A stretch of DNA of 64,000 bases from assembly GCA_021613535.1 (NCBI GenBank), contig CP075493.1:15252001-15316000 (forward strand), read 5' to 3'. Below are positions 1 through 64,000 of the stretch, in pieces. Origin of the DNA: Adineta vaga (lineage: Eukaryota; Animalia; Rotifera). The notes under the pieces were generated by a model, which searched no databases, was not told the origin of the DNA, and saw nothing but the letters and a program-made list of their open reading frames with translations. The translations under genes were made by a program, and so were the position numbers. Position 1 is the first letter of the stretch. Every line of letters begins with the position of its first letter.

Positions 1-1134
1 TTCCTTGATTAACTCGACCGATTGTTGATATTCCATTTGAATTGATTGCATTTAAATAATTTGGTCCAGAATCAAGTAAACCCAAAGCAGAATCAAATGG
101 AAAGTAACAAAAAAGTATTGCATTTAAATAAATTTCACATGGACTTTTAACTCGATAACTTATTGAAAAGTGATCAATATAACCTGAATAATAAGAATAT
201 ACTGGTCCACTTCCATCGATATTTGCACCACCAATAGTAAATGGTCCAGATGTTCCAACAAAATCATTTTCAATTGTTACACCATTATCTAATATACCAT
301 TTAAATAAATCAATTGTTGTTTTATTGTTGAATCATACACAAATGTTGCATGATACCATTGATTTGCTGATAAACTTGTTGTTCCAATCAAATCGTCACT
401 ATAAAATCCTATATAAAGATATCGATCACGAATATCAAGAAATAAACATTGGTAATTTTCTGATGCATGTCGTTCACCAGCGAAACTATAAGACACATTA
501 TCCATCATCTCAGGTGCATAAAACCAAAAATCAATTGTAAATGAACGTGAATCTAATGGAATATGTGTTGATTGAAGATATTGTTGATTATTGTACGAAA
601 AGTCAACAGCTAAGCCAATCCATCCTTGAACATAATTTGGTGTAAAATTTGCATTCATTGAATAATTACCAATACTATCTAATGTATTATTATCAAATGA
701 ATAAAATGCAACATGATATGATGTTGATATTGCTGTATTAATACATGTAGTTTCACCATGTACATTTGTTGTTGCTAAAATATTTTTAAAGAATTAAAAA
801 ATAGTAGTAATGAAATATCTTTACTTGAAATTGTGCGATTTGATAAAATCATAACAATAGAATCAAATACATATGGAACTAATTGTAAATTTTCAATTTG
901 AATTTGTGAAGAAAATAATGAACATGATTGATTGATTCCAAGATAATTTAATGTTTTACAATTTTCATTGGCAAAACAACGACAAATACATTCATTTCGA
1001 GATTGAACAGTAAATGTATTGATTAGATAAGAATTTGTATTTGAAATCAATTGACCATTTTCATATTTCATAAGTGATATGGTTGAAACAAACGAATAAA
1101 GTTCGAATAGAATAAGAATCCATTGAAATAACAT
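1..1134 (-). CDS. Secreted PAN/apple + LamG (concanavalin A-like) domain protein, 3' end runs off the window start
   Basis: Exon 1 has a signal peptide and a PAN-type Cys pattern (CICRCFANENCKTLNY...CSLF). An intron lies at about 775-824. Exon 2 reads VAFYSFDNN...FTIDFWFY...NQWYHATFVYD...IYLNG...GYIDHF, typical of LamG, and stays open to base 1. Confidence 0.75.
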
Positions 1135-1595
1135 TTTCGAATCGTAGTTGTGCAGCTGTTGTTTTTGAGAGAAAAAAAAAAGAAAAATGTTTTTTTATAA
1201 CACTTATAATTTGAAGAAAAGTTATATGAAAAAAAAGTACATTGTTAACTATATATATGAAGTAAATGACTTTGTTAAACATTCATTAGTATAGAGGAAG
1301 TGCAAGCATGTGTGAAATTATTATTGAAGTTTTATTAAAAAAATATAGTAAGAATATATTTAAAATGAAAACCGGAGAGGTTGCATAATTTCTGGATATT
1401 ATGTATTCTTTTGGTGAGAATTTAATAAAACAATTCATTTTCTTTTTCAATCAGAAACATTATTTTGATTCTAAATGTTGTTCAAAGATTTGGCACATTC
1501 TTAAAAGTAGTTATTAAAAATGTTTTCAAATCAGGAGTTTTCAAGCTGCATTTTAAATGATACGTCTTAGTGATCATTTTGAAGAGAGAACACTC

Positions 1596-1652
1596 TCTTG
1601 AGGATGTGGATATGACATCAATATATAATATCCTCACCCATACCCTCAAGAT
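1596..1652. repeat. Telomere-like head-to-head palindrome
   Basis: TCTTGAGGATGTGGATATGA...TCACCCATACCCTCAAGAT. Confidence 0.85.
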
Positions 1653-2020
1653 CCATATGTAGTTCTCTCTTTTCAATTACAGTATCGTTTTTCTGTTAGT
1701 TTTCTCAGTTGACTAAACAATAATATTTGTGTAAAAAGTTCCGATCAATAGTGTAAGTTAAAACAGAGTTGTTGTGCTACAGTATAGAATAACACATAGA
1801 TTTCTCGAAAAAAGTACAATTAATTTTAAAATGAACAAAAAACAAATGTTTATTTTTTGCCGTTGATTGATTTTCTCTTATTCCGTTTCCGAAAAAAGAC
1901 TAACATCATTTATATTTAATAAGATGTCTAATAAAGTTCGAAACTTCTCTTCATAAAACCTACTCGTTTTAACTTGATTCTTTTTCATTATCATATTGAG
2001 CGACATAAGTAAGGAAAAAA

Positions 2021-5000
2021 ATGTATATTGCGATTTATTCAAACTTATGGCTAATTATCATACTGTTCATCACTGAAACATTAGGTAAATAGTTGACTAG
2101 CTTTTTTTTGAATTGTACACAATGAGGATGTAAATGAATCGAAAAAAATTACTCTAAATCTTGCACTCTGTATATTAATCTTTTTATTTAGAACTTTCGT
2201 ATAATCGACCAAAGTTTTGTCTCAATGCAACGTGGAATCCAAATGCTACGACTTTCGCAGATAACAACACGATTGGATTACATCCATACGATATTTTTAT
2301 CAATACTGCCAATGAAATCTATGTGCCAAGTTACACGTATAATACGATTATCATATGGACTGGAGGAAATCATGTTCCAACAAAAAATATTTCTGGAAAT
2401 ATCACGAACCCATACAGTATTTTCATTACAAGAGCAGGTGAGATTTATGTTGATAGTTCCAATTCAACAGGTAGAGTTGATAAATTGACATTAATCTCAA
2501 CAAATGGTATACCTGTCATGTATACATGTAAGAAATGTACAAATATTTTTATTGACAATAATGATAACCTGTATTGTTCGATGATTGATCGCCATCAGGT
2601 TATAAGCAAATCATTAGATACCTTTTCGAATATATTGACTATTGTTGCTGGTACTGGTACTGCAGGAAATACTTCAAATATGTTGAATAATCCGAATGGA
2701 ATCTTTGTTAATATCAATTTTGATTTATATGTGGCCGATAGTTCAAATAACCGAATTCAACTCTTTCGACAAGGACAATTAGATGGGATTACTGTTGCAG
2801 GAATTGGATCACAAAATGTAACATTTACACTCAACTTTCCAACTAAAATCCTGCTTGACGCAGATAATTATATGTATATTGTGGATGGCCGAAATCATCG
2901 TATAATCGGTGAAGGAGCAAACGGTTTTTACTGTTTAGTAGGATGCTCTAATATAGGGGGTTCAGCATCGGATCAATTAAACAATCCATCGAGTCTTAGT
3001 TTTGATATTTATGGAAACATGTTTGTCGTTGATACTTTTAATAATAGAATTCAAATGTTTAACTTAACATCAAGTTTATGTAGTAAGTGTATTTTCAAAG
3101 AAGTTCTACCGCAATTTCCCTTTCACTTTTCATCAATAATATTTAGATAGAAGTGTAACATCAACGATGAGTACATTAAGTAGATATTTAAAATATTCTT
3201 TGTAAAATGAATGAATTTTTTTAGTAACAACATCAATAATTCAATCAATCAATTCAACAATATCTTTAGCGATGTTCATAGGTGTGTCATACAATCAACC
3301 AAAATTCAGTGCTAATGCAACATGGAATGCCAATGCAACTACGTTTGCTAATAACAATACAGTTGGATCAATGCCTTATTCTATTTATATCACTACTGAT
3401 AATACAATTTATATTCCCGATCAAACAAATAATAAACTTCAGATATGGTCGAATGGAAGTAGTTATCCAACACAAACGATTGATCGAAATTTCTCATCAA
3501 CAATGTCTATTTTTGTAACAAATAATCATGAAATTTATTATGGTACATTCGATCGAATTATTAAATGGACATTCAACTCAAATATTAGTATTCCAGTAAT
3601 GTATACTGATGCTACATGCTATAGTTTGTTTATGGATATCAATGGTACTCTTTATTGCTCCTTATTTACTCAGTATAAAGTTATTGCACAATCATTGTAC
3701 AGTAATTCGAGCATAACAAAAATTGTTGCTGGAACAGGGTGTTCGGGATCCACACAAAATACACTTAATAATCCTTATGGAATCTTTGTTGATAATACTT
3801 TCGATTTATACATAGCAGATGCAGGTAATAGTCGAATTCAACTCTTTCGCCAAGGACAATTAAGTGGAATAACTGCTGCAGGAAGTAAATCTCAAAATGT
3901 CACAATTACACTCACCTTTCCAACTGGAATAACTATCGATGGTAATCATTATATGTTTATTGTGGATACTTTCAACAATCGTATTGTTGGTCAAGGACCA
4001 TATGGTTTTCGATGCCTAGTTGGATGTTCAAAAATTAGTGGTTCAACGCCTGGCAAACTATCAGCTCCACAAATGTTTAGTTTTGATAGTTATGGAAATA
4101 TGTTTGTTGTAGATACTTCTAATAATCGAATTCAAAAATTTACTTTATTACCGAATTCTACCGATGTTATATATACAACAACAGAATTAACTTCAACAAA
4201 TTCGTTAACTAAACAAACATCTGCAGAACAAATAACAACTTCAGAAACATCAATGAATGTAACTTGTTTATTACCAACAGTGAAAATTTTACCTCGTTCA
4301 TCAACGTTCTCATCACCAATTCAATTTTATCGAAGTGAGGATATTTCCATTGTATCAATTATTAACTTTAATTGTGATCAATCATTATCAATCAATAATC
4401 AATGGATAATCAAGAAATGTAATTCTACATGTACATATCAAATGCAATTGGATTCAATCATTGACACAAGATTTAGTGAATTATATATTCCAAAACAAAC
4501 TTTTCCCTATGGTTTATATGAATTAAATTTAACTGTAATAATGATGAATATATCTGCATCATCGTTCATTGTTTATATTGAAATTATTCCATCAGATATT
4601 AAAGTAAATTTGATGAAATATAGAACATCAATGATTACTCGAGGATATCAACAAGATATCGAATTCAATCCTGGACAATATTCAATTGATCCCAATGAAA
4701 AAATGTTTAATGGTTCGGTAAGTTTTATTAGAAAATGAAGATTTATTATTGAAATTTTTTGAAATTGAATAGAATTGGAAATATAAATATTATTGTCGAA
4801 TTTATGGTTTATATGAATATCCAAATATAAATAATTCATTATTAACAATTGATGATTTAAGAAATGATTCATCAAATCCATCATGTTTATTAAATCGAAG
4901 AGGATTTCAATTTAATAATTCAATTCAATCATCATTAACAATTCTTTCTTTTTCTCTTCAATCAAATCGAACATATCAATTTATGGTTCAAATGACAAAT

Positions 5001-7860
5001 ATTCTAAATTCTTCTCTTCAAAATACAGGTTATCTACTTGTTAAAGTTGTCGATACTTCATTACAAACAATCTTCATTGGGTAAATTCTTTTCTCTAACG
5101 TCTCAATGAATAAATTATAAATTTTAGTTGTGTCATTGAAGCAATGTGTGTATCGAATAGTAATGAATTTCAACTTTTAAATCCAACAACTCAACTTGCT
5201 TTATTTTCCATCTGTGTTGAAAACTGTAACACAATAACAAATGAAAATATAACATGGAATGTTTATTATGGACAAATGAAGTCATCTTCAAAGAATATAA
5301 CTCAATGGACTTTATTTAATCAAACAAACAGTTGGTTTTTTGGTATAATAAATCACTTTTTTCTCTTCTATTGAAGCACATTGAATTTATTTAAGGTATG
5401 AATACAAGTAATATTACTGTTACAAATCAATTATTTCTCTCAAATCCACAAATAATTCTTTGGAAATTTGAAGTTATTTATAAATTTTCATCAGAAATAA
5501 GTTCAAGTTCGATAAATTTTCATCTCAATCAACCACCATCAAATGGTTCATGTTCAATTAATCCTTCTAATGGAACAATAAATGATTTGTTTACCATCAT
5601 GTGTCAGGATTGGTTTGATGAAAATGGAATTAAAGATTATATTCTCTACGGTATAAGTTGTTATACATTTCTTCTTCTATCAAAAAGAACTAAAATTTTC
5701 TTTTGAAAACAGGTTGGACAAATGATTCAACAAAGAAAATGATCATTGCCTATTCTTCCATATCAACATATCAAGTTCGATTACCTATAGGAGATAATCA
5801 AACATCTTTACTTCATTTAATTGTTCAAATTCGTGATCAATTAGATTGTATTATTGAATTGAATATTTCATCGGTTACTGTTCGACGAGATACAATAACG
5901 ATAAGTAATTTAATTAATGATATTCTTAATTCAACAACATCCATAATAAATCCTATAATTCAATTACTTAAAACTGAAAATCAAAATATAGTTGGACAAA
6001 TTTTAACATCACTTTCACAACAATTGAATGACATCAACGATGAAAATATTGATCAAGCTATTCTCAGTAATTGTGTTCATATGAATTGAAAATGATCATA
6101 ATTTATTCTTTTATAGATGGAATTCCAGCTCTAAGTATTTCTATCTCATCATTGGATGTACAAAATAAACAACAGATTCTTTCATTGAATCAATCAGCAT
6201 TAATAGAATATGAAAAAGTATTGAATTCTCATGCAATTCTTCGTGATTATCTAATGACATTTATTACTAAACTTCCAATAACAACATTAAATAGTATTAA
6301 ATTACAATCATCTTGTTTATCTCAATTAACAAAAGCAACGAATGAATTAACAAGATCAACTTTAGTAAGATCTCTATTTTCATTTCGATTGAAATGCAAT
6401 TTTTGTTATGTAGACAATTGCATCAAATCGATGCTATCAATTAGCGTTGGCTTTATATTCAATGAGAACACAAATTTCATATCAAGATATTCAATCAGTA
6501 TCAATTGATCTTATTCAATGTGCTTCGAATCTTCTAAGTGTAAGATAATCGTTTCTAACTTGTTCATCATCATCATCATTTCCCTTTGAATGAAATATCT
6601 ATTTAGGCTGTAAATGGACCATTACAACAACGAACAATGATCTTAGATTTGGATTCATTACGTGCTAATGCATTTCCTCAGGATTATGATACAGATCTTG
6701 AATCCGTTTGGTCAAATCCAAGTATTAAGATTTCATTTTATATCTTTATTGATCAAATTATAGAGACTATTTTTTAGATTTATTTTCTGATGGAAATGAT
6801 TTTTCAAGGGAAACTATAGAAAAGAATCGAAATCTTTATTATCAAAAACAAATCTCAAATGAAATTCTCAATCAAATCAATAAACTTATTTCATTAATAA
6901 CTTCATCATTAAATGTTCATTTAAATATTGGACAAGATTTTCTCATTGATCAATCACAAGTGTTCATGTCTCTACAAATGAAATCGATTGAAACATTTTC
7001 AAATTCATATACAAAACAAATTGGAAATGGTCAAATTCAACTTCCTCATAATTTCACTTCTTTTATTCCCGATATCAATGAAAAAATCTCTATTCGAGTA
7101 AATAATTTTCAATGAAGATAGAGACGATGAGATGAATTTTCCATTTTAGTCAATAATGGAACCATTAGCACCATTTGGTAATTCATTATTATCATCAAAT
7201 ACAAATCTTTCTCGATTAATTTCATTTTCTCTTCTTGATCAAAATCAAAATGAACTTTTCATAGAAACGAATGAGAACCAATCGATTGAAATCATCATTC
7301 CTCGTGATCCTAATCTTATTATTCCCTCAATGATCTCACAAAATGTTACTTCAATGAATTCAATACATCATAATCTTCTCTTTCATTATCATTATCTCAA
7401 TATCACATCAACTCATCCAATTTCGATTCATTGGCAAATTGAACCATTGAACATCAGTGTTGCTTACTTATTTATTTATAAATTTGATCAAATTCCACAA
7501 TTAAATAGTTCAATCAATGAAATTGATGGATGGACACTTTTTTGTCCATTTGATTTAACAAATGAAAGTATTTATCAATATTTTATTGATAATCAACATA
7601 CGGTAGATCATCAATCTATTATATTTGGTTTACGAGAATTGAATTCAACAGAAATCAATCGAGTGTGTGTAAATTCATCAACAAAATATCTTCCAATCAC
7701 CAATCAACGTTTTAATTTTACATCAAATTATCAAATGAGAATTTATACATCAGGTTGTTATTATCTTGATAAAATGAATCAATGGAAATCTGATGGATTA
7801 ATTGTTGGTTCATTAACAAATCTGTATCAAACTCAATGTTATTCAAATCATTTAAAATAG
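2021..7860 (+). CDS. Multi-exon secreted protein with two NHL beta-propellers, REJ (PKD1-like) and GAIN/GPS regions
   Basis: Signal-peptide exon 2021-2084 (MYIAIYSNLWLIIILFITETL), acceptor at 2191. NHL repeats (LNNPNGIFV..DLYVADSSNNRIQLF) occur in ORFs 2323-3150 and 3272-4738. REJ-like exons follow (NQPPSNGSCSINP, IVQIRDQLDC). The last exon is YTSGCYYLD..QWKSDGL..TQCYSNHLK-stop. Exon boundaries are only partly resolved. Confidence 0.8.
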
Positions 7861-7881
7861 TTTGAGAGTGAGTGTAGGTGA
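7861..7881 (+). repeat. Degenerate G-rich half of the telomere-like element
   Basis: TTTGAGAGTGAGTGTAGGTG begins immediately after the stop codon at 7860. Confidence 0.5.
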
Positions 7882-8109
7882 ATCTCGTTCATTGTAATTA
7901 TCGTTTTTTTGACAACACAATAAAGAAAAAAACTCTTAGATAACATATTCTTATAGACAAACGAAAGAGAGTGTTGTCGACGTTATCTACAAAAATTTAT
8001 TTGTTATTCTTTAAATTTTTTATCAGTTCTTCACATGTTTTTATCAAACATATTCACAGAGTCAATTTTAAAAAGGCTATAAATGAGAACTAGAAAGATC
8101 TTTATTGCA

Positions 8110-8175
8110 TTAGGGTGTGGGTGTGGGTGAGGGTGTGCATAAAGATGCTATATCCACATCCTCACACACTCTCAA
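8110..8175. repeat. Telomere-like head-to-head palindrome
   Basis: TTAGGGTGTGGGTGTGGGTGAGGGTGTG...TATCCACATCCTCACACACTCTCAA. Confidence 0.85.
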
Positions 8176-8205
8176 TCTCTAATTCATTTTAGATAACAAG
8201 TTACA

Positions 8206-10992
8206 ATGAATAAACTGACAAAAGTTCATATGCAAGATTTTTCTTTCCACGTTAATAATATTAGTGAACAAGCCTGTCGAAAACCTGTGGACAAGATCGT
8301 TTCTATTAGTGGTCTTTCTGGTTCAGATGGGTGTTCTGGCAAACCTGGATCGAACGGCATTTCTGGGAGAAGTAGTTCACACTTTAGCAAAGCTGGTGGT
8401 AATGGTGGCAGGGGTGCGAATGGATCAAATGGACAGTCAGGTAAATCTGGCACAAATTCTCACCATGCATTGATCCAATTAGATGGATCAGTTGAAAAAT
8501 TAAAGATGCAAGTAAAAAAATTTAAAACATTAGATACTTTTTTAAGGTGTTCTGCTGATGTCGACTGGAATCTTGGTAATCTCTCTGAAGATGATGAGTA
8601 TAGTTTTCAATTACGAGAATCAAAGAAAATCATCTTGGTGAAAGCTGTAGGAGGCGATGGAGGAACTGGAGGACAAGGAGGTGATGGAGGTAGAGGGGGC
8701 AATGGTGGGCATGGTGGTCCCGGTCGTAATGGAAAGAGGGGACAAGATATTCACAGTGAAGATAATTCTGCTGACAGTGGAAGCAATGGTGAAGACGGGG
8801 CACCTGGCGGTAATGGAGGCAATGGTGGAAGCGGTGGAAATGGAGGGAATGGCGGAGATGCAGGTGCTGGTGGTCATATTCAAGTTCGAAGCATAGATCC
8901 TAGATTATTTATGTTGATTGAAGTAGATTGTCAGGCAGGATTGCCAGGCAAAGGGGGTGAGGGTGGAAAAAGTGGTTCTAGTGGTACAGGTGGTGTAGGT
9001 GGAACAGGGGGTCGTGGTGGTAGAGGTGGTCAAAACTCGGCGCATAGCTTTAGTGCTTATGATGGTTCTTCTGGTGCTCAAGGTTCTAACGGAACGGATG
9101 GATCTGATGGTAAATCAGGCAAAGATGGTTTAGCTGGTGACGACGGTCGCATTGCAAATCATGGTTCAATTCAATACATTGTAATGAATATGAATGGCAA
9201 TGTTGCCGAGAAAGGATCAAATAAATATCACGCTACTGTTATTGATTATATTATAGTTGATGAAAATAAGGACAGTATTTATGAACCAAACTCGGATTTT
9301 TTTATTACAAATGTCAAATGGACAAATGATGGTTCAATAACTTTGCCTAGTGGATCTATATTATCATTTTCATCTACGAAATACATTTCTAATGACGTGG
9401 ATGACATTAGTTTATTGACACAGACTACCGTTAATCAAACATTTCTTAACTCTCACGAATTTCGATGCCATCTAAATGCGGTATCCATACCCACAATTAA
9501 TCGACCGTACATTCAGCCCGTAACAATAACATCAGAAATTAATCTATTCAATCGTTTACTTCCAGAAAGTCAATTTTCAACTACTTTCCTATGTCAATAT
9601 CCAATTCAAATTTCAAACATTGAAATTCCATCTTTTCTAGGCGTTGATGAACGAGGTATTATAACAATAACTTTTACTAATATTTCTACACGACCATATG
9701 GTACATGTCCAGATTCAGTTGGTTCAATAGAATTTATATTCTCAGTTCATCCTTTAATCAAAATCTTACCTCTGAACGAAAAATTTCTTTATCAAGTAAA
9801 GCGCGATGGAAACGGTTACTATAAAATCAATGAAAGAATTACATCTAAATCAACAAACTATATTAGTTTTGAATTTAGTTTAAATACCGATGCCGCTGAT
9901 CAACTTTATCAGAATTTACCTTGGAATGTTGTCTTATTGTTACGTAATATACCCATCCAAATGCATGAAAATAATATTCAAGTTGCACCATCATTTAGAC
10001 CAAATATACATACTGATGTTCTTCTAGTTACAAGTTCACAACTTACTCGAGCTGAATTTCTCATCTATATGAATTTATTTCGATTGTTTAATTATTCTAG
10101 TCAAATGTGGGATACGCAACGATACGGAGCATTTCATCATCCAGAAGTAAATTGGTTGAATACAACGAATTTGATTATTTTTCTTCATTCGAGTTCTCAA
10201 TTGACATTCAATGCAATAAATTCCCAATTACTTTTACAACATATGAATTCATCAGAGAATGCTGGTTTTATTTGTATGGATGCTCCTGAGTTGCATCCTT
10301 TTGATTTCATTGACATTATTTACGATGAAAAATATATATATAAATCCAATGTAAACGCTCATGTCCGTAACCGATTAATCATGATTCCAAGAGATAAACG
10401 TTTGCTAGCCAATGAGCACGTACCATTCATAATAACAAATGAGATCGACTTGAACTCACGATTTGGTAGATTAATAAGTGCTATATTGTTGTATCAAGGA
10501 TTTGAGAAATCATATAGAATTATCAACGAAAAATGGCAATTAGCAAATTGTATATTCATTTCAGATTCGATTCACTTGAATTTTAATCAAATATTAGTTA
10601 GTCTTGCTATGTCAATTATTCAATGTGAATATGATCGACACAGTCGGGAATTTCTATTATCAAAACGTTTGATAATGGAAATCACGAGGATCACTAAAAA
10701 CAGAAATAATACTACGAATGATGATTGGTTTTATTTATTGATTCAGTCGTTATACGAATATATTGACAGTAAATTTTGGAAATCTTTTCCTTGGTGTGGT
10801 TATACAAAGAAACCAAAGCAACGACATAAATTGCAGAAAATCATAAATAATTTATGTTCATTGTCAACAGTTAAAGTTCAGAAAAACAAAGAAATTTATC
10901 ATGAAGTACGACTTTTAAGACTACAAAGATTAGCGAAGTTACAGTTTTCAACAGCAGATGCGAAAGAAAATCGTACTCGATCGAAAAGATAA
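8206..10992 (+). CDS. 928-aa uncharacterised protein with Gly-rich GGxGGx repeats followed by beta-sandwich-like and alpha/beta regions
   Basis: Intronless ORF. GGNGGNGG blocks are interrupted by short globular linkers, then the motifs IVDENKDSIYEP and DVLLVT...WDTQRYG, which I recall from uncharacterised fungal/protist proteins (not verified). Confidence 0.7.
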   Translation: MNKLTKVHMQDFSFHVNNISEQACRKPVDKIVSISGLSGSDGCSGKPGSNGISGRSSSHFSKAGGNGGRGANGSNGQSGKSGTNSHHALIQLDGSVEKLKMQVKKFKTLDTFLRCSADVDWNLGNLSEDDEYSFQLRESKKIILVKAVGGDGGTGGQGGDGGRGGNGGHGGPGRNGKRGQDIHSEDNSADSGSNGEDGAPGGNGGNGGSGGNGGNGGDAGAGGHIQVRSIDPRLFMLIEVDCQAGLPGKGGEGGKSGSSGTGGVGGTGGRGGRGGQNSAHSFSAYDGSSGAQGSNGTDGSDGKSGKDGLAGDDGRIANHGSIQYIVMNMNGNVAEKGSNKYHATVIDYIIVDENKDSIYEPNSDFFITNVKWTNDGSITLPSGSILSFSSTKYISNDVDDISLLTQTTVNQTFLNSHEFRCHLNAVSIPTINRPYIQPVTITSEINLFNRLLPESQFSTTFLCQYPIQISNIEIPSFLGVDERGIITITFTNISTRPYGTCPDSVGSIEFIFSVHPLIKILPLNEKFLYQVKRDGNGYYKINERITSKSTNYISFEFSLNTDAADQLYQNLPWNVVLLLRNIPIQMHENNIQVAPSFRPNIHTDVLLVTSSQLTRAEFLIYMNLFRLFNYSSQMWDTQRYGAFHHPEVNWLNTTNLIIFLHSSSQLTFNAINSQLLLQHMNSSENAGFICMDAPELHPFDFIDIIYDEKYIYKSNVNAHVRNRLIMIPRDKRLLANEHVPFIITNEIDLNSRFGRLISAILLYQGFEKSYRIINEKWQLANCIFISDSIHLNFNQILVSLAMSIIQCEYDRHSREFLLSKRLIMEITRITKNRNNTTNDDWFYLLIQSLYEYIDSKFWKSFPWCGYTKKPKQRHKLQKIINNLCSLSTVKVQKNKEIYHEVRLLRLQRLAKLQFSTADAKENRTRSKR

Positions 10993-11447
10993 ATTCGAGC
11001 GTGAAAAGAAGAATAATAAAAGATGGACATACAGTCATCAACCGACTTGAAAAATATTCAAAAATTCAGGAACTTAAGATAGTTCATTTTTTTGTGTCAA
11101 AAATGTTTTCTATTTCAGTAAATACTAATAATCTATTTGAATATTTTTTGGAGTATGTGATGTCAGTTAAAACGCTGAGAAGACGATGCTGGATGTAGAT
11201 GAGAGTAAGCATGAATAGGGTATGGAATAAGTGTTCACTAATTCGATATTCAACTACACTTTTAATCCTCTCTAAGCAAATGTTGGCATTTGGTAACATC
11301 CAGTCATGACGATATAAATCAGTTGAAACAAAACATATTTTTTCTTCGACTTAGCCCAACGAGTTATTGTTAGGCTTGATCCAGAATGGAATGACTAGCA
11401 TTTTCCCAGAATCAGTCCCGGATAAAAGTCCATCCTTGTGAACGCTT

Positions 11448-11557
11448 TTTCAGGACCAATTCTGTAACTCACAATTACAAGCTGATATTAGTTATTCCGC
11501 TATTAACTGTAAGTTATCGCTTTCACGAATTTGAGAGTCCCAGAATTGGTCCCGAAA
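11448..11557. repeat. About 110-bp inverted repeat (MITE-like hairpin)
   Basis: TTTCAGGACCAATTCTGTAACTCACAATT pairs with AATTTGAGAGTCCCAGAATTGGTCCCGAAA. Confidence 0.6.
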
Positions 11558-11840
11558 TAATATCGCAATAATTCAAAACCTACTATATTTCAACAAAGAA
11601 GCTTTTCGAGACATGAAGAGTTTCAAGAATTTTACAGAATTTTGTAACGATCTAAATAAGGACATTATGAGGTGCTGTAAATATTTCCATAATCTCACAA
11701 AATTGGTGAGCTTCTTTTAAGAAAGCTAGTAAACTTTGAACTATTTTGATATTTCTTTTTCTGATAGAAAAAGTTATAGGCTCGATAGAATTCGTTAAAG
11801 TTTGTTTATCTAAGCCAATCAGATTGCAGCAAAATCTTAC

Positions 11841-11910
11841 CTTGAGGGCGTGGGTTAAGAGCATATCCTCATGTACACCAACACTCTCACGCCTACCTCC
11901 ACCTTCAAGA
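11841..11910. repeat. Telomere-like head-to-head palindrome (decayed)
   Basis: CTTGAGGGCGTGGGTT...CACTCTCACGCCTACCTCCACCTTCAAGA. Confidence 0.75.
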
Positions 11911-12123
11911 TGTATTCATGATATAAATTCACTGCAATCCTTAGAAAAAAAACAAACGTGTAATATTTCTGTTGTTTTGAATCGATTATAACATCGATGA
12001 GTCATGTTTTCTTTTCGGTCTTGATAATGTAGTACGTGTCGATGATGGCACTATTTCTCAGTCTCAAACAAAGAAAACATCATGAAGAAAGAGAAGATTT
12101 GTAAATATACATCAAGATATAGC

Positions 12124-14587
12124 CTATTGTTTTCCATGAATATGTTCTTCGACCTCTTTTAGAAATACTTGCACATTAGGATGATCAGATCCGAAAGTAC
12201 GAATAATGAAGTCAGCTGCGTCCAATTCATGTATTACTATAGTTCTATCGTATCCATAGAGGCTTTCACAAGTTGCTGCTATATTCTCTCGTAATGCTGC
12301 TAAAGCTGGATGATGATACGAAAGGGATTGTTGCTGAATTTTGCGTGCCTTCTCAAAATTGAGAAGTGCAACTGAATACTCTCCCATCGCATTATACACT
12401 GAACCAATATTAATGTACATATTTGCTGTATTTGGATGATTTGGAGGCAGCGTTGTTAGTTGAATTTCAAGCCCCTTTTCGAAATGTGAAAGTGCCATTG
12501 GATACTCTTTCATTGTTGTGTATAGTGTGCCAATGTTGTTATGCGATATCACCAGTTCAGGATGGTTGGTAGTAAGAGACTGTCGCTGGATATCGATTGC
12601 CCTCTCAAAGTGCAACCGTGCATTTGCATAGTCTTTCATTGATTGATGTATTGAACCAATGCTATTCAATGAGTTAGCTATCAGATAATGATTTGACGGA
12701 AGAATTTTTTGCCGTATATGTAACGCTTTCCTAAAATGAATGAACGCAATTGAAAGTTCTCCCATGTGATGGTACGATATACCAATATTATTGTGAAACG
12801 AAGCGACATCAATGTGATCTGGTGGACTAGACCTTTCATAAATATCAAGTGCATTTTTGAAATGAGAAAGTGAATTTGAATATTCTCCCATCGACTGATA
12901 TGTCAAACCGAGGTTATTATATATAGCACCTAGTTCGGGATGACAAGATGGTAGATGATTTTGCCATATATTGAGTGCTTTTTCAAGGTATGAAACTGCA
13001 TTGAAATACTTTCCCATCATTTGATACAAAAGACCAATGTTATTATATGTTGTTACCAGCTTTTGATGATCAGCTGAAAAGTGATTCTGCAGAATTTCCA
13101 ACCTCTTTTCAAAGTTCAAGAGTGCAGTTGGATAGTCTCCAAGAGTCATATACACACTTCCAACGTTATTATATGCTGTAGACAGAGCACCATACTCAAG
13201 TTTAGGAGAATTCTTCTCTAAATCAAGTATCTGCTGAAAATATAAAAGTGCAGTGTTGTGAGCTCCTTTTTCCTTCATAATAATGCCGAGTATGTTATAA
13301 ATACTTGTTCTATAACACACATGATTGTTAGAATTTGAAGTAAGTATCGCTTTGCATATATTCTGGGAATTTTCTAAATCGCCCATTTTATACGTTAAAA
13401 GTGCAAGTTGCATCCAACCTGATTCTTGTTCAATCTCTTCTCGTATATACTTAGTGAGTTTCTTTAACTGTTGATCATTATCACTTGTTGATGTAAGTAC
13501 TATTTCCCACAGTCGATTTTGAATGTGTCTCACCTCACTAATTCGAAACACTGTATGCATAGAAAACAAAATCTCCTTCTCCATATCCAGATAATAACTG
13601 ACGTTATTCAACGCTGCAAATGAAATCGTCGAAATTAGCGGTTCAATTTCCATTTGAAAAAGAATACCCGTAAATTCAGGATCTTCTTGGATACTGTCAG
13701 CGCGCGCATATGCAATGTGTCGATCTGTACTTGTCGACAGGAAGCTATTAAATGAGAGAAGACTTCCAATGCTGTTTTTAATCTTTTCAAATTCAGCGTT
13801 CAACATGCCTTGACCTCGATAAACTGTCAAATGATTTTGATAATTCATTGCCGAGTGCAACTGTTCAATCTGATTATGAAGATCTCGAACAAAAAAAGCC
13901 CATTTTGATAATAATTTCGAGGTTCTGTGCACGAAGTGCTTTGTTAAGCATTGTAAAAATAAAACAATCTCGAGTGTACCACCATATAGACATTTTTGGA
14001 TTGTACGTCTGTTCAAATTCATCAAGTACCTTTAGCGCTTCGTTATTTTCAGCATTATGTCTTCGACAAAAGTCAATAAATTCTTTCTTTGCTGTTTTAT
14101 CGTACTCAATTCTAACAAGAATTTCTTTTAGTAATTGTGAATACATATACGATTGGTTAAGTTGATTTAAGCCGATGGTAGTAGTTGGTACAGAAATGAC
14201 ACTGATAGGTGTCAAATTGATATGCGCTCTGTGAACATTTTGTATTAAGTCAATACATAGCGATGTGATATCGTAAAAGAAGCCCTTTATTTTGCAATAA
14301 GTTGTGGTCCTTTGTCCATGCATTGACTTCCTGTTACAAAACACATAAATAGCATATAGTTGTGGTATGTCTTGGATAAGAGGTACGATCTGTTCAGTCA
14401 AATCACTACATACAATCAAAACAACATTATCACTTTTAATGTTCGTGAGATTGTCAATGCATAGATCAAGATCAACGAACGTTTTTAACGATTTCACAAC
14501 CGATCGAATTTGAACAACGGAACATCGATAATCTACAGTCGTTGTATCAATATTTGGATCAAGCCAAAATGTGATGAAATTTGCCAT
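12124..14587 (-). pseudogene. ART (R-S-E ADP-ribosyltransferase) + TPR repeat protein, with a single frameshift (pseudogene or sequencing error)
   Basis: ORFs 13874-14587 and 12124-14025 join if one base is removed from the A7 run at 13891-13897 (KMGFF|VRDLH). ART motifs are VYRGQ, FLSTS and EKEILF. About 9 TPRs follow (YNNIG..Y..MG.Y..AL..F.KAL). Confidence 0.8.
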
Positions 14588-15258
14588 GATACGTTGCCTA
14601 TTGATGTCTTAATATTCTTTTTAATAGTTAGAAATCAATCTAAAATGCTAGTCTATATATTATGTCCTTGATTTAGGAAATCGACAAAGTCATTGTATAT
14701 ACAGTTTTTTGCAGGCCTATTTCAAGTCAAAGTAGAGCAGTAGTAAGTTAAGGCAGGTACTCTCTTACCCCTAATGCATCGATCACAGTTAGAGTTATCA
14801 CAAAATAGTGTGCCATTCGACATCAAAACGATGAAGGACTTCTAACGTTTGATTCTGTCTGTGAAATAGGAACCGTCAATCATACTAGACTATGTTTATT
14901 ATACGGTGAGCTTGCTGGTGCGCTATCAATATCGAAGAATAACATATACTTAGTGATGTTAGGGAGGAGAATTTTGACAAAAATTTATTGTGAAAGTATA
15001 GCCGTCTAATAGAACATACAAGATGAGAAAAACGACATATGATGCGTATAAAATGCATATTTAAAACTGTAATCAATGTGCTTCTTTGCAACTAAAACAA
15101 GAGAAAAAAACACCATCATTCCGTCCTCTTTTCAAACACGTGTTTTTACTGAAATAAAGACGGCCGCAACACTTACGCGTTGAAACATTTACAACACATT
15201 CGCATGGATGGCTTTTGATTATTTCAGACGTAGTATATGAATCATTTGTAAGAAAGAC

Positions 15259-15316
15259 GAGGGTGTGGATGTAGGTGAGGGTTTTTTCATTCATCACCCT
15301 CACCCACATCCTTAAG
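15259..15316. repeat. Telomere-like head-to-head palindrome
   Basis: GAGGGTGTGGATGTAGGTGAGGG...TCACCCTCACCCACATCCTTAAG. Confidence 0.85.
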
Positions 15317-16099
15317 TTTGATTTTGATTGATGTATATATATTTTTGTAGTGTAATCCTGCGCTCTCTTACATATAGTCAAGAAATTTTTTTCTATTCAT
15401 GTATCTTTCATTAAAAATAAATGTTCTGTTATCTTCTTTCTTTTTTAGTAGGGTTTCGATCATATATTAGTTGTTAGATGTACGATAACTTTCTACATAT
15501 ATTCAACTTTTTCTTTCAATTAAACCGATAAGATACAACAAACTTTTTCAATAAAAAACAAAAACAGTGGAAAAATTATGCAAATTTGAATAAACCAAAT
15601 AAGCTGAAGGGTTTAAACGTCTCGTCAATTTAGTTGACGTTGCCATCACCATTTGTTTAACCAACATCTTATATGACTGCTGAATAATATAATAATGAAA
15701 GAAAATCAGTAACAAAAATTAAATTTAGACAAAATTTAAATGAAAAAAAGGAAACAATCAAGTGAAAACCTTTATTTTGTCTTAATTTAAGTTTCGTAAA
15801 CAATTTTTTAAATCTTGTAATTAATTTTATAATCATCATTCAACTTATATATAGTATTATAGAAATAAACACGTTTAATACTGATAAAACAACAATTTTT
15901 TCAGTCGAGGATCAAGCGAGTCCCCCTCGACGAGCATGATTTATATTAATAGCACCAACATTATATTATACATGTATATGGATAATAATGACAACAAAAA
16001 TTTGTAACAGAAACAAATGTAACAATTTTCATTCGAATACCATGACAAATAATTTACCTATAAATAAAATCAATCCATATTTAACTCAATCGAAAGAAA

Positions 16100-16920
16100 A
16101 TAATGATATACAACAAACAAATAGATCAATCAATCTCGAACTGCGAATTCTAATCTTAACCAAATAATTTATTTACAATTTAATGATGTATATCCAAAAC
16201 AACTTATTGAAATGTACAACAATAACTTAATGAACAATTTGAATAACAACAATATTCTTAACCATTTTAACAATGACCTGAATAGTCTTGATAATATGCC
16301 AAATAACAATTGTATCCCCATAACAACAACCTTAATGACTTTAAATATTTGAATATTGATTTTATTAATAATAATATTTCGAACACTAACACTGATATTA
16401 CTGATAACTGTATTAATAATTTTAATCAAATTAATAACAAGCATAATAATACAATTAATATTGTTTAAAGTTATTTAGGCAATGAATCACAAATTTATGA
16501 AAGCTTATCAACTAAATTAGTTAGAAAAATGAATCTAAAGCTAAGAATTATATTCAAAAAGAACAAAACAGTAGGTAATTACTTACTTAAGAATGTAAAA
16601 GGAAGCAATCCCAATCCTAGTCGAGTAGGAGACCAAATTAAGTATAGTATCTGTGAGAAAACTTATATCGGACACACTGGACAAATAGCAAAAGAAAGAG
16701 CTCTACAACATATCAACAGCATTACTAGTAAGAATATTACAATCTCTAGTAATCTGGCGATTCATACTAAGAACAACTTATCATATATTTAACTTTGAAG
16801 ATGTCATCATTCTAACAATTGAAAACAATGAGAAGAAAAGAGAAATCAAAGAAACTTCAATATCCTAGAAAATGAAAAATAGCGTCAATGAAATCTCTTT
16901 TAGAACATGCGTATTTTAAT
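16100..16920 (+). mobile_element. Decayed Penelope-like retroelement, GIY-YIG endonuclease 3' end
   Basis: ICEKTYIGHTGQIAKERALQH...SNLAIH...NFEDVIILTIENNEKKREIKE..NSVNE matches the Penelope-type GIY-YIG C-terminus. It carries frameshifts and stops, and no RT is visible. Confidence 0.7.
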
Positions 16921-17430
16921 ATAATTTTAACATAATTACATTTGTATCCATTATATCAATATATTAATAAATCTTTCTATAGATTTACATGATAATAATG
17001 CGTGATCAGTATTGAAAGCTTGTCAATTATGAAAAACTTCTTTTTTTGTTTTCTACTTTATTTTTTGGTTTTTTAAAAACTCTTTCTATATCCCTAAATT
17101 GAATCCCATAAGACATGAAACGGAATTCGTCGGAATTCAGAATTTTAGGATTCCGCTCATTTCCCCTTGCAAGATGTGCAACTTTTTTTGAGTACAGCCG
17201 CATTTATTTATGTAATTGTATCTGTGTATGTGGAGACATTTTACGAAAACATAGAAGCTGATCCTCTTGATAGAGTAGAGGTTGATGTGTTTTTGAGAAT
17301 TTTATCTCTATTCGAAGTCAAACTAGGCATTTATTTATTGAAACGATCTAAACTAAACTCAATTTTCATCAGTTTATTTGTTTTTCAATTTGATGAATTT
17401 TCTGCGAAAGGGTTCGCTCGTTCTACAGTC

Positions 17431-19392
17431 TTATTTGTCGGCCTGATCTTCTTCCAGTGCATGATCCTGTACGACGTCTAACATTGCTTTCTTCTTCAGT
17501 TTGGCAATTATATCCATACGATTCTCACGTTCGATACGTTTGCTTGTGATACGCTCAGGATAACCACGAAGAAACATATTGGTGACGTGCTATAAATGGA
17601 GAAATACAAGTTAACATATAGAACAATAAAGACAATGGTGAAGAAAAGTGCACTGCTTCACTAAAGTCGTTACTATCATGAGTGATAACAGTCTGTCCGT
17701 ATATCGTACTTGTAATTAGTCCGGTTGGAGTTTCCTGATCAATCAGTCACAAATCATTCTTGATCTGTCTATGAAAGGTTGCTTGTGATACTCGTTTTTC
17801 AGACGCTAACAAATGAATCTACTGGAATATGATACTGAATTCTTCGAGTTAGTAGTCGCTGCTTCAAGTACGTAAAATCTAGATGGTTCAACTGGCAATG
17901 GATGACTCTTGCCAAACAAAAAGTGATTCTAAAAGTTTTCATAACGCCAACCACGAACTTCAAGATCATCTCGATGTGAAAAACGTTTAGTAAAACATTT
18001 CTTAGAAATTCTTTAACATTGATTCTTTTCGTCTCACACGGATGATAAGCGTATGAACTTTTAATTGAGTAGATTAACGATGATTTCATGTTACCTATAC
18101 CGAATAATATCAGTCGAACTTTATAAAAAGATTGTTACTTCCACAAAAACCTTTATTCCTCCCCTATGAAAAATTGACATAAACAAAACTTTTGCTGAAC
18201 AAACTGATGATAGATTCGGATTTTCCATTCTGAATAATTCTTGATCAAACAATGGCTGTTGATGTCTGTGACGATGCTTCTTTGACCTTTGACTTACGAT
18301 ACATTACAGACAAACAAACTCTGTATAATTGTTTTCTGTGTCACACTCTCTTCAGTGGAAAAAACGACAACTTTATCTATTACTTACTTCTCCATAGTGT
18401 ACGAAGTCTGTGGCATCTGTCTTGTTGACTGATTTAATGATTTGCTGAAAATTTGGTTCATGAAAGTATGCAATAGAATACCGCTCTTTTTCAGCACGGT
18501 GTACCTTGTGAGGAGTAGAGAGAAGCACACCATCAGTAAGTAGTTGAAACATGTCGCCCGGAAATACTGTTAGAGCAGACGGGGTTGGTTTAACAAAGTT
18601 CCACTCTACACAATCTTCATACATTCCAGCAGAGGATTCTGACGGCAACCAGTTACGATTACGAATCTCTTTATCAATGGGAGGTCGAATAAACAAACCA
18701 CCAGCGTCGTCTTGCGTAACAATGACGAGAAGCCCATAGTCTGTATGCGAACCAGTTCCACGAGACGACTCAGAAGAAATAGGAGGGTATCGAAGAACAC
18801 GTGCATGATGCCAGCCATCGTTAGCTATAGACTTGAGAGAATTGATATCCGGAAGATTAAGTCCCAGAGAAATGAGTTGCAAGATGCGGTCACCGATAGA
18901 TCCAAGCTTGATCAAAAAGTTCTGAAGAGCCTTCTTGTAGGAAAGACTAGGCCACGGAACGGGACCGTGCCCCGGCCATCTATCTTGTACACGTTTATCA
19001 TTCAGAGACAAATCTTTAACAATAGTAAAAATTTCGCTGTAGTCGGCTTCACCTGCTGTTAATTCCTCTCCACTAGCAATGTAACCTGCAAAAGTGAGAT
19101 CGGACACATATGACATTTTTTCGGCCATAGGGCGTAAGAAGAATTTACGAGACGCTTCCAACGCCAGTTGTGAGGACGTACATACATCTGGAGTACATGC
19201 GACTTGAAACATACCCTGTGTCTTCCACTCTAACACCATAGTTTGGCCCAACTCAATATCTGTTGTATTGCCAACAACTACTGGCGGGATATGAAACGTT
19301 TTTAGATTTGCGATACGGCTGAGTCTACGAGACCATTCAGTTTCATATGCAATTTCACTTGAAGTTGATAAATTGTTCGAATCACCAATCAT
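17431..19392 (-). CDS. efe: 2-oxoglutarate/Fe(II)-dependent ethylene/succinate-forming enzyme homolog (2 exons: 19392-18388, 17589-17431)
   Basis: Colinear with Pseudomonas syringae EFE as I recall it: NLKTF..P, SDLTFAGYIASGEELTAG, WPGHGPVPWP, DGWHHARVLRYPP, HTDYGLLVI, RNRNWLPSESSAGM, LLSTPHKV, AYFHEPNF, HYGE. Donor GTAAGT at 18387, acceptor at 17590. Exon 2 encodes HVTNMFLRGYPERITSKRIERENR, the EFE C-terminus. Confidence 0.92.
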
Positions 19393-19578
19393 CCGTTTAA
19401 TCTCGAAAACAAAACATGATACGCTAATTGATCATCACATTTACACATACACACATAAATGTCATATGATTTGGACACCCGAAGAAGAGTCCTTTTTTCC
19501 CGCACAGCAGAATGTCTGAGCGAGGAATATTATTTAAAAGCTTTTATCAGCAAGATGAAAATTATGTAGATATCTTCC

Positions 19579-19603
19579 CATCTTGAGAGTAGGGGTGTGG
19601 GTC
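19579..19603 (+). repeat. G-rich arm of telomere-like element
   Basis: CATCTTGAGAGTAGGGGTGTGGGT; a possible decayed partner arm lies at about 20118-20139. Confidence 0.6.
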
Positions 19604-20140
19604 TGAATGTAAAATAGGCTCAATGTGACAAGAAAGAAGTTTCATACTAAGAGGTAACGAAGTAACAGTCGAAAATCATCCACAATTTGGAATTTTCTGG
19701 ATTATAGGTCTTCCGGCTACATCGTTAATTGTTCCTAACATTCTTTCAAGAGCGGTTCCTTAATTTAAATAGTTCTGAAGGAAACCCCTAGCTTTCCGGT
19801 GTTTCTAAGAAACGGACGAAGAGAAACTTATGAAACTTCCAGGGTAGATAGATGTTGAGTAGTGTAGCAAAAATTGTCCTATACACAAAGTTCTCAGACT
19901 TCATCTTCATGAACTTCCAGAGATCCAAGGTCAAAAACATGTCTAAAGTCCCGTAATTACACAGATTTCGTCTGTTTATTCTGAAATTTTTACTGAAGAT
20001 AGAAGGACACAATCGGCAAGGATAGTGTTTTTTGAAAATTCCAAATACTTTAGACAAGAGAACCAAAATACTGAGCACTTCGCAAAATCTTTAGGTTTTT
20101 CGGATCCTAAAAAATTACATTCTATCCTCTACTCTTAGAA

Positions 20141-20525
20141 AAAGGAGTTTCTCCGAATCCCAAAAATATTCTCTAATAGATCAAAAGCTTCGAAATATTT
20201 AAAAACTTCTAAAAAATAGAACATCAAAATTGACAGAATCCTTTGTAGTTCTACACTTTATCAACACGCAACATCTTTTCTTGCAAAACCAATTATTCAG
20301 ATGTCCAGAGTAAAAAAGAAGAATTTCGCAAGACAAATACAAAATCAATAGCATTTTTTAGGAAACTATCAGCGTTCCGTAGAGAATCTTGTTCTGCCCG
20401 GGGATGAAGTGTAGAACCACTAAGGATTCTGTTGATTTTGATATTCTGTTTTTTGGAACTTTTGCAATATTTCGAAGCTTTCGATCTATTACAGAACAGT
20501 TTTTGGGATTCGGAGAAGCTCCTTT
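20141..20525. mobile_element. Fold-back/MITE-like element with about 120-bp inverted arms
   Basis: 20141-20262 (AAAGGAGTTTCTCCGAATCCCAAAAA...CTACACTTTATC) is an imperfect reverse complement of 20403-20525. Confidence 0.75.
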
Positions 20526-21518
20526 TACTCCAGCGCACCTGTCTTGGTCATTACTTATATGTAAAACATGTTCATATATTTATAAAGCGCGTTCCGCGCT
20601 TTAAAAGAGGGTGTTTTGCGTAGTTTTTTCAAACTGCAAATAAATTGAAAGTTAAGTACATCGTAACAAATATAAATAGTTATATTATTATTTAAATACT
20701 GTTTGATAAACGTGAATGATGCTTAAAAACGAACAGCTCGCCAATTGAAAATCTTCAACGAAATATGATAAATAAGTGCCATTCGGGAAATCAAAGATTG
20801 TACAATATCAAATGAATAAATATATTTACTTGAATGAGAAGTTCTTCGTATTAAAACAAAATACAACTCTTTTGAGAATTTACTACATTATGTAGCAAAG
20901 TTAAAACATATCTATAATAGAAAAACTACATCTGCAGGTATCTTGTAGTTTAACATCTTACAGTAATTTTTAATATAACGATCAACGAAAACAATATCTC
21001 TACATCACTACAAATACAGGCGTTTATCTCACCACGCCGTCTTTGCAGTGTCTCCGTATAGCATATGAGGCGTGTTTTCACAGGGAGAGCATTTGAAATA
21101 ACATTCAAAAATAGAAAGATTCTACTGTCGGCAAAGTGGTATTCATATCGTTTATTCATCCATTCTCTTGAGAAGTGGCACCGTTTCGCTATGCACTCTG
21201 AGACGGAAGTAAAAAGGAAAAAACACAATATATAGCCCGTAGTGAGATATTGTTGCGCAAATATATCAAACGAAAATAAAACGCGTCAAGACCGATGCTT
21301 CAAAATTTCGTCTATTTCACCGCACACCCTATTTGCAATCAACGAAAATGTTAATGAACTTTGAAAAAGTTACTATCATATCTTACTATTTCTCTTCGAT
21401 AGAAATGTTTCGCGGAACAACCTACAACCTCCTTCGTCGTTAATAAATCTCTAAAACTACCGCTAGTTTCATAAATCAGTCAGAATGAAAGAGATCTATT
21501 AACTAAATATTTTTTTCG

Positions 21519-21923
21519 TACATTATATGGTGTTGGTGTGCTTTGTGTGTAATATAAGTTGGTTACTTCGAACAAATGACTACTATAGTTACTCTTCATA
21601 CGAATGAACTGTGTTCTTTTTCTCATACATTATATGGTGTTGGTGTTCGTTGTGTGTAATATAAGTTGGTTACTTCGAACAAATGACTACTATAGTTACT
21701 CTTCATACAGATGAACTGTGTTCTTTTTCTCATACATTATATGGTGTTGGTGTTCGTTGTGTGTAATATAAGTTGGTTACTTCGAACAAATGACTACTAT
21801 AGTTACTCTTCATACGAATGAACTGTGTTCTTTTTTCCATACATTATATGACGTTGATGTTCTTTGTGTGCAATATAAGTTGGTGACTTCCTACAAATAA
21901 CTAGTATAGGTACGTTTCATACG
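21519..21923. repeat. Tandem repeat, 107-bp unit, about 3.8 copies
   Basis: Units start TACATTATATG at 21519, 21626, 21733 and 21840. The first three are near-identical and the fourth is diverged. Confidence 0.95.
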
Positions 21924-22589
21924 GGAATACGTTAGTGATTCTTCATATATAGTCGAAACGCTTCACATGCTAAGAGAAAGTGTTCTAATATCTTTTGCAA
22001 GTCACATGCGGTATGGTAGTCAATAGACACAATTGTAGCGATTTTTTTATTTCTGTTCGATTTACTGCATTTGTATGATTTAAATTAGAATGGGTGTGGA
22101 TGAAGAACGCGCTAATTGTACGAATTGTTGTGAAAGTGCTGAAAAAATAGTTTCTGGTATAGAAAAAGCAACTTTTTTTTGAATAAAGTTATTTTGACTG
22201 ACAAGGGAATCTCACCAACTGATACACTCCGTTTAGGCTCATATTTTGCTCATAGACAGGGCTTATAGTGTAGATGAAAATCTTAAAAGAACTCATTCAT
22301 ATGCTCCTTTTTGTGCAGACAAACAAGTACAATACATTTTTATGAAAATGGCTTTACTGTATTTTCTATCTAACTTTTTTTGAACTGACCTTGCGCATAG
22401 TTACTTATTGCAAAAAAGTATAATATTATTGATTCGTCTTTCTAATTTACAGAAAAAAACCAATACACATAGAAAACAAAAACAAAATAAACAACCAAAG
22501 AAACGACTAAGGATTTTGGTGGTTATAACAGTCCAAAAACTGCATGAAGCATAGTTCTTGTTGACACTAAGAATGTCGAATCATCGGTC

Positions 22590-23460
22590 GATTAAGGCAA
22601 CTTTTTTTCGTAGCATTTATCTATTTGAAATGTAAAGTAGATGTCTTCACATTCTGAAATGGACTGGATCATTGGTTGAAACTCTTTTGAACACATCTGT
22701 GAATGTACTAACGATTGCAACTTGATGAGGTTATTACGTTTGAACAAATTGATAATTATTTCATCTAATCGCACATGATCATATGTACGACGTGTAGTTT
22801 TCTTATGTTGGCGATTCTAACACATCAAAAGGTTGGATTGTCGAGGTAGTTTTCGGTGGAATTAGTCTATATTCAAATGTTTTGATCCTTCATACATTTC
22901 TGGATAAACTTGATATGGTAAACTATCGACTAGCGACAATGTTTCGGATAATAGATTTGGAGATAGGTATTGATTAAGTCAGTAGCTGAACAATGACAAC
23001 GTTTATTTACCAGTTTTAGAACAAGTAATTACAATGTCTTTTGCATGGAACAAGTTCTTTTTGACATTATCACCAATACGCCTTGATGGCTCTTTGAAAC
23101 ACATATAGCAAATTAGGAGACTGTAAGAATTCTATTCGCACAACACGTACATTCACACTCATGATAGTAAAATCGTTTTCGATCCAAATGGAATTGTAAA
23201 GACCTTCTTGTTTTAGACGTACAATACTGAATCGTCGACTTCATACACTTAAAAATAATAATGGCACACAAGGAAAATAAATCGATGACAGTAAGACTGG
23301 ATGTCCTTCTTCTTGTTTCTGTTGTAGCCGTTTACTCCTGAACATATGCTCTTTTGACTGGTCATCTCATCTGATTAATATTGCTTGAAACTATTCAACT
23401 AACAAGGAACATTATTTGGGTTCAACACTGTGATTTCACTCATTCGTTCAGGATGTGATA
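22590..23460 (-). mobile_element. Decayed Tc4/Tc5 (pogo-like, DDE_1) transposase pseudogene
   Basis: Broken frames give ICFKEP...NLFHAKDIVITCSKTGK, PPKTTSTIQPFDV (the DDE_1 PP..T...QPLD motif) and RNNLIKLQSLVHSQM. Confidence 0.65.
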
Positions 23461-24382
23461 AACTTTATTGAGACAGCTAAAACCTAAAACTACTATCGAC
23501 CAGTACTCGTTCTTAGAGTCGTAGTAAGTGTTTTTCTCCAAAATTTAGTGAATATAGGTATACGGGAAAATGCACTATTCGATCTAGGAGCTGTTATAGC
23601 CTATTTAGACCTTGATCGTATGTGATCATTTCGACTTTTTATCTTCTCAATCCTATGTGTTTAATAGTTTTTTTTTCATTCTGTGCATTGAGAGTTCAAA
23701 TTGTTCTATTTATTGTTATCTTTTCTTTGGAAGGTGCAGATTGATTGGTTCATTCAAAAGCTTTCTATAAAAACGCTAAACATAGCTTTTTATTTGTCTT
23801 ATGAAACAGACTCTTTATGCAATAAAGACCTGTGTTTGGAAAAGATTAGAAGAAGAAGGAGCAACAAGTTCTTCCGCAAAATTCAATCAAAATCGTAGTT
23901 TTCGAAAAAAATGTTCTACACACAATTCATCTGCCACACTTTCTGCATTTTATGAATACGAAAAATGGTACAACATATAGTTAGATATCTAAGCTGTTAA
24001 GATTTCAAAATATACTAGCCATCACGATTTAAATGTTTCTTTTTTTCTTTCTATCTATATGGACTGAAGCAAGTTTAACGGTAACAAGACCACTTTATCC
24101 CCAGTTACAAAGTGAGTGTACTTTTTAATTCTCAGATTCGCCGTCCGACTACAATCATAAAATAAATGGCATATAGATGGCAGATACCCTTGATTTTTCC
24201 GTAAAAAGCTTTTGAATGCACCAATCAATTACGAATGAGTGAAATCGCAGTGTTGAACCTAAAAAGTCTTTTTCAAAGAAAATGTGTAGATGAAAATTTT
24301 GCTTTTGTTCACAATAATCTATTCGCTGGAAAAATGATTCTCATAAAACAGACAAACAAGATTTGTTGGTTTTACATTTTAG

Positions 24383-25144
24383 AATGGCGAACTAGTATAC
24401 GCAGTCCACACTCTAAAGGAGCGTCTTGACCTTCGTCCGTCTATTGAAGAACTTAATGAGATTTCATGGCCTAAGTTTTTAGCTCAAGACATTGTTACGA
24501 ATGCTGCTTGGGACATATTATTTAAAGAATGGAGCGAATATCAAGTAGTGATCGTGAGTAGCGATAAAAGCAAGCTCATAGGTGTTGGATTAACAGTCCC
24601 AATACATTGGGATGGTAGTATAGAAACATTACCTTCCGGCTGGGAAGCTGCTACTCAACAAGGATTAGACGATCTAACTGCTGGGAAGAAGCCTACAGCA
24701 CTCTCTGCATTCGCAATTATGGTAGAACCCCAAATGCAGAAGCAGGGCATTAGTGCGCTTATTCTTAAAACAATACTAAAAGTAAGTTACCAGCATGGTT
24801 TCCATTCGTTTGCTGTCAACGTCCGTCCAATTCTCAAGACCAGATATCCGTTGATTCCTGTTGAAAAATACGCCCAGTGGACAAACGACAATGAAGAACC
24901 ATTTGATCCTTGGATACGAGTGCATTTCCGAGCAGGTGCAAAAGTCGTATGTGTTTCACCACATGCCGTCATTGTGAAAGGAACGGTTATTCAGTGGAAG
25001 GAATGGACTGACATGGAATTTCCTGATGATGGACAATATATAGTTAGCGGTGCTCTGACACCTATTACTATAGATCACAAACATGACCTCGGCATTTACT
25101 TCGAGCCCGCTGTCTGGATGATTCACTCTATCAATCCTTCTTGA
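24383..25144 (+). CDS. Bacterial-type GNAT-family N-acetyltransferase (5' exon not located)
   Basis: The frame opens after an acceptor (ttttag) at 24382. It reads TLKERLDLR..WPKFL..WSEYQ..VPIHWDG..LPSGW..VEPQMQKQGIS (acetyl-CoA motif A)..VRPILKTRYPL..FDPWIRVH..WTDMEFPDDGQYIVSGAL..EPAVW. Confidence 0.8.
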   Translation, partial: NGELVYAVHTLKERLDLRPSIEELNEISWPKFLAQDIVTNAAWDILFKEWSEYQVVIVSSDKSKLIGVGLTVPIHWDGSIETLPSGWEAATQQGLDDLTAGKKPTALSAFAIMVEPQMQKQGISALILKTILKVSYQHGFHSFAVNVRPILKTRYPLIPVEKYAQWTNDNEEPFDPWIRVHFRAGAKVVCVSPHAVIVKGTVIQWKEWTDMEFPDDGQYIVSGALTPITIDHKHDLGIYFEPAVWMIHSINPS

Positions 25145-25255
25145 TGTAGAAGGTAGACAAACATATTCGATCGTACTGGCATATTCGGATATTTTATCGC
25201 ACATGACGAATTTCATTTTTTTCACGTACTTTTTTTGTGCTACTCATACTACAGA

Positions 25256-25300
25256 TGAGGGCGTAGGTGTTAGATAGATTTAGTGCCCATATCCACACCC
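25256..25300. repeat. Telomere-like head-to-head palindrome
   Basis: TGAGGGCGTAGGTGTTAGATAGAT...CCCATATCCACACCC. Confidence 0.7.
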
Positions 25301-28080
25301 GGGTAGACCCGGTTCCAACGAATTTTTACGCATTAGGAACTTTTAAAATATTTTTGCTCTTTCTCAATAAAAAGTCACTATAAAAATTCTTAGATATGTA
25401 GGATGCATTAGTCATAGACAAAGGCGACTTAAAAGCAACGCCGTACATCAGAAGAACAATTACAACATTTTAATAAAAAATGTGTTATAAACTTGAGCGT
25501 AATTTAAATCCGGGACCGGATCCGGAAATTGTTGGACCCGACGAGCTCTAGCATACAATCCTTTTTCTCATCCTTACAACATAGATTTGTCCGAAACCAT
25601 TTTGAATACAATTTTCAAAAGGATTTCAAATTCATTGCAAAGTACGAAATTTCTATTTGGTCTCATATAAAACCGTTTCTGTTTTCAGTATATCGCTTTC
25701 TGGTGGTTTATGTGCATTTATATTCGTTGAATGCATTTATGGAAAGTCTTGTTGTATGGCCTTCTTATTAAGGAATGGATAGATTTTGCTTGAATCGAAT
25801 CAAATAACAAAAATTGCATTGAGTCAAATTCGAAGAGTTAGAAGAATGTATTATGATTATTGCACCGTTGGATTCACAATAACTGATCTATTTCGTTTGA
25901 AAAAATAGGCAAACAATTACGTTGAACCACTGTTGTAGAAAGATCTCTGCTCGTCATCCGAACGACACTCGATGATTTTCAATTAATTTACTCGATTTAA
26001 ACAAATTCTCTTGACCTATTCGTAATTGTTGAGTCTGTCATAAGGTTATCACATGCTCAGCAATACAATGTGAAATAATAGATATTTTTTGGAAATCTTG
26101 GAAAATCTGAAAACCGAAGAGAATTCTAAACAATTTTGGAAAATATGAATTAATCTAGAAACTTTAAAAATGGTGTTCATAACGCACATGATCAGTTGTG
26201 AACCGAGAAAATAAACATGTGATATTAAATTATTATCTGAAATTAAAGCTTATTTTCAGTCTGAAAACAAAAATAGAGTATTTATTTATATAACACATCT
26301 GCTGACTAAATTATCCCATCACAATCAGACTAATGTTCTACCTCTAATATAAAAAAGTAATTTGTTAAATCATTGAAGAGGTTTCGTCGGTCTTGCTTTA
26401 AAGTCTTAATTGTTTGATAAAATAAAGTGCTTAATTAGAAAAAAGTAATCTGTAGAGATTATTTTGTCGTTCTGTAGAGTTTAGATAATAATGTACATCA
26501 AAAGAAATTCTCTAATATAATGTCTGTGCCTGTCGTTCAATCTAAAAATAATGACGATGAACGTCATAGTGTTTACGCTTATATGAAAAATGAGATAATT
26601 AGATTTTTAACGGAAATTTGTTTTTCTTGCAACTATCTTGACAGTTTAAGTACTGGTAAGTGAATGTCTCCACTTTTAAACATCGTCTATTGAAATACAT
26701 TCATTATTTTGAAAACGTTTTGTTTTTAAACTGATAGAAAACTAAGTGATCACTTGATTCGATAAATTCACATACATATTTTGAAAGTTACAGTCTCATG
26801 CGTATACATATAGTTTATATTTTCGATATATCTATACCACATTATTGGTTAGTAACATAGTATAGTAATATCCTTTCTACATCTCTTTCAATATCTAATT
26901 CGAATTGACACAAGAATACTCACTGATAACAACGATTTTATAGAATAAACAAATTACAATTAGACATAAAAAATATTTGTTTTCTTATGTTTTTCTGATC
27001 AAAGAAGTAACCACAAATTATCAGAATAACTATCCCTTGTTTTCGGATAGATCTTTTAAAGAACTGATATTTTGTTTCTTTGTAAAGTATAAAATTTAGC
27101 ACTATAGTATTGCTCATTGATAGGAGCGTATCAAAATATCATATCATATGTTAAGAGAGAAAACAAATCGATTCTCATAATACTGCCGTCTTAAGTGATT
27201 TATGTGAAAGAAGTTATCCTATTTTTGTTATTTAAAATAAATCATGGCCATTTTATATATTGAGATAGCATAAAAAGAATTAAATTACGTTGCGTATCAT
27301 TCACAGCCGCAAAGTAAAAGAATTTAATTGTTTCATATATTCGTATATTCCATTTAACATTAGCTGATATAATTAAATATTTGGTGAGTACTTTTATAAA
27401 TGTAAAGTAGATCATGGTTTCGGCTCATCAGTATAGTTCAAAGTATTTTCTTTCTTGATATATTTATAGAGTGATTAAAACTAGTTATATGGTGATAAAA
27501 TATTTTCCAGAAAAACTATCTAATTCATTTCTCATCAACATAGAATCAAGTTGTAATGTCGTCTTATTGTTATATCACATTTTGAAAAATTTATGTGATG
27601 TGTATTTATGTTTGATACTGAGTGATACATATTTGTTAATGAATATCCAAACAGATCATCGATGCTTGCCTCGCAGGCAGACATCAACTATATAATCTTT
27701 GAACGTCACGTAAGTCAATCAAGACAATGGGAATAGAGAGGTCGCTTATCTGCTAATTCTGTTTCATAAAAATTTCCCTAAAATTATACTTTCACAAAAA
27801 GACATAGAATCATTAAAAGTTTTCTGAAGTATATATAATCGGAAAATGATGTTTTGTTCCACTTTGCTCTTCCGAACTCGGCAAAAAAGAAAAATGGTGA
27901 AGTTCAACTAAATAAGCAGATTGTTTGGGATTAAATACTCGCTGATAGTTCATAGTTGACATATTGAGTTACTCAGTGATAAAACTATAGATGTGAATTT
28001 AGAGAACACTGATATCCACACTCTCTAACACTTAAGCAATGAATCAGTAAAATTTTTTCCCTAATTTTGGTATTTTTTTT

Positions 28081-28132
28081 ATGTGAGTGGATGTGAGTAC
28101 CGCACTACTCTATAAATCTACCATCTCAAGAT
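28081..28132. repeat. Decayed telomere-like palindrome
   Basis: ATGTGAGTGGATGTGAGT...CTACCATCTCAAGAT. Confidence 0.45.
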
Positions 28133-28227
28133 ATGGTATCTTCTTATGGAAATCTTTTTCTCAGCAGAATCTATATTAATATTTGTTAATTATAGAATTG
28201 TTTTAATAAAACTTCTTTTTTTTCGTT

Positions 28228-29226
28228 ATGTCGACATTCAATAATACTACCACATCAACAATGGCTCCTTTCATTCCTACTACTCGACCTATTCAATTTA
28301 GTATTTTATTAACATTTGCAATCTTTTCTTTACCATGCTCTATTTTTGTTCTTCACCATTTCTTATCAAAAAAAATTCTTTATCGTGCTGTCAACAATCA
28401 TGTTATTATTCTTTTGCTTATGAGTAATTGTCTTCAAACTCTAACTGATGTTCCAGTGCAGCTCAGTTACTATCTGTTAGGTATAAATTGGCCCCTGACA
28501 CTCAGTTATTGTTATTACTTTTATTTTATTGATTTTTATCTATTTACAACATGCTTTTTACTTTTAAGCTGGTCATCATTTGAACGACATATTTTGATTT
28601 TTCATGGATATGTCTTCAACACACATCGTAAACGTGTAATTTATCATTATATTCCTTTAATATTTTGCATAACTTATCCAATGATTTATTATGTTTACTT
28701 TATATTTTTCTATCCATGTGTGAATTACTATGATGAATATACATCATATTGTGTTCCAGCGTGTTATTTGAGAACAAATGCTGTGATGGCTTTGTATGAA
28801 CAGATTGTTCATGGATTTGCTTTAATGTTTATTATCTTCATTTTCAATGTAATATTATTTGTTCGAGTAGTTCAACACAAAACTCGAATGGGTAGACAAA
28901 TGACATGGAAAAAGAATCGTAAGATGGCAGTGCAATTATTTAGCATGTGTTTTTTGTTTTTCCTAACGAATACCGGTTATTTTGTCGTTCAAATAGGACA
29001 AATGCTATATGATCCAAACTTTGGAGTAAGTTTCAGTCAATGGGCGATTCCAATAGCTATGAGTATGCCTCCACTCTTTCCATTTGTATGTCTTAGTACT
29101 TTGGATGATTTACATGCCAAACTGCAAAAAGTAATTCATTGGCGAAATCGTCGTATCGTAGTACCTATTACAGGCACACAATTACGACAAGTGCCAATGA
29201 CAAATTCGAGACGTCATAATGTCTAG
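28228..29226 (+). CDS. Orphan rhodopsin-like 7TM GPCR
   Basis: Seven hydrophobic segments with NNHVII, WSSFERHILIFH, HYIPL and KNRKMAVQL motifs; intronless. Confidence 0.85.
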   Translation: MSTFNNTTTSTMAPFIPTTRPIQFSILLTFAIFSLPCSIFVLHHFLSKKILYRAVNNHVIILLLMSNCLQTLTDVPVQLSYYLLGINWPLTLSYCYYFYFIDFYLFTTCFLLLSWSSFERHILIFHGYVFNTHRKRVIYHYIPLIFCITYPMIYYVYFIFFYPCVNYYDEYTSYCVPACYLRTNAVMALYEQIVHGFALMFIIFIFNVILFVRVVQHKTRMGRQMTWKKNRKMAVQLFSMCFLFFLTNTGYFVVQIGQMLYDPNFGVSFSQWAIPIAMSMPPLFPFVCLSTLDDLHAKLQKVIHWRNRRIVVPITGTQLRQVPMTNSRRHNV

Positions 29227-29873
29227 AAAATAGTTCTCTCGATGTCTCAATTATGCACACCCTCTTGATCGATGTTGTTTCTGTGATTTTAATGACAATA
29301 TTATTTATTTATATTTCATATGTATAATTAGTTTTCTTGTACATTGCATACATTTAAACTATACTCAGTATTTGCTGTTGTTATTGTTAAGTGTGTCGTT
29401 TATTGTTCGATGTTGCTTACAACAAATAAACATTATTGATTAAATTCTAAAGCTATGAATCGGCGTATAATTTCAAGTTTAAGTATTCAGTTTATTTTCA
29501 CAACAACAATAATAAAATAACAATTACATTTTCTTATCACAAAAATATTAAACTAATATAAAGAGACACTTATTCTATGCTTTTCAAACATAAAAATATC
29601 AATTCTTGATATTGTTTTATATTAATATTCTCGCACATAAGCGAAAAAAAGATATCTTAATATATTCATATAAACAGCATGTAGCTTAGGACTTAATAAA
29701 CAATAGAAAAGAATCCTTAGATTTTGTTAAATAATTTTAGTTTGAAACAGTTAACTCTAACTCATAACTCAATCATCAATTAATCAATCAAGAACATATT
29801 GTATGTGTATTAAAAATTGTTATAATTTTATGCAAAAGCTCTTTTTTAGATGTGAATATATTCGAAGTAGAAA

Positions 29874-30500
29874 ATGTATATGGATTATATTTTCAAGTAT
29901 TACTGTTATTTTGAGCATATTAATGCTGATATGATTGTTGATGAAAACGATGATTCTCTTATCATTTGTGATCTAGGGAACGAACGAGTCAACCAATGGT
30001 CTCCTCGAAATAGTAGTAATATCCAGACTATCATTACAAATATTGTATGTACTGGCCTAGCAGTAGACCGTAACGGAGATGTTTATGTTTCTGACAAATA
30101 GGTACAAAAAGTAAGCCGTTGGAGACAAACAGATATGAGTGAAACAATAGTCGCAGGTGGAAACCGAAGAGGAAGTAATTTAAATCAACTACATTCTACT
30201 AGCCGTATCGCTGTCGATCAAGACCTATCAGTTTATGTAGCTGATGCTAATAATCATCATTTCCTCTGGGAATTATTGTCGATCATTAAGGTAATATTTT
30301 TGTAATTGATACTGAAAACGATCGAATCTTGTATTGGCCGGCAGATGCAAGAAAATGTGTGATTGTAGCCGGTGGTAATGAAAGAGGATATGAAGAAAAA
30401 CAACTCTCTCTCTTCCCAGTGATTTAACATTCGATCAAGAAGGTCATCTCTATGTCTTCGATACATATAACCATCGAGTACACAAAAATTATTCTAATGA
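29874..30500 (+). pseudogene. NHL-repeat protein pseudogene
   Basis: Fragments LIICDLGNERV, GLAVDRNGDVYVSD and VAGGNRRGSNLNQL, with an internal stop and frameshifts. Confidence 0.75.
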
Positions 30501-31126
30501 CTAATGTCAGTTTCGAGTATACCATTTTAAATCAATCTGAGGACCTCCATGAGAGTAAGTCACAGTTTATAGGTCATTTATTCGGTACTAGTCGACCTGC
30601 ATATATAGTAACAACGAATATGTATCGTGGATGAAACTCATAATCGGATCTCTAAAAGAACTGTGATCATTTGGCAAAAGACAGTGTTGAGAATAATATT
30701 GCCATATTTCTTGATTCCACTATGCTCACCAATCAATTAACACCTCGAATTCAATTTATTAATGAAATGAATGCAACATTAAATCAGTTTAAAAAGAGAC
30801 CACCGATTTTATTCGTCACGTTGTGATTCCTGTTGATAGCATAGTAGTTGGCTGTAATTCACTCGAAACAACACTACTCTCGTCTTTAGCTTGTTTCTAT
30901 TCTGAAACATGTGTGAAGTGCTCTTCGAAACCTTTTGAATTTGACCGTATGCGTATGGCAGATTTTATCAATTTAAAAATTACATGACAACGATTTTATA
31001 TGAATAATACTATTGAGACAATGGCATATGAAATGTTTATTGAATCATGGTCAACTAATATCTTCTATTTAAATACCTTCATCAGAAGAAAGTCACACAC
31101 ATTCATACTGATCACTAAATATTATT

Positions 31127-31143
31127 CATATCCACACCCTCAA
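31127..31143 (-). repeat. C-rich arm of telomere-like element
   Basis: CATATCCACACCCTCAA. Confidence 0.6.
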
Positions 31144-31326
31144 ATAAAACTTGACTGTTAAGCAAATTGATCAGTTTGCATATATGATTTTTTTGTGAAT
31201 AATATGTTCTTTATTGATGAAAATAATAAATGAGTTTGCTTTCTTTCAAAAAAGGTTGTAACAGGTGCGAATGAAGAGTAGGTGCTGGTTAAGATGTAAG
31301 ATGAATATGTCATTCATTTATCTAAA

Positions 31327-31899
31327 TTAAATAATTTTAACTTGTTCTAATTTCATAAATATATAACCAGCTGCAATACCAATAAAATATTCTGTCCAAT
31401 AGAATGTTCGAAAAATAGCATTCACAAATATTAACAAAACAATCATATATTTATTGTCGACGAAAAGAGCAGGAGTAAATACTGTTGTTCCATTAGGATT
31501 TTTGTAATTATTATATAAATAAACTATATAAAATACGAAAGATTCCGATAGAAGAAATGTTTGTAATGGTTTTAATATAGATAAAAATAATATCATGAAA
31601 ATACCAAATAATAAACAAATAAAATATTTTTTTCGATCATTCAAATACATATATTCATATTCTAATGATTTAGAATATATCACAAATAAGACTAATTCAT
31701 ACCAATATGATACAGATAATATATCACCAAAATATAAATATGATATTAATCTTGTATATATAGAAGTTGAATTTAGGAAATAAGAATAAATAAAAAATGA
31801 TGACCAAAATGTACTAATAATTCCCGTTATTAAATAAATTGAAAAAAGTCCTTTTGTAATATATGGTAATTCAGAGAACCATTGCTGAATATATATCAT
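31327..31899 (-). CDS. Divergent Derlin/Der1-like membrane protein
   Basis: N-terminus WFSELPYITK resembles the Der1 start. YTRLISYLYFG, YSKSLE and GIAAGYIF resemble Der1 motifs. Multi-TM, 190 aa, intronless. Confidence 0.6.
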   Translation of the reverse strand: MIYIQQWFSELPYITKGLFSIYLITGIISTFWSSFFIYSYFLNSTSIYTRLISYLYFGDILSVSYWYELVLFVIYSKSLEYEYMYLNDRKKYFICLLFGIFMILFLSILKPLQTFLLSESFVFYIVYLYNNYKNPNGTTVFTPALFVDNKYMIVLLIFVNAIFRTFYWTEYFIGIAAGYIFMKLEQVKII

Positions 31900-32557
31900 A
31901 ATACTGAACTATTTTGTAAACGTTTGTAATTTAAACCACCGTTTTATCCAATAATTAATGGTATTTCCTAATACGTAAACAACATGAGTATTCAAAAAAA
32001 TACCTACGTTATATATAGTTGCAATTTGCTTGCTGATGCTTTGTTGTTTTTCTCTTCACACATGAATACGAGCGAAAATCACGCCGTTTACTTCCGAATC
32101 ATTAAACAGAACGTAGAGTAATAACAACTGTAATATAATACAGGACGAAAAAAAATCTATATGCAGCTGTAAGTATTCTTCTTTTCTCTCGCATACTGCC
32201 CTTTCCTTCTCTTTCGTCATCATCCATAGAACAGAGTAGGGCTACGCATGGGATGGGACAATCCCATTCCATGGGATCAAATTTTATTTTCAAGCAATTT
32301 AATCTTAATAATGCCTTCGAACAATTCGTCATTTGTCGTTGAAAGTCCCCCTAATGTACATGAGATTGTAGACTTAACTACAACCACGTCTATACGTTGG
32401 AATATCTTTGGTATTTGGGCTAGAAAAATTCCTGGAACAGAGATATCTATGACGATACAGCGTGGCAGCGGTTGAACTTTTAGAAAATTCTTTTTACTTT
32501 TATCGAAAAAGTCCGTAATACTTGAAGTTATAGTTTTACGATGATTCAAATTAAAAA

Positions 32558-32629
32558 GAGACGTGGGTATGAGTGAAGGTGAGAGTTTCGGTGTCAGTTC
32601 ATGTCCTTCAGCAATACCCATACCCTCAA
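32558..32629. repeat. Telomere-like head-to-head palindrome (decayed)
   Basis: GAGACGTGGGTATGAGTGAAGGTGAGAG...ATACCCATACCCTCAA. Confidence 0.75.
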
Positions 32630-32888
32630 AAAATAACAGTCAATTGTGACAAATGTTACGTGTAGGTAAGTATTCAATCAACAAGAAATAGAATGACATG
32701 TTTTTACTGATATAAACAGAATAGATGTGGTAAACATACGCAAAAAAGAACAACATCGTGTACGTAATGCATCATCAATTAAATAAAAGAACATTTATTT
32801 TGAAAAATATAGTTTCTTTTGATTTTCGCTTTCAAATGGTAAAAATTAGAAAATCATTTCATTGATAGTCTATCATACAATTATCATT

Positions 32889-33509
32889 ATGGCATTGATA
32901 CAACAATCACGTGACGCATTTATGCAAGGTATTGGACTTTTAGCTGCTAGTTTTAATTTAATTGGTGTTAATGCTTCGAATAATCAAATGAATTATCGTC
33001 CAATTGAACAATATTACTGTTCAGAATATCTTCATGATCAAATGGTAATTCGTCAATTTTATGTTTATGAAACTCTTATTCATCATAGTTTTGTTGTTTT
33101 TCAAACTGAGACAGGACAAACATTTAAAGTTCATTTAGTTGCTGATCGTATTCCAGAAGAATATTCACCGATTTATATTGAAATTAAACCTACGTATTGG
33201 AAACCTGATGGAAGACATACAAGACCATCAAATAGAAAAGCAATTGATTTAAAATCTTTTATTTTACAAGAAACACAAAATTTTGGTAATTATGAAGTTG
33301 GAATCAATGATTGTCGACATTTTGCTCGATCAGTAGCAGCATTTTTGACTGATGATACACTTTACGTAATCACACTAATATTTCCTCCATATTCACAGGA
33401 TTCAAATTATCTCTATACATATCCTATTAATAATATATCACAATATCCTATGAATACTTCATGGATTCCAACAAATTATATGTACAATACTTTTATGGCA
33501 CTTCAATAA
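32889..33509 (+). CDS. Putative permuted papain-like (PPPDE/LRAT-type) cysteine hydrolase
   Basis: His in IHHSFVVF precedes Cys in YEVGINDCRHFAR, the permuted NlpC/P60 arrangement. Confidence 0.55.
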   Translation: MALIQQSRDAFMQGIGLLAASFNLIGVNASNNQMNYRPIEQYYCSEYLHDQMVIRQFYVYETLIHHSFVVFQTETGQTFKVHLVADRIPEEYSPIYIEIKPTYWKPDGRHTRPSNRKAIDLKSFILQETQNFGNYEVGINDCRHFARSVAAFLTDDTLYVITLIFPPYSQDSNYLYTYPINNISQYPMNTSWIPTNYMYNTFMALQ

Positions 33510-33531
33510 AGATCAGAATGACTCAAGCAAA

Positions 33532-33582
33532 TTGAGGGTGTGGGTGTCACATTTATCTAAAACCCACACTCACATCCTCAAG
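33532..33582. repeat. Telomere-like head-to-head palindrome
   Basis: TTGAGGGTGTGGGTGT...ACCCACACTCACATCCTCAAG. Confidence 0.9.
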
Positions 33583-33948
33583 TGTCGGGATTAACATCGA
33601 TGCTCTTTATACATAAATATATTTTTCCGATTAATAATCATTCGTACAAGAGAAAATCATGCATTTTCTCTCGACACAAAGTCCCAAGAAATTTCTCGAG
33701 TAAATACATAGTAAGGATTTACCTAGTACAATAGAAGCTTACTATTTTCGTGTCTAATTTACATAAGTTTTAATCGCTATTCTATAGTCAATATAGATCG
33801 TGTTACATATATAAGTTAAAATCACTCTATATGAGTTTAATGGAAGTAAATTATCTTGATAGAATAGTATTTGAAATGAAAATCTTTAAGTAAATATACA
33901 ATCAATACTTTTATATCATCTTCAATCGTCATAATATCATTAGTTCAA

Positions 33949-34326
33949 ATGATGAGTAAAAATTGTCTAATTTCGATAATTATCTACTTGTTTCTTCAGC
34001 ATATATATATGCCGCAAGAATTCCAATTAGATGTAAGTGATATTCATGACAATATAAATATCGATTATTGTATGTTTACTATTTACTCTTGCATAGCTTC
34101 TGGTTCACAAAATAATTCAACATCAAAGATAATAACTATTTCATTGGTTGTTGGAATCCCTGTTTTATTTTGTTTTATAAGTCTTATCTTATATTATATC
34201 CGTCCACGAAAACAGGCAAAAGCTCAATTAATACGTCCAGTACCAATGAATACCATGCAATATCCATTACATAGTGCTTATTACATTCCAGAAAATCCTA
34301 TTCATGTTAACTCTCGAATTCAATAA
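33949..34326 (+). CDS. Small single-pass membrane protein (probable intron about 34033-34096)
   Basis: Hydrophobic N-terminus, GTAAGT...CATAG intron, TM segment IITISLVVGIPVLFCFISLILYYI, then a basic stop-transfer. Confidence 0.5.
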   Translation: MMSKNCLISIIIYLFLQHIYMPQEFQLDVSDIHDNINIDYCMFTIYSCIASGSQNNSTSKIITISLVVGIPVLFCFISLILYYIRPRKQAKAQLIRPVPMNTMQYPLHSAYYIPENPIHVNSRIQ

Positions 34327-34398
34327 AGACATCGTCTATGAATTGAAGAACTATTAAGATTACATATATGTTGACAAAGTTTAACCGAATGACGTTAG

Positions 34399-34453
34399 TT
34401 GGGCATGGGTGTGAGGATGTGGATAAGAGTAACAAGCTTATACCCATACCCTC
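34399..34453. repeat. Telomere-like head-to-head palindrome
   Basis: GGGCATGGGTGTGAGGATGTGGAT...ATACCCATACCCTC. Confidence 0.75.
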
Positions 34454-34481
34454 TGAATATCAGTACTCATTTTTATTTAGA

Positions 34482-35739
34482 CTAAAATGATAATGACATG
34501 AAAAAGTTATTCAAGAAAGAAATAAAAATTAAAAGAGCAAAATAAAAAGAAGTATCAAATGAATATGCGCAGTTCTTAAAAGTTGTTGTAGGAATGAAGT
34601 CGATAATGTTAGGTTCATGGATTATAGTGTTGATCCACTTTATGTAAGATGAAGCACGGGTATAAACTCCAGGCAATTTTGGTAGAGCACATCCTTGACC
34701 ATAACTAACAACACCAACTAATTCCCATTGCTGATTTGAATTAAACATTATTAGTGGACCACCCGAATCACCTTGACATGTATCTGCAATAGATTTTATT
34801 AACTCGAAGTTTGTTTTAGATACAAGGTACGTCAATGGAAATGTAAAGTCAATTTTAGTTTCTTCATACGATATTCGTATGTTTTTAGTGGTGAAATGAA
34901 ACTTAAAAACAAAAACTTCGATATAATTATAATTCATACGGGAAGAAAATAAGCCCACTAAATTCGATTTCTGATAATTTTTGTTCTACATTATAATCTT
35001 GATTTTAGGGTGTGGGTGTGAAAGAAGAAAAGATACACCCACACTCACACCCTCAAAATTGCTTACCTTTTCCACCGTGAGGCATTGTTCCTGCACAAAG
35101 TTGAATAATTGGATCTGTGATTATACTCTCACAGTATGATGTTTGAGCACCTACAGCCTGAATAGTAACTTGTTGTAAAGTATCCGGAAAAGGTCCACCT
35201 GATGATAGAGTTCCCCAACCTGCAGCGAGTAAAGATGTGCCTGCTGGAGGATATTCTCCTACCGTAGAAGTAATATTTGTTAAACAGATTTTGGCCAAAT
35301 TAACATCGGACAGATTCAAAGGAGTCGTTAACTCTAATAAAGCAATATCATTTACGAATCCAGTTATGGTATAGTTCGGGTATAAATAAACTCGAGATAC
35401 TGTTTTTTTTATGCCATCACGGTACTTCAGTGAACCAGCATAAATTGTTAAGTTTGATAGTAAAAGATTGGACTTAAAACAATGAGCTGCTGATAGTACA
35501 AAGGATTCGTGAATGATGGCGCCGCCACATAAATCTTCACCCTGTGGAATTGCTACAGTCCATGATAATGTATTGAAACCAGCATTTTCTCTGCCAACGA
35601 TGCGAATGTTTTTGTTTGTATTAACAGGAAATTGAGAGCAACCGCAAGATGCATGAGGATCACAGGAATACGTAGCCAGATAAACGCTTTGAATGATTGA
35701 AAAAAGGTAGAGAAGACAGAATAACTGACCTGATATCAT
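34482..35739 (-). CDS. Trypsin-like S1 serine protease (exons 35739-35067, 34783-34482)
   Basis: Signal peptide, R-IVG activation site, LSAAHC, NDIALL and spliced [13 protein letters not shown]. The hydrophobic C-tail may be a GPI signal. Confidence 0.92.
35003..35058. repeat. Telomere-like head-to-head palindrome inside the protease intron
   Basis: TTTTAGGGTGTGGGTGTG...CACCCACACTCACACCCTCAAAA. Confidence 0.9.
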
Positions 35740-35986
35740 CTTAAAATAGAGATCTTGTGTAATTATTAATATATATCGAGAAATTTGTCGTTAGTAAGAA
35801 AATCAACTTGCTTGCTCGAGTCCAAAAAAAGATATTCGTTGTTTCTCCATATCAGCACATTGTACTTATTAAAATGCTGTTATCGCGCAAAAAAAATCTC
35901 ACGTCAGAAGCAAATATATCTAAGGTGAGATAAATCATGAATCATCATTACAATGTGATGTATACAATACAAAGTTTCTTGAGCGC

Positions 35987-36028
35987 ATCTTGAGGCAGTG
36001 GGTTAGAAAGAGACCCTCATCGACACCC
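35987..36028. repeat. Telomere-like palindrome (decayed)
   Basis: ATCTTGAGGCAGTGGGTT...ACCCTCATCGACACCC. Confidence 0.6.
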
Positions 36029-36590
36029 GTTCATTCTTATGAGCTTCTGGTCTTCATTTATTTTCTTCTGTTTTGAATGCATCATGTTGGCGATCAACTT
36101 TATGAAAATTTGCTCGTCTTTTATTTTGTAATAAGCGGAACTTATTATCAGTTCTTCTTTCTCTCATTCGCCTAGCAATCTCAGCATTTTTTTGAGATGC
36201 AGATGTTCTTTTTAGCTGCGGCATTCTTTGAACTATAGTTCAAAAATACTAATAAGGTATCTTATTTTATTTTGACCATATTTAGATAAACAATGAAAGA
36301 TTCTTTCGAGACAAATCTTCGTAAAAGATTGGTGAAGATGCACTCGATACGAAGTAAGAAACTTCGAATAGTATAGAATTTGATAATTTGTTGTAATAAA
36401 AATTTAGTTAATATTTCTTTTATTTGTTGAATGAAATCTAGAGCAAATGAAATAAATCATTGATCATGAGTTTTATAACACAAACGATTTTTAATCATTA
36501 TTGGAAAAATATTGGATTAAATTCTCATTTATTTTGTATCGATTATCTTTTATTTGTTTGATAAAAAAAGTAACGAACGTCATATTGATA

Positions 36591-36655
36591 TCTTGAGAGT
36601 GTGGGTGTTAGATAGATATAATACTAACACACCCACACCCACACCACCCTCAAGA
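36591..36655. repeat. Telomere-like head-to-head palindrome
   Basis: TCTTGAGAGTGTGGGTGTTAG...CTAACACACCCACACCCACACCACCCTCAAGA. Confidence 0.95.
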
Positions 36656-37183
36656 ATCGCGAATAATTAGTCCAGCAGTATTTTCATAACAGACGAATAG
36701 TAAAAAGTGAAGATGGAAAAGAAAAAAGAATCCGATGAGACAACCAATAATAAATAAAACATTTTTTGATCGATTAAACCAAGTATTAGGATTTACACGA
36801 CTTAAAACTAAATATCGATCAAAACAAACCAAAACATGTAACGATGCTAAAATATGAAGTGTAAAATAATTGAAAAACAAAGCGAATTTACATGATGCAA
36901 CTGTATATGAAGCAGTTAATGTAAATCCATGAACAATACTAAAATAATTATCTAAAGTCCATCCATATAATCCAAGAAAATCAATCATTGCTATTGCACG
37001 CATATAATGAATCGTTGGACGAACTTGAGTATTTCGAAATTTTGATTGACATAAAATAACAAATGTTAAGAGATTAAATACTGTACCAATGATGACCATT
37101 GATAAGGAATAATATCCTGCAAAAGTTATATCAGTTGAAGATGAATATATATTTGTATTATTTGAATTATTCGTAGTTGCCAT
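36650..37183 (-). pseudogene. GPCR truncated after TM4 at the palindrome
   Basis: TM1-TM4 are present (GTVFNLLTF, CFDRY). The stop TGA is supplied by the element's TCTTGAGG, and no TM5-7 is seen beyond it. Confidence 0.85.
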
Positions 37184-37961
37184 TATATCGATATTATGGT
37201 AATGTTAAAGATTTTGTTGAAGAAAATATGTAAGTGTCGTACTTTTCTTTCAATTCTTTATTTGTAATGAAATAAGAAAGGAGAAGTGTTTTTAAAGTTT
37301 GTAAATGCATTTTCTAAATTATTAATTTATATATCTTTTGACTATAGGCTTAAAATTAGCTGACGTCAGTTTTTATACTTATAACTTTTTTTAATGAAAT
37401 ATTCTCGCAATAAACTATTCCTACCGCGAACATGATGTATGATTGTTAATGCATAAGATGCGCGATTATTGCATTTATAGATTAATTTTATTGCCGAAGG
37501 ATGTAATATATTTTTTCACATTTTAGATTTTTTTCTACTTGAATATACTTTCAAAATTAATAAAGTAAAATAAAGCTTCTCTGACTTTTAATCATTTTCT
37601 TATATAATGGTTAGTAATTTTACACATTTAAAAGAGTACTAATCTGCAAGATAGAGAATGATGATTTGAATAAGTTTATTCTTTCTCAATCGAGCACACT
37701 CTACTGTACATATCTCGTCCTTTACATAGTCGTCGGAACGTACAGAATCACACCATATAAAATTACATGATATTCAGATGTGAAAAATACGAAGATTAGT
37801 GCTAATTGTCAGTCATCACAGTATTGTTGGAAAAAGATTTCACAACTACCACTAGCATCTTATATCATTGATATTTTAAACATTCTATTTTCACCGTAAA
37901 TTCACAGAAATGAACAAGAATTCCAAGACCGGAATCATAGGCATTAAACGAACAAAAAATA

Positions 37962-38005
37962 TTGAGCGTATGAGTCAAGGTATCTCCTCTTCACCCACAC
38001 CCTTA
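37962..38005. repeat. Telomere-like palindrome (decayed left arm)
   Basis: TTGAGCGTATGAGT...TCACCCACACCCTTA. Confidence 0.7.
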
Positions 38006-38184
38006 TTAAATTGCTCAAGAAATTATTTGAACTTGATATCAAACGATTCTCGATCTGATTTGGCGTCGATATAGATAGTTTTCTTGGAAAAGTGAGAATG
38101 AGCCGATCTATATTCTTATCGGCCCCCATCCTTTATTAAGTGATAATTTTATTTTCTCGAAAACCAACTCTTCAGTACTATACA

Positions 38185-39162
38185 TCATGTGATAGTTTTG
38201 ATTATATTTGATCGTTCTACTGCGACAGGCATCATTGACAATGGCATAGGATGAATAAATCGTGCTGGTCGGTGCCAATGTGGGAATATGTTCCTGAATT
38301 TGCATGAACATTTAGATAATGTAATAAAACACACGAATGGAAGGAGAAATATAACGTAATAAGAAAAGAATCGTCCATATTGTAGAAAATTGTCACCGAC
38401 ATCCTGGGATATACAGCATATTTGTGCCAATGCAATGCACATTATGGGAATGTAAAGTAAAGAATAGAGGATAGAAATAGACAACAATTGAATTGTCATT
38501 TTTCGATGTTTTCGCCATTGAATGTGTTGATGCATGCGACTATTTTGGAGAAGAACACGAACAAGAAGAGCAATGCTAAAGCCAACAATCGTTAGAGTTG
38601 GCAAAATATCATTCATAATACTATCCCATGTGCCAACAATCTTTGTATTGTGAAAACAAATTTTTTGGCCACACAACTCCTGAGTATAGTCATACGTATT
38701 TTCACATAGTGGTAATAGAATGGTGACAGTATGAAATATAATTATATAAAATATGAGTGATACTAAAGGAATAAAATGAATAAGGCGGCGTCTTCTAGTG
38801 CTCGACCACCATCCATTGTGAAAAATAAGAATATGTCGTTCAATGGATGCCCATGCAAGAACTACCGTTGAAATAGAATATAGTGCTTCGTCAATGAAAA
38901 TCCACATTAGACATAAGCTTGATGTATTAGGCCAGACAGCTTCTAACCGATAATAGTTGAGAAATAATGGGATGTCTATAAGCTCATAGATCAAATTATT
39001 GGATATAAGAACGATAATAACCCGATTGTTGATGGCATTGCGTTGAGTTCGATTAGATAGTAAATGGTAAAGGACAAAGATCGAACAGGCAACTGATGGA
39101 ATAAATGCAATTAAAAATAGCCAAAATTGAATTTGATTAGAAATCAAAGAATTCGAATACAT
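38185..39162 (-). CDS. Orphan rhodopsin-like 7TM GPCR
   Basis: Seven TM segments with WASIERHILIFH and WRKHRKMTIQLLSIS; paralog of 28228-29226. Confidence 0.85.
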   Translation of the reverse strand: MYSNSLISNQIQFWLFLIAFIPSVACSIFVLYHLLSNRTQRNAINNRVIIVLISNNLIYELIDIPLFLNYYRLEAVWPNTSSLCLMWIFIDEALYSISTVVLAWASIERHILIFHNGWWSSTRRRRLIHFIPLVSLIFYIIIFHTVTILLPLCENTYDYTQELCGQKICFHNTKIVGTWDSIMNDILPTLTIVGFSIALLVRVLLQNSRMHQHIQWRKHRKMTIQLLSISILYSLLYIPIMCIALAQICCISQDVGDNFLQYGRFFSYYVIFLLPFVCFITLSKCSCKFRNIFPHWHRPARFIHPMPLSMMPVAVERSNIIKTIT

Positions 39163-39267
39163 CGTCGTCGAGTTGTTGCCTTAGTCGAAGAAATGACTAA
39201 AATAGAAATTACGCATATTTAAGATCTTTCATACATCAGAAATGCTTGTAAGAAGAACTTGTTTCTA

Positions 39268-39317
39268 CTTGAGGGTGTGGATTGAGAAAAATAAAGCAGA
39301 TAAAGAAGTGACTCAAT
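39268..39317. repeat. Telomere-like element (clear G-rich arm)
   Basis: CTTGAGGGTGTGGATTGAG...ACTCAATC. Confidence 0.7.
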
Positions 39318-40169
39318 CATATTAATTCAACATTTTTCTCGATCCCCTAGTAAACTGATTTACGGCTCACGAAGAGGTCCTCTCATATGGCTTCTTCACA
39401 TCGGCGCGCATAATTTAGATCTTGAATGAAGGTAAGGCGATATGCGCAAACAAATACATCTCAATGTATACGGTATAAGAAATATGAAAAACAAAATTAG
39501 TTCGGCCAGCACCTTTTGAGGGGATTTATATATCGTCGGAAAAGAGCATTCTTTCAAACATTATGTGCCATTGAAAATTACTAGAATTCACAGTGAGTAT
39601 TTCTATAGATTGCCGTCATCATGATGACAAATATACGCTGAGGTGGAAATACAATATGTTTGTGATGACACAATAGTGATCATGATTTGACATATACTTT
39701 CATAATCATTCACCTTCATTATACAAAACGAATGTTCTTTCCAAGCACATCACAATAATTGTAATAAAATATATAATAAGAGCTTTTATATAAAAATCGG
39801 TACCTTTCTAGGTGAAGGGGATCCGAAACATCATAGAGAGAAAAGAAAGTTTTCTTTTCCAGATTTCTTTTCTATTCATAAATACAATGTGAATTTGCGC
39901 CCCATGTAAGTGCTAAGTAAAAAATTTAGTTTTTTCTGAGTGCTCTATTGAAAATTTTTCTAAGTAGATAATTTAAACTTACAATCATTGTATTAATAAA
40001 GGTTTTGCTGATGGAAGTAGTTTGCAAATAAATTGAAAGAAAGAGAGAGAGAGAGAATGAATACGTCATACTACCATAAAAAATTCATTCTATCATAGAT
40101 AACCGTACTTAGTCTTTATTAGAAATTACTGACAAATCAATTGTAGACTTTATTTAAAGAAGTATATAA

Positions 40170-40840
40170 TGATGCTCATGATATCTGTAGTGCCACTCCG
40201 TTTACAGCGGTGCCTATTTGTGGATGACGATTGAGATGAATATCAAAGAGTACATATTTCAATTGTCGACGAAATCGATTTGATGCACAGAAATAGATGA
40301 AGAAAGGACTCTAAATATAAATTCATAGTTAAATTAGTTCACAGTCAATATATACTTACTCCAAAATTCATGTAATATAGGCACGTGACCAAATTATTTG
40401 CGAGTTGAAGCTTGGCAAGGACGAGAGGATCCTTTATAAGATTGGGTATCAATAATAAAATATATACAATGATATATGGTACATTAGTAAAGAAAGTGAC
40501 AATGACTTGTACGAGAAACATTACTGTCAATTGTTTGTTTGTTCAATTCACGTCGAATCAACGGCACTACTCGATGAGCTAGTTGCTGCATATTACGGTA
40601 AACCAATAGCCCAAAGAAGAAAGTAATGACAATAGGCACAATTCTTCCGAATGTGAGAAAGGTTCCATAGGTTGCGTATTGTTGAAAAACATCATTTGTT
40701 ATTAAACAAGACACTTTACCTGTGGTGGTGCACACAGTTTGATTGTAATATAATATAAATGGAATATTATAAATAATCCAAATGAGAACATTTATTAACA
40801 ACAATCGACGAGCTAACTTGATATTACTCCATTGTCGCAT
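40170..40840 (-). pseudogene. GPCR 3' half (TM4-TM7), 5'-truncated at the palindrome
   Basis: RQWSNIKLARR..RRELNKQ/LTVMFLVQV..YYMNF(intron)SPFFIYFCASNRFRRQL. There is a frameshift near 40535, and TM1-3 are absent. Confidence 0.8.
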
Positions 40841-40920
40841 CTTGAGGGTGTGGGTGTGGGTGGTAGTAGGTGGGTGTGGGTGTGGGTGTGGGTGTGAAAA
40901 AAAGACACTCACACCCTCGA
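40838..40920. repeat. Telomere-like head-to-head palindrome
   Basis: CATCTTGAGGG(TGTGGG)2...(TGTGGG)3TGTG AAAAAAAGA CACTCACACCCTCGA. Confidence 0.95.
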
Positions 40921-41285
40921 CGATAATGGAATCTATATTTTATTTATGACGAAAATAGACTCATAATCATTTAGTATGCCTGAGAGATAGAGCATAGCTG
41001 CTTATCATTACATTATTTGCAGATATTCTAGGAATAATTTATATATCGAAGGCAAAAATTCAAATGCGTAACATATCCGATTCGTAGTAAACGGGATTAG
41101 TTCTGTGTTGTTGACTATTACGAATTTATGGTATATAAAAAATTATCGGCGAAATTCTCAATATTGACATTAAGATAAAAATCTTTTGATGTTATTCTCA
41201 ATTCAATCTAGTATAAATACATGTAGAAGTCAAACTATAGCATACATAACTTTTTCTTTGAAAGTGAATTTTGAAGAGCTCTACC

Positions 41286-41825
41286 ATGCAGTATATCTTT
41301 ACCGGCTTGCTTTTGGCCTGCTTTCTTAATCAGCTGCTTGCTGGATTCACTGAACAGACGACTTCATGTAAGTGAGATTTTTCTAGTTCTCATTTAGATA
41401 ATTGTAACAGTATTCTTTCTTTCAAAGGTCAAGGTGGACAGATGAATATGACCTACTGCCATCCAATCAATGGAGTAAGTGAATTCCGAACTGCAGCAGC
41501 CACCAACATGAGTAGAAATGTGAACCCCCAGTGTATCAATCGGAATATTATTAGAGCTGTTTTGTTCCAACGACCTTTTCAACAAACACCCTCACTTGTC
41601 CATGTTGCATTGGCGTCAATTGATATTCAGTAAGTTTATTTTATAACTGTAAAAATGATCTATCAATCAAAAACACTACTTTTTACGTACAGAAGTCATG
41701 ACCGCAATGTTAGACTACGAGTATCCGCAGAATCGATCACTCCATACGGTTTCAATCTCCGTTTTCGATCTTGGGGCGATTCAGTGACACACGATGCAAC
41801 TGCTAGCTGGTTTGTCTGTTCGTAA
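41286..41825 (+). CDS. Secreted H-type lectin domain protein (exons 41286-41367, 41398-41629, 41693-41825)
   Basis: Signal peptide. The spliced product contains FQRPFQQTPSLVHVALASIDIQSHDRNVRLRVSAESITPYGFNLRFRSWGDS..ASWF, the H_lectin pattern. Both GT-AG introns keep the frame. Confidence 0.82.
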
Positions 41826-42452
41826 GTGCATGTTTAGCACTTACCAATGCCAAAGCAATACAATGTAATCATGCTGTCCTTTTTCTGTAAAAAAAAATAA
41901 ATAAATACAACCATGAATAATCATTTACCTTCAAATCCGTACGTGTGTGAGAGTAACGATGTGCGTCTGAAATAAACTAATGTTCTCACCGAAACATATC
42001 AATACTTATATTCTTCTATCAGTAGTATACTGGAGTGAAATCTATTCACCGAGAGAATGTGGTAGTACAAAAGCAATATATCATCTTTTTATCAGTGATA
42101 CTATTAAAATCATGTATTGAAAAACAAACTGCAGATAAAAAAGTGAACGATAATACTAAGCAAGTGTTAAAATATATAGCAGATCTATCGAATCATGGTA
42201 TTACAAAACGACATATATCGATTATTTTTTTTATCCTTAAAACTACAACGCATTTATATAGGAAAGTTTCTTTCGTATCAGTAGATTGGTATAAGTAAGC
42301 CAATCGTGCCTAAGTCATTAATTGTCATTGTAGCTATTGAAACTGATGAAGCTCTAGGTACTTTCAAATAGTATTATGTAAATGGTTTTTAGCCTACGGT
42401 ACCATCATAATATCATAATAACAATACAGCGAGTATCGACAGTCAGTCATTG

Positions 42453-42463
42453 TGAGGGTGTGT
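42453..42463 (+). repeat. G-rich arm of telomere-like element
   Basis: TGAGGGTGTGT. Confidence 0.45.
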
Positions 42464-42873
42464 ATCGAATAGAGATTATATGTTGAAAATCTTGCCATGG
42501 GAAAATTCTTTTTCTTTTATGAAAGAATGTAAAATAAACGACCAGGGCTTTGTTTGCTCAAGATTCTTATTACCATCATCAAATCTCAATCATTTCTCTA
42601 TCGTTTTACAATGGGAAAGCGCTCATCAAAAAAACTTCATTCTTCAACCGATGCGTTAGGTAATAATAATTATGTTCTACTCATTGATGCTGTACTAGTC
42701 AATCTTACGTCAATTCTTTATGAATTAATAAATTATATTGATACAAAAAATCAAACTATTATACTGATATTTTGTTTGAATTGTGCGTTAATGATCATGA
42801 TAATGACTGGTTTTTCAATGTATTTTCGGCTTTTGTGAAACATCGCGATACTCAATAGAATACGATGATAAGA

Positions 42874-42935
42874 TGGTGTGGGGGAGGACTAGCTAATCAT
42901 CTACATCCAAACCTCATCCTCACCCACACCCTCGA
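42874..42935. repeat. Telomere-like palindrome
   Basis: TGGTGTGGGGGAGG...CCTCATCCTCACCCACACCCTCGA. Confidence 0.75.
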
Positions 42936-43367
42936 ATAAGTCAAGAGTCCCACACATCGCATTCGAACCCTCATCCTCTATTTATTAAAAAATAAAAAAT
43001 TTCATTTCTCCATAAACTAACAAAAAGGTATCGCTCTTGGTGTGACAGATTCAAAATGGACGGCAAATTTGTTCCATAGAAGCATTCGAAGCTGTCAGTC
43101 AGTTCTGATGAGTTGACACTAAAATGAGGGAAAACTTTGGATTAAGTGAGAAAGAGAGTAACGGTGACTATACCATCGTTCATGGTGACATAAACTGCGT
43201 GTGGTGGAGGAAAAATCTCTCTGTTACTCTTATTTTCACTCTCACAGCAAATGCACACTTCATCTCTTCACCGATTCGTCATGTTTCTTACTCATAGTTT
43301 TCCTCTCATTCATCCACTTTCTCATCCGAACTGATGTATCTTTATTTGCAAAGCGTCCATCCAAAAC

Positions 43368-43437
43368 GAGAGTGTGGACAGGTATGATTGCGAGATTGAT
43401 CAAATTTTTACATTCACACCCACCCACACCCTGAAGA
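43368..43437. repeat. Telomere-like palindrome
   Basis: GAGAGTGTGGACAGGT...CACACCCACCCACACCCTGAAGA. Confidence 0.75.
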
Positions 43438-43592
43438 CCTTAAACAATCGATGTGTGATAATGCAGATTTATCACTTAGTTATGAGTCTTTTATGAACGG
43501 ACAACCTCAACTTTCAGTTCATGAATAAAAAGTTCACTTTTCGATGATTATATTGCTTTTCTAATTTTTCGTCACGCGCTTTTATTTAATTA

Positions 43593-44867
43593 TTAAAGTA
43601 CAATGACATTGCCATTGTATCGATTAAGTTGCGAAGAGATATTAGGTCCCTTCTTATTTACAAATAGTTGTCCGTTTCTTTGTGCCATGAGCGATTGTTC
43701 GCCTAATGTCCATGGAACACCATTCTTATGAATTCCTTCTTTACCTGAGATGTAATGAATAACACCTCCACTGTTCAATGTAATCGATGCTTCACTGGCA
43801 AGAAATGACACTAAAAAGACATTATCTTTGAGGTATTGTACATCTGAAGGTAATGGCAAGGTATCGGAAGTCCCCAATGTTGTTGCCGGTTGTAGTCGAT
43901 AGAAGAAAAAGACGTCTTCATCTGCTGGAGTAATCTTTATATCAGTTTGTCTGGCTTTATACGCTTTTATGAAGATACGAGTCATTCTTAGAAAAGCACT
44001 GTGATCTAGAGTACCCCAATAGGATTCAGGTGAACTATTCGTAGTGTCAGCAGGACCAACGTAGCTACTTTCACCCCAATCATTCCAGGTAACAATTTCG
44101 ATAAAATCAGGTTTAAGACGTAACAAATGTAACCATCTGTCAATAAAAATAGCGTCATCCTGAGCATGACTCCAATTGTCGTAACCACTGAAACGTTTGA
44201 AAAACCATGGCGCAACAGCAGCCATCCAACTTTTTCCAGTAATATCTCGTAGTGTAGCATATGAGTTGTCAGTGATTGCTTCTTGATCTGCAGTTTTGGT
44301 TGGATGAATCCATGGAAAAAATCCATCACCCGGTGTTTGAGAAAAAACTTGTGAAGCATGATCAGAGAGAGTTCCTGGAATGAAGTAAACAGGACTATTG
44401 ATTCGATTGAGAACATCAGTTTGCCAATTCCAAGTAGGTGGATCTGTTTGAAATGTGCTTAACACGAGCTTACCATTAATCTTGAACTGAGCAGGACTGT
44501 TGACATATCGATTGACAAGTTTAACAACCATATTACTATCTTTGACACTAGTACAATCGATTGAAAGAAATACTTTGAAGTTGTGATATTCAGCAGCTGA
44601 ATAGAAGTCTTGCAGATATCCTTCTTGTTGAGCGAAATCAACGTTCCATCCTCCATAATTGATGGCAAACGCATCAATACCAGCACTGCGAGCAAGATTG
44701 ATATCGTTAGTATAATCACCATTTGGAGGACGAGTAATCAACATGTAATGTGCAAAGACTAGTGGTGAAATCGCATTTTTCCCTAATATAACATGAGAGT
44801 CATTGTGGATACCTGCTGTTTGAACTGTAACGAGCATTAAGATAAAGGTGCCAAGTAGCCAATGCAT
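43593..44867 (-). CDS. GH71 alpha-1,3-glucanase (mutanase-like), secreted
   Basis: Signal peptide and motifs VFAHYML, DINLARSAGIDAFAIN, VAPWFF and IEIVTWNDWGESSYVGP; intronless. Confidence 0.9.
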   Translation of the reverse strand: MHWLLGTFILMLVTVQTAGIHNDSHVILGKNAISPLVFAHYMLITRPPNGDYTNDINLARSAGIDAFAINYGGWNVDFAQQEGYLQDFYSAAEYHNFKVFLSIDCTSVKDSNMVVKLVNRYVNSPAQFKINGKLVLSTFQTDPPTWNWQTDVLNRINSPVYFIPGTLSDHASQVFSQTPGDGFFPWIHPTKTADQEAITDNSYATLRDITGKSWMAAVAPWFFKRFSGYDNWSHAQDDAIFIDRWLHLLRLKPDFIEIVTWNDWGESSYVGPADTTNSSPESYWGTLDHSAFLRMTRIFIKAYKARQTDIKITPADEDVFFFYRLQPATTLGTSDTLPLPSDVQYLKDNVFLVSFLASEASITLNSGGVIHYISGKEGIHKNGVPWTLGEQSLMAQRNGQLFVNKKGPNISSQLNRYNGNVIVL

Positions 44868-45168
44868 CACAGTATCTTATAAAGAAAATATGTCACAAGA
44901 AACCAGTTAATGTGTCTTGTGATGAATATGTGTGTTTGTAGGATATGATGTTTGCTCGGTTATATATTTGTTTTCATTCTCTCCTTACGAAATGTATTGT
45001 GGGAGAGATCAGCAGATGTAACATGGAACGAAATATTGAAATTCGATTATTCAAAACAAAAGTCAATCGAGTACGTTATTTTTCTCTTATTTTCATTTTC
45101 TAAAAATACCAATTTTAGATTACCGGATGAACCGAACTGCTACTTAGATTAGTACTGTTTATAATCAA

Positions 45169-45277
45169 TTTGAGGGTGTGGGTGGATGAGGGTGTGGGTG
45201 TGGGTGGGTGAGGGTGAGGGTGAGGGTTAGACTTCACTCTTACGCCTCACCCACACCCACAACCACCCTCACCCTTA
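45169..45277. repeat. Longest telomere-like head-to-head palindrome
   Basis: About 9 mixed TGAGGG/TGTGGG units, then a short spacer, then a CCCACA/CCCTCA-type arm. Confidence 0.95.
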
Positions 45278-45512
45278 TACTTCATTAATGATAAGCGTTA
45301 TTATTCAAAAGCATTCAATGGATAATCTAGAGAAATGCGGTAACTGTGACGCAATTACGCGCAATTGCGACATAGTCGTTAAAAAAAGACGTGACATGGG
45401 TTGAGAAATAATGTTGTTATTGCACAATATTACATTTTTTTTCTTGCTTTCTGTCAACATATAAATGTAAACATTATGTTTTTTCGACATTCACTTTTTA
45501 GCTGTTGATATC

Positions 45513-47162
45513 ATGGAGGGTTTACCTGATGAGCTGTTATTATTAATATTTCGACATCTACACAAATTCGAATTACTGTATTCATTCAGTAACCTCAACC
45601 AACGTTTTCGAAATATTCTCACACCTTATCTTTGCTACATAGATCTGACTGGAGCAGAAGATCGACCTTATAAATACATTGACTTTCTAATCAAGTTTAT
45701 TATTCCAACTTTAGGACATGAAATTTATTCTCTGAAACTCGCGGGAACACAACAAGATCTATTCTATGGATTTACTCGCTACTTAACTAACCTCAATGTT
45801 CTGAAGGTAAACTTTGAAGGTGTTAATAACTATTACTTATATTCATTCACCAAAATTCTGTCGCAACCGACCTTAACTGAACTTACTCTTGTAGAACCAA
45901 GTGAATATACATTGAAGGAATTTTTTTCTACAATAACTCATAGTTTGACCACGCTTACTTTGATCTACCATGATAATCTAAATTGTTCCGATTATAAAGT
46001 GCAAATGCCATACATTAGGTGTCTGTCGATCAGTGTAGAGGACATCACCGTACTAGGGAAAGTTCTCAAAGTTACGACGAATATCGAAGAATTAAACTTA
46101 TTTATGTCTGCCTTTCGTTATTCCAACTACACACATCTATTACCAATACCAAAGACATTAATTAGACTATATTTGGAAACGGGTCATCACAGTAGCAGTA
46201 CCTGTCGTATTATTACACATCAGATAACTTTCAAACGAATAAGAAGATTTATATATATCCTCAGACATCAACTACGGTCATTGACATTAATTATTTCCAA
46301 CGCAAAAGAAGAGTTTTCCAACTATGATCAATTTTATAGCTTAATAGAAGATTGTATTGAACTAGAATCATTTCAATACCATATTAATACTATTCACATG
46401 CCCGATTGGTCTCTGTTTCCCAATGTTAAACAACTACCAGACTTAACCTATGCAATCTTTACACTGCCTATACCTCAAAAGCTGATCAACAGAACACTTT
46501 ATCATACAAAAGTTCGTTGTACTCTGAAGTCTAATCTAAACGCACAGCAACTATCCGATGCAACGGAACTCGACGCTTATAATATCTATGTTCTACCCAC
46601 GATGGGATTCAGTCTAAGCCATATATCCAAACTTTTAATGCTAAACAAAATACATGTCAATGTTTATATGTCAAAAGATCTCTGTCAATTCGTTTCAAAA
46701 GTGATAGATTTATCGCCGAATCTAGTTGCTCTGACCATTTCTTGTGATGATTCGAAAAAACTTATTCATACACTCGAAAACATAATTCCTCAACAATACT
46801 CAACAAAAATCTTGCATTTTAATTATAAAATACCAGACAATAGTGTTAGAAATCATCGCTATCATGATTATCATATACATTTTTTCTCAATTCTATCGAA
46901 GATTTTACCAAACTTGAAGTCTATTCTATTTCCGTGTACTGTGTCCTTTGTCAAAACGCATACCACATCATTAAACGATCTGATCGAATATTTAAGAAGT
47001 TATCTTCATCATTTAACACAATTCAAATTATATAATGTTAGAAAAAATAAACTATCGAATCAACAAAAATTCACCAGTTATAAGAACAATTTGCCCCGCT
47101 CACTACCTTATACAGAAGAAACTATCCGTAGTAAAACTATATGTCTAAATATTTGGTTATAA
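45513..47162 (+). CDS. F-box protein with LRR-like C-terminus
   Basis: N-terminal EGLPDELLLLIFRHL..LLYSFSNLNQRF F-box followed by LxxLxL repeats. Confidence 0.85.
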   Translation: MEGLPDELLLLIFRHLHKFELLYSFSNLNQRFRNILTPYLCYIDLTGAEDRPYKYIDFLIKFIIPTLGHEIYSLKLAGTQQDLFYGFTRYLTNLNVLKVNFEGVNNYYLYSFTKILSQPTLTELTLVEPSEYTLKEFFSTITHSLTTLTLIYHDNLNCSDYKVQMPYIRCLSISVEDITVLGKVLKVTTNIEELNLFMSAFRYSNYTHLLPIPKTLIRLYLETGHHSSSTCRIITHQITFKRIRRFIYILRHQLRSLTLIISNAKEEFSNYDQFYSLIEDCIELESFQYHINTIHMPDWSLFPNVKQLPDLTYAIFTLPIPQKLINRTLYHTKVRCTLKSNLNAQQLSDATELDAYNIYVLPTMGFSLSHISKLLMLNKIHVNVYMSKDLCQFVSKVIDLSPNLVALTISCDDSKKLIHTLENIIPQQYSTKILHFNYKIPDNSVRNHRYHDYHIHFFSILSKILPNLKSILFPCTVSFVKTHTTSLNDLIEYLRSYLHHLTQFKLYNVRKNKLSNQQKFTSYKNNLPRSLPYTEETIRSKTICLNIWL

Positions 47163-47189
47163 GTGAAGATTTCCTATTCTCTTTTAAAA

Positions 47190-47202
47190 TGAGGGTGTGG
47201 GT
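47190..47202 (+). repeat. G-rich arm of telomere-like element
   Basis: TGAGGGTGTGGGT starts 28 bp after the F-box stop. Confidence 0.7.
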
Positions 47203-47532
47203 AAACATGAGGCTATGCTCTTAATTCTTCATAAAAAAAAACTTTCAATTCAGACAAACAAGGTAAATGTATTTTGGTTTTATTTAAAAATAATATATAA
47301 TCCATTAAAAACAATCAAAAGAAAAGATTTTGAGAGAAAATAGTCGAAGTAATTGTCTTAAACTAGTAACAATAGAAAGGTCATCATATACATAAAAATA
47401 ATTGAGTATGAGTGATTCGAGATGAAGAAATGATGTATGAATAGGAAACGATGTGAAGAAAATTTTTGATGAAAAATGGTTTTGATATTTGTAATAATAT
47501 AATTCGATTATTATATGGGCGAATAATATTGA

Positions 47533-47632
47533 TCGAGGGTGTGGGTGTGGGTGTGGGTGTAATGGTACTCACCCACCCATATGCACCCTAACCTTCACGC
47601 CGACCCACAACTCCATCTTGATCTACACCCTC
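47533..47632. repeat. Telomere-like head-to-head palindrome
   Basis: TCGAGGG(TGTGGG)3TGT...ACTCACCCACCC...CTACACCCTC. Confidence 0.85.
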
Positions 47633-47944
47633 TTTCTTTGTCGTACTATGCGTCTCACGTGCACATATAAAACGATTCTGAAATTTGATCTTACTTGCAC
47701 CATCACCGACTCCAGTTTTTCTTCTCATCTTATTTCTAAAAAAATAATAGAAACATTGATACGATTATGGATGAAGTGTGAGCCAATAGTCTTTAAAATA
47801 AAACAACGAAACATTAAATTGATAATGATTCTCATTCTCTTATATCAATATACATCTAATCCCCAGAAATATACGTATATTTATAATGATAGCTCTCCTA
47901 TAGTTATTATTTGAAAAATAAAAATCGAATATAAAAATTAAAGA

Positions 47945-49088
47945 ATGTTTGGTAGTACCACTATTCTTCTGTTTCTTTTCTTCTGGTTTACAGAAGCGAA
48001 CGTTCAGTATTCATCGGAGTTGCAAGAAGTGATTGGCTATTTGTCGAAACAATGTAAGTATAACTGATCAGTTGGAGATATTAATTTATTAAACGTTGTT
48101 GCATGATTAATTCTTAGCACGTAACTGTTATGATATACTTCCACCACCTGTATGCACTCATATGACTTCCATTCCGTTACATTCAAAATGTACAAAACCA
48201 CAATGGTCAGCTGAAGCTACGACAGTTGGGTTAGGATTGTCTCAGCCTATGGGCTTGTTTATCGACCAGTACGATATGATATACGTAACTGAACATGGTA
48301 ACCATAGTATTCAACATTTCATTCAAGGCTCAACAAAAGGAATCCTTGTAGCAGGTGGACTGGGACAGGGATCTGGTCCAACGCAATTAAACTACCCTTC
48401 ATCTGTATTTGTTGACAAAGTTGGCAACATCTTTGTGTTAGATACTAACAATTTCCGTGTACAAAAATTTAGTCCTGGTAACCCGACTGGTGCAACAGTT
48501 GTAGGTGGAAGAGGAGAGGGATCGGAATTATTTCAGTTTGGATATTCCTACGGACTTTTTGTTGATGATCAGAAACACATTTATGTATCAGACCGTGATA
48601 ACCATCGTGTGTTGAAATTTTTACGTGACTTTAAAAATGGAACAGCTATAATTTCTCCAGGTGAACTAAACCGACCGCATGATATTTATCTTGATCGGTG
48701 TAATACTCTGTATGTTGCTGATTTTGGGAACCATCGAATTCGGAAATATCCTAACAGTTATCAAGCAGCTGGCTCAACAATTATGGGCGTTGATAGACAA
48801 GCTGGTAGTGGTTCTCAGCAACTAAATAAGCCGTATTTTGTGACAGTCGATCGTTATGGCAATGTGTTTGTCACTGATCGATACAATCATCGTATACAAA
48901 GGCTAAGTATTCGAGATGGAACACTTCAAACTATAGCTGGTGTAACCGGAGTTGCTGGTAACAGTGCACAACATTTACAAAGTCCAGGTGGCATAGGATT
49001 GGATTCAAAAGGAAATCTCTATGTCAGTGATCAGGCAAATAATAGATTACAAAAATTTGCTTTCGTTACTGGTGATCTCTGGTGTTAA
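47945..49088 (+). CDS. Secreted NHL-repeat beta-propeller protein (exon 1 47945-48053, exon 2 48118-49088)
   Basis: The signal-peptide exon splices in frame. About 6 NHL repeats (LNYPSSVFVD..IFVLDTNNFRVQKF). Confidence 0.88.
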
Positions 49089-50218
49089 TTTTTCTTTTCA
49101 TGTAATGACGATAGGTAAAACGATTTTATCATGTGCCTCGTCAATAAAAACTTTTGATTAAAGAAACAGATTGCCATAATGACTATGTAAAGATTTTTAA
49201 GAGAAAGTCCATCACGTCATATCGAAGACTATCATGCTAGAAATTGAAACACTCGGCAAAATCGTGAGAGTGTAATCCGTATGAATTTAACAACAATTCT
49301 TTGTTTTAATTAATGAAAAATCAATACAACAAGATCACATCTTCGTAGAATAGACGAAGAAATTATTTTATAAAAGCTATATGGAAAGTCGATTACAAAA
49401 ATTGAATGAAGCATTCCATCAATCATCTAAATGTATAAAAAAAGTAATGAAGATTATTTCATTCTAATAAAATCATTCCACAGAGTTTTTATTCATTGTT
49501 TACGATAATTAGAATTCTTCAGTACACAATTTTTTTTACTAACAAGTGATAATACATCAAACTTTAATATCAAACAACAACGAAACAAAGACTTGAATTA
49601 ATTTTTGTTAAGTATATATAAAATTTGAAAAGAAATCGTAGTCAGAAATGAAGCTATCAATATCAAATTTTATGTTTTAGTTCTGTATTTCATTGTAAAG
49701 ATTGTGGTTATAATTGAATCGATTAAGATTGGAAATTCCTGTTAAAATTAAATTTCATATATATTATACTGAACATACGTCAATTCAAGTTTTCATTTTA
49801 TTGTTAATAATTTTTTTCTGAACAATATTTTTTTTTTGTCGACAGCGTAGAATCAAATACCGATATATTATTCACATATTTGTTTTTCTCACAATCTATT
49901 TCAATCTTGTTTATCTAATCATTTTCTACAATGAATATTCTTAAAGAAAGTAATCAAATGAATAGATGTCCGAAAACAATTAATTTTTGATTCTATTACC
50001 GATCTATTTATTACATTCTCTATTACCGAGAGCAATAAAATCAGTGTCAACGGGTTTTTCTCAAAAGAAGTGAACTTGTTTTTACAAATTAGGATGCATT
50101 TGATGGACAAATACAATGTTTGGTTATTAAAAATAATTATTATCAGTGAAGTGAAAGGTAAAACGATAGGAAATTGTATTTTATTCTTCTTAGATTTTTT
50201 CAATTTTAAATATCACAT

Positions 50219-53200
50219 TTGTTAGGTATATCATACAATCAACCAAAATTATGTCCTAATGCATTTTGGAATTCGAATGCTACTACTTTTGCTACTAAGA
50301 ACACCGTTGGCTTACTTCCATATTCCCTTTTTGTCACTGCCAATGATATTGTGGTTACAGTCAATCGATATTACAATCGAACTCTTGCCTGGCTCAATGG
50401 AAGTAGCATTCCAACAATTATTCTTCCCACAATATTAATTGATAACTGGAGCATATTTGTGACAGATACCAATGATGTTTACATTGATTCCATGTATAAT
50501 AATTCCTCCTATGGAGTAGAGAAATGGATATTGAACGGAACACAATTGCCTTTCAATCTTACTCTTCCTGGACAATGTGGTGGTCTCTTTGTCGACATTA
50601 ATAGCACTCTCTATTGTTCTCTGTATTCTTCACATCAAATCATTAGCCAATCGTTCAATAATCTATCAAACAGTTTGACTATTGTCGCAGGTAATGGTAC
50701 TGCTGGTTCGTTGTCTATCCAACTGAACAAAGCTAGTAGAATATTCGTTACAATCAATTTTCAATTATATATATAGCTGATTGTAGTAACAATCGAATTC
50801 AATTATTTCAACTGGGTAATTTAACTGGAACAACAGTATCTGTCAATGTATCGATAGGGTCTAGTACACTTAAGTGTCCAGCAGCAGTCGTGATGGATGC
50901 GAATGGTTATCTCTTTATACTTGATAGTAATAATAATCGTATTGTTGGTTCAAGTGCGAATGGTTTCCGATGTATAGTAGGCTGTACGGCAGTAAGCGGT
51001 TCAGCAGCCCATCAGTTGAATTCACCGTGGTCTTTCAATTTTGACAGTTCCGGAAATCTTTTTTGTAACGGATTCGCAAAATAGTCGAATTCAGAAGTTT
51101 CTTTTTTGAGTTGATTGAGGAGCGAATAAAATACTTATCATTATGAATATATCGTCACAATTGTATACTCACTCAAAACTTAATTTGTTAAGATGAACCA
51201 ACAACAAGTCAATCAATACCATCAATAGCTCCGGTTAAATCGATACAGTTATAAACAACAACGACAACAACAACAATCACCACTACAGGACCAACAAATC
51301 ACATGTCAACATCAACACAATTACCAACATCGATACCAACTACAACCCCAGTTCAATTACAAGTATCAACTCGCGAATCATCCTCAACACAGCAACAATC
51401 ACTTCGAATGATAACATCAACATTCATAATAAGCCAAGGCAAGTATTTAATTAATTATGATCTGTGTTTGAATTTTATTTAATCTATCTTATATTAAAAG
51501 TGTTCATAATAATGTTCTTTTAGCGTGTTTTTCACCAAGAGTTACGCTTATTTCAAAAGCATCAACATTATTATTTCCAATTCAATAGCATTGAAGTCAA
51601 GATTTCTATATCGTTTCCACCATTGAAATCAATTGTACTACTTCATTGGCTATAAAAAATCAATGGATAATTAGAAATGGTTCTACTATTTGTTTGAATC
51701 AAATTGAATTAGATTCATCAATAAGGACAACGCATTCACTGAGTTATACATTCCAGCTCGAACTCTTCCATATGGATTATATGAAGTAAATTTAATTGTT
51801 ACTATGATTGATTATCCATCTTTAAAAACATCACAATCAGTTTATATTCGCATCATACCATCCAATCCAACAGCAAAATTGCTTCCACTAGGAACATCAA
51901 TGATCATAAAGGGATATGAACGAAATCTTACATTTGATCCAGGAACATATTCTATGAATTCTGATAACAACGTGTTTGCCACTAATGTAAGTATCATCCT
52001 TTCGAATTGATATATGTAAACTTATTTATGTTTCATAGGATTGGTCATATGAATATTATTGTCGACTATATCATTTCTATCAATTTCCAAATATAAATGG
52101 TTCATTATTAACCATTGAATCCATCATGTTTTTCAAATCAAACAGGATGGGAATATCATAATTCGATAAAATCATCATTAACAATTCATTCTCATTCCTT
52201 ACAATCCAATCGAACATATCAATTTATGGTTTCTTTAACAAATCGTCAAAATTCATCCGTTCAATCAATTGGTTTTATTCTTGTTAAAGTTGAAAATGTT
52301 CATTCTCCAATGATTATTGTCGGGTAACGAAAACAATTTTCTGATTAAATTTATTGAATTTTTAATTTCAGTTGTGTTATCTCGTCAATGTGTATTTCTA
52401 ATCAAGAATTTCAATTGATTAATCCAACAACACAAATTGCTCTGTTTTCCTATTGTATTGGAGATTGTCAGAATACTCAAAATATAACATGGAATATTTA
52501 TTATGGTAGAATGAATTCATCATCAAATGTAACTCAAGGGATTCTATTTAATAACACATTTTCTTGGTTTTTTGGAATCAATACAAAAAATTTGACATCA
52601 GCAAATCAATTATTTTTATCTAATCCTCAAATAAATCTTTGGAAATTTGAAGTTATTTACCAATTTCAAACAGAAATCAGTTCAAGTTCATTTCATTTTC
52701 TTATTCATCAACCTCCTAGGAATGGTTCATGTTCTATCAATCCTTTAAATGGTACACTAACAACTCTTTTTAATATTTCATGTTTAAATTGGTTTCATGA
52801 AGTTAAAATCATAGATTATTCTCTTTATAGTATGTTCACAATTATATATATATATGAAAAGTAAAATTCTTCGTTTTCGTTTTAGTCCGGGCAAATACTT
52901 CAACAGAACGAACTATTATTGCTTATTCATCAATATCATCCATTACAGTTCTACCAGATATAAATGCAATAAATACTTTCATGATTAATACTCAAAATTC
53001 ATCAAATTTATTTGTTCAATTACTTTCTAGTGATAATCAAAATATTGTTGGACAATTAATAACTTCACTTTCACAACAATTTAATCAAATAAATGAAAAT
53101 ATTCTCAAGATTGCTATTTCAAATAATGTTCCGATTACAAGTATTTCTATTACACCATTAAAAAGTCAAAGTTCATTGAAGGTAACCTTTGCTCATCTCC

Positions 53201-54561
53201 TATAAGGAAATATTGAAAATATTTAGAGTATGACAAGTTTGAATCAATCAGCATTGAATGAATATAACAAACAAGTGAATATTTATGCAAATATTCGTGA
53301 AAATCTAATCATATTCATAACAAAACTTGCAATAACTGTACCAAATAGTATTAAACTTCAAGCATCATCATTAGCACAACTAACACAAGCAACAAATTAC
53401 TTAACTCGAACAATTCTAGTAAGATTTTTGAGTAAATAATTACCTTTTTTTTGTATCCTATTGTTGTATAGACCATTGCATCGGATCGATGTTATAATTT
53501 AAGTCTCATTTTATATTCAATGCGAACCAATATTCCATTCGAAGATATTCAAGCTATCACCAATTTACTTATGCAATGTGCAACGAATATTTTAACAGTA
53601 AGAAATTCTCTGCTTTTTCTCATTAATAAATTTCTATATAGGCAGTAAATGGTCCATTACAACAACGAACCAGTGTTTTAAATGTTGATTATTTCCATGC
53701 GACAAAGTTACCTGATGATTATGATACAGATTTAGAATTCGATTGGTCAAATTTAAGTAAAAGATTATTTAATGATTATCTAAATAAACTTTTTTTATAG
53801 ATTTATTTTCTGATGGAAATGATTTTTCGTGGGAAATAATCGAAAAAAATCGAAATATTTATTATCAAAATCAAATGAATCAAATGATTTCATTATTAAC
53901 ATCATCATTAAATATTCATTTAAATTTTGAACAAAACTTTTCACATCGATACATCACAGATATTCATGTCATTAGAAACAAAATTAATTAAATCTCTTTC
54001 AAATAAACATTTTTAACATACTGAAAATACTTTAATTCAATTTCCTTCAGATTTTCATACAAATCTAATCAATCATTCGAAAATCTCCATTCGTATAAGT
54101 TTATCCTTGTAAAAAGAAAATCTATCTTTCGATTTTCGTTTTTTTCATAGTCTATCATAGAACCATCGGCTGTATTTGGAAATTCAAAAATGCAATTACA
54201 TATGAATCTTTCAAGATCAATTTCATTTACAATATATTAATATTACTATTATTCTACGAATTTCTGTACATTTTCAAATTCAACCCGACAATCAAAGTAT
54301 TTATACATATTTCATTGATAATCGAAAGACTATAGGTCATCAATCGATCATTTTTGGTTTACGTGAATTAAATGCATCAGAAATGATGAAATATTGTTCA
54401 AATATTTCTATTCAATCTCCACCAATTACAAATCAACAATCAAATTCTACATCAAATTATCAATTAAGAATGTATACAGCCGGTTGTTATTATTTTGATG
54501 AAAATAATCATCAATGGAAATCAGACGGATTAATAGTTGGTCCATTGACAAATTTAAAGTA
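50219..54561 (+). pseudogene. NHL + REJ + GPS paralog, pseudogene
   Basis: Colinear with 3272-7860. Frameshifts at about 50770 and 51065, a premature stop near 51590, and internal deletions; ends QWKSDGLIVGPLTNLK-stop. Confidence 0.8.
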
Positions 54562-54887
54562 ACAAATGAATATATGTATATTATCAAGAAAGAAAAGGAA
54601 AAGAAGCGTTAGTTTTCCGCTGTATTCTACTGTTTTAACGGAAGTAACATCATATCATTAAATTATTCTACTTCTCTTGTTCTAGCTAATGATACTCTTC
54701 TTATAGAAATAAGAACTTTTTCTTTTGAGACTTTTACCAAACAACCTTTATTTATTCTCTCTACTTCTATTCTTATTGAACACTCGAGCCCATTTACAAT
54801 CTATATTTATAAGAGAAACATTTTTTTTCATTTTATTCGTAAAAAAGAAAACTCCTAAACTCGACAGTAGTTTTGTTAGAATTTATC

Positions 54888-55997
54888 ATGTCAAATTCGA
54901 CTGATTACTTAGTTCAAGATTTTGATACGATTATATTTTGGATTAGTCAAATTATTTTAGTTCTTCAAATCATATTTGGAACATTTGGAAATATATTTAA
55001 CATTATTATATTCACTCGTCGTACTTTACGCGACAATCCGTGTTCAATGTATTTTTTATCTGCTTCGATTATCAATCTCCTAGAAATTTATATAGTTATA
55101 CTTTTCTACTATTTTTCAATTAGTTGGAATTGGATGCCAGCAAATACTAATATTGTTTGGTGTATAATAAGTAATTTTTTAACATATCCTATTATCGCTC
55201 TTGTTTTGTGGTTTATCGTTCTTTGTAGTTTCGATCGATTTCTTACGAGTTCACGTAATGCAAATACTCGAAGAATAAGCAGTTTATTACTTGCTCGTAA
55301 AATGATTCTAAGTACTACTCTATTCTTTTTTCTACTATTTGGACATCTATCAATCGTTCTCAGACCTATCACGATTGAGAATAAAACCTATTGTACTGTT
55401 CTATCGGATTCTTACATTATCTTTTATAATATATTGTTTGTTACAATTGGTAATGTGTTACCAATTATATTAATGACTATTTTTGGTTTTCTAACAATTC
55501 TTAACGTTCGTAAGACTCGTAATAATGTTGCTCCACAAGGTAACATCATAAGAAATGAACGAATGCGTTCGAAAGATCATCAATTTATTCGAATGGTTTT
55601 ATTTCAAGTATTAATCACTGTTATAATTTCAATTCCATTTTGTTGTGTTAGTATGTACAATACATTCGCTCGAGTTCTAGTTCGACAAGAACTTTCATCA
55701 ACAGGAACAGCAATAATAAATTTCACAGCTGATTTTTTAGCAATGTTTTATTTTACTAATTCTCTTATTGGATTTTATATTTATACTCTCACTGGTCATA
55801 AATTTCGTGTTGAATTCAAACGTTGTATTAAATATGGATTAAACATTATTTTGTCAGAAAACTGTCTGATGCGTTGTCTGTCCTTGAAAATTGAACGAAC
55901 TCTATTTAATAATCCATTTCGAAATACATACAGACGAGGAAATAATGTTTGTCCTATCCAGCAACAACAACCAATGATCATCACAACTCCTGTTTAG
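54888..55997 (+). CDS. Orphan rhodopsin-like 7TM GPCR
   Basis: GTFGNIFNIIIF, NPCSMYFL, CSFDRFL and FYIYTLTGHKFR motifs; 7 TM. Confidence 0.88.
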   Translation: MSNSTDYLVQDFDTIIFWISQIILVLQIIFGTFGNIFNIIIFTRRTLRDNPCSMYFLSASIINLLEIYIVILFYYFSISWNWMPANTNIVWCIISNFLTYPIIALVLWFIVLCSFDRFLTSSRNANTRRISSLLLARKMILSTTLFFFLLFGHLSIVLRPITIENKTYCTVLSDSYIIFYNILFVTIGNVLPIILMTIFGFLTILNVRKTRNNVAPQGNIIRNERMRSKDHQFIRMVLFQVLITVIISIPFCCVSMYNTFARVLVRQELSSTGTAIINFTADFLAMFYFTNSLIGFYIYTLTGHKFRVEFKRCIKYGLNIILSENCLMRCLSLKIERTLFNNPFRNTYRRGNNVCPIQQQQPMIITTPV

Positions 55998-56561
55998 TAT
56001 TTGGCTGAATTGTGGGATTAACATCGGAGAGTGAAATGAGCCATAATATTCTACTGTCTTGCCTCAGCTTTTTCGAGCGCTAGAGAAATAAATACTGATG
56101 ATATCATGTTTATTAACTTTTGTTCCTCGTTAGGTTTATTAGCATCGCGGTTAAGAATATAAAAATGATACTCAGAGAGTTGTTATCAATCATTTTCTTG
56201 CGAGATATATCGTCTAATTAGGAGAAGAAATCAGAACACAGTTATCATTCATATGCATCTGAAGAGAAAATGAATTTAATTTCTGAAATAAATAATCAAA
56301 AGGATACACGAACAGAGTCATCCACAGAATCAAAGAACCAGAAGAAAAGGATAACAGTTATTTCGATAATTTTAACTTTCAAACAATATTTATTCGAATG
56401 TGATTGGAATTTGTATCTCATTCTCACCTCGCACCCTTTCAAAATAGTTCATCATTCAGATTACAATATCAACACACGTGTTCTCTTATCATATTTATAT
56501 CGTAGGTATAAGTTACTTTTTTAAAATTTTATCAACACCTTTCGTTTCTTTGTATACGACT

Positions 56562-58085
56562 ATGAAAAATTCGACAATACTATTTTTATTCATATTTTGT
56601 TTTACAAAATATGTGACTATTCAAGGACAAAATCCAATTGGTTTGAAAGTATCTGCTTCTTTTCGTGGTTTATTATTAGGGACTGAAGCTACTGTTGCTT
56701 ATCTACAACGTAATCCTGATCAAGGACAATATAATTCTCATATTATAAAAAATTATCAATTAATTGTACCTGGACTCGAATTAAAACCTGAACATATATG
56801 GCTTGGCGAAAATTTGTATAATTTTCGTGATTCAGATTGGCTTTTAGGTGCAACACCGAATACAACTGGATGGATACAACAAAATGGCATGCAATTACGT
56901 GGACATACATTAGTTTGGGCTTATGATCTGAGAATTCCTCGATGGTTATTAGATCTAGAGCCATTTATAACACCGGAGAAAGCGAAATCTTTATTACGTA
57001 ATTATATTCATACTGTTGTTGGTCGATATCGTGGAAAAATTCAATGGTGGGATGTAGTTAATGAATTAATATCAAGTTATAATAATACTCGTCCATTTAA
57101 TATAGCAGATTCATTTTGGTATCGAAAATTAGGTATTGACTTTGTTAAATATGCTTATATATTTGCTCATGAAGCTGATCCAGATGCAAAACTTTATTAT
57201 AATGATGATCGAATTCAAAAAGGAGGATTTCGAACTGATCGAGTACTTGATGTTATTGATTGGTTAAAATCAGAAAATGTTACTATTCATGGTATTGGAA
57301 TACAATGGCATATAAATATTTCAGAAGTTGTCACTCCAGGCGATGCACATTATCGAACTGCTCAACAAATTATTGATCGTAATCTTGATCTAATGGTAAC
57401 AGAACTTGATATAGCCATTCCAATGGTTGATCATCATCCTATTGATCCAAATGATATTCAAAAACAAGCTGTTCTCTATCGTTCTATTCTCGATTATGTG
57501 CTTCATTTTAATCCAAGAACTCCAGCATTACTTACATGGGGTTTCACAGATCGATACAGCTGGATTCCAGAATATTATAATTACACGGAAGGTTTTGCTT
57601 TACCATTAGATGCCAATTATCAACCTAAACCAGCATATTGGCAAATGCAAGAAGATTTAGCTCGTATTCTTTCAAATGGTGTTTATCGTCTTTCACCACG
57701 ATCACAACTAAACTCATGTCTTGGCCTGGCTGATAATAGTACAAGAAGTAAAGTACAACTTTATCAGGATACTTGTAATAATACAAATCAACAATGGAAT
57801 ATTACATGGCTTAATGATGGTACTTATCGATTTTCACCACATAGTGTTAATAATAGTGCTCTCAATAGTAATAATGTTACAGCATCGATAGGTACTGTCA
57901 CCACTTATGATTGGACAGGTAGTTTCGATCAAGAATGGGTTATTAGTCATCAAGAAAATGCTACATATCGTATTGGACCTCGTAATGCTTGGCAACGTGT
58001 ATTGGCTGTTGATCAAACATCAAATATTGTGATTATGAATTACACCAAAGATGAAGGACAATACTGGATTATTGCTAACAGTTAA
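56562..58085 (+). CDS. GH10 endo-1,4-beta-xylanase with C-terminal ricin-B/CBM13 domain
   Basis: Signal peptide; motifs LRGHTLVW, WDVVNE (acid/base), LYYND, VTELDI (nucleophile) and WGFTDRYSW; QxW repeats (NQQW, DQEW, GQYW). Confidence 0.93.
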   Translation: MKNSTILFLFIFCFTKYVTIQGQNPIGLKVSASFRGLLLGTEATVAYLQRNPDQGQYNSHIIKNYQLIVPGLELKPEHIWLGENLYNFRDSDWLLGATPNTTGWIQQNGMQLRGHTLVWAYDLRIPRWLLDLEPFITPEKAKSLLRNYIHTVVGRYRGKIQWWDVVNELISSYNNTRPFNIADSFWYRKLGIDFVKYAYIFAHEADPDAKLYYNDDRIQKGGFRTDRVLDVIDWLKSENVTIHGIGIQWHINISEVVTPGDAHYRTAQQIIDRNLDLMVTELDIAIPMVDHHPIDPNDIQKQAVLYRSILDYVLHFNPRTPALLTWGFTDRYSWIPEYYNYTEGFALPLDANYQPKPAYWQMQEDLARILSNGVYRLSPRSQLNSCLGLADNSTRSKVQLYQDTCNNTNQQWNITWLNDGTYRFSPHSVNNSALNSNNVTASIGTVTTYDWTGSFDQEWVISHQENATYRIGPRNAWQRVLAVDQTSNIVIMNYTKDEGQYWIIANS

Positions 58086-58095
58086 GGGTGAGGAT
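58082..58095 (+). repeat. G-rich arm of telomere-like element overlapping the xylanase stop
   Basis: TTAAGGGTGAGGAT. Confidence 0.55.
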
Positions 58096-58613
58096 TAAGT
58101 TCATATTCACAATAAATTTCGACAAAGTGAACGTTATTACTTTTATCAATACATTTTTTAACTAGTAATGATTGAAAAAGATATTTTCATATCACAAGAA
58201 AGAAAGATAGTATGCTTACATGTATATTTGATTACCCAGTAAATTTATCCTCATATTACTTCTTTTCTAATTTCATCTAAATAGAATTTTACAAAAATAA
58301 AGCTAAATCTTGGATCATTGCTTATGTAAAGTTATTCGATTATCTTGTTCTTGATACAAAAATAGTTAACAGTTTTTGGTGCTCTGTAAAATTTGATCCT
58401 TTTAACAGTAAATGGATAGATTCTCACTGTTACCAAACACTAGTTGGCATTTTGAACAAGGAATTAGCAAAGAAAGAAGATAACATCGGGAAATTCATCG
58501 GAAATATAAAAAATTGGACATGAACGATGGAACATTGGTCATTAAAACAAATAATGATGAACAAATCAAATTAGTACTCGTGAAATGATAATGTTCGAAC
58601 TGGTTGCAAAAAC

Positions 58614-58668
58614 CATCTTGAGGGTGTGGGTGCAAATGAGATTATAGAATCTACATCGACACCGTCAA
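58614..58668. repeat. Telomere-like head-to-head palindrome
   Basis: CATCTTGAGGGTGTGGGTG...ACATCGACACCGTCAA. Confidence 0.85.
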
Positions 58669-59481
58669 ATAGAACTAAACATATTTTATTGAATAAACGA
58701 ATTTGAAATATATTCATTCTTATCTTTTCTAATATTCACAATCAGTCGAATATTCTTGTTTGTGAAAGACAGATGATAGGAATATATTAGGTTATAGAAA
58801 GTTGTCTTGAATACATTTACTTTTTTTACCATACCACTTGACTTAATCTGACGTCAAATTGATTTAAATTAGCTTCTCAAAGTTCAAAAGTAACTTGTTA
58901 GAAAATTCTAATAAAGCCTATTTCAAATAAGAAAGAAGAAAGTCATGATAAAAATTTAATTAAAAATCTAATCTTGTTTCTTATATAGTCTGAAAATATG
59001 AAGAGAAAATTTTGTGCTGTCAATTTCATACAGAACAGAAAATGAGATCACTGCACGAAAGGTTAAACAGTTTTCAATATTATCGTTTACAAGTGACGTC
59101 AGTAGATAAATTATAAGCTGTGATAATAGCATTAACATACAAACTAAATGTGCATCATAGCAAGATCTCGATGACCTCGCAGCACAAAGATGTTTCATGA
59201 GTGAATTATTGATACTGCAAAATTATAATGCTTATTTGAAAATTTCAGAATGATATTCAATTGAAGAGCTTGTCAGTTTATTATATATGATTATAACAAT
59301 CATTTTGCTTTCTATAGCGGATTAGCTGCAGTAATGAAAATCATGGTTCCTTTTCTTATTCATATTGGAAAAAATTCTGTTTTCGTTCTTAAGGGTTTCA
59401 AAATCAAATAATTTATTTTATGACACATATTAGAACTGAAGAACAACATCAAGAAATATTCGTTGACAACGCATAAAAAGT

Positions 59482-60435
59482 TTAGTTCATTGTTGATCGA
59501 GGTAAAATAACTCGTCGATTTCGTTGCCAAAAGAATAAATTGGATAGTTTTGTTTTTAAATTTGGCATTGCTATTAGAACACAAAATGGTACAATAATTG
59601 AAGGAACAAAAGTCAAATGTGTCAAAAATGGTGAATAAATACTACTTGCGAATGTTGGATAACCAGATGCTTGTATAATAGAAATAAGAATACTAGGTAA
59701 ATCAAAAATAATATAAGCACTTGATACTAATACAAGTTGTAATGTCATTTTTCGACAATGACGCCATGTCACAGCTTGTCTCATACGTCGTTTTTGTTTG
59801 ATAAATCGTAATAGAAGTGTAAGACTACAAATAGCAATCAAAAGAATTGGTATTGTATAATTTACATATGTATCATATGATTTTAACCAGTAAGGAACAT
59901 TGACATAGAGACAGATAGTACCACAACGGATTTTTACAGCAGCTAACGTTTGACCACAAGAATATATAAAAATCAAATAGAAAAAAAAGCATGGTGTATA
60001 TAAAGAAAAGAAGATTAATGGTAAATAATGAAAAACTAAACGTCGACGAAAGGTGGAAAGTAAATTTGAATGAAATACCAATATATGTCGTTCAAAAGAT
60101 GCCCAAAACATTAATGAAACAGCTCCATACCAGATTCCATGATCAACATATTGCCAAATAAGACAAAGTGCAGGAATAAATGGTGAAACATAATTAAGAC
60201 GAATATAATTTATTGTCATTGGTAAATCAATTGTAACAGTAAGAAAATTATAGAATAATAACATCAATATGACATGATTATGAAGATTTTTAATTGTATT
60301 TTTTTCACGAAGAATATGATAAAATACAAATAAATAACATGGAATAGATACGACTATACCGAATAGGAATAATGAAAATTGAATTTTAGGCCAAAATAAT
60401 GGAACATTTGATGTTGTTGGAAGAAAGTTTCCCAT
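59482..60435 (-). CDS. Orphan rhodopsin-like 7TM GPCR
   Basis: LHNHVI, WASFERHILVFH and WRHCRKMTLQL motifs; paralog of the 28228 and 38185 genes. Confidence 0.85.
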   Translation of the reverse strand: MGNFLPTTSNVPLFWPKIQFSLFLFGIVVSIPCYLFVFYHILREKNTIKNLHNHVILMLLFYNFLTVTIDLPMTINYIRLNYVSPFIPALCLIWQYVDHGIWYGAVSLMFWASFERHILVFHSNLLSTFRRRLVFHYLPLIFFSLYTPCFFFYLIFIYSCGQTLAAVKIRCGTICLYVNVPYWLKSYDTYVNYTIPILLIAICSLTLLLRFIKQKRRMRQAVTWRHCRKMTLQLVLVSSAYIIFDLPSILISIIQASGYPTFASSIYSPFLTHLTFVPSIIVPFCVLIAMPNLKTKLSNLFFWQRNRRVILPRSTMN

Positions 60436-60659
60436 TTTGCTTTTTGAAATGATTTGTCTTGTTTCTAGACGATGAGAGTGACGAAGAAAGACTTCAGAAA
60501 TGAAGAAAAAAATATCTTTTCAAAATGACTTGTCACTGTTAAAAATACTGTCTTAATATGAAAGTTTAATTAGAAAATGGCTACAAAAATAGGTTGTAAG
60601 AGAAATAGATAATGACATCTTTAAAAGTGATAATCTGAAATGTAATTATTTTTCTTGAA

Positions 60660-60688
60660 CATCTTGACGGTGAGGGTGGATGTGGGTA
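60660..60688 (+). repeat. G-rich arm of telomere-like element
   Basis: CATCTTGACGGTGAGGGTGGATGTGGGTA. Confidence 0.75.
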
Positions 60689-60779
60689 TTTGAAAAATAG
60701 TATGTCCTTTCTTCTCCTTTCTTATTCTATATTCTTAAAAAAAGGACAAATATCAATAAAAATGGTCACATTCTGTGTT

Positions 60780-62617
60780 CTAAATCTCATCATGAGGAAC
60801 TAGCCAATATCGTAAACGAGCAACAGCATTTTGTATACGCTTAGATAAGACCAGATCAGAAGAATATCGAACAGACCAGCCATCTTCAGGAAGGATGACA
60901 CCGGTCTCAGCCTCATATATGAACCATGCTTCTACAAGTTCTTTCAATAGATCTTCTCGTTCATGAGCTATATTGATTAATTCTCCCTTGTCTTGAGATA
61001 AATCATACAATTCCCATTTTGCCGTATTCGATTCGTTTGGTACTAAGATGGCTTTATAATTTCCACGACGAATAGCACGTTCGCCAAACAATTCCCATCC
61101 TGAAAAATCGTATTCACTGTGTACATGCTTGTGTTCATCAGGATTAAGTAGGTATGGAATCCACGATTTTCCTCGCGGTGTCACGACAGTACGTTTGCGA
61201 AATGTTGTGCCTGGATGTGAGATATTTGCTAGTTCGAGGACAGTAGGTAGAATATCCATAACAGTCGTGAATTCATCAGTGATCTTTAAAGATGTATGCA
61301 ATTTGGGATAGTGTACAATTGCCGGACATCGAATACCACCTTCAGTAATATGACCTTTGACCATTCTACTAGGAGCAGTTGCTGTTTGAGCCCATCGCAA
61401 TCCATACGCGATAAACGAATCCTTATTGCCAATATTTTCATAGGTGTTATTAAAGAATTTGTCTGGATTCCATGTAGACGAGATCGGAATGCTATCTATA
61501 CTGGCACCCTCTGCTCCATTATCCGACATGAATAAGATGAATGTATTTTCGAATTGTTCACTTTCTTTCAGATAGTCTATAACACGTCCGATAGCAAAAT
61601 CCATACGATCAACCATGGCTGCATAGATTTCCATCGCTTTGGCACTATAAGCTTTTTCAGCGGGTGTGAGTTGTTTCCATTCTTCCTCTTCGGCTGGGTC
61701 ATCAGTTGGTGACGTAATATGAGAGGGTAGAAGACCTAGTTTACGTTGAGTTTCGAGTCGATTTTTACGTAGAACAAATGGACCATCATCGTATCTTCCT
61801 TTGTATTTAGCGATGATCTCGGCAGGCGCTTGAAGAGGCCAATGCGGAGCGGTAAAAGGAAGATAAGCAAAAAAGGGCTTCTTGTTTACTGCAGCATTGG
61901 ATTGTAAGCTTTTAATAAGTTCGGCAGCAAAATAATCGGACGAATAAAAGTTCTCGAGAGTTGCATAGTCAATATATGTGGAATTACGTACATAGACTGG
62001 TGGAAGAAATGATTCGGCAATTTCGTGAGCATAATGATTTCCAGCCCCGGGCAATAAGGAGAAACTATCCTCGAAACCACGTTTGGCTGGAGTTTGTTTA
62101 GGTGTTAGTCCTAGATGCCATTTACCACTCATTGTAGTAAAATAGCCAGCATCTTGCATAATTTCGGGTAGAGCAGCAACTCGATCGTTCAAGTAACCTT
62201 CGTATCCCGCTTTTCCTTGCCAAATATCCGGATGATTTATAATTTCTTCTGCCATTTGACCGAGACCAGCAATATGATGGTCGGTACCACTTAATAGCAT
62301 TGCTCGAGTGGGTGAACATGCCGAAGCCGTATGAAAATCGGTAAATCGAATTCCACCACTGGCTAGCATTTCAATATTTGGTGTGTTGATTTCACCACCG
62401 AACGGTGACGTATCGGACCAGCCAAGGTCATCAGCAACAATGATTAGAAAATTTGGTTTCTTCGTTATTTCTGACTGAGACGTTTCGGTCTTAGCCTGAG
62501 CATATCCTAGGAAAACACAAAATGTATAGGAAAGATAAAGCCGTAGGATGAAAACTTACTCATATGATCAATAGAAATAAAAAGAACGACCGAAATAATA
62601 AGGATCAACGATGACAT
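60780..62617 (-). CDS. Arylsulfatase, AtsA-like (bacterial/fungal type), with a spliced signal-peptide exon
   Basis: Exon 1 MSSLILIISVVLFISIDHM, then an intron of about 50 bp. Exon 2 has KPNFLIIVADDLGWSD, CSPTR (formylglycine motif), GKWHLG, YLPFTAPHWPLQAP and SDNG. Confidence 0.9.
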
Positions 62618-63218
62618 GATGAACAACTCGTATACGGAGGCGAGTAAATAACCAATAAAATATGATATCTAAAACTATAGTAGGTAGATCAAAGACAGAT
62701 CGTTGGTCTTTATTAAACTTTTGCAGGACATATGATGCATAATAGAACTATAATGTTCTTTTATATTACCGTTCTCTAGTTTGAGTTGGTATAATATTTC
62801 GCGATAAAAAAAAGCAAAAAAGAATTCTCGTTTGTTGAGTACTGATTACAAGCAAGTAAAGCAAGTTAAAATGAAACAACTTATAACACGGTCATGTTCT
62901 TTTTATTCTTTTCTTTGACGAGATACTGTGATCCTCTTATATAACCATTGCAAATGATAACAAATGATTCATGAAACAGATATCGTCAGTGCATAGATAC
63001 TTTAACTTTCTGTCGATCGAATTACTTTAATCCAAAAAGAAAACACATTTCAACCTTTCTCTTTTATTTTAATTCAAAATGGCTACATCAAAACGTTATC
63101 ACAATCAAAAAGACAATTTTTTTTCTCTTTTAAGGCCCTCCCCTTAGAAAACCTCAAGATTCAGACTTTTAAACAATTTTATTCGATTTCTGATCAAAAA
63201 TCAAAAAGTGATGTCATT

Positions 63219-63232
63219 TCTTGAGGATGTGA
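63219..63232 (+). repeat. G-rich arm of telomere-like element (decayed)
   Basis: TCTTGAGGATGTGA; a CCTCAAGAT arm lies at about 63152-63160. Confidence 0.45.
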
Positions 63233-63576
63233 AGTTTTATTCTAAATTGATTCAACGGTTTTCCTCAATGATAGAATAAAAGCTTTTTCATTGAAAAAAA
63301 TTCAAATCAATTTATGTTTTTCATGTTTTTTTCATTGATTTTCAAGAAGGAGAGTACGACTTAGGTGTTACTGACAATTCGGCATCTTTTCAAAACTTAT
63401 ATACCAACTTGTTTTCGTGTTCAAGTGTCCGCATTTTTTGCTTGATGATTTGATTAGCGAAGAAAGAGAAGAAATCATTTCATTCTATTTAAAAAAAAGA
63501 AGCGAATTCTTATTGATTTTTTTACAAAACACATATTCTTCAGTCACTTTCCTAATCAATTTTATTTAAAAAAAAC

Positions 63577-64000
63577 TTATTCCTCTTTTTCGAAATCAAA
63601 CCGAATGATTCGATGATTTCCCCGATCTGAAACATAAAGATTTCCTTCAAAATCAAATGATAAACCTTGAAGATCATTCAATTGGTTTGATTCACTTCTT
63701 TCACCATTTCCACCAACAACAATCAAACCTTCTTCATCTCCTTCACACCATCGCATTATTCGATGATTCCCATAATCTGCCACATAGATTTGATTCCATT
63801 CATCAACAAACAATCCTTGAGGATAATTCAATTGATTGAGATTGTTTCCTTCACCATTTCCTCCAGCCACAACAATTCCTTCATTCGCATCTTTTCTCCA
63901 TTTCATTACACGATGATTATTCCAATCTGAAACATAAAGAGATTGATCTTTATCAACAAAGATGAAAGAAGGACGGTTCAGTTGATTTCCATTTCCATTT
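63577..64000 (-). CDS. NHL-repeat protein, C-terminal part
   Basis: VAGGNGEGNNLNQLNYPQGLFVD..IYVADYGNHRIMRW repeats; the frame continues to the window end. Confidence 0.85.
   Translation of the reverse strand, partial: NGNGNQLNRPSFIFVDKDQSLYVSDWNNHRVMKWRKDANEGIVVAGGNGEGNNLNQLNYPQGLFVDEWNQIYVADYGNHRIMRWCEGDEEGLIVVGGNGERSESNQLNDLQGLSFDFEGNLYVSDRGNHRIIRFDFEKEE

Follow-up and report, generated by a model that had tools for sequence, protein, structure and literature searches.

The analysed stretch of chromosome 1 in a bdelloid rotifer, Adineta vaga (64,000 nucleotides, positions 15,252,001 to 15,316,000 of CP075493.1; hereafter the window), contains, on its minus strand, a gene whose product resembles the microbial ethylene-forming enzymes (EFE). 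This raises the question whether an animal has acquired this enzyme as a gene of its own and, if so, whether the enzyme still makes ethylene. EFE has been studied intensively for bio-ethylene and, lately, for 3-hydroxypropionate (3-HP). The best explanation overall, to which we assign a probability of about 0.6, is that the locus encodes a domesticated, horizontally acquired Fe(II)/2-oxoglutarate (2OG)/L-arginine oxygenase of the EFE family, with a 2OG cage rebuilt in Adineta.

Gene model and family membership

The reading of the minus strand predicts a protein of 387 aa encoded by two exons. Exon 1 (18388–19392), included in the listed open reading frame 18373–19392, opens with the start codon and holds 335 codons, of which about 27 form an N-terminal extension and the rest give the match to residues 2–308 of the Pseudomonas enzyme (PsEFE); its last codons, H-Y-G-E, end at 18388. 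The following phase-0 spliceosomal intron (17590–18387, minus strand, 798 nt, GTAAGT...TTTATAG) has its donor GT at 18387/18386 and its acceptor AG at 17591/17590, with a T-rich tract upstream of the acceptor. Exon 2 (17431–17589, minus strand) has 52 codons and the stop codon TAA; it is the counterpart of PsEFE from residue 309 onwards, namely the C-terminal helix with R316 and Y318, and an AATAAA polyadenylation signal (17373–17378, minus strand) lies 53–58 nt past the stop codon. The preliminary description had already proposed a full-length EFE homologue embedded in a eukaryotic gene structure, with a second exon missed by the ORF track behind a 798-bp GT-AG intron; the length and the splice sites read as claimed, the 52 residues and TAA at 17589–17431 have homology to the EFE C-terminus, and the structure is that of a bdelloid rotifer gene.

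The locus is deposited as I4U23_005040, a model whose first 335 aa show 100% identity to the product of exon 1. Instead of the 17431–17589 exon, the deposited model has a different last exon (17929–18000, minus strand, 23 aa) located inside the 798-nt intron, which gives a C-terminus unlike those of EFE homologues. The 17929–18000 exon has no homology to EFE, is not conserved with A. ricciae and is not covered by any contig of the runs X1 and X6, and it probably reflects either an erroneous model or some minor isoform. The Logan contigs of X6 over the gene are restricted to 17437–17587 and 18823–19404, a contig of X1 (17395–17589) ends exactly at the acceptor with 6 unplaced letters, and no contig of either run, both presumed by us to be RNA runs, falls on the intron 17590–18387. 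No run recorded as RNA contains the locus, and no read or contig spanning the A. vaga exon joint was found among the runs compared with it; for A. ricciae, a spliced EFE model is deposited, and its protein (P0312) has the same exon 1/exon 2 junction as the two-exon reading of A. vaga, which would correct the deposited A. vaga model. The 3′ flank of the A. ricciae gene is also conserved with A. vaga 17280–17405.

Only one copy turned up when the haploid A. vaga assembly was searched with protein and DNA. A second, 95.5%-identical copy (FUN_004992) was considered and rejected, as the published table merely gives the correspondence between AV19 and AV20 identifiers. We also discarded a transposon as the source of the long intron, the 798 nt of which are unique in the genome and have no notable repeats.

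Family membership was evaluated with the A. vaga exons searched separately and with P0312 as the full-length query. By phmmer against the PDB, exon 1 matched PsEFE chains over residues 2–308 with an E-value of 6e-111, against 1e-18 for the best non-EFE structure, and in Pfam it matched PF14226 (DIOX_N, E 1.2e-10) and PF03171 (2OG-FeII_Oxy, E 2.8e-15), both above the gathering score, while no NCBIfam model matched the A. vaga protein. Exon 2 matches EFE residues 309–346; it is 50% identical to a bacterial EFE C-terminus over residues 311–348 (BLASTP, E 2e-13) and aligns without gaps to PsEFE 309–338, including the invariant H309, T311, M313, F314, R316, Y318, P319 and R321. Moreover, P0312 aligns to PsEFE 3–345 (E 1.5e-123) through the exon junction, and in the tree the rotifer sequences are nested among the EFEs, well away from the oxygenases used as outgroup.

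Residues were numbered after the natively numbered PDB chain 22nw_A, counting by hand and using alignment column tables. The A. vaga protein has the Fe(II) triad H189, D191 and H268, the 2OG carboxylate binders R171 and R277, and F283; the L-Arg binding set E84, T86, Y192, R316 and Y318 is complete, with R316 and Y318 encoded by exon 2, and its neighbours F310 and C317 are replaced by V and G. The conservation of the Fe ligands, of the 2OG/Arg-binding arginines (R171, R277, R316) and of the F283 equivalent agrees with what had been described at first. Since these ligands and binding residues are intact, the enzyme should have retained the binding of Fe, 2OG and L-Arg and the decarboxylation of 2OG. 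We are nearly certain that this is a real, functional, horizontally acquired gene of the EFE family.

Host integration, origin and expression

Were the stretch an assembly chimera, or contamination from a bacterium or fungus, bacterial sequences would be expected as the nearest non-rotifer relatives of the gene, and they are. Against this, the gene sits at 15.27 Mb of an 18.1-Mb chromosome, near rhodopsin-type GPCR genes, and the order GNAT-like gene, EFE, GPCR is shared with A. ricciae. The spliceosomal intron is conserved across four rotifer assemblies, at the same position and with GT..AG ends, measuring 798 nt in A. vaga, 250 in A. ricciae, 205 in the Logan contig L005 and 288 in Rotaria sp. 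The GC3 of the gene is host-like (0.36), with 42–43% GC in the exons and 32–34% in the flanks and intron, and independent DNA runs from 2013 cover exons, intron and flanks without a break and with both haplotypes. A contaminant or chimera was therefore rejected, with a probability that we consider negligible. The neighbours and base composition of the gene are those of the host, it bears a spliceosomal intron, and its nearest relatives outside bdelloids in similarity searches are non-metazoan, as for a domesticated transferred gene.

Exon 2 is conserved in three other bdelloids, the N-terminal extension of about 27 aa is common to the rotifer orthologues, and A. ricciae has at least three copies with both exons intact. 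The dN/dS was 0.21 between A. vaga and A. ricciae and 0.15 between L005 and Rotaria; the gene is under purifying selection in bdelloids.

As for the source of the gene, the named matches listed beyond the four rotifer clusters were bacterial (54–60% identity), most of the listed matches being unnamed metagenome proteins; identity to fungal EFEs was 44–47%. Those 50%-identity representatives that were looked up comprised sequences of bacteria (Streptomyces, cyanobacteria) and fungi and metagenome proteins without a name, and no other animal protein was found among these or the best 120 word-search matches. The four rotifer sequences formed one clade (100/100) on a long stem branch (0.87), sister to a Kibdelosporangium/Actinocrispum/Rhodococcus clade (96/88), and agreed with bacteria at four indels that set fungal EFEs apart. 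A fungal donor is disfavoured by its lower identity and by the four indels, although the AU test did not reject a rotifer-plus-fungus clade (p = 0.43). A bacterial donor, possibly an actinomycete, is favoured, the assignment being weak: the donor was most likely a bacterium, and the nearest group in the tree is that of Pseudonocardiaceae-like actinomycetes. Co-transfer with the head-to-head GNAT-like gene was rejected: around 80 bacterial EFE genes, no homologue of this neighbour occurs within a distance of 3 kb. The gene would have entered the bdelloid lineage before the Adineta/Rotaria-type split and would then have taken on the base composition of the host and the phase-0 intron after the match to PsEFE E308, under lasting purifying selection.

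Whole-animal expression of the gene in published RNA-seq is very low. In Table S1 of PMC10809525, AV19 FUN_000516, which equals AV20 FUN_004992, is flagged as horizontally transferred with a mean count of about 1.1, and it was not induced on entry into desiccation (log2FC −0.08), nor after irradiation and rehydration. The proposed link to desiccation through proline osmoprotection finds no support in these data. The same values could suggest a gene that has all but fallen silent, a relic with relaxed constraint on its way to loss, in which the pocket changes discussed below are decay. The single copy in the haploid assembly would fit such a fate, as would the number of changes at conserved columns, about 2-fold higher in Adineta (11–12) than in the Rotaria-type sequences (6–7). 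However, four species, and at least three copies in A. ricciae, have retained both exons intact, the dN/dS between the two Adineta species indicates constraint, and neither the splice sites nor the polyadenylation signal has been lost; furthermore, the cage changes are common to A. vaga and A. ricciae and so were fixed before these species split and then maintained. Decay is, on these grounds, very unlikely.

The 2-oxoglutarate pocket in Adineta and its predicted products

In the Adineta proteins the position of PsEFE A198 is occupied by Val (A. vaga) or Ile (A. ricciae). The valine, reported in the preliminary description, is encoded by the GTT codon at 18718–18720 (minus strand, read from 18720 to 18718), and the alignment to 22nw_A confirms its position. 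Alanine is found at this site in 201 of the 202 bacterial and fungal EFEs, and also in two Rotaria-type orthologues. Other changes limited to the two Adineta species are F175Y, I186T, V203A, A279S, F310V and C317G, where F175 and I186 are invariant in all 202 core EFEs and V203 is conserved in 196 of them; T324S is a further Adineta-only change at an invariant site of the C-terminal helix, together with F310V and C317G. By contrast, M170A and A199T are shared by every rotifer copy. The distribution of the residue at 198 across the 202 microbial and the rotifer EFEs, and the pocket changes found only in Adineta, are new here.

When the residues listed for the hydrophobic 2OG cage in PMC11025135 and PMC13760634, and also treated in PMC11931567, are considered (L173, F175, I186, V196, A198, L206, F250, V270, A279, A281 and F283), 4 out of 11 are changed in A. 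vaga. These four (F175Y, I186T, A198V, A279S) leave a cage that is not strictly hydrophobic, whereas that of the Rotaria-type orthologues is. Five changes at the 118 conserved columns are specific to Adineta, and three of them lie in the 10 columns of the cage (post hoc hypergeometric p = 0.004). We suggest that the 2OG cage was rebuilt in the ancestor that A. vaga and A. ricciae share, by A198V/I, F175Y, I186T and A279S, and that V203A, with F310V and C317G of the Arg-side helix, would have changed alongside it.

The effect of the single substitution is documented in the Pseudomonas enzyme. The A198V variant gives less than 5% ethylene and keeps about 60% of hydroxylation (PMC11668244), with most 2OG converted into 3-HP and ethylene in traces (PMC12060275), which bears out the statement, in the first reading of the locus, that A198V loses most ethylene while P5C formation continues; the A198L variant gives 58–66% 3-HP (PMC11931567). 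Because A198V alone nearly abolishes ethylene formation in PsEFE, the A. vaga enzyme would be expected to make little ethylene and to route 2OG to the C5-hydroxylation of L-Arg (guanidine plus P5C, and succinate) and/or to 3-HP. The balance leans, by a modest amount, towards a product shift away from ethylene in the Adineta enzyme, judging from its residues. The first proposal of a natural variant shifted off ethylene gains support from Ala in 201 of 202 microbial EFEs, from V/I confined to Adineta and from the co-changed cage residues; it overlooked 3-HP as a product and the possibly compensating changes.

It is in these compensating changes that a persistent ethylene function could be sought, with A198V/I, I186T and V203A repacking the cage without altering the outcome, and A. 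vaga being an ethylene-producing animal. A198V adds about 51 cubic angstroms, I186T and V203A remove about 51 each, and overall the pocket changes are nearly volume-neutral: summed over the five substitutions in the pocket region, side-chain volume changes by −46 cubic angstroms in A. vaga and by −20 in A. ricciae, small values that could reflect compensation. Residue 186 touches the same succinyl and propionyl intermediates as residue 198 (PMC11931567), all the catalytic, 2OG-binding and Arg-binding residues are kept, and purifying selection is maintained. Nevertheless, the near loss of ethylene in A198V by itself speaks against this possibility (PMC11668244, PMC12060275), as do Y175, T186 and S279, which bring hydroxyl groups into a pocket whose hydrophobicity is held to be key for ethylene formation (PMC10467617). 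In addition, the changed sites are invariant or nearly so across the 202 microbial EFEs and the new states resemble those of ordinary 2OG hydroxylases, the non-EFE relatives having Y175, L198 and S279. We consider an unaltered ethylene former unlikely in Adineta.

The changes on the arginine side suggest another possibility, namely that the enzyme has switched its prime substrate and hydroxylates a guanidino or other compound in place of free L-arginine. The C-terminal helix, which shapes the Arg pocket, is altered at invariant sites by F310V, C317G and T324S, and F310 packs on Y306 and Y192, residues which define this pocket (PMC11025135). On the other hand, the direct L-Arg ligands E84, T86, D191, Y192, R316 and Y318 are all kept and the locus suggests no alternative substrate. 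Its GNAT-like neighbour has no counterpart beside bacterial EFE genes; such a switch is distinctly improbable.

The rebuilt-cage reading also has a broader form. The Rotaria-type orthologues, with their canonical cage, may be true ethylene formers, and bdelloids could then contain the first animal EFEs, with the Rotaria-type enzymes making ethylene and those of Adineta re-specified by a concerted cage change to 3-HP and/or guanidine plus P5C; we advance this combined scheme tentatively, as something less than an even chance. If true, it would be a natural experiment on the residues that set the branch point between ethylene and hydroxylation/3-HP, and the comparison of Adineta with Rotaria-type enzymes would bear directly on how the cage sets the product ratio. 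The 2OG cage hardly varies across the 202 sampled microbial EFEs, so that the Adineta proteins represent rare natural departures from it, kept under purifying selection, and they pair the ethylene-killing change A198V/I with partner substitutions. The list of foreign genes in rotifers gains a defined enzymatic capability, possibly the production of ethylene, guanidine or 3-HP in an animal.

Comparison with known systems

Like other bdelloid genes acquired by horizontal transfer (PMC10809525, PMC4632278), the EFE-family gene has a non-metazoan origin, a host-like composition and an acquired intron, and is present in several genera. In Table S1 of PMC10809525 it is given by its BLAST hits as ‘isopenicillin N synthase family oxygenase’ and is not recognised as EFE. 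The stress-induced 2OG oxygenases of that study are induced, whereas the A. vaga gene is barely expressed and uninduced. A search of the literature on EFE with rotifer, bdelloid or metazoan horizontal transfer found nothing on topic.

The only other eukaryotic EFEs known to us are those of fungi. The enzymes of Penicillium digitatum Pd1 (PDB 9EIR) and Colletotrichum (P0147) share with the rotifer proteins the canonical catalytic set and an N-terminal extension, but they differ from both rotifers and bacteria by two inserts (5 aa and 4 aa) and two deletions (1 aa and 2 aa). Unlike Adineta, fungal EFEs keep A198, F175 and I186, and they lie apart from the rotifers in the tree.

PsEFE (Pseudomonas savastanoi/syringae; PDB 5V2Y, 5LUN, 6VP4) is about 56% identical over the whole length, with the same two Pfam domains, and has in common with A. 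vaga H189/D191/H268, R171 and R277, E84/T86/Y192/R316/Y318 and the C-terminal helix. The rotifer gene differs from it in the intron after the E308 match, in the N-terminal extension and in M170A and A199T, to which Adineta adds F175Y, I186T, A198V and A279S with V203A, F310V and C317G. The engineered A198V and A198L forms of PsEFE place a bulkier aliphatic residue at 198, as do V in A. vaga and I in A. ricciae, and with this single change they yield less than 5% ethylene, mainly 3-HP and some P5C (PMC11668244, PMC12060275, PMC11931567). Unlike these laboratory variants, the natural Adineta proteins combine the change at 198 with I186T, V203A, F175Y and A279S.

Structure of the EFE gene and its deposited models

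The preliminary description had placed at 17431-19392 a full-length homologue of the ethylene-forming enzyme, with its last 52 residues in a second exon across a 798-nt GT-AG intron. An open reading frame of 339 codons was found at 18373-19392 (-) and, on reading of the minus strand, the two-exon coordinates matched exactly. In exon 1 (19392-18388) of this ethylene-forming enzyme (EFE) gene the homologous frame ends with the H-Y-G-E codons (18399-18388), directly followed by GTAAGT with the donor GT at 18387/18386; the phase 0 intron closes, after a T-rich tract, with TTTATAG ending at 17590, the frame restarts at 17589 and stops with TAA at 17433-17431, and an AATAAA signal stands at 17378-17373, 53-58 nt beyond the stop.

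The two A. vaga exons were searched separately, and the full-length comparison was made through the A. ricciae protein P0312. Exon 1, which carries the Pfam domains DIOX_N and 2OG-FeII_Oxy, matched solved structures of the Pseudomonas enzyme (PsEFE, residues 2-308) with E 6e-111 and the fungal enzyme 9EIR with E 3.5e-91, the best non-EFE oxygenase among solved structures reaching E 1e-18. Exon 2 alone showed 50% identity to bacterial EFE residues 311-348 (E 2e-13); in a column comparison with 195 microbial EFEs it aligned gap-free to PsEFE 309-338, matching the invariant positions H309, T311, M313, F314, R316, Y318, P319, R321, R326, E330 and R332. P0312 (383 aa = 335 + 48) has the same exon junction, and its alignment to PsEFE 3-345 is unbroken across it (E 1.5e-123).

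The same architecture was present in A. ricciae (L004; exon 1 77% identical to that of A. vaga, intron of 250 nt), in the Logan contig L005 (67%, 205 nt) and in Rotaria sp. Silwood1 (L006; 67%, 288 nt): in each, exon 1 closes on Y-G-E, the intron has GT...AG borders, and a homologous exon 2 follows. The intron is therefore older than the split between Adineta and the Rotaria-type bdelloids. Its last ~80 nt (17590-17670 (-); L004 7175-7255) can be aligned between A. vaga and A. ricciae despite a threefold difference in intron length; one possible explanation is a conserved branch point or polypyrimidine tract, another a regulatory element. The exon-1 dN/dS was 0.21 between A. vaga and A. ricciae and 0.15 between L005 and Rotaria; the gene has been preserved by selection in both lineages.

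A word search returned a 100% match to I4U23_005040 [Adineta vaga], a 'hypothetical protein' of 358 aa whose first 335 residues are those of the EFE gene; its remaining 23 codons come from an exon at 18000-17929 (-), within the intron. For this exon no similarity to any EFE was found, there was no conservation in A. ricciae, and it was free of contigs in the sequencing runs X1 and X6; the 3' end of the deposited model is probably incorrect. Exon 2 is also absent, by read-through or truncation, from P0002 and P0311 of A. ricciae, the Logan-called P0003 and the Rotaria model P0004; among the deposited or called models compared, only P0312 has the homologous C-terminal exon.

Genomic setting and transcription

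The gene lies on an 18.1-Mb A. vaga contig, the window being C1:15,252,001-15,316,000 of a 100.8-Mb, six-piece assembly, and has rhodopsin-type GPCR open reading frames nearby. Microsynteny with A. ricciae extends to the same GPCR and to a GNAT-like gene that is arranged head-to-head with EFE. The exons have 42-43% GC versus 32-34% in intron and flanks, GC3 is 0.36, and the haploid assembly holds a single copy. DNA runs of 2013 covered exons, intron and flanks without a break and in two haplotypes, four of the six listed exonic differences being synonymous. The neighbours, the synteny, the composition and the DNA-run coverage therefore assign the gene to the rotifer; contamination or chimerism was dismissed on the GPCR neighbours, synteny, GC3, two-haplotype coverage and single copy.

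Several features of the surroundings were recorded besides. The head-to-head gene (24383-25144 (+); L004 3706-4392 (-)) is 76% conserved in A. ricciae and weakly resembles GNAT proteins (Pfam Acetyltransf_1 under threshold, E 0.02 and 7e-4); it is probably FUN_000515, flagged as horizontal gene transfer (HGT) with Aneurinibacillus GNAT matches (PMC10809525 Table S1), and no homologue of it lay within 3 kb of 80 bacterial EFE genes. The GPCR at 28199-29221 (+) is syntenic with L004 9151-10173, yet lies on the opposite side of EFE in the two species, which implies a local rearrangement after they split. An intronless frame of 928 aa at 8206-10992 (+), set in a kilobase with a strong G skew and locally raised GC (41%), combines Pfam DUF7932 (E 6e-30) with a Gly-rich collagen-like stretch and a weak NCBIfam SclB match, and may be another foreign gene. 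In L004, 5 kb from EFE, a fused P450/flavodoxin/FAD/NAD reductase gene (1-922 (-)) has a CYP102-like architecture, likewise typical of microbial genes.

Of the runs that contain the stretch with the EFE gene none is recorded as RNA; the contigs of four were placed on it, X3 and X4 being plainly genomic and X1 (2022) RNA by guess. One X4 contig departs from the reference at 17929 and continues as TGAGGG/TGTGGG-type units, perhaps a structural variant or repeat junction in the other haplotype. Those of X6 (2018) fell only at 17437-17587 and 18823-19404, leaving intron, flanks and the alternative exon of the deposited model uncovered; X1 gave a single contig of 201 nt, which fits 17395-17589 and breaks off precisely at the predicted acceptor, six letters remaining unplaced. 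The pattern of X6 and X1 fits a two-exon transcript, none of their contigs crossing the joint. In PMC10809525 Table S1 the gene is AV19 FUN_000516 (AV20 FUN_004992), flagged as HGT; its Pfam pair and best hits there (Pseudomonas fuscovaginae and Scytonema) agree with those found here, its mean normalised count is ~1.1, and its values after X-ray and rehydration are negative or non-significant. The link to desiccation and proline suggested earlier gains no support from the log2 fold change of -0.08 on desiccation entry: expression in whole animals is very weak, and this is not a desiccation-response gene.

Origin of the rotifer EFE

Most hits listed after the rotifer clusters were unnamed metagenome proteins; the named ones belonged to bacteria and were 54-60% identical (Frankia, Streptomyces-related actinomycetes, Microcoleus, Pseudomonas and others), and the fungal EFE of Colletotrichum showed 44-47%. 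An ML tree with 49 rows united the four rotifers in a single clade (100/100) whose stem is long (0.87); this clade was sister to Kibdelosporangium/Actinocrispum/Rhodococcus (96/88) within the actinomycetes, with the fungi placed elsewhere; at four indels marking fungal EFEs the rotifers have the bacterial state. On the other hand, the AU test did not reject a rotifer-plus-fungus clade (p = 0.43). A bacterial donor, perhaps an actinomycete, is thus favoured, though not proven. Full-text literature searches returned no paper linking EFE with rotifers or other animals, and in a supplementary table the gene is listed merely as an HGT candidate, its EFE identity unrecognised (PMC10809525).

The 2OG cage and the predicted chemistry

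With residues counted along chain 22nw_A, whose numbering is native, we found in A. vaga the iron ligands H189, D191 and H268, the 2-oxoglutarate (2OG) binders R171 and R277, and F283, all as previously described, together with the L-Arg residues E84, T86 and Y192 in exon 1 and R316 and Y318 in exon 2. The claimed Val at the A198 equivalent also held (GTT, 18720-18718 (-)), with Thr at A199. The effect stated for A198V, ethylene mostly lost and P5C kept, agrees with the literature: ethylene below 5% with ~60% of the hydroxylation (PMC11668244); most 2OG ending up as 3-hydroxypropionate, while Arg is hydroxylated little and ethylene is found in traces (PMC12060275); and A198V among variants losing ethylene but retaining P5C formation (PMC10467617).

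The hydrophobic 2OG cage comprises L173, F175, I186, V196, A198, L206, F250, V270, A279, A281 and F283 (PMC11025135, PMC13760634), and the branch point between ethylene and 3-hydroxypropionate has been assigned to the contacts that L173, I186 and A198 make with succinyl and propionyl radicals (PMC11931567). Among 202 core EFEs, of which 116 came from database hits, 80 from named bacterial genomes and 6 from fungi, residue 198 was Ala in 201, F175 and I186 did not vary, and residue 203 was Val in 196; the two Rotaria-type orthologues retain all four. A. vaga and A. ricciae share F175Y, I186T, V203A and A279S and, in exon 2, F310V, C317G and T324S at positions otherwise invariant; at 198, A. vaga has Val and A. 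ricciae Ile, the latter in each of at least three intact copies. Ten cage columns hold three of the five Adineta-specific changes among 118 conserved exon-1 columns (p = 0.004, post hoc and descriptive). Since 2OG oxygenases outside the EFE clade have Y175, L198 and S279, the Adineta states drift towards a generic hydroxylase pattern. The changes in side-chain volume nearly cancel (+51 cubic angstroms at 198, -51 at 186 and -51 at 203), and compensation is conceivable. In the sequences compared, the rebuilding of the cage is specific to the Adineta lineage.

Like PsEFE, the A. vaga protein is expected to bind Fe(II), 2OG and L-Arg and to activate O2. The bulkier residue 198 and the more polar cage of the Adineta enzymes would disfavour the fragmentation that yields ethylene, and flux would pass to the ferryl route, in which C5-hydroxylation of L-Arg gives guanidine, P5C and succinate, and/or to a carbonato intermediate, the source of 3-hydroxypropionate; such a shift is suggested by PsEFE variants with single substitutions. 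The Rotaria-type proteins, with the complete canonical residue set except W113V/I, are better candidates than those of Adineta for an animal enzyme that forms ethylene. For bdelloids HGT is nothing unusual; an animal EFE is, and so is a natural departure, maintained by selection, from the invariant A198/F175/I186 cage.
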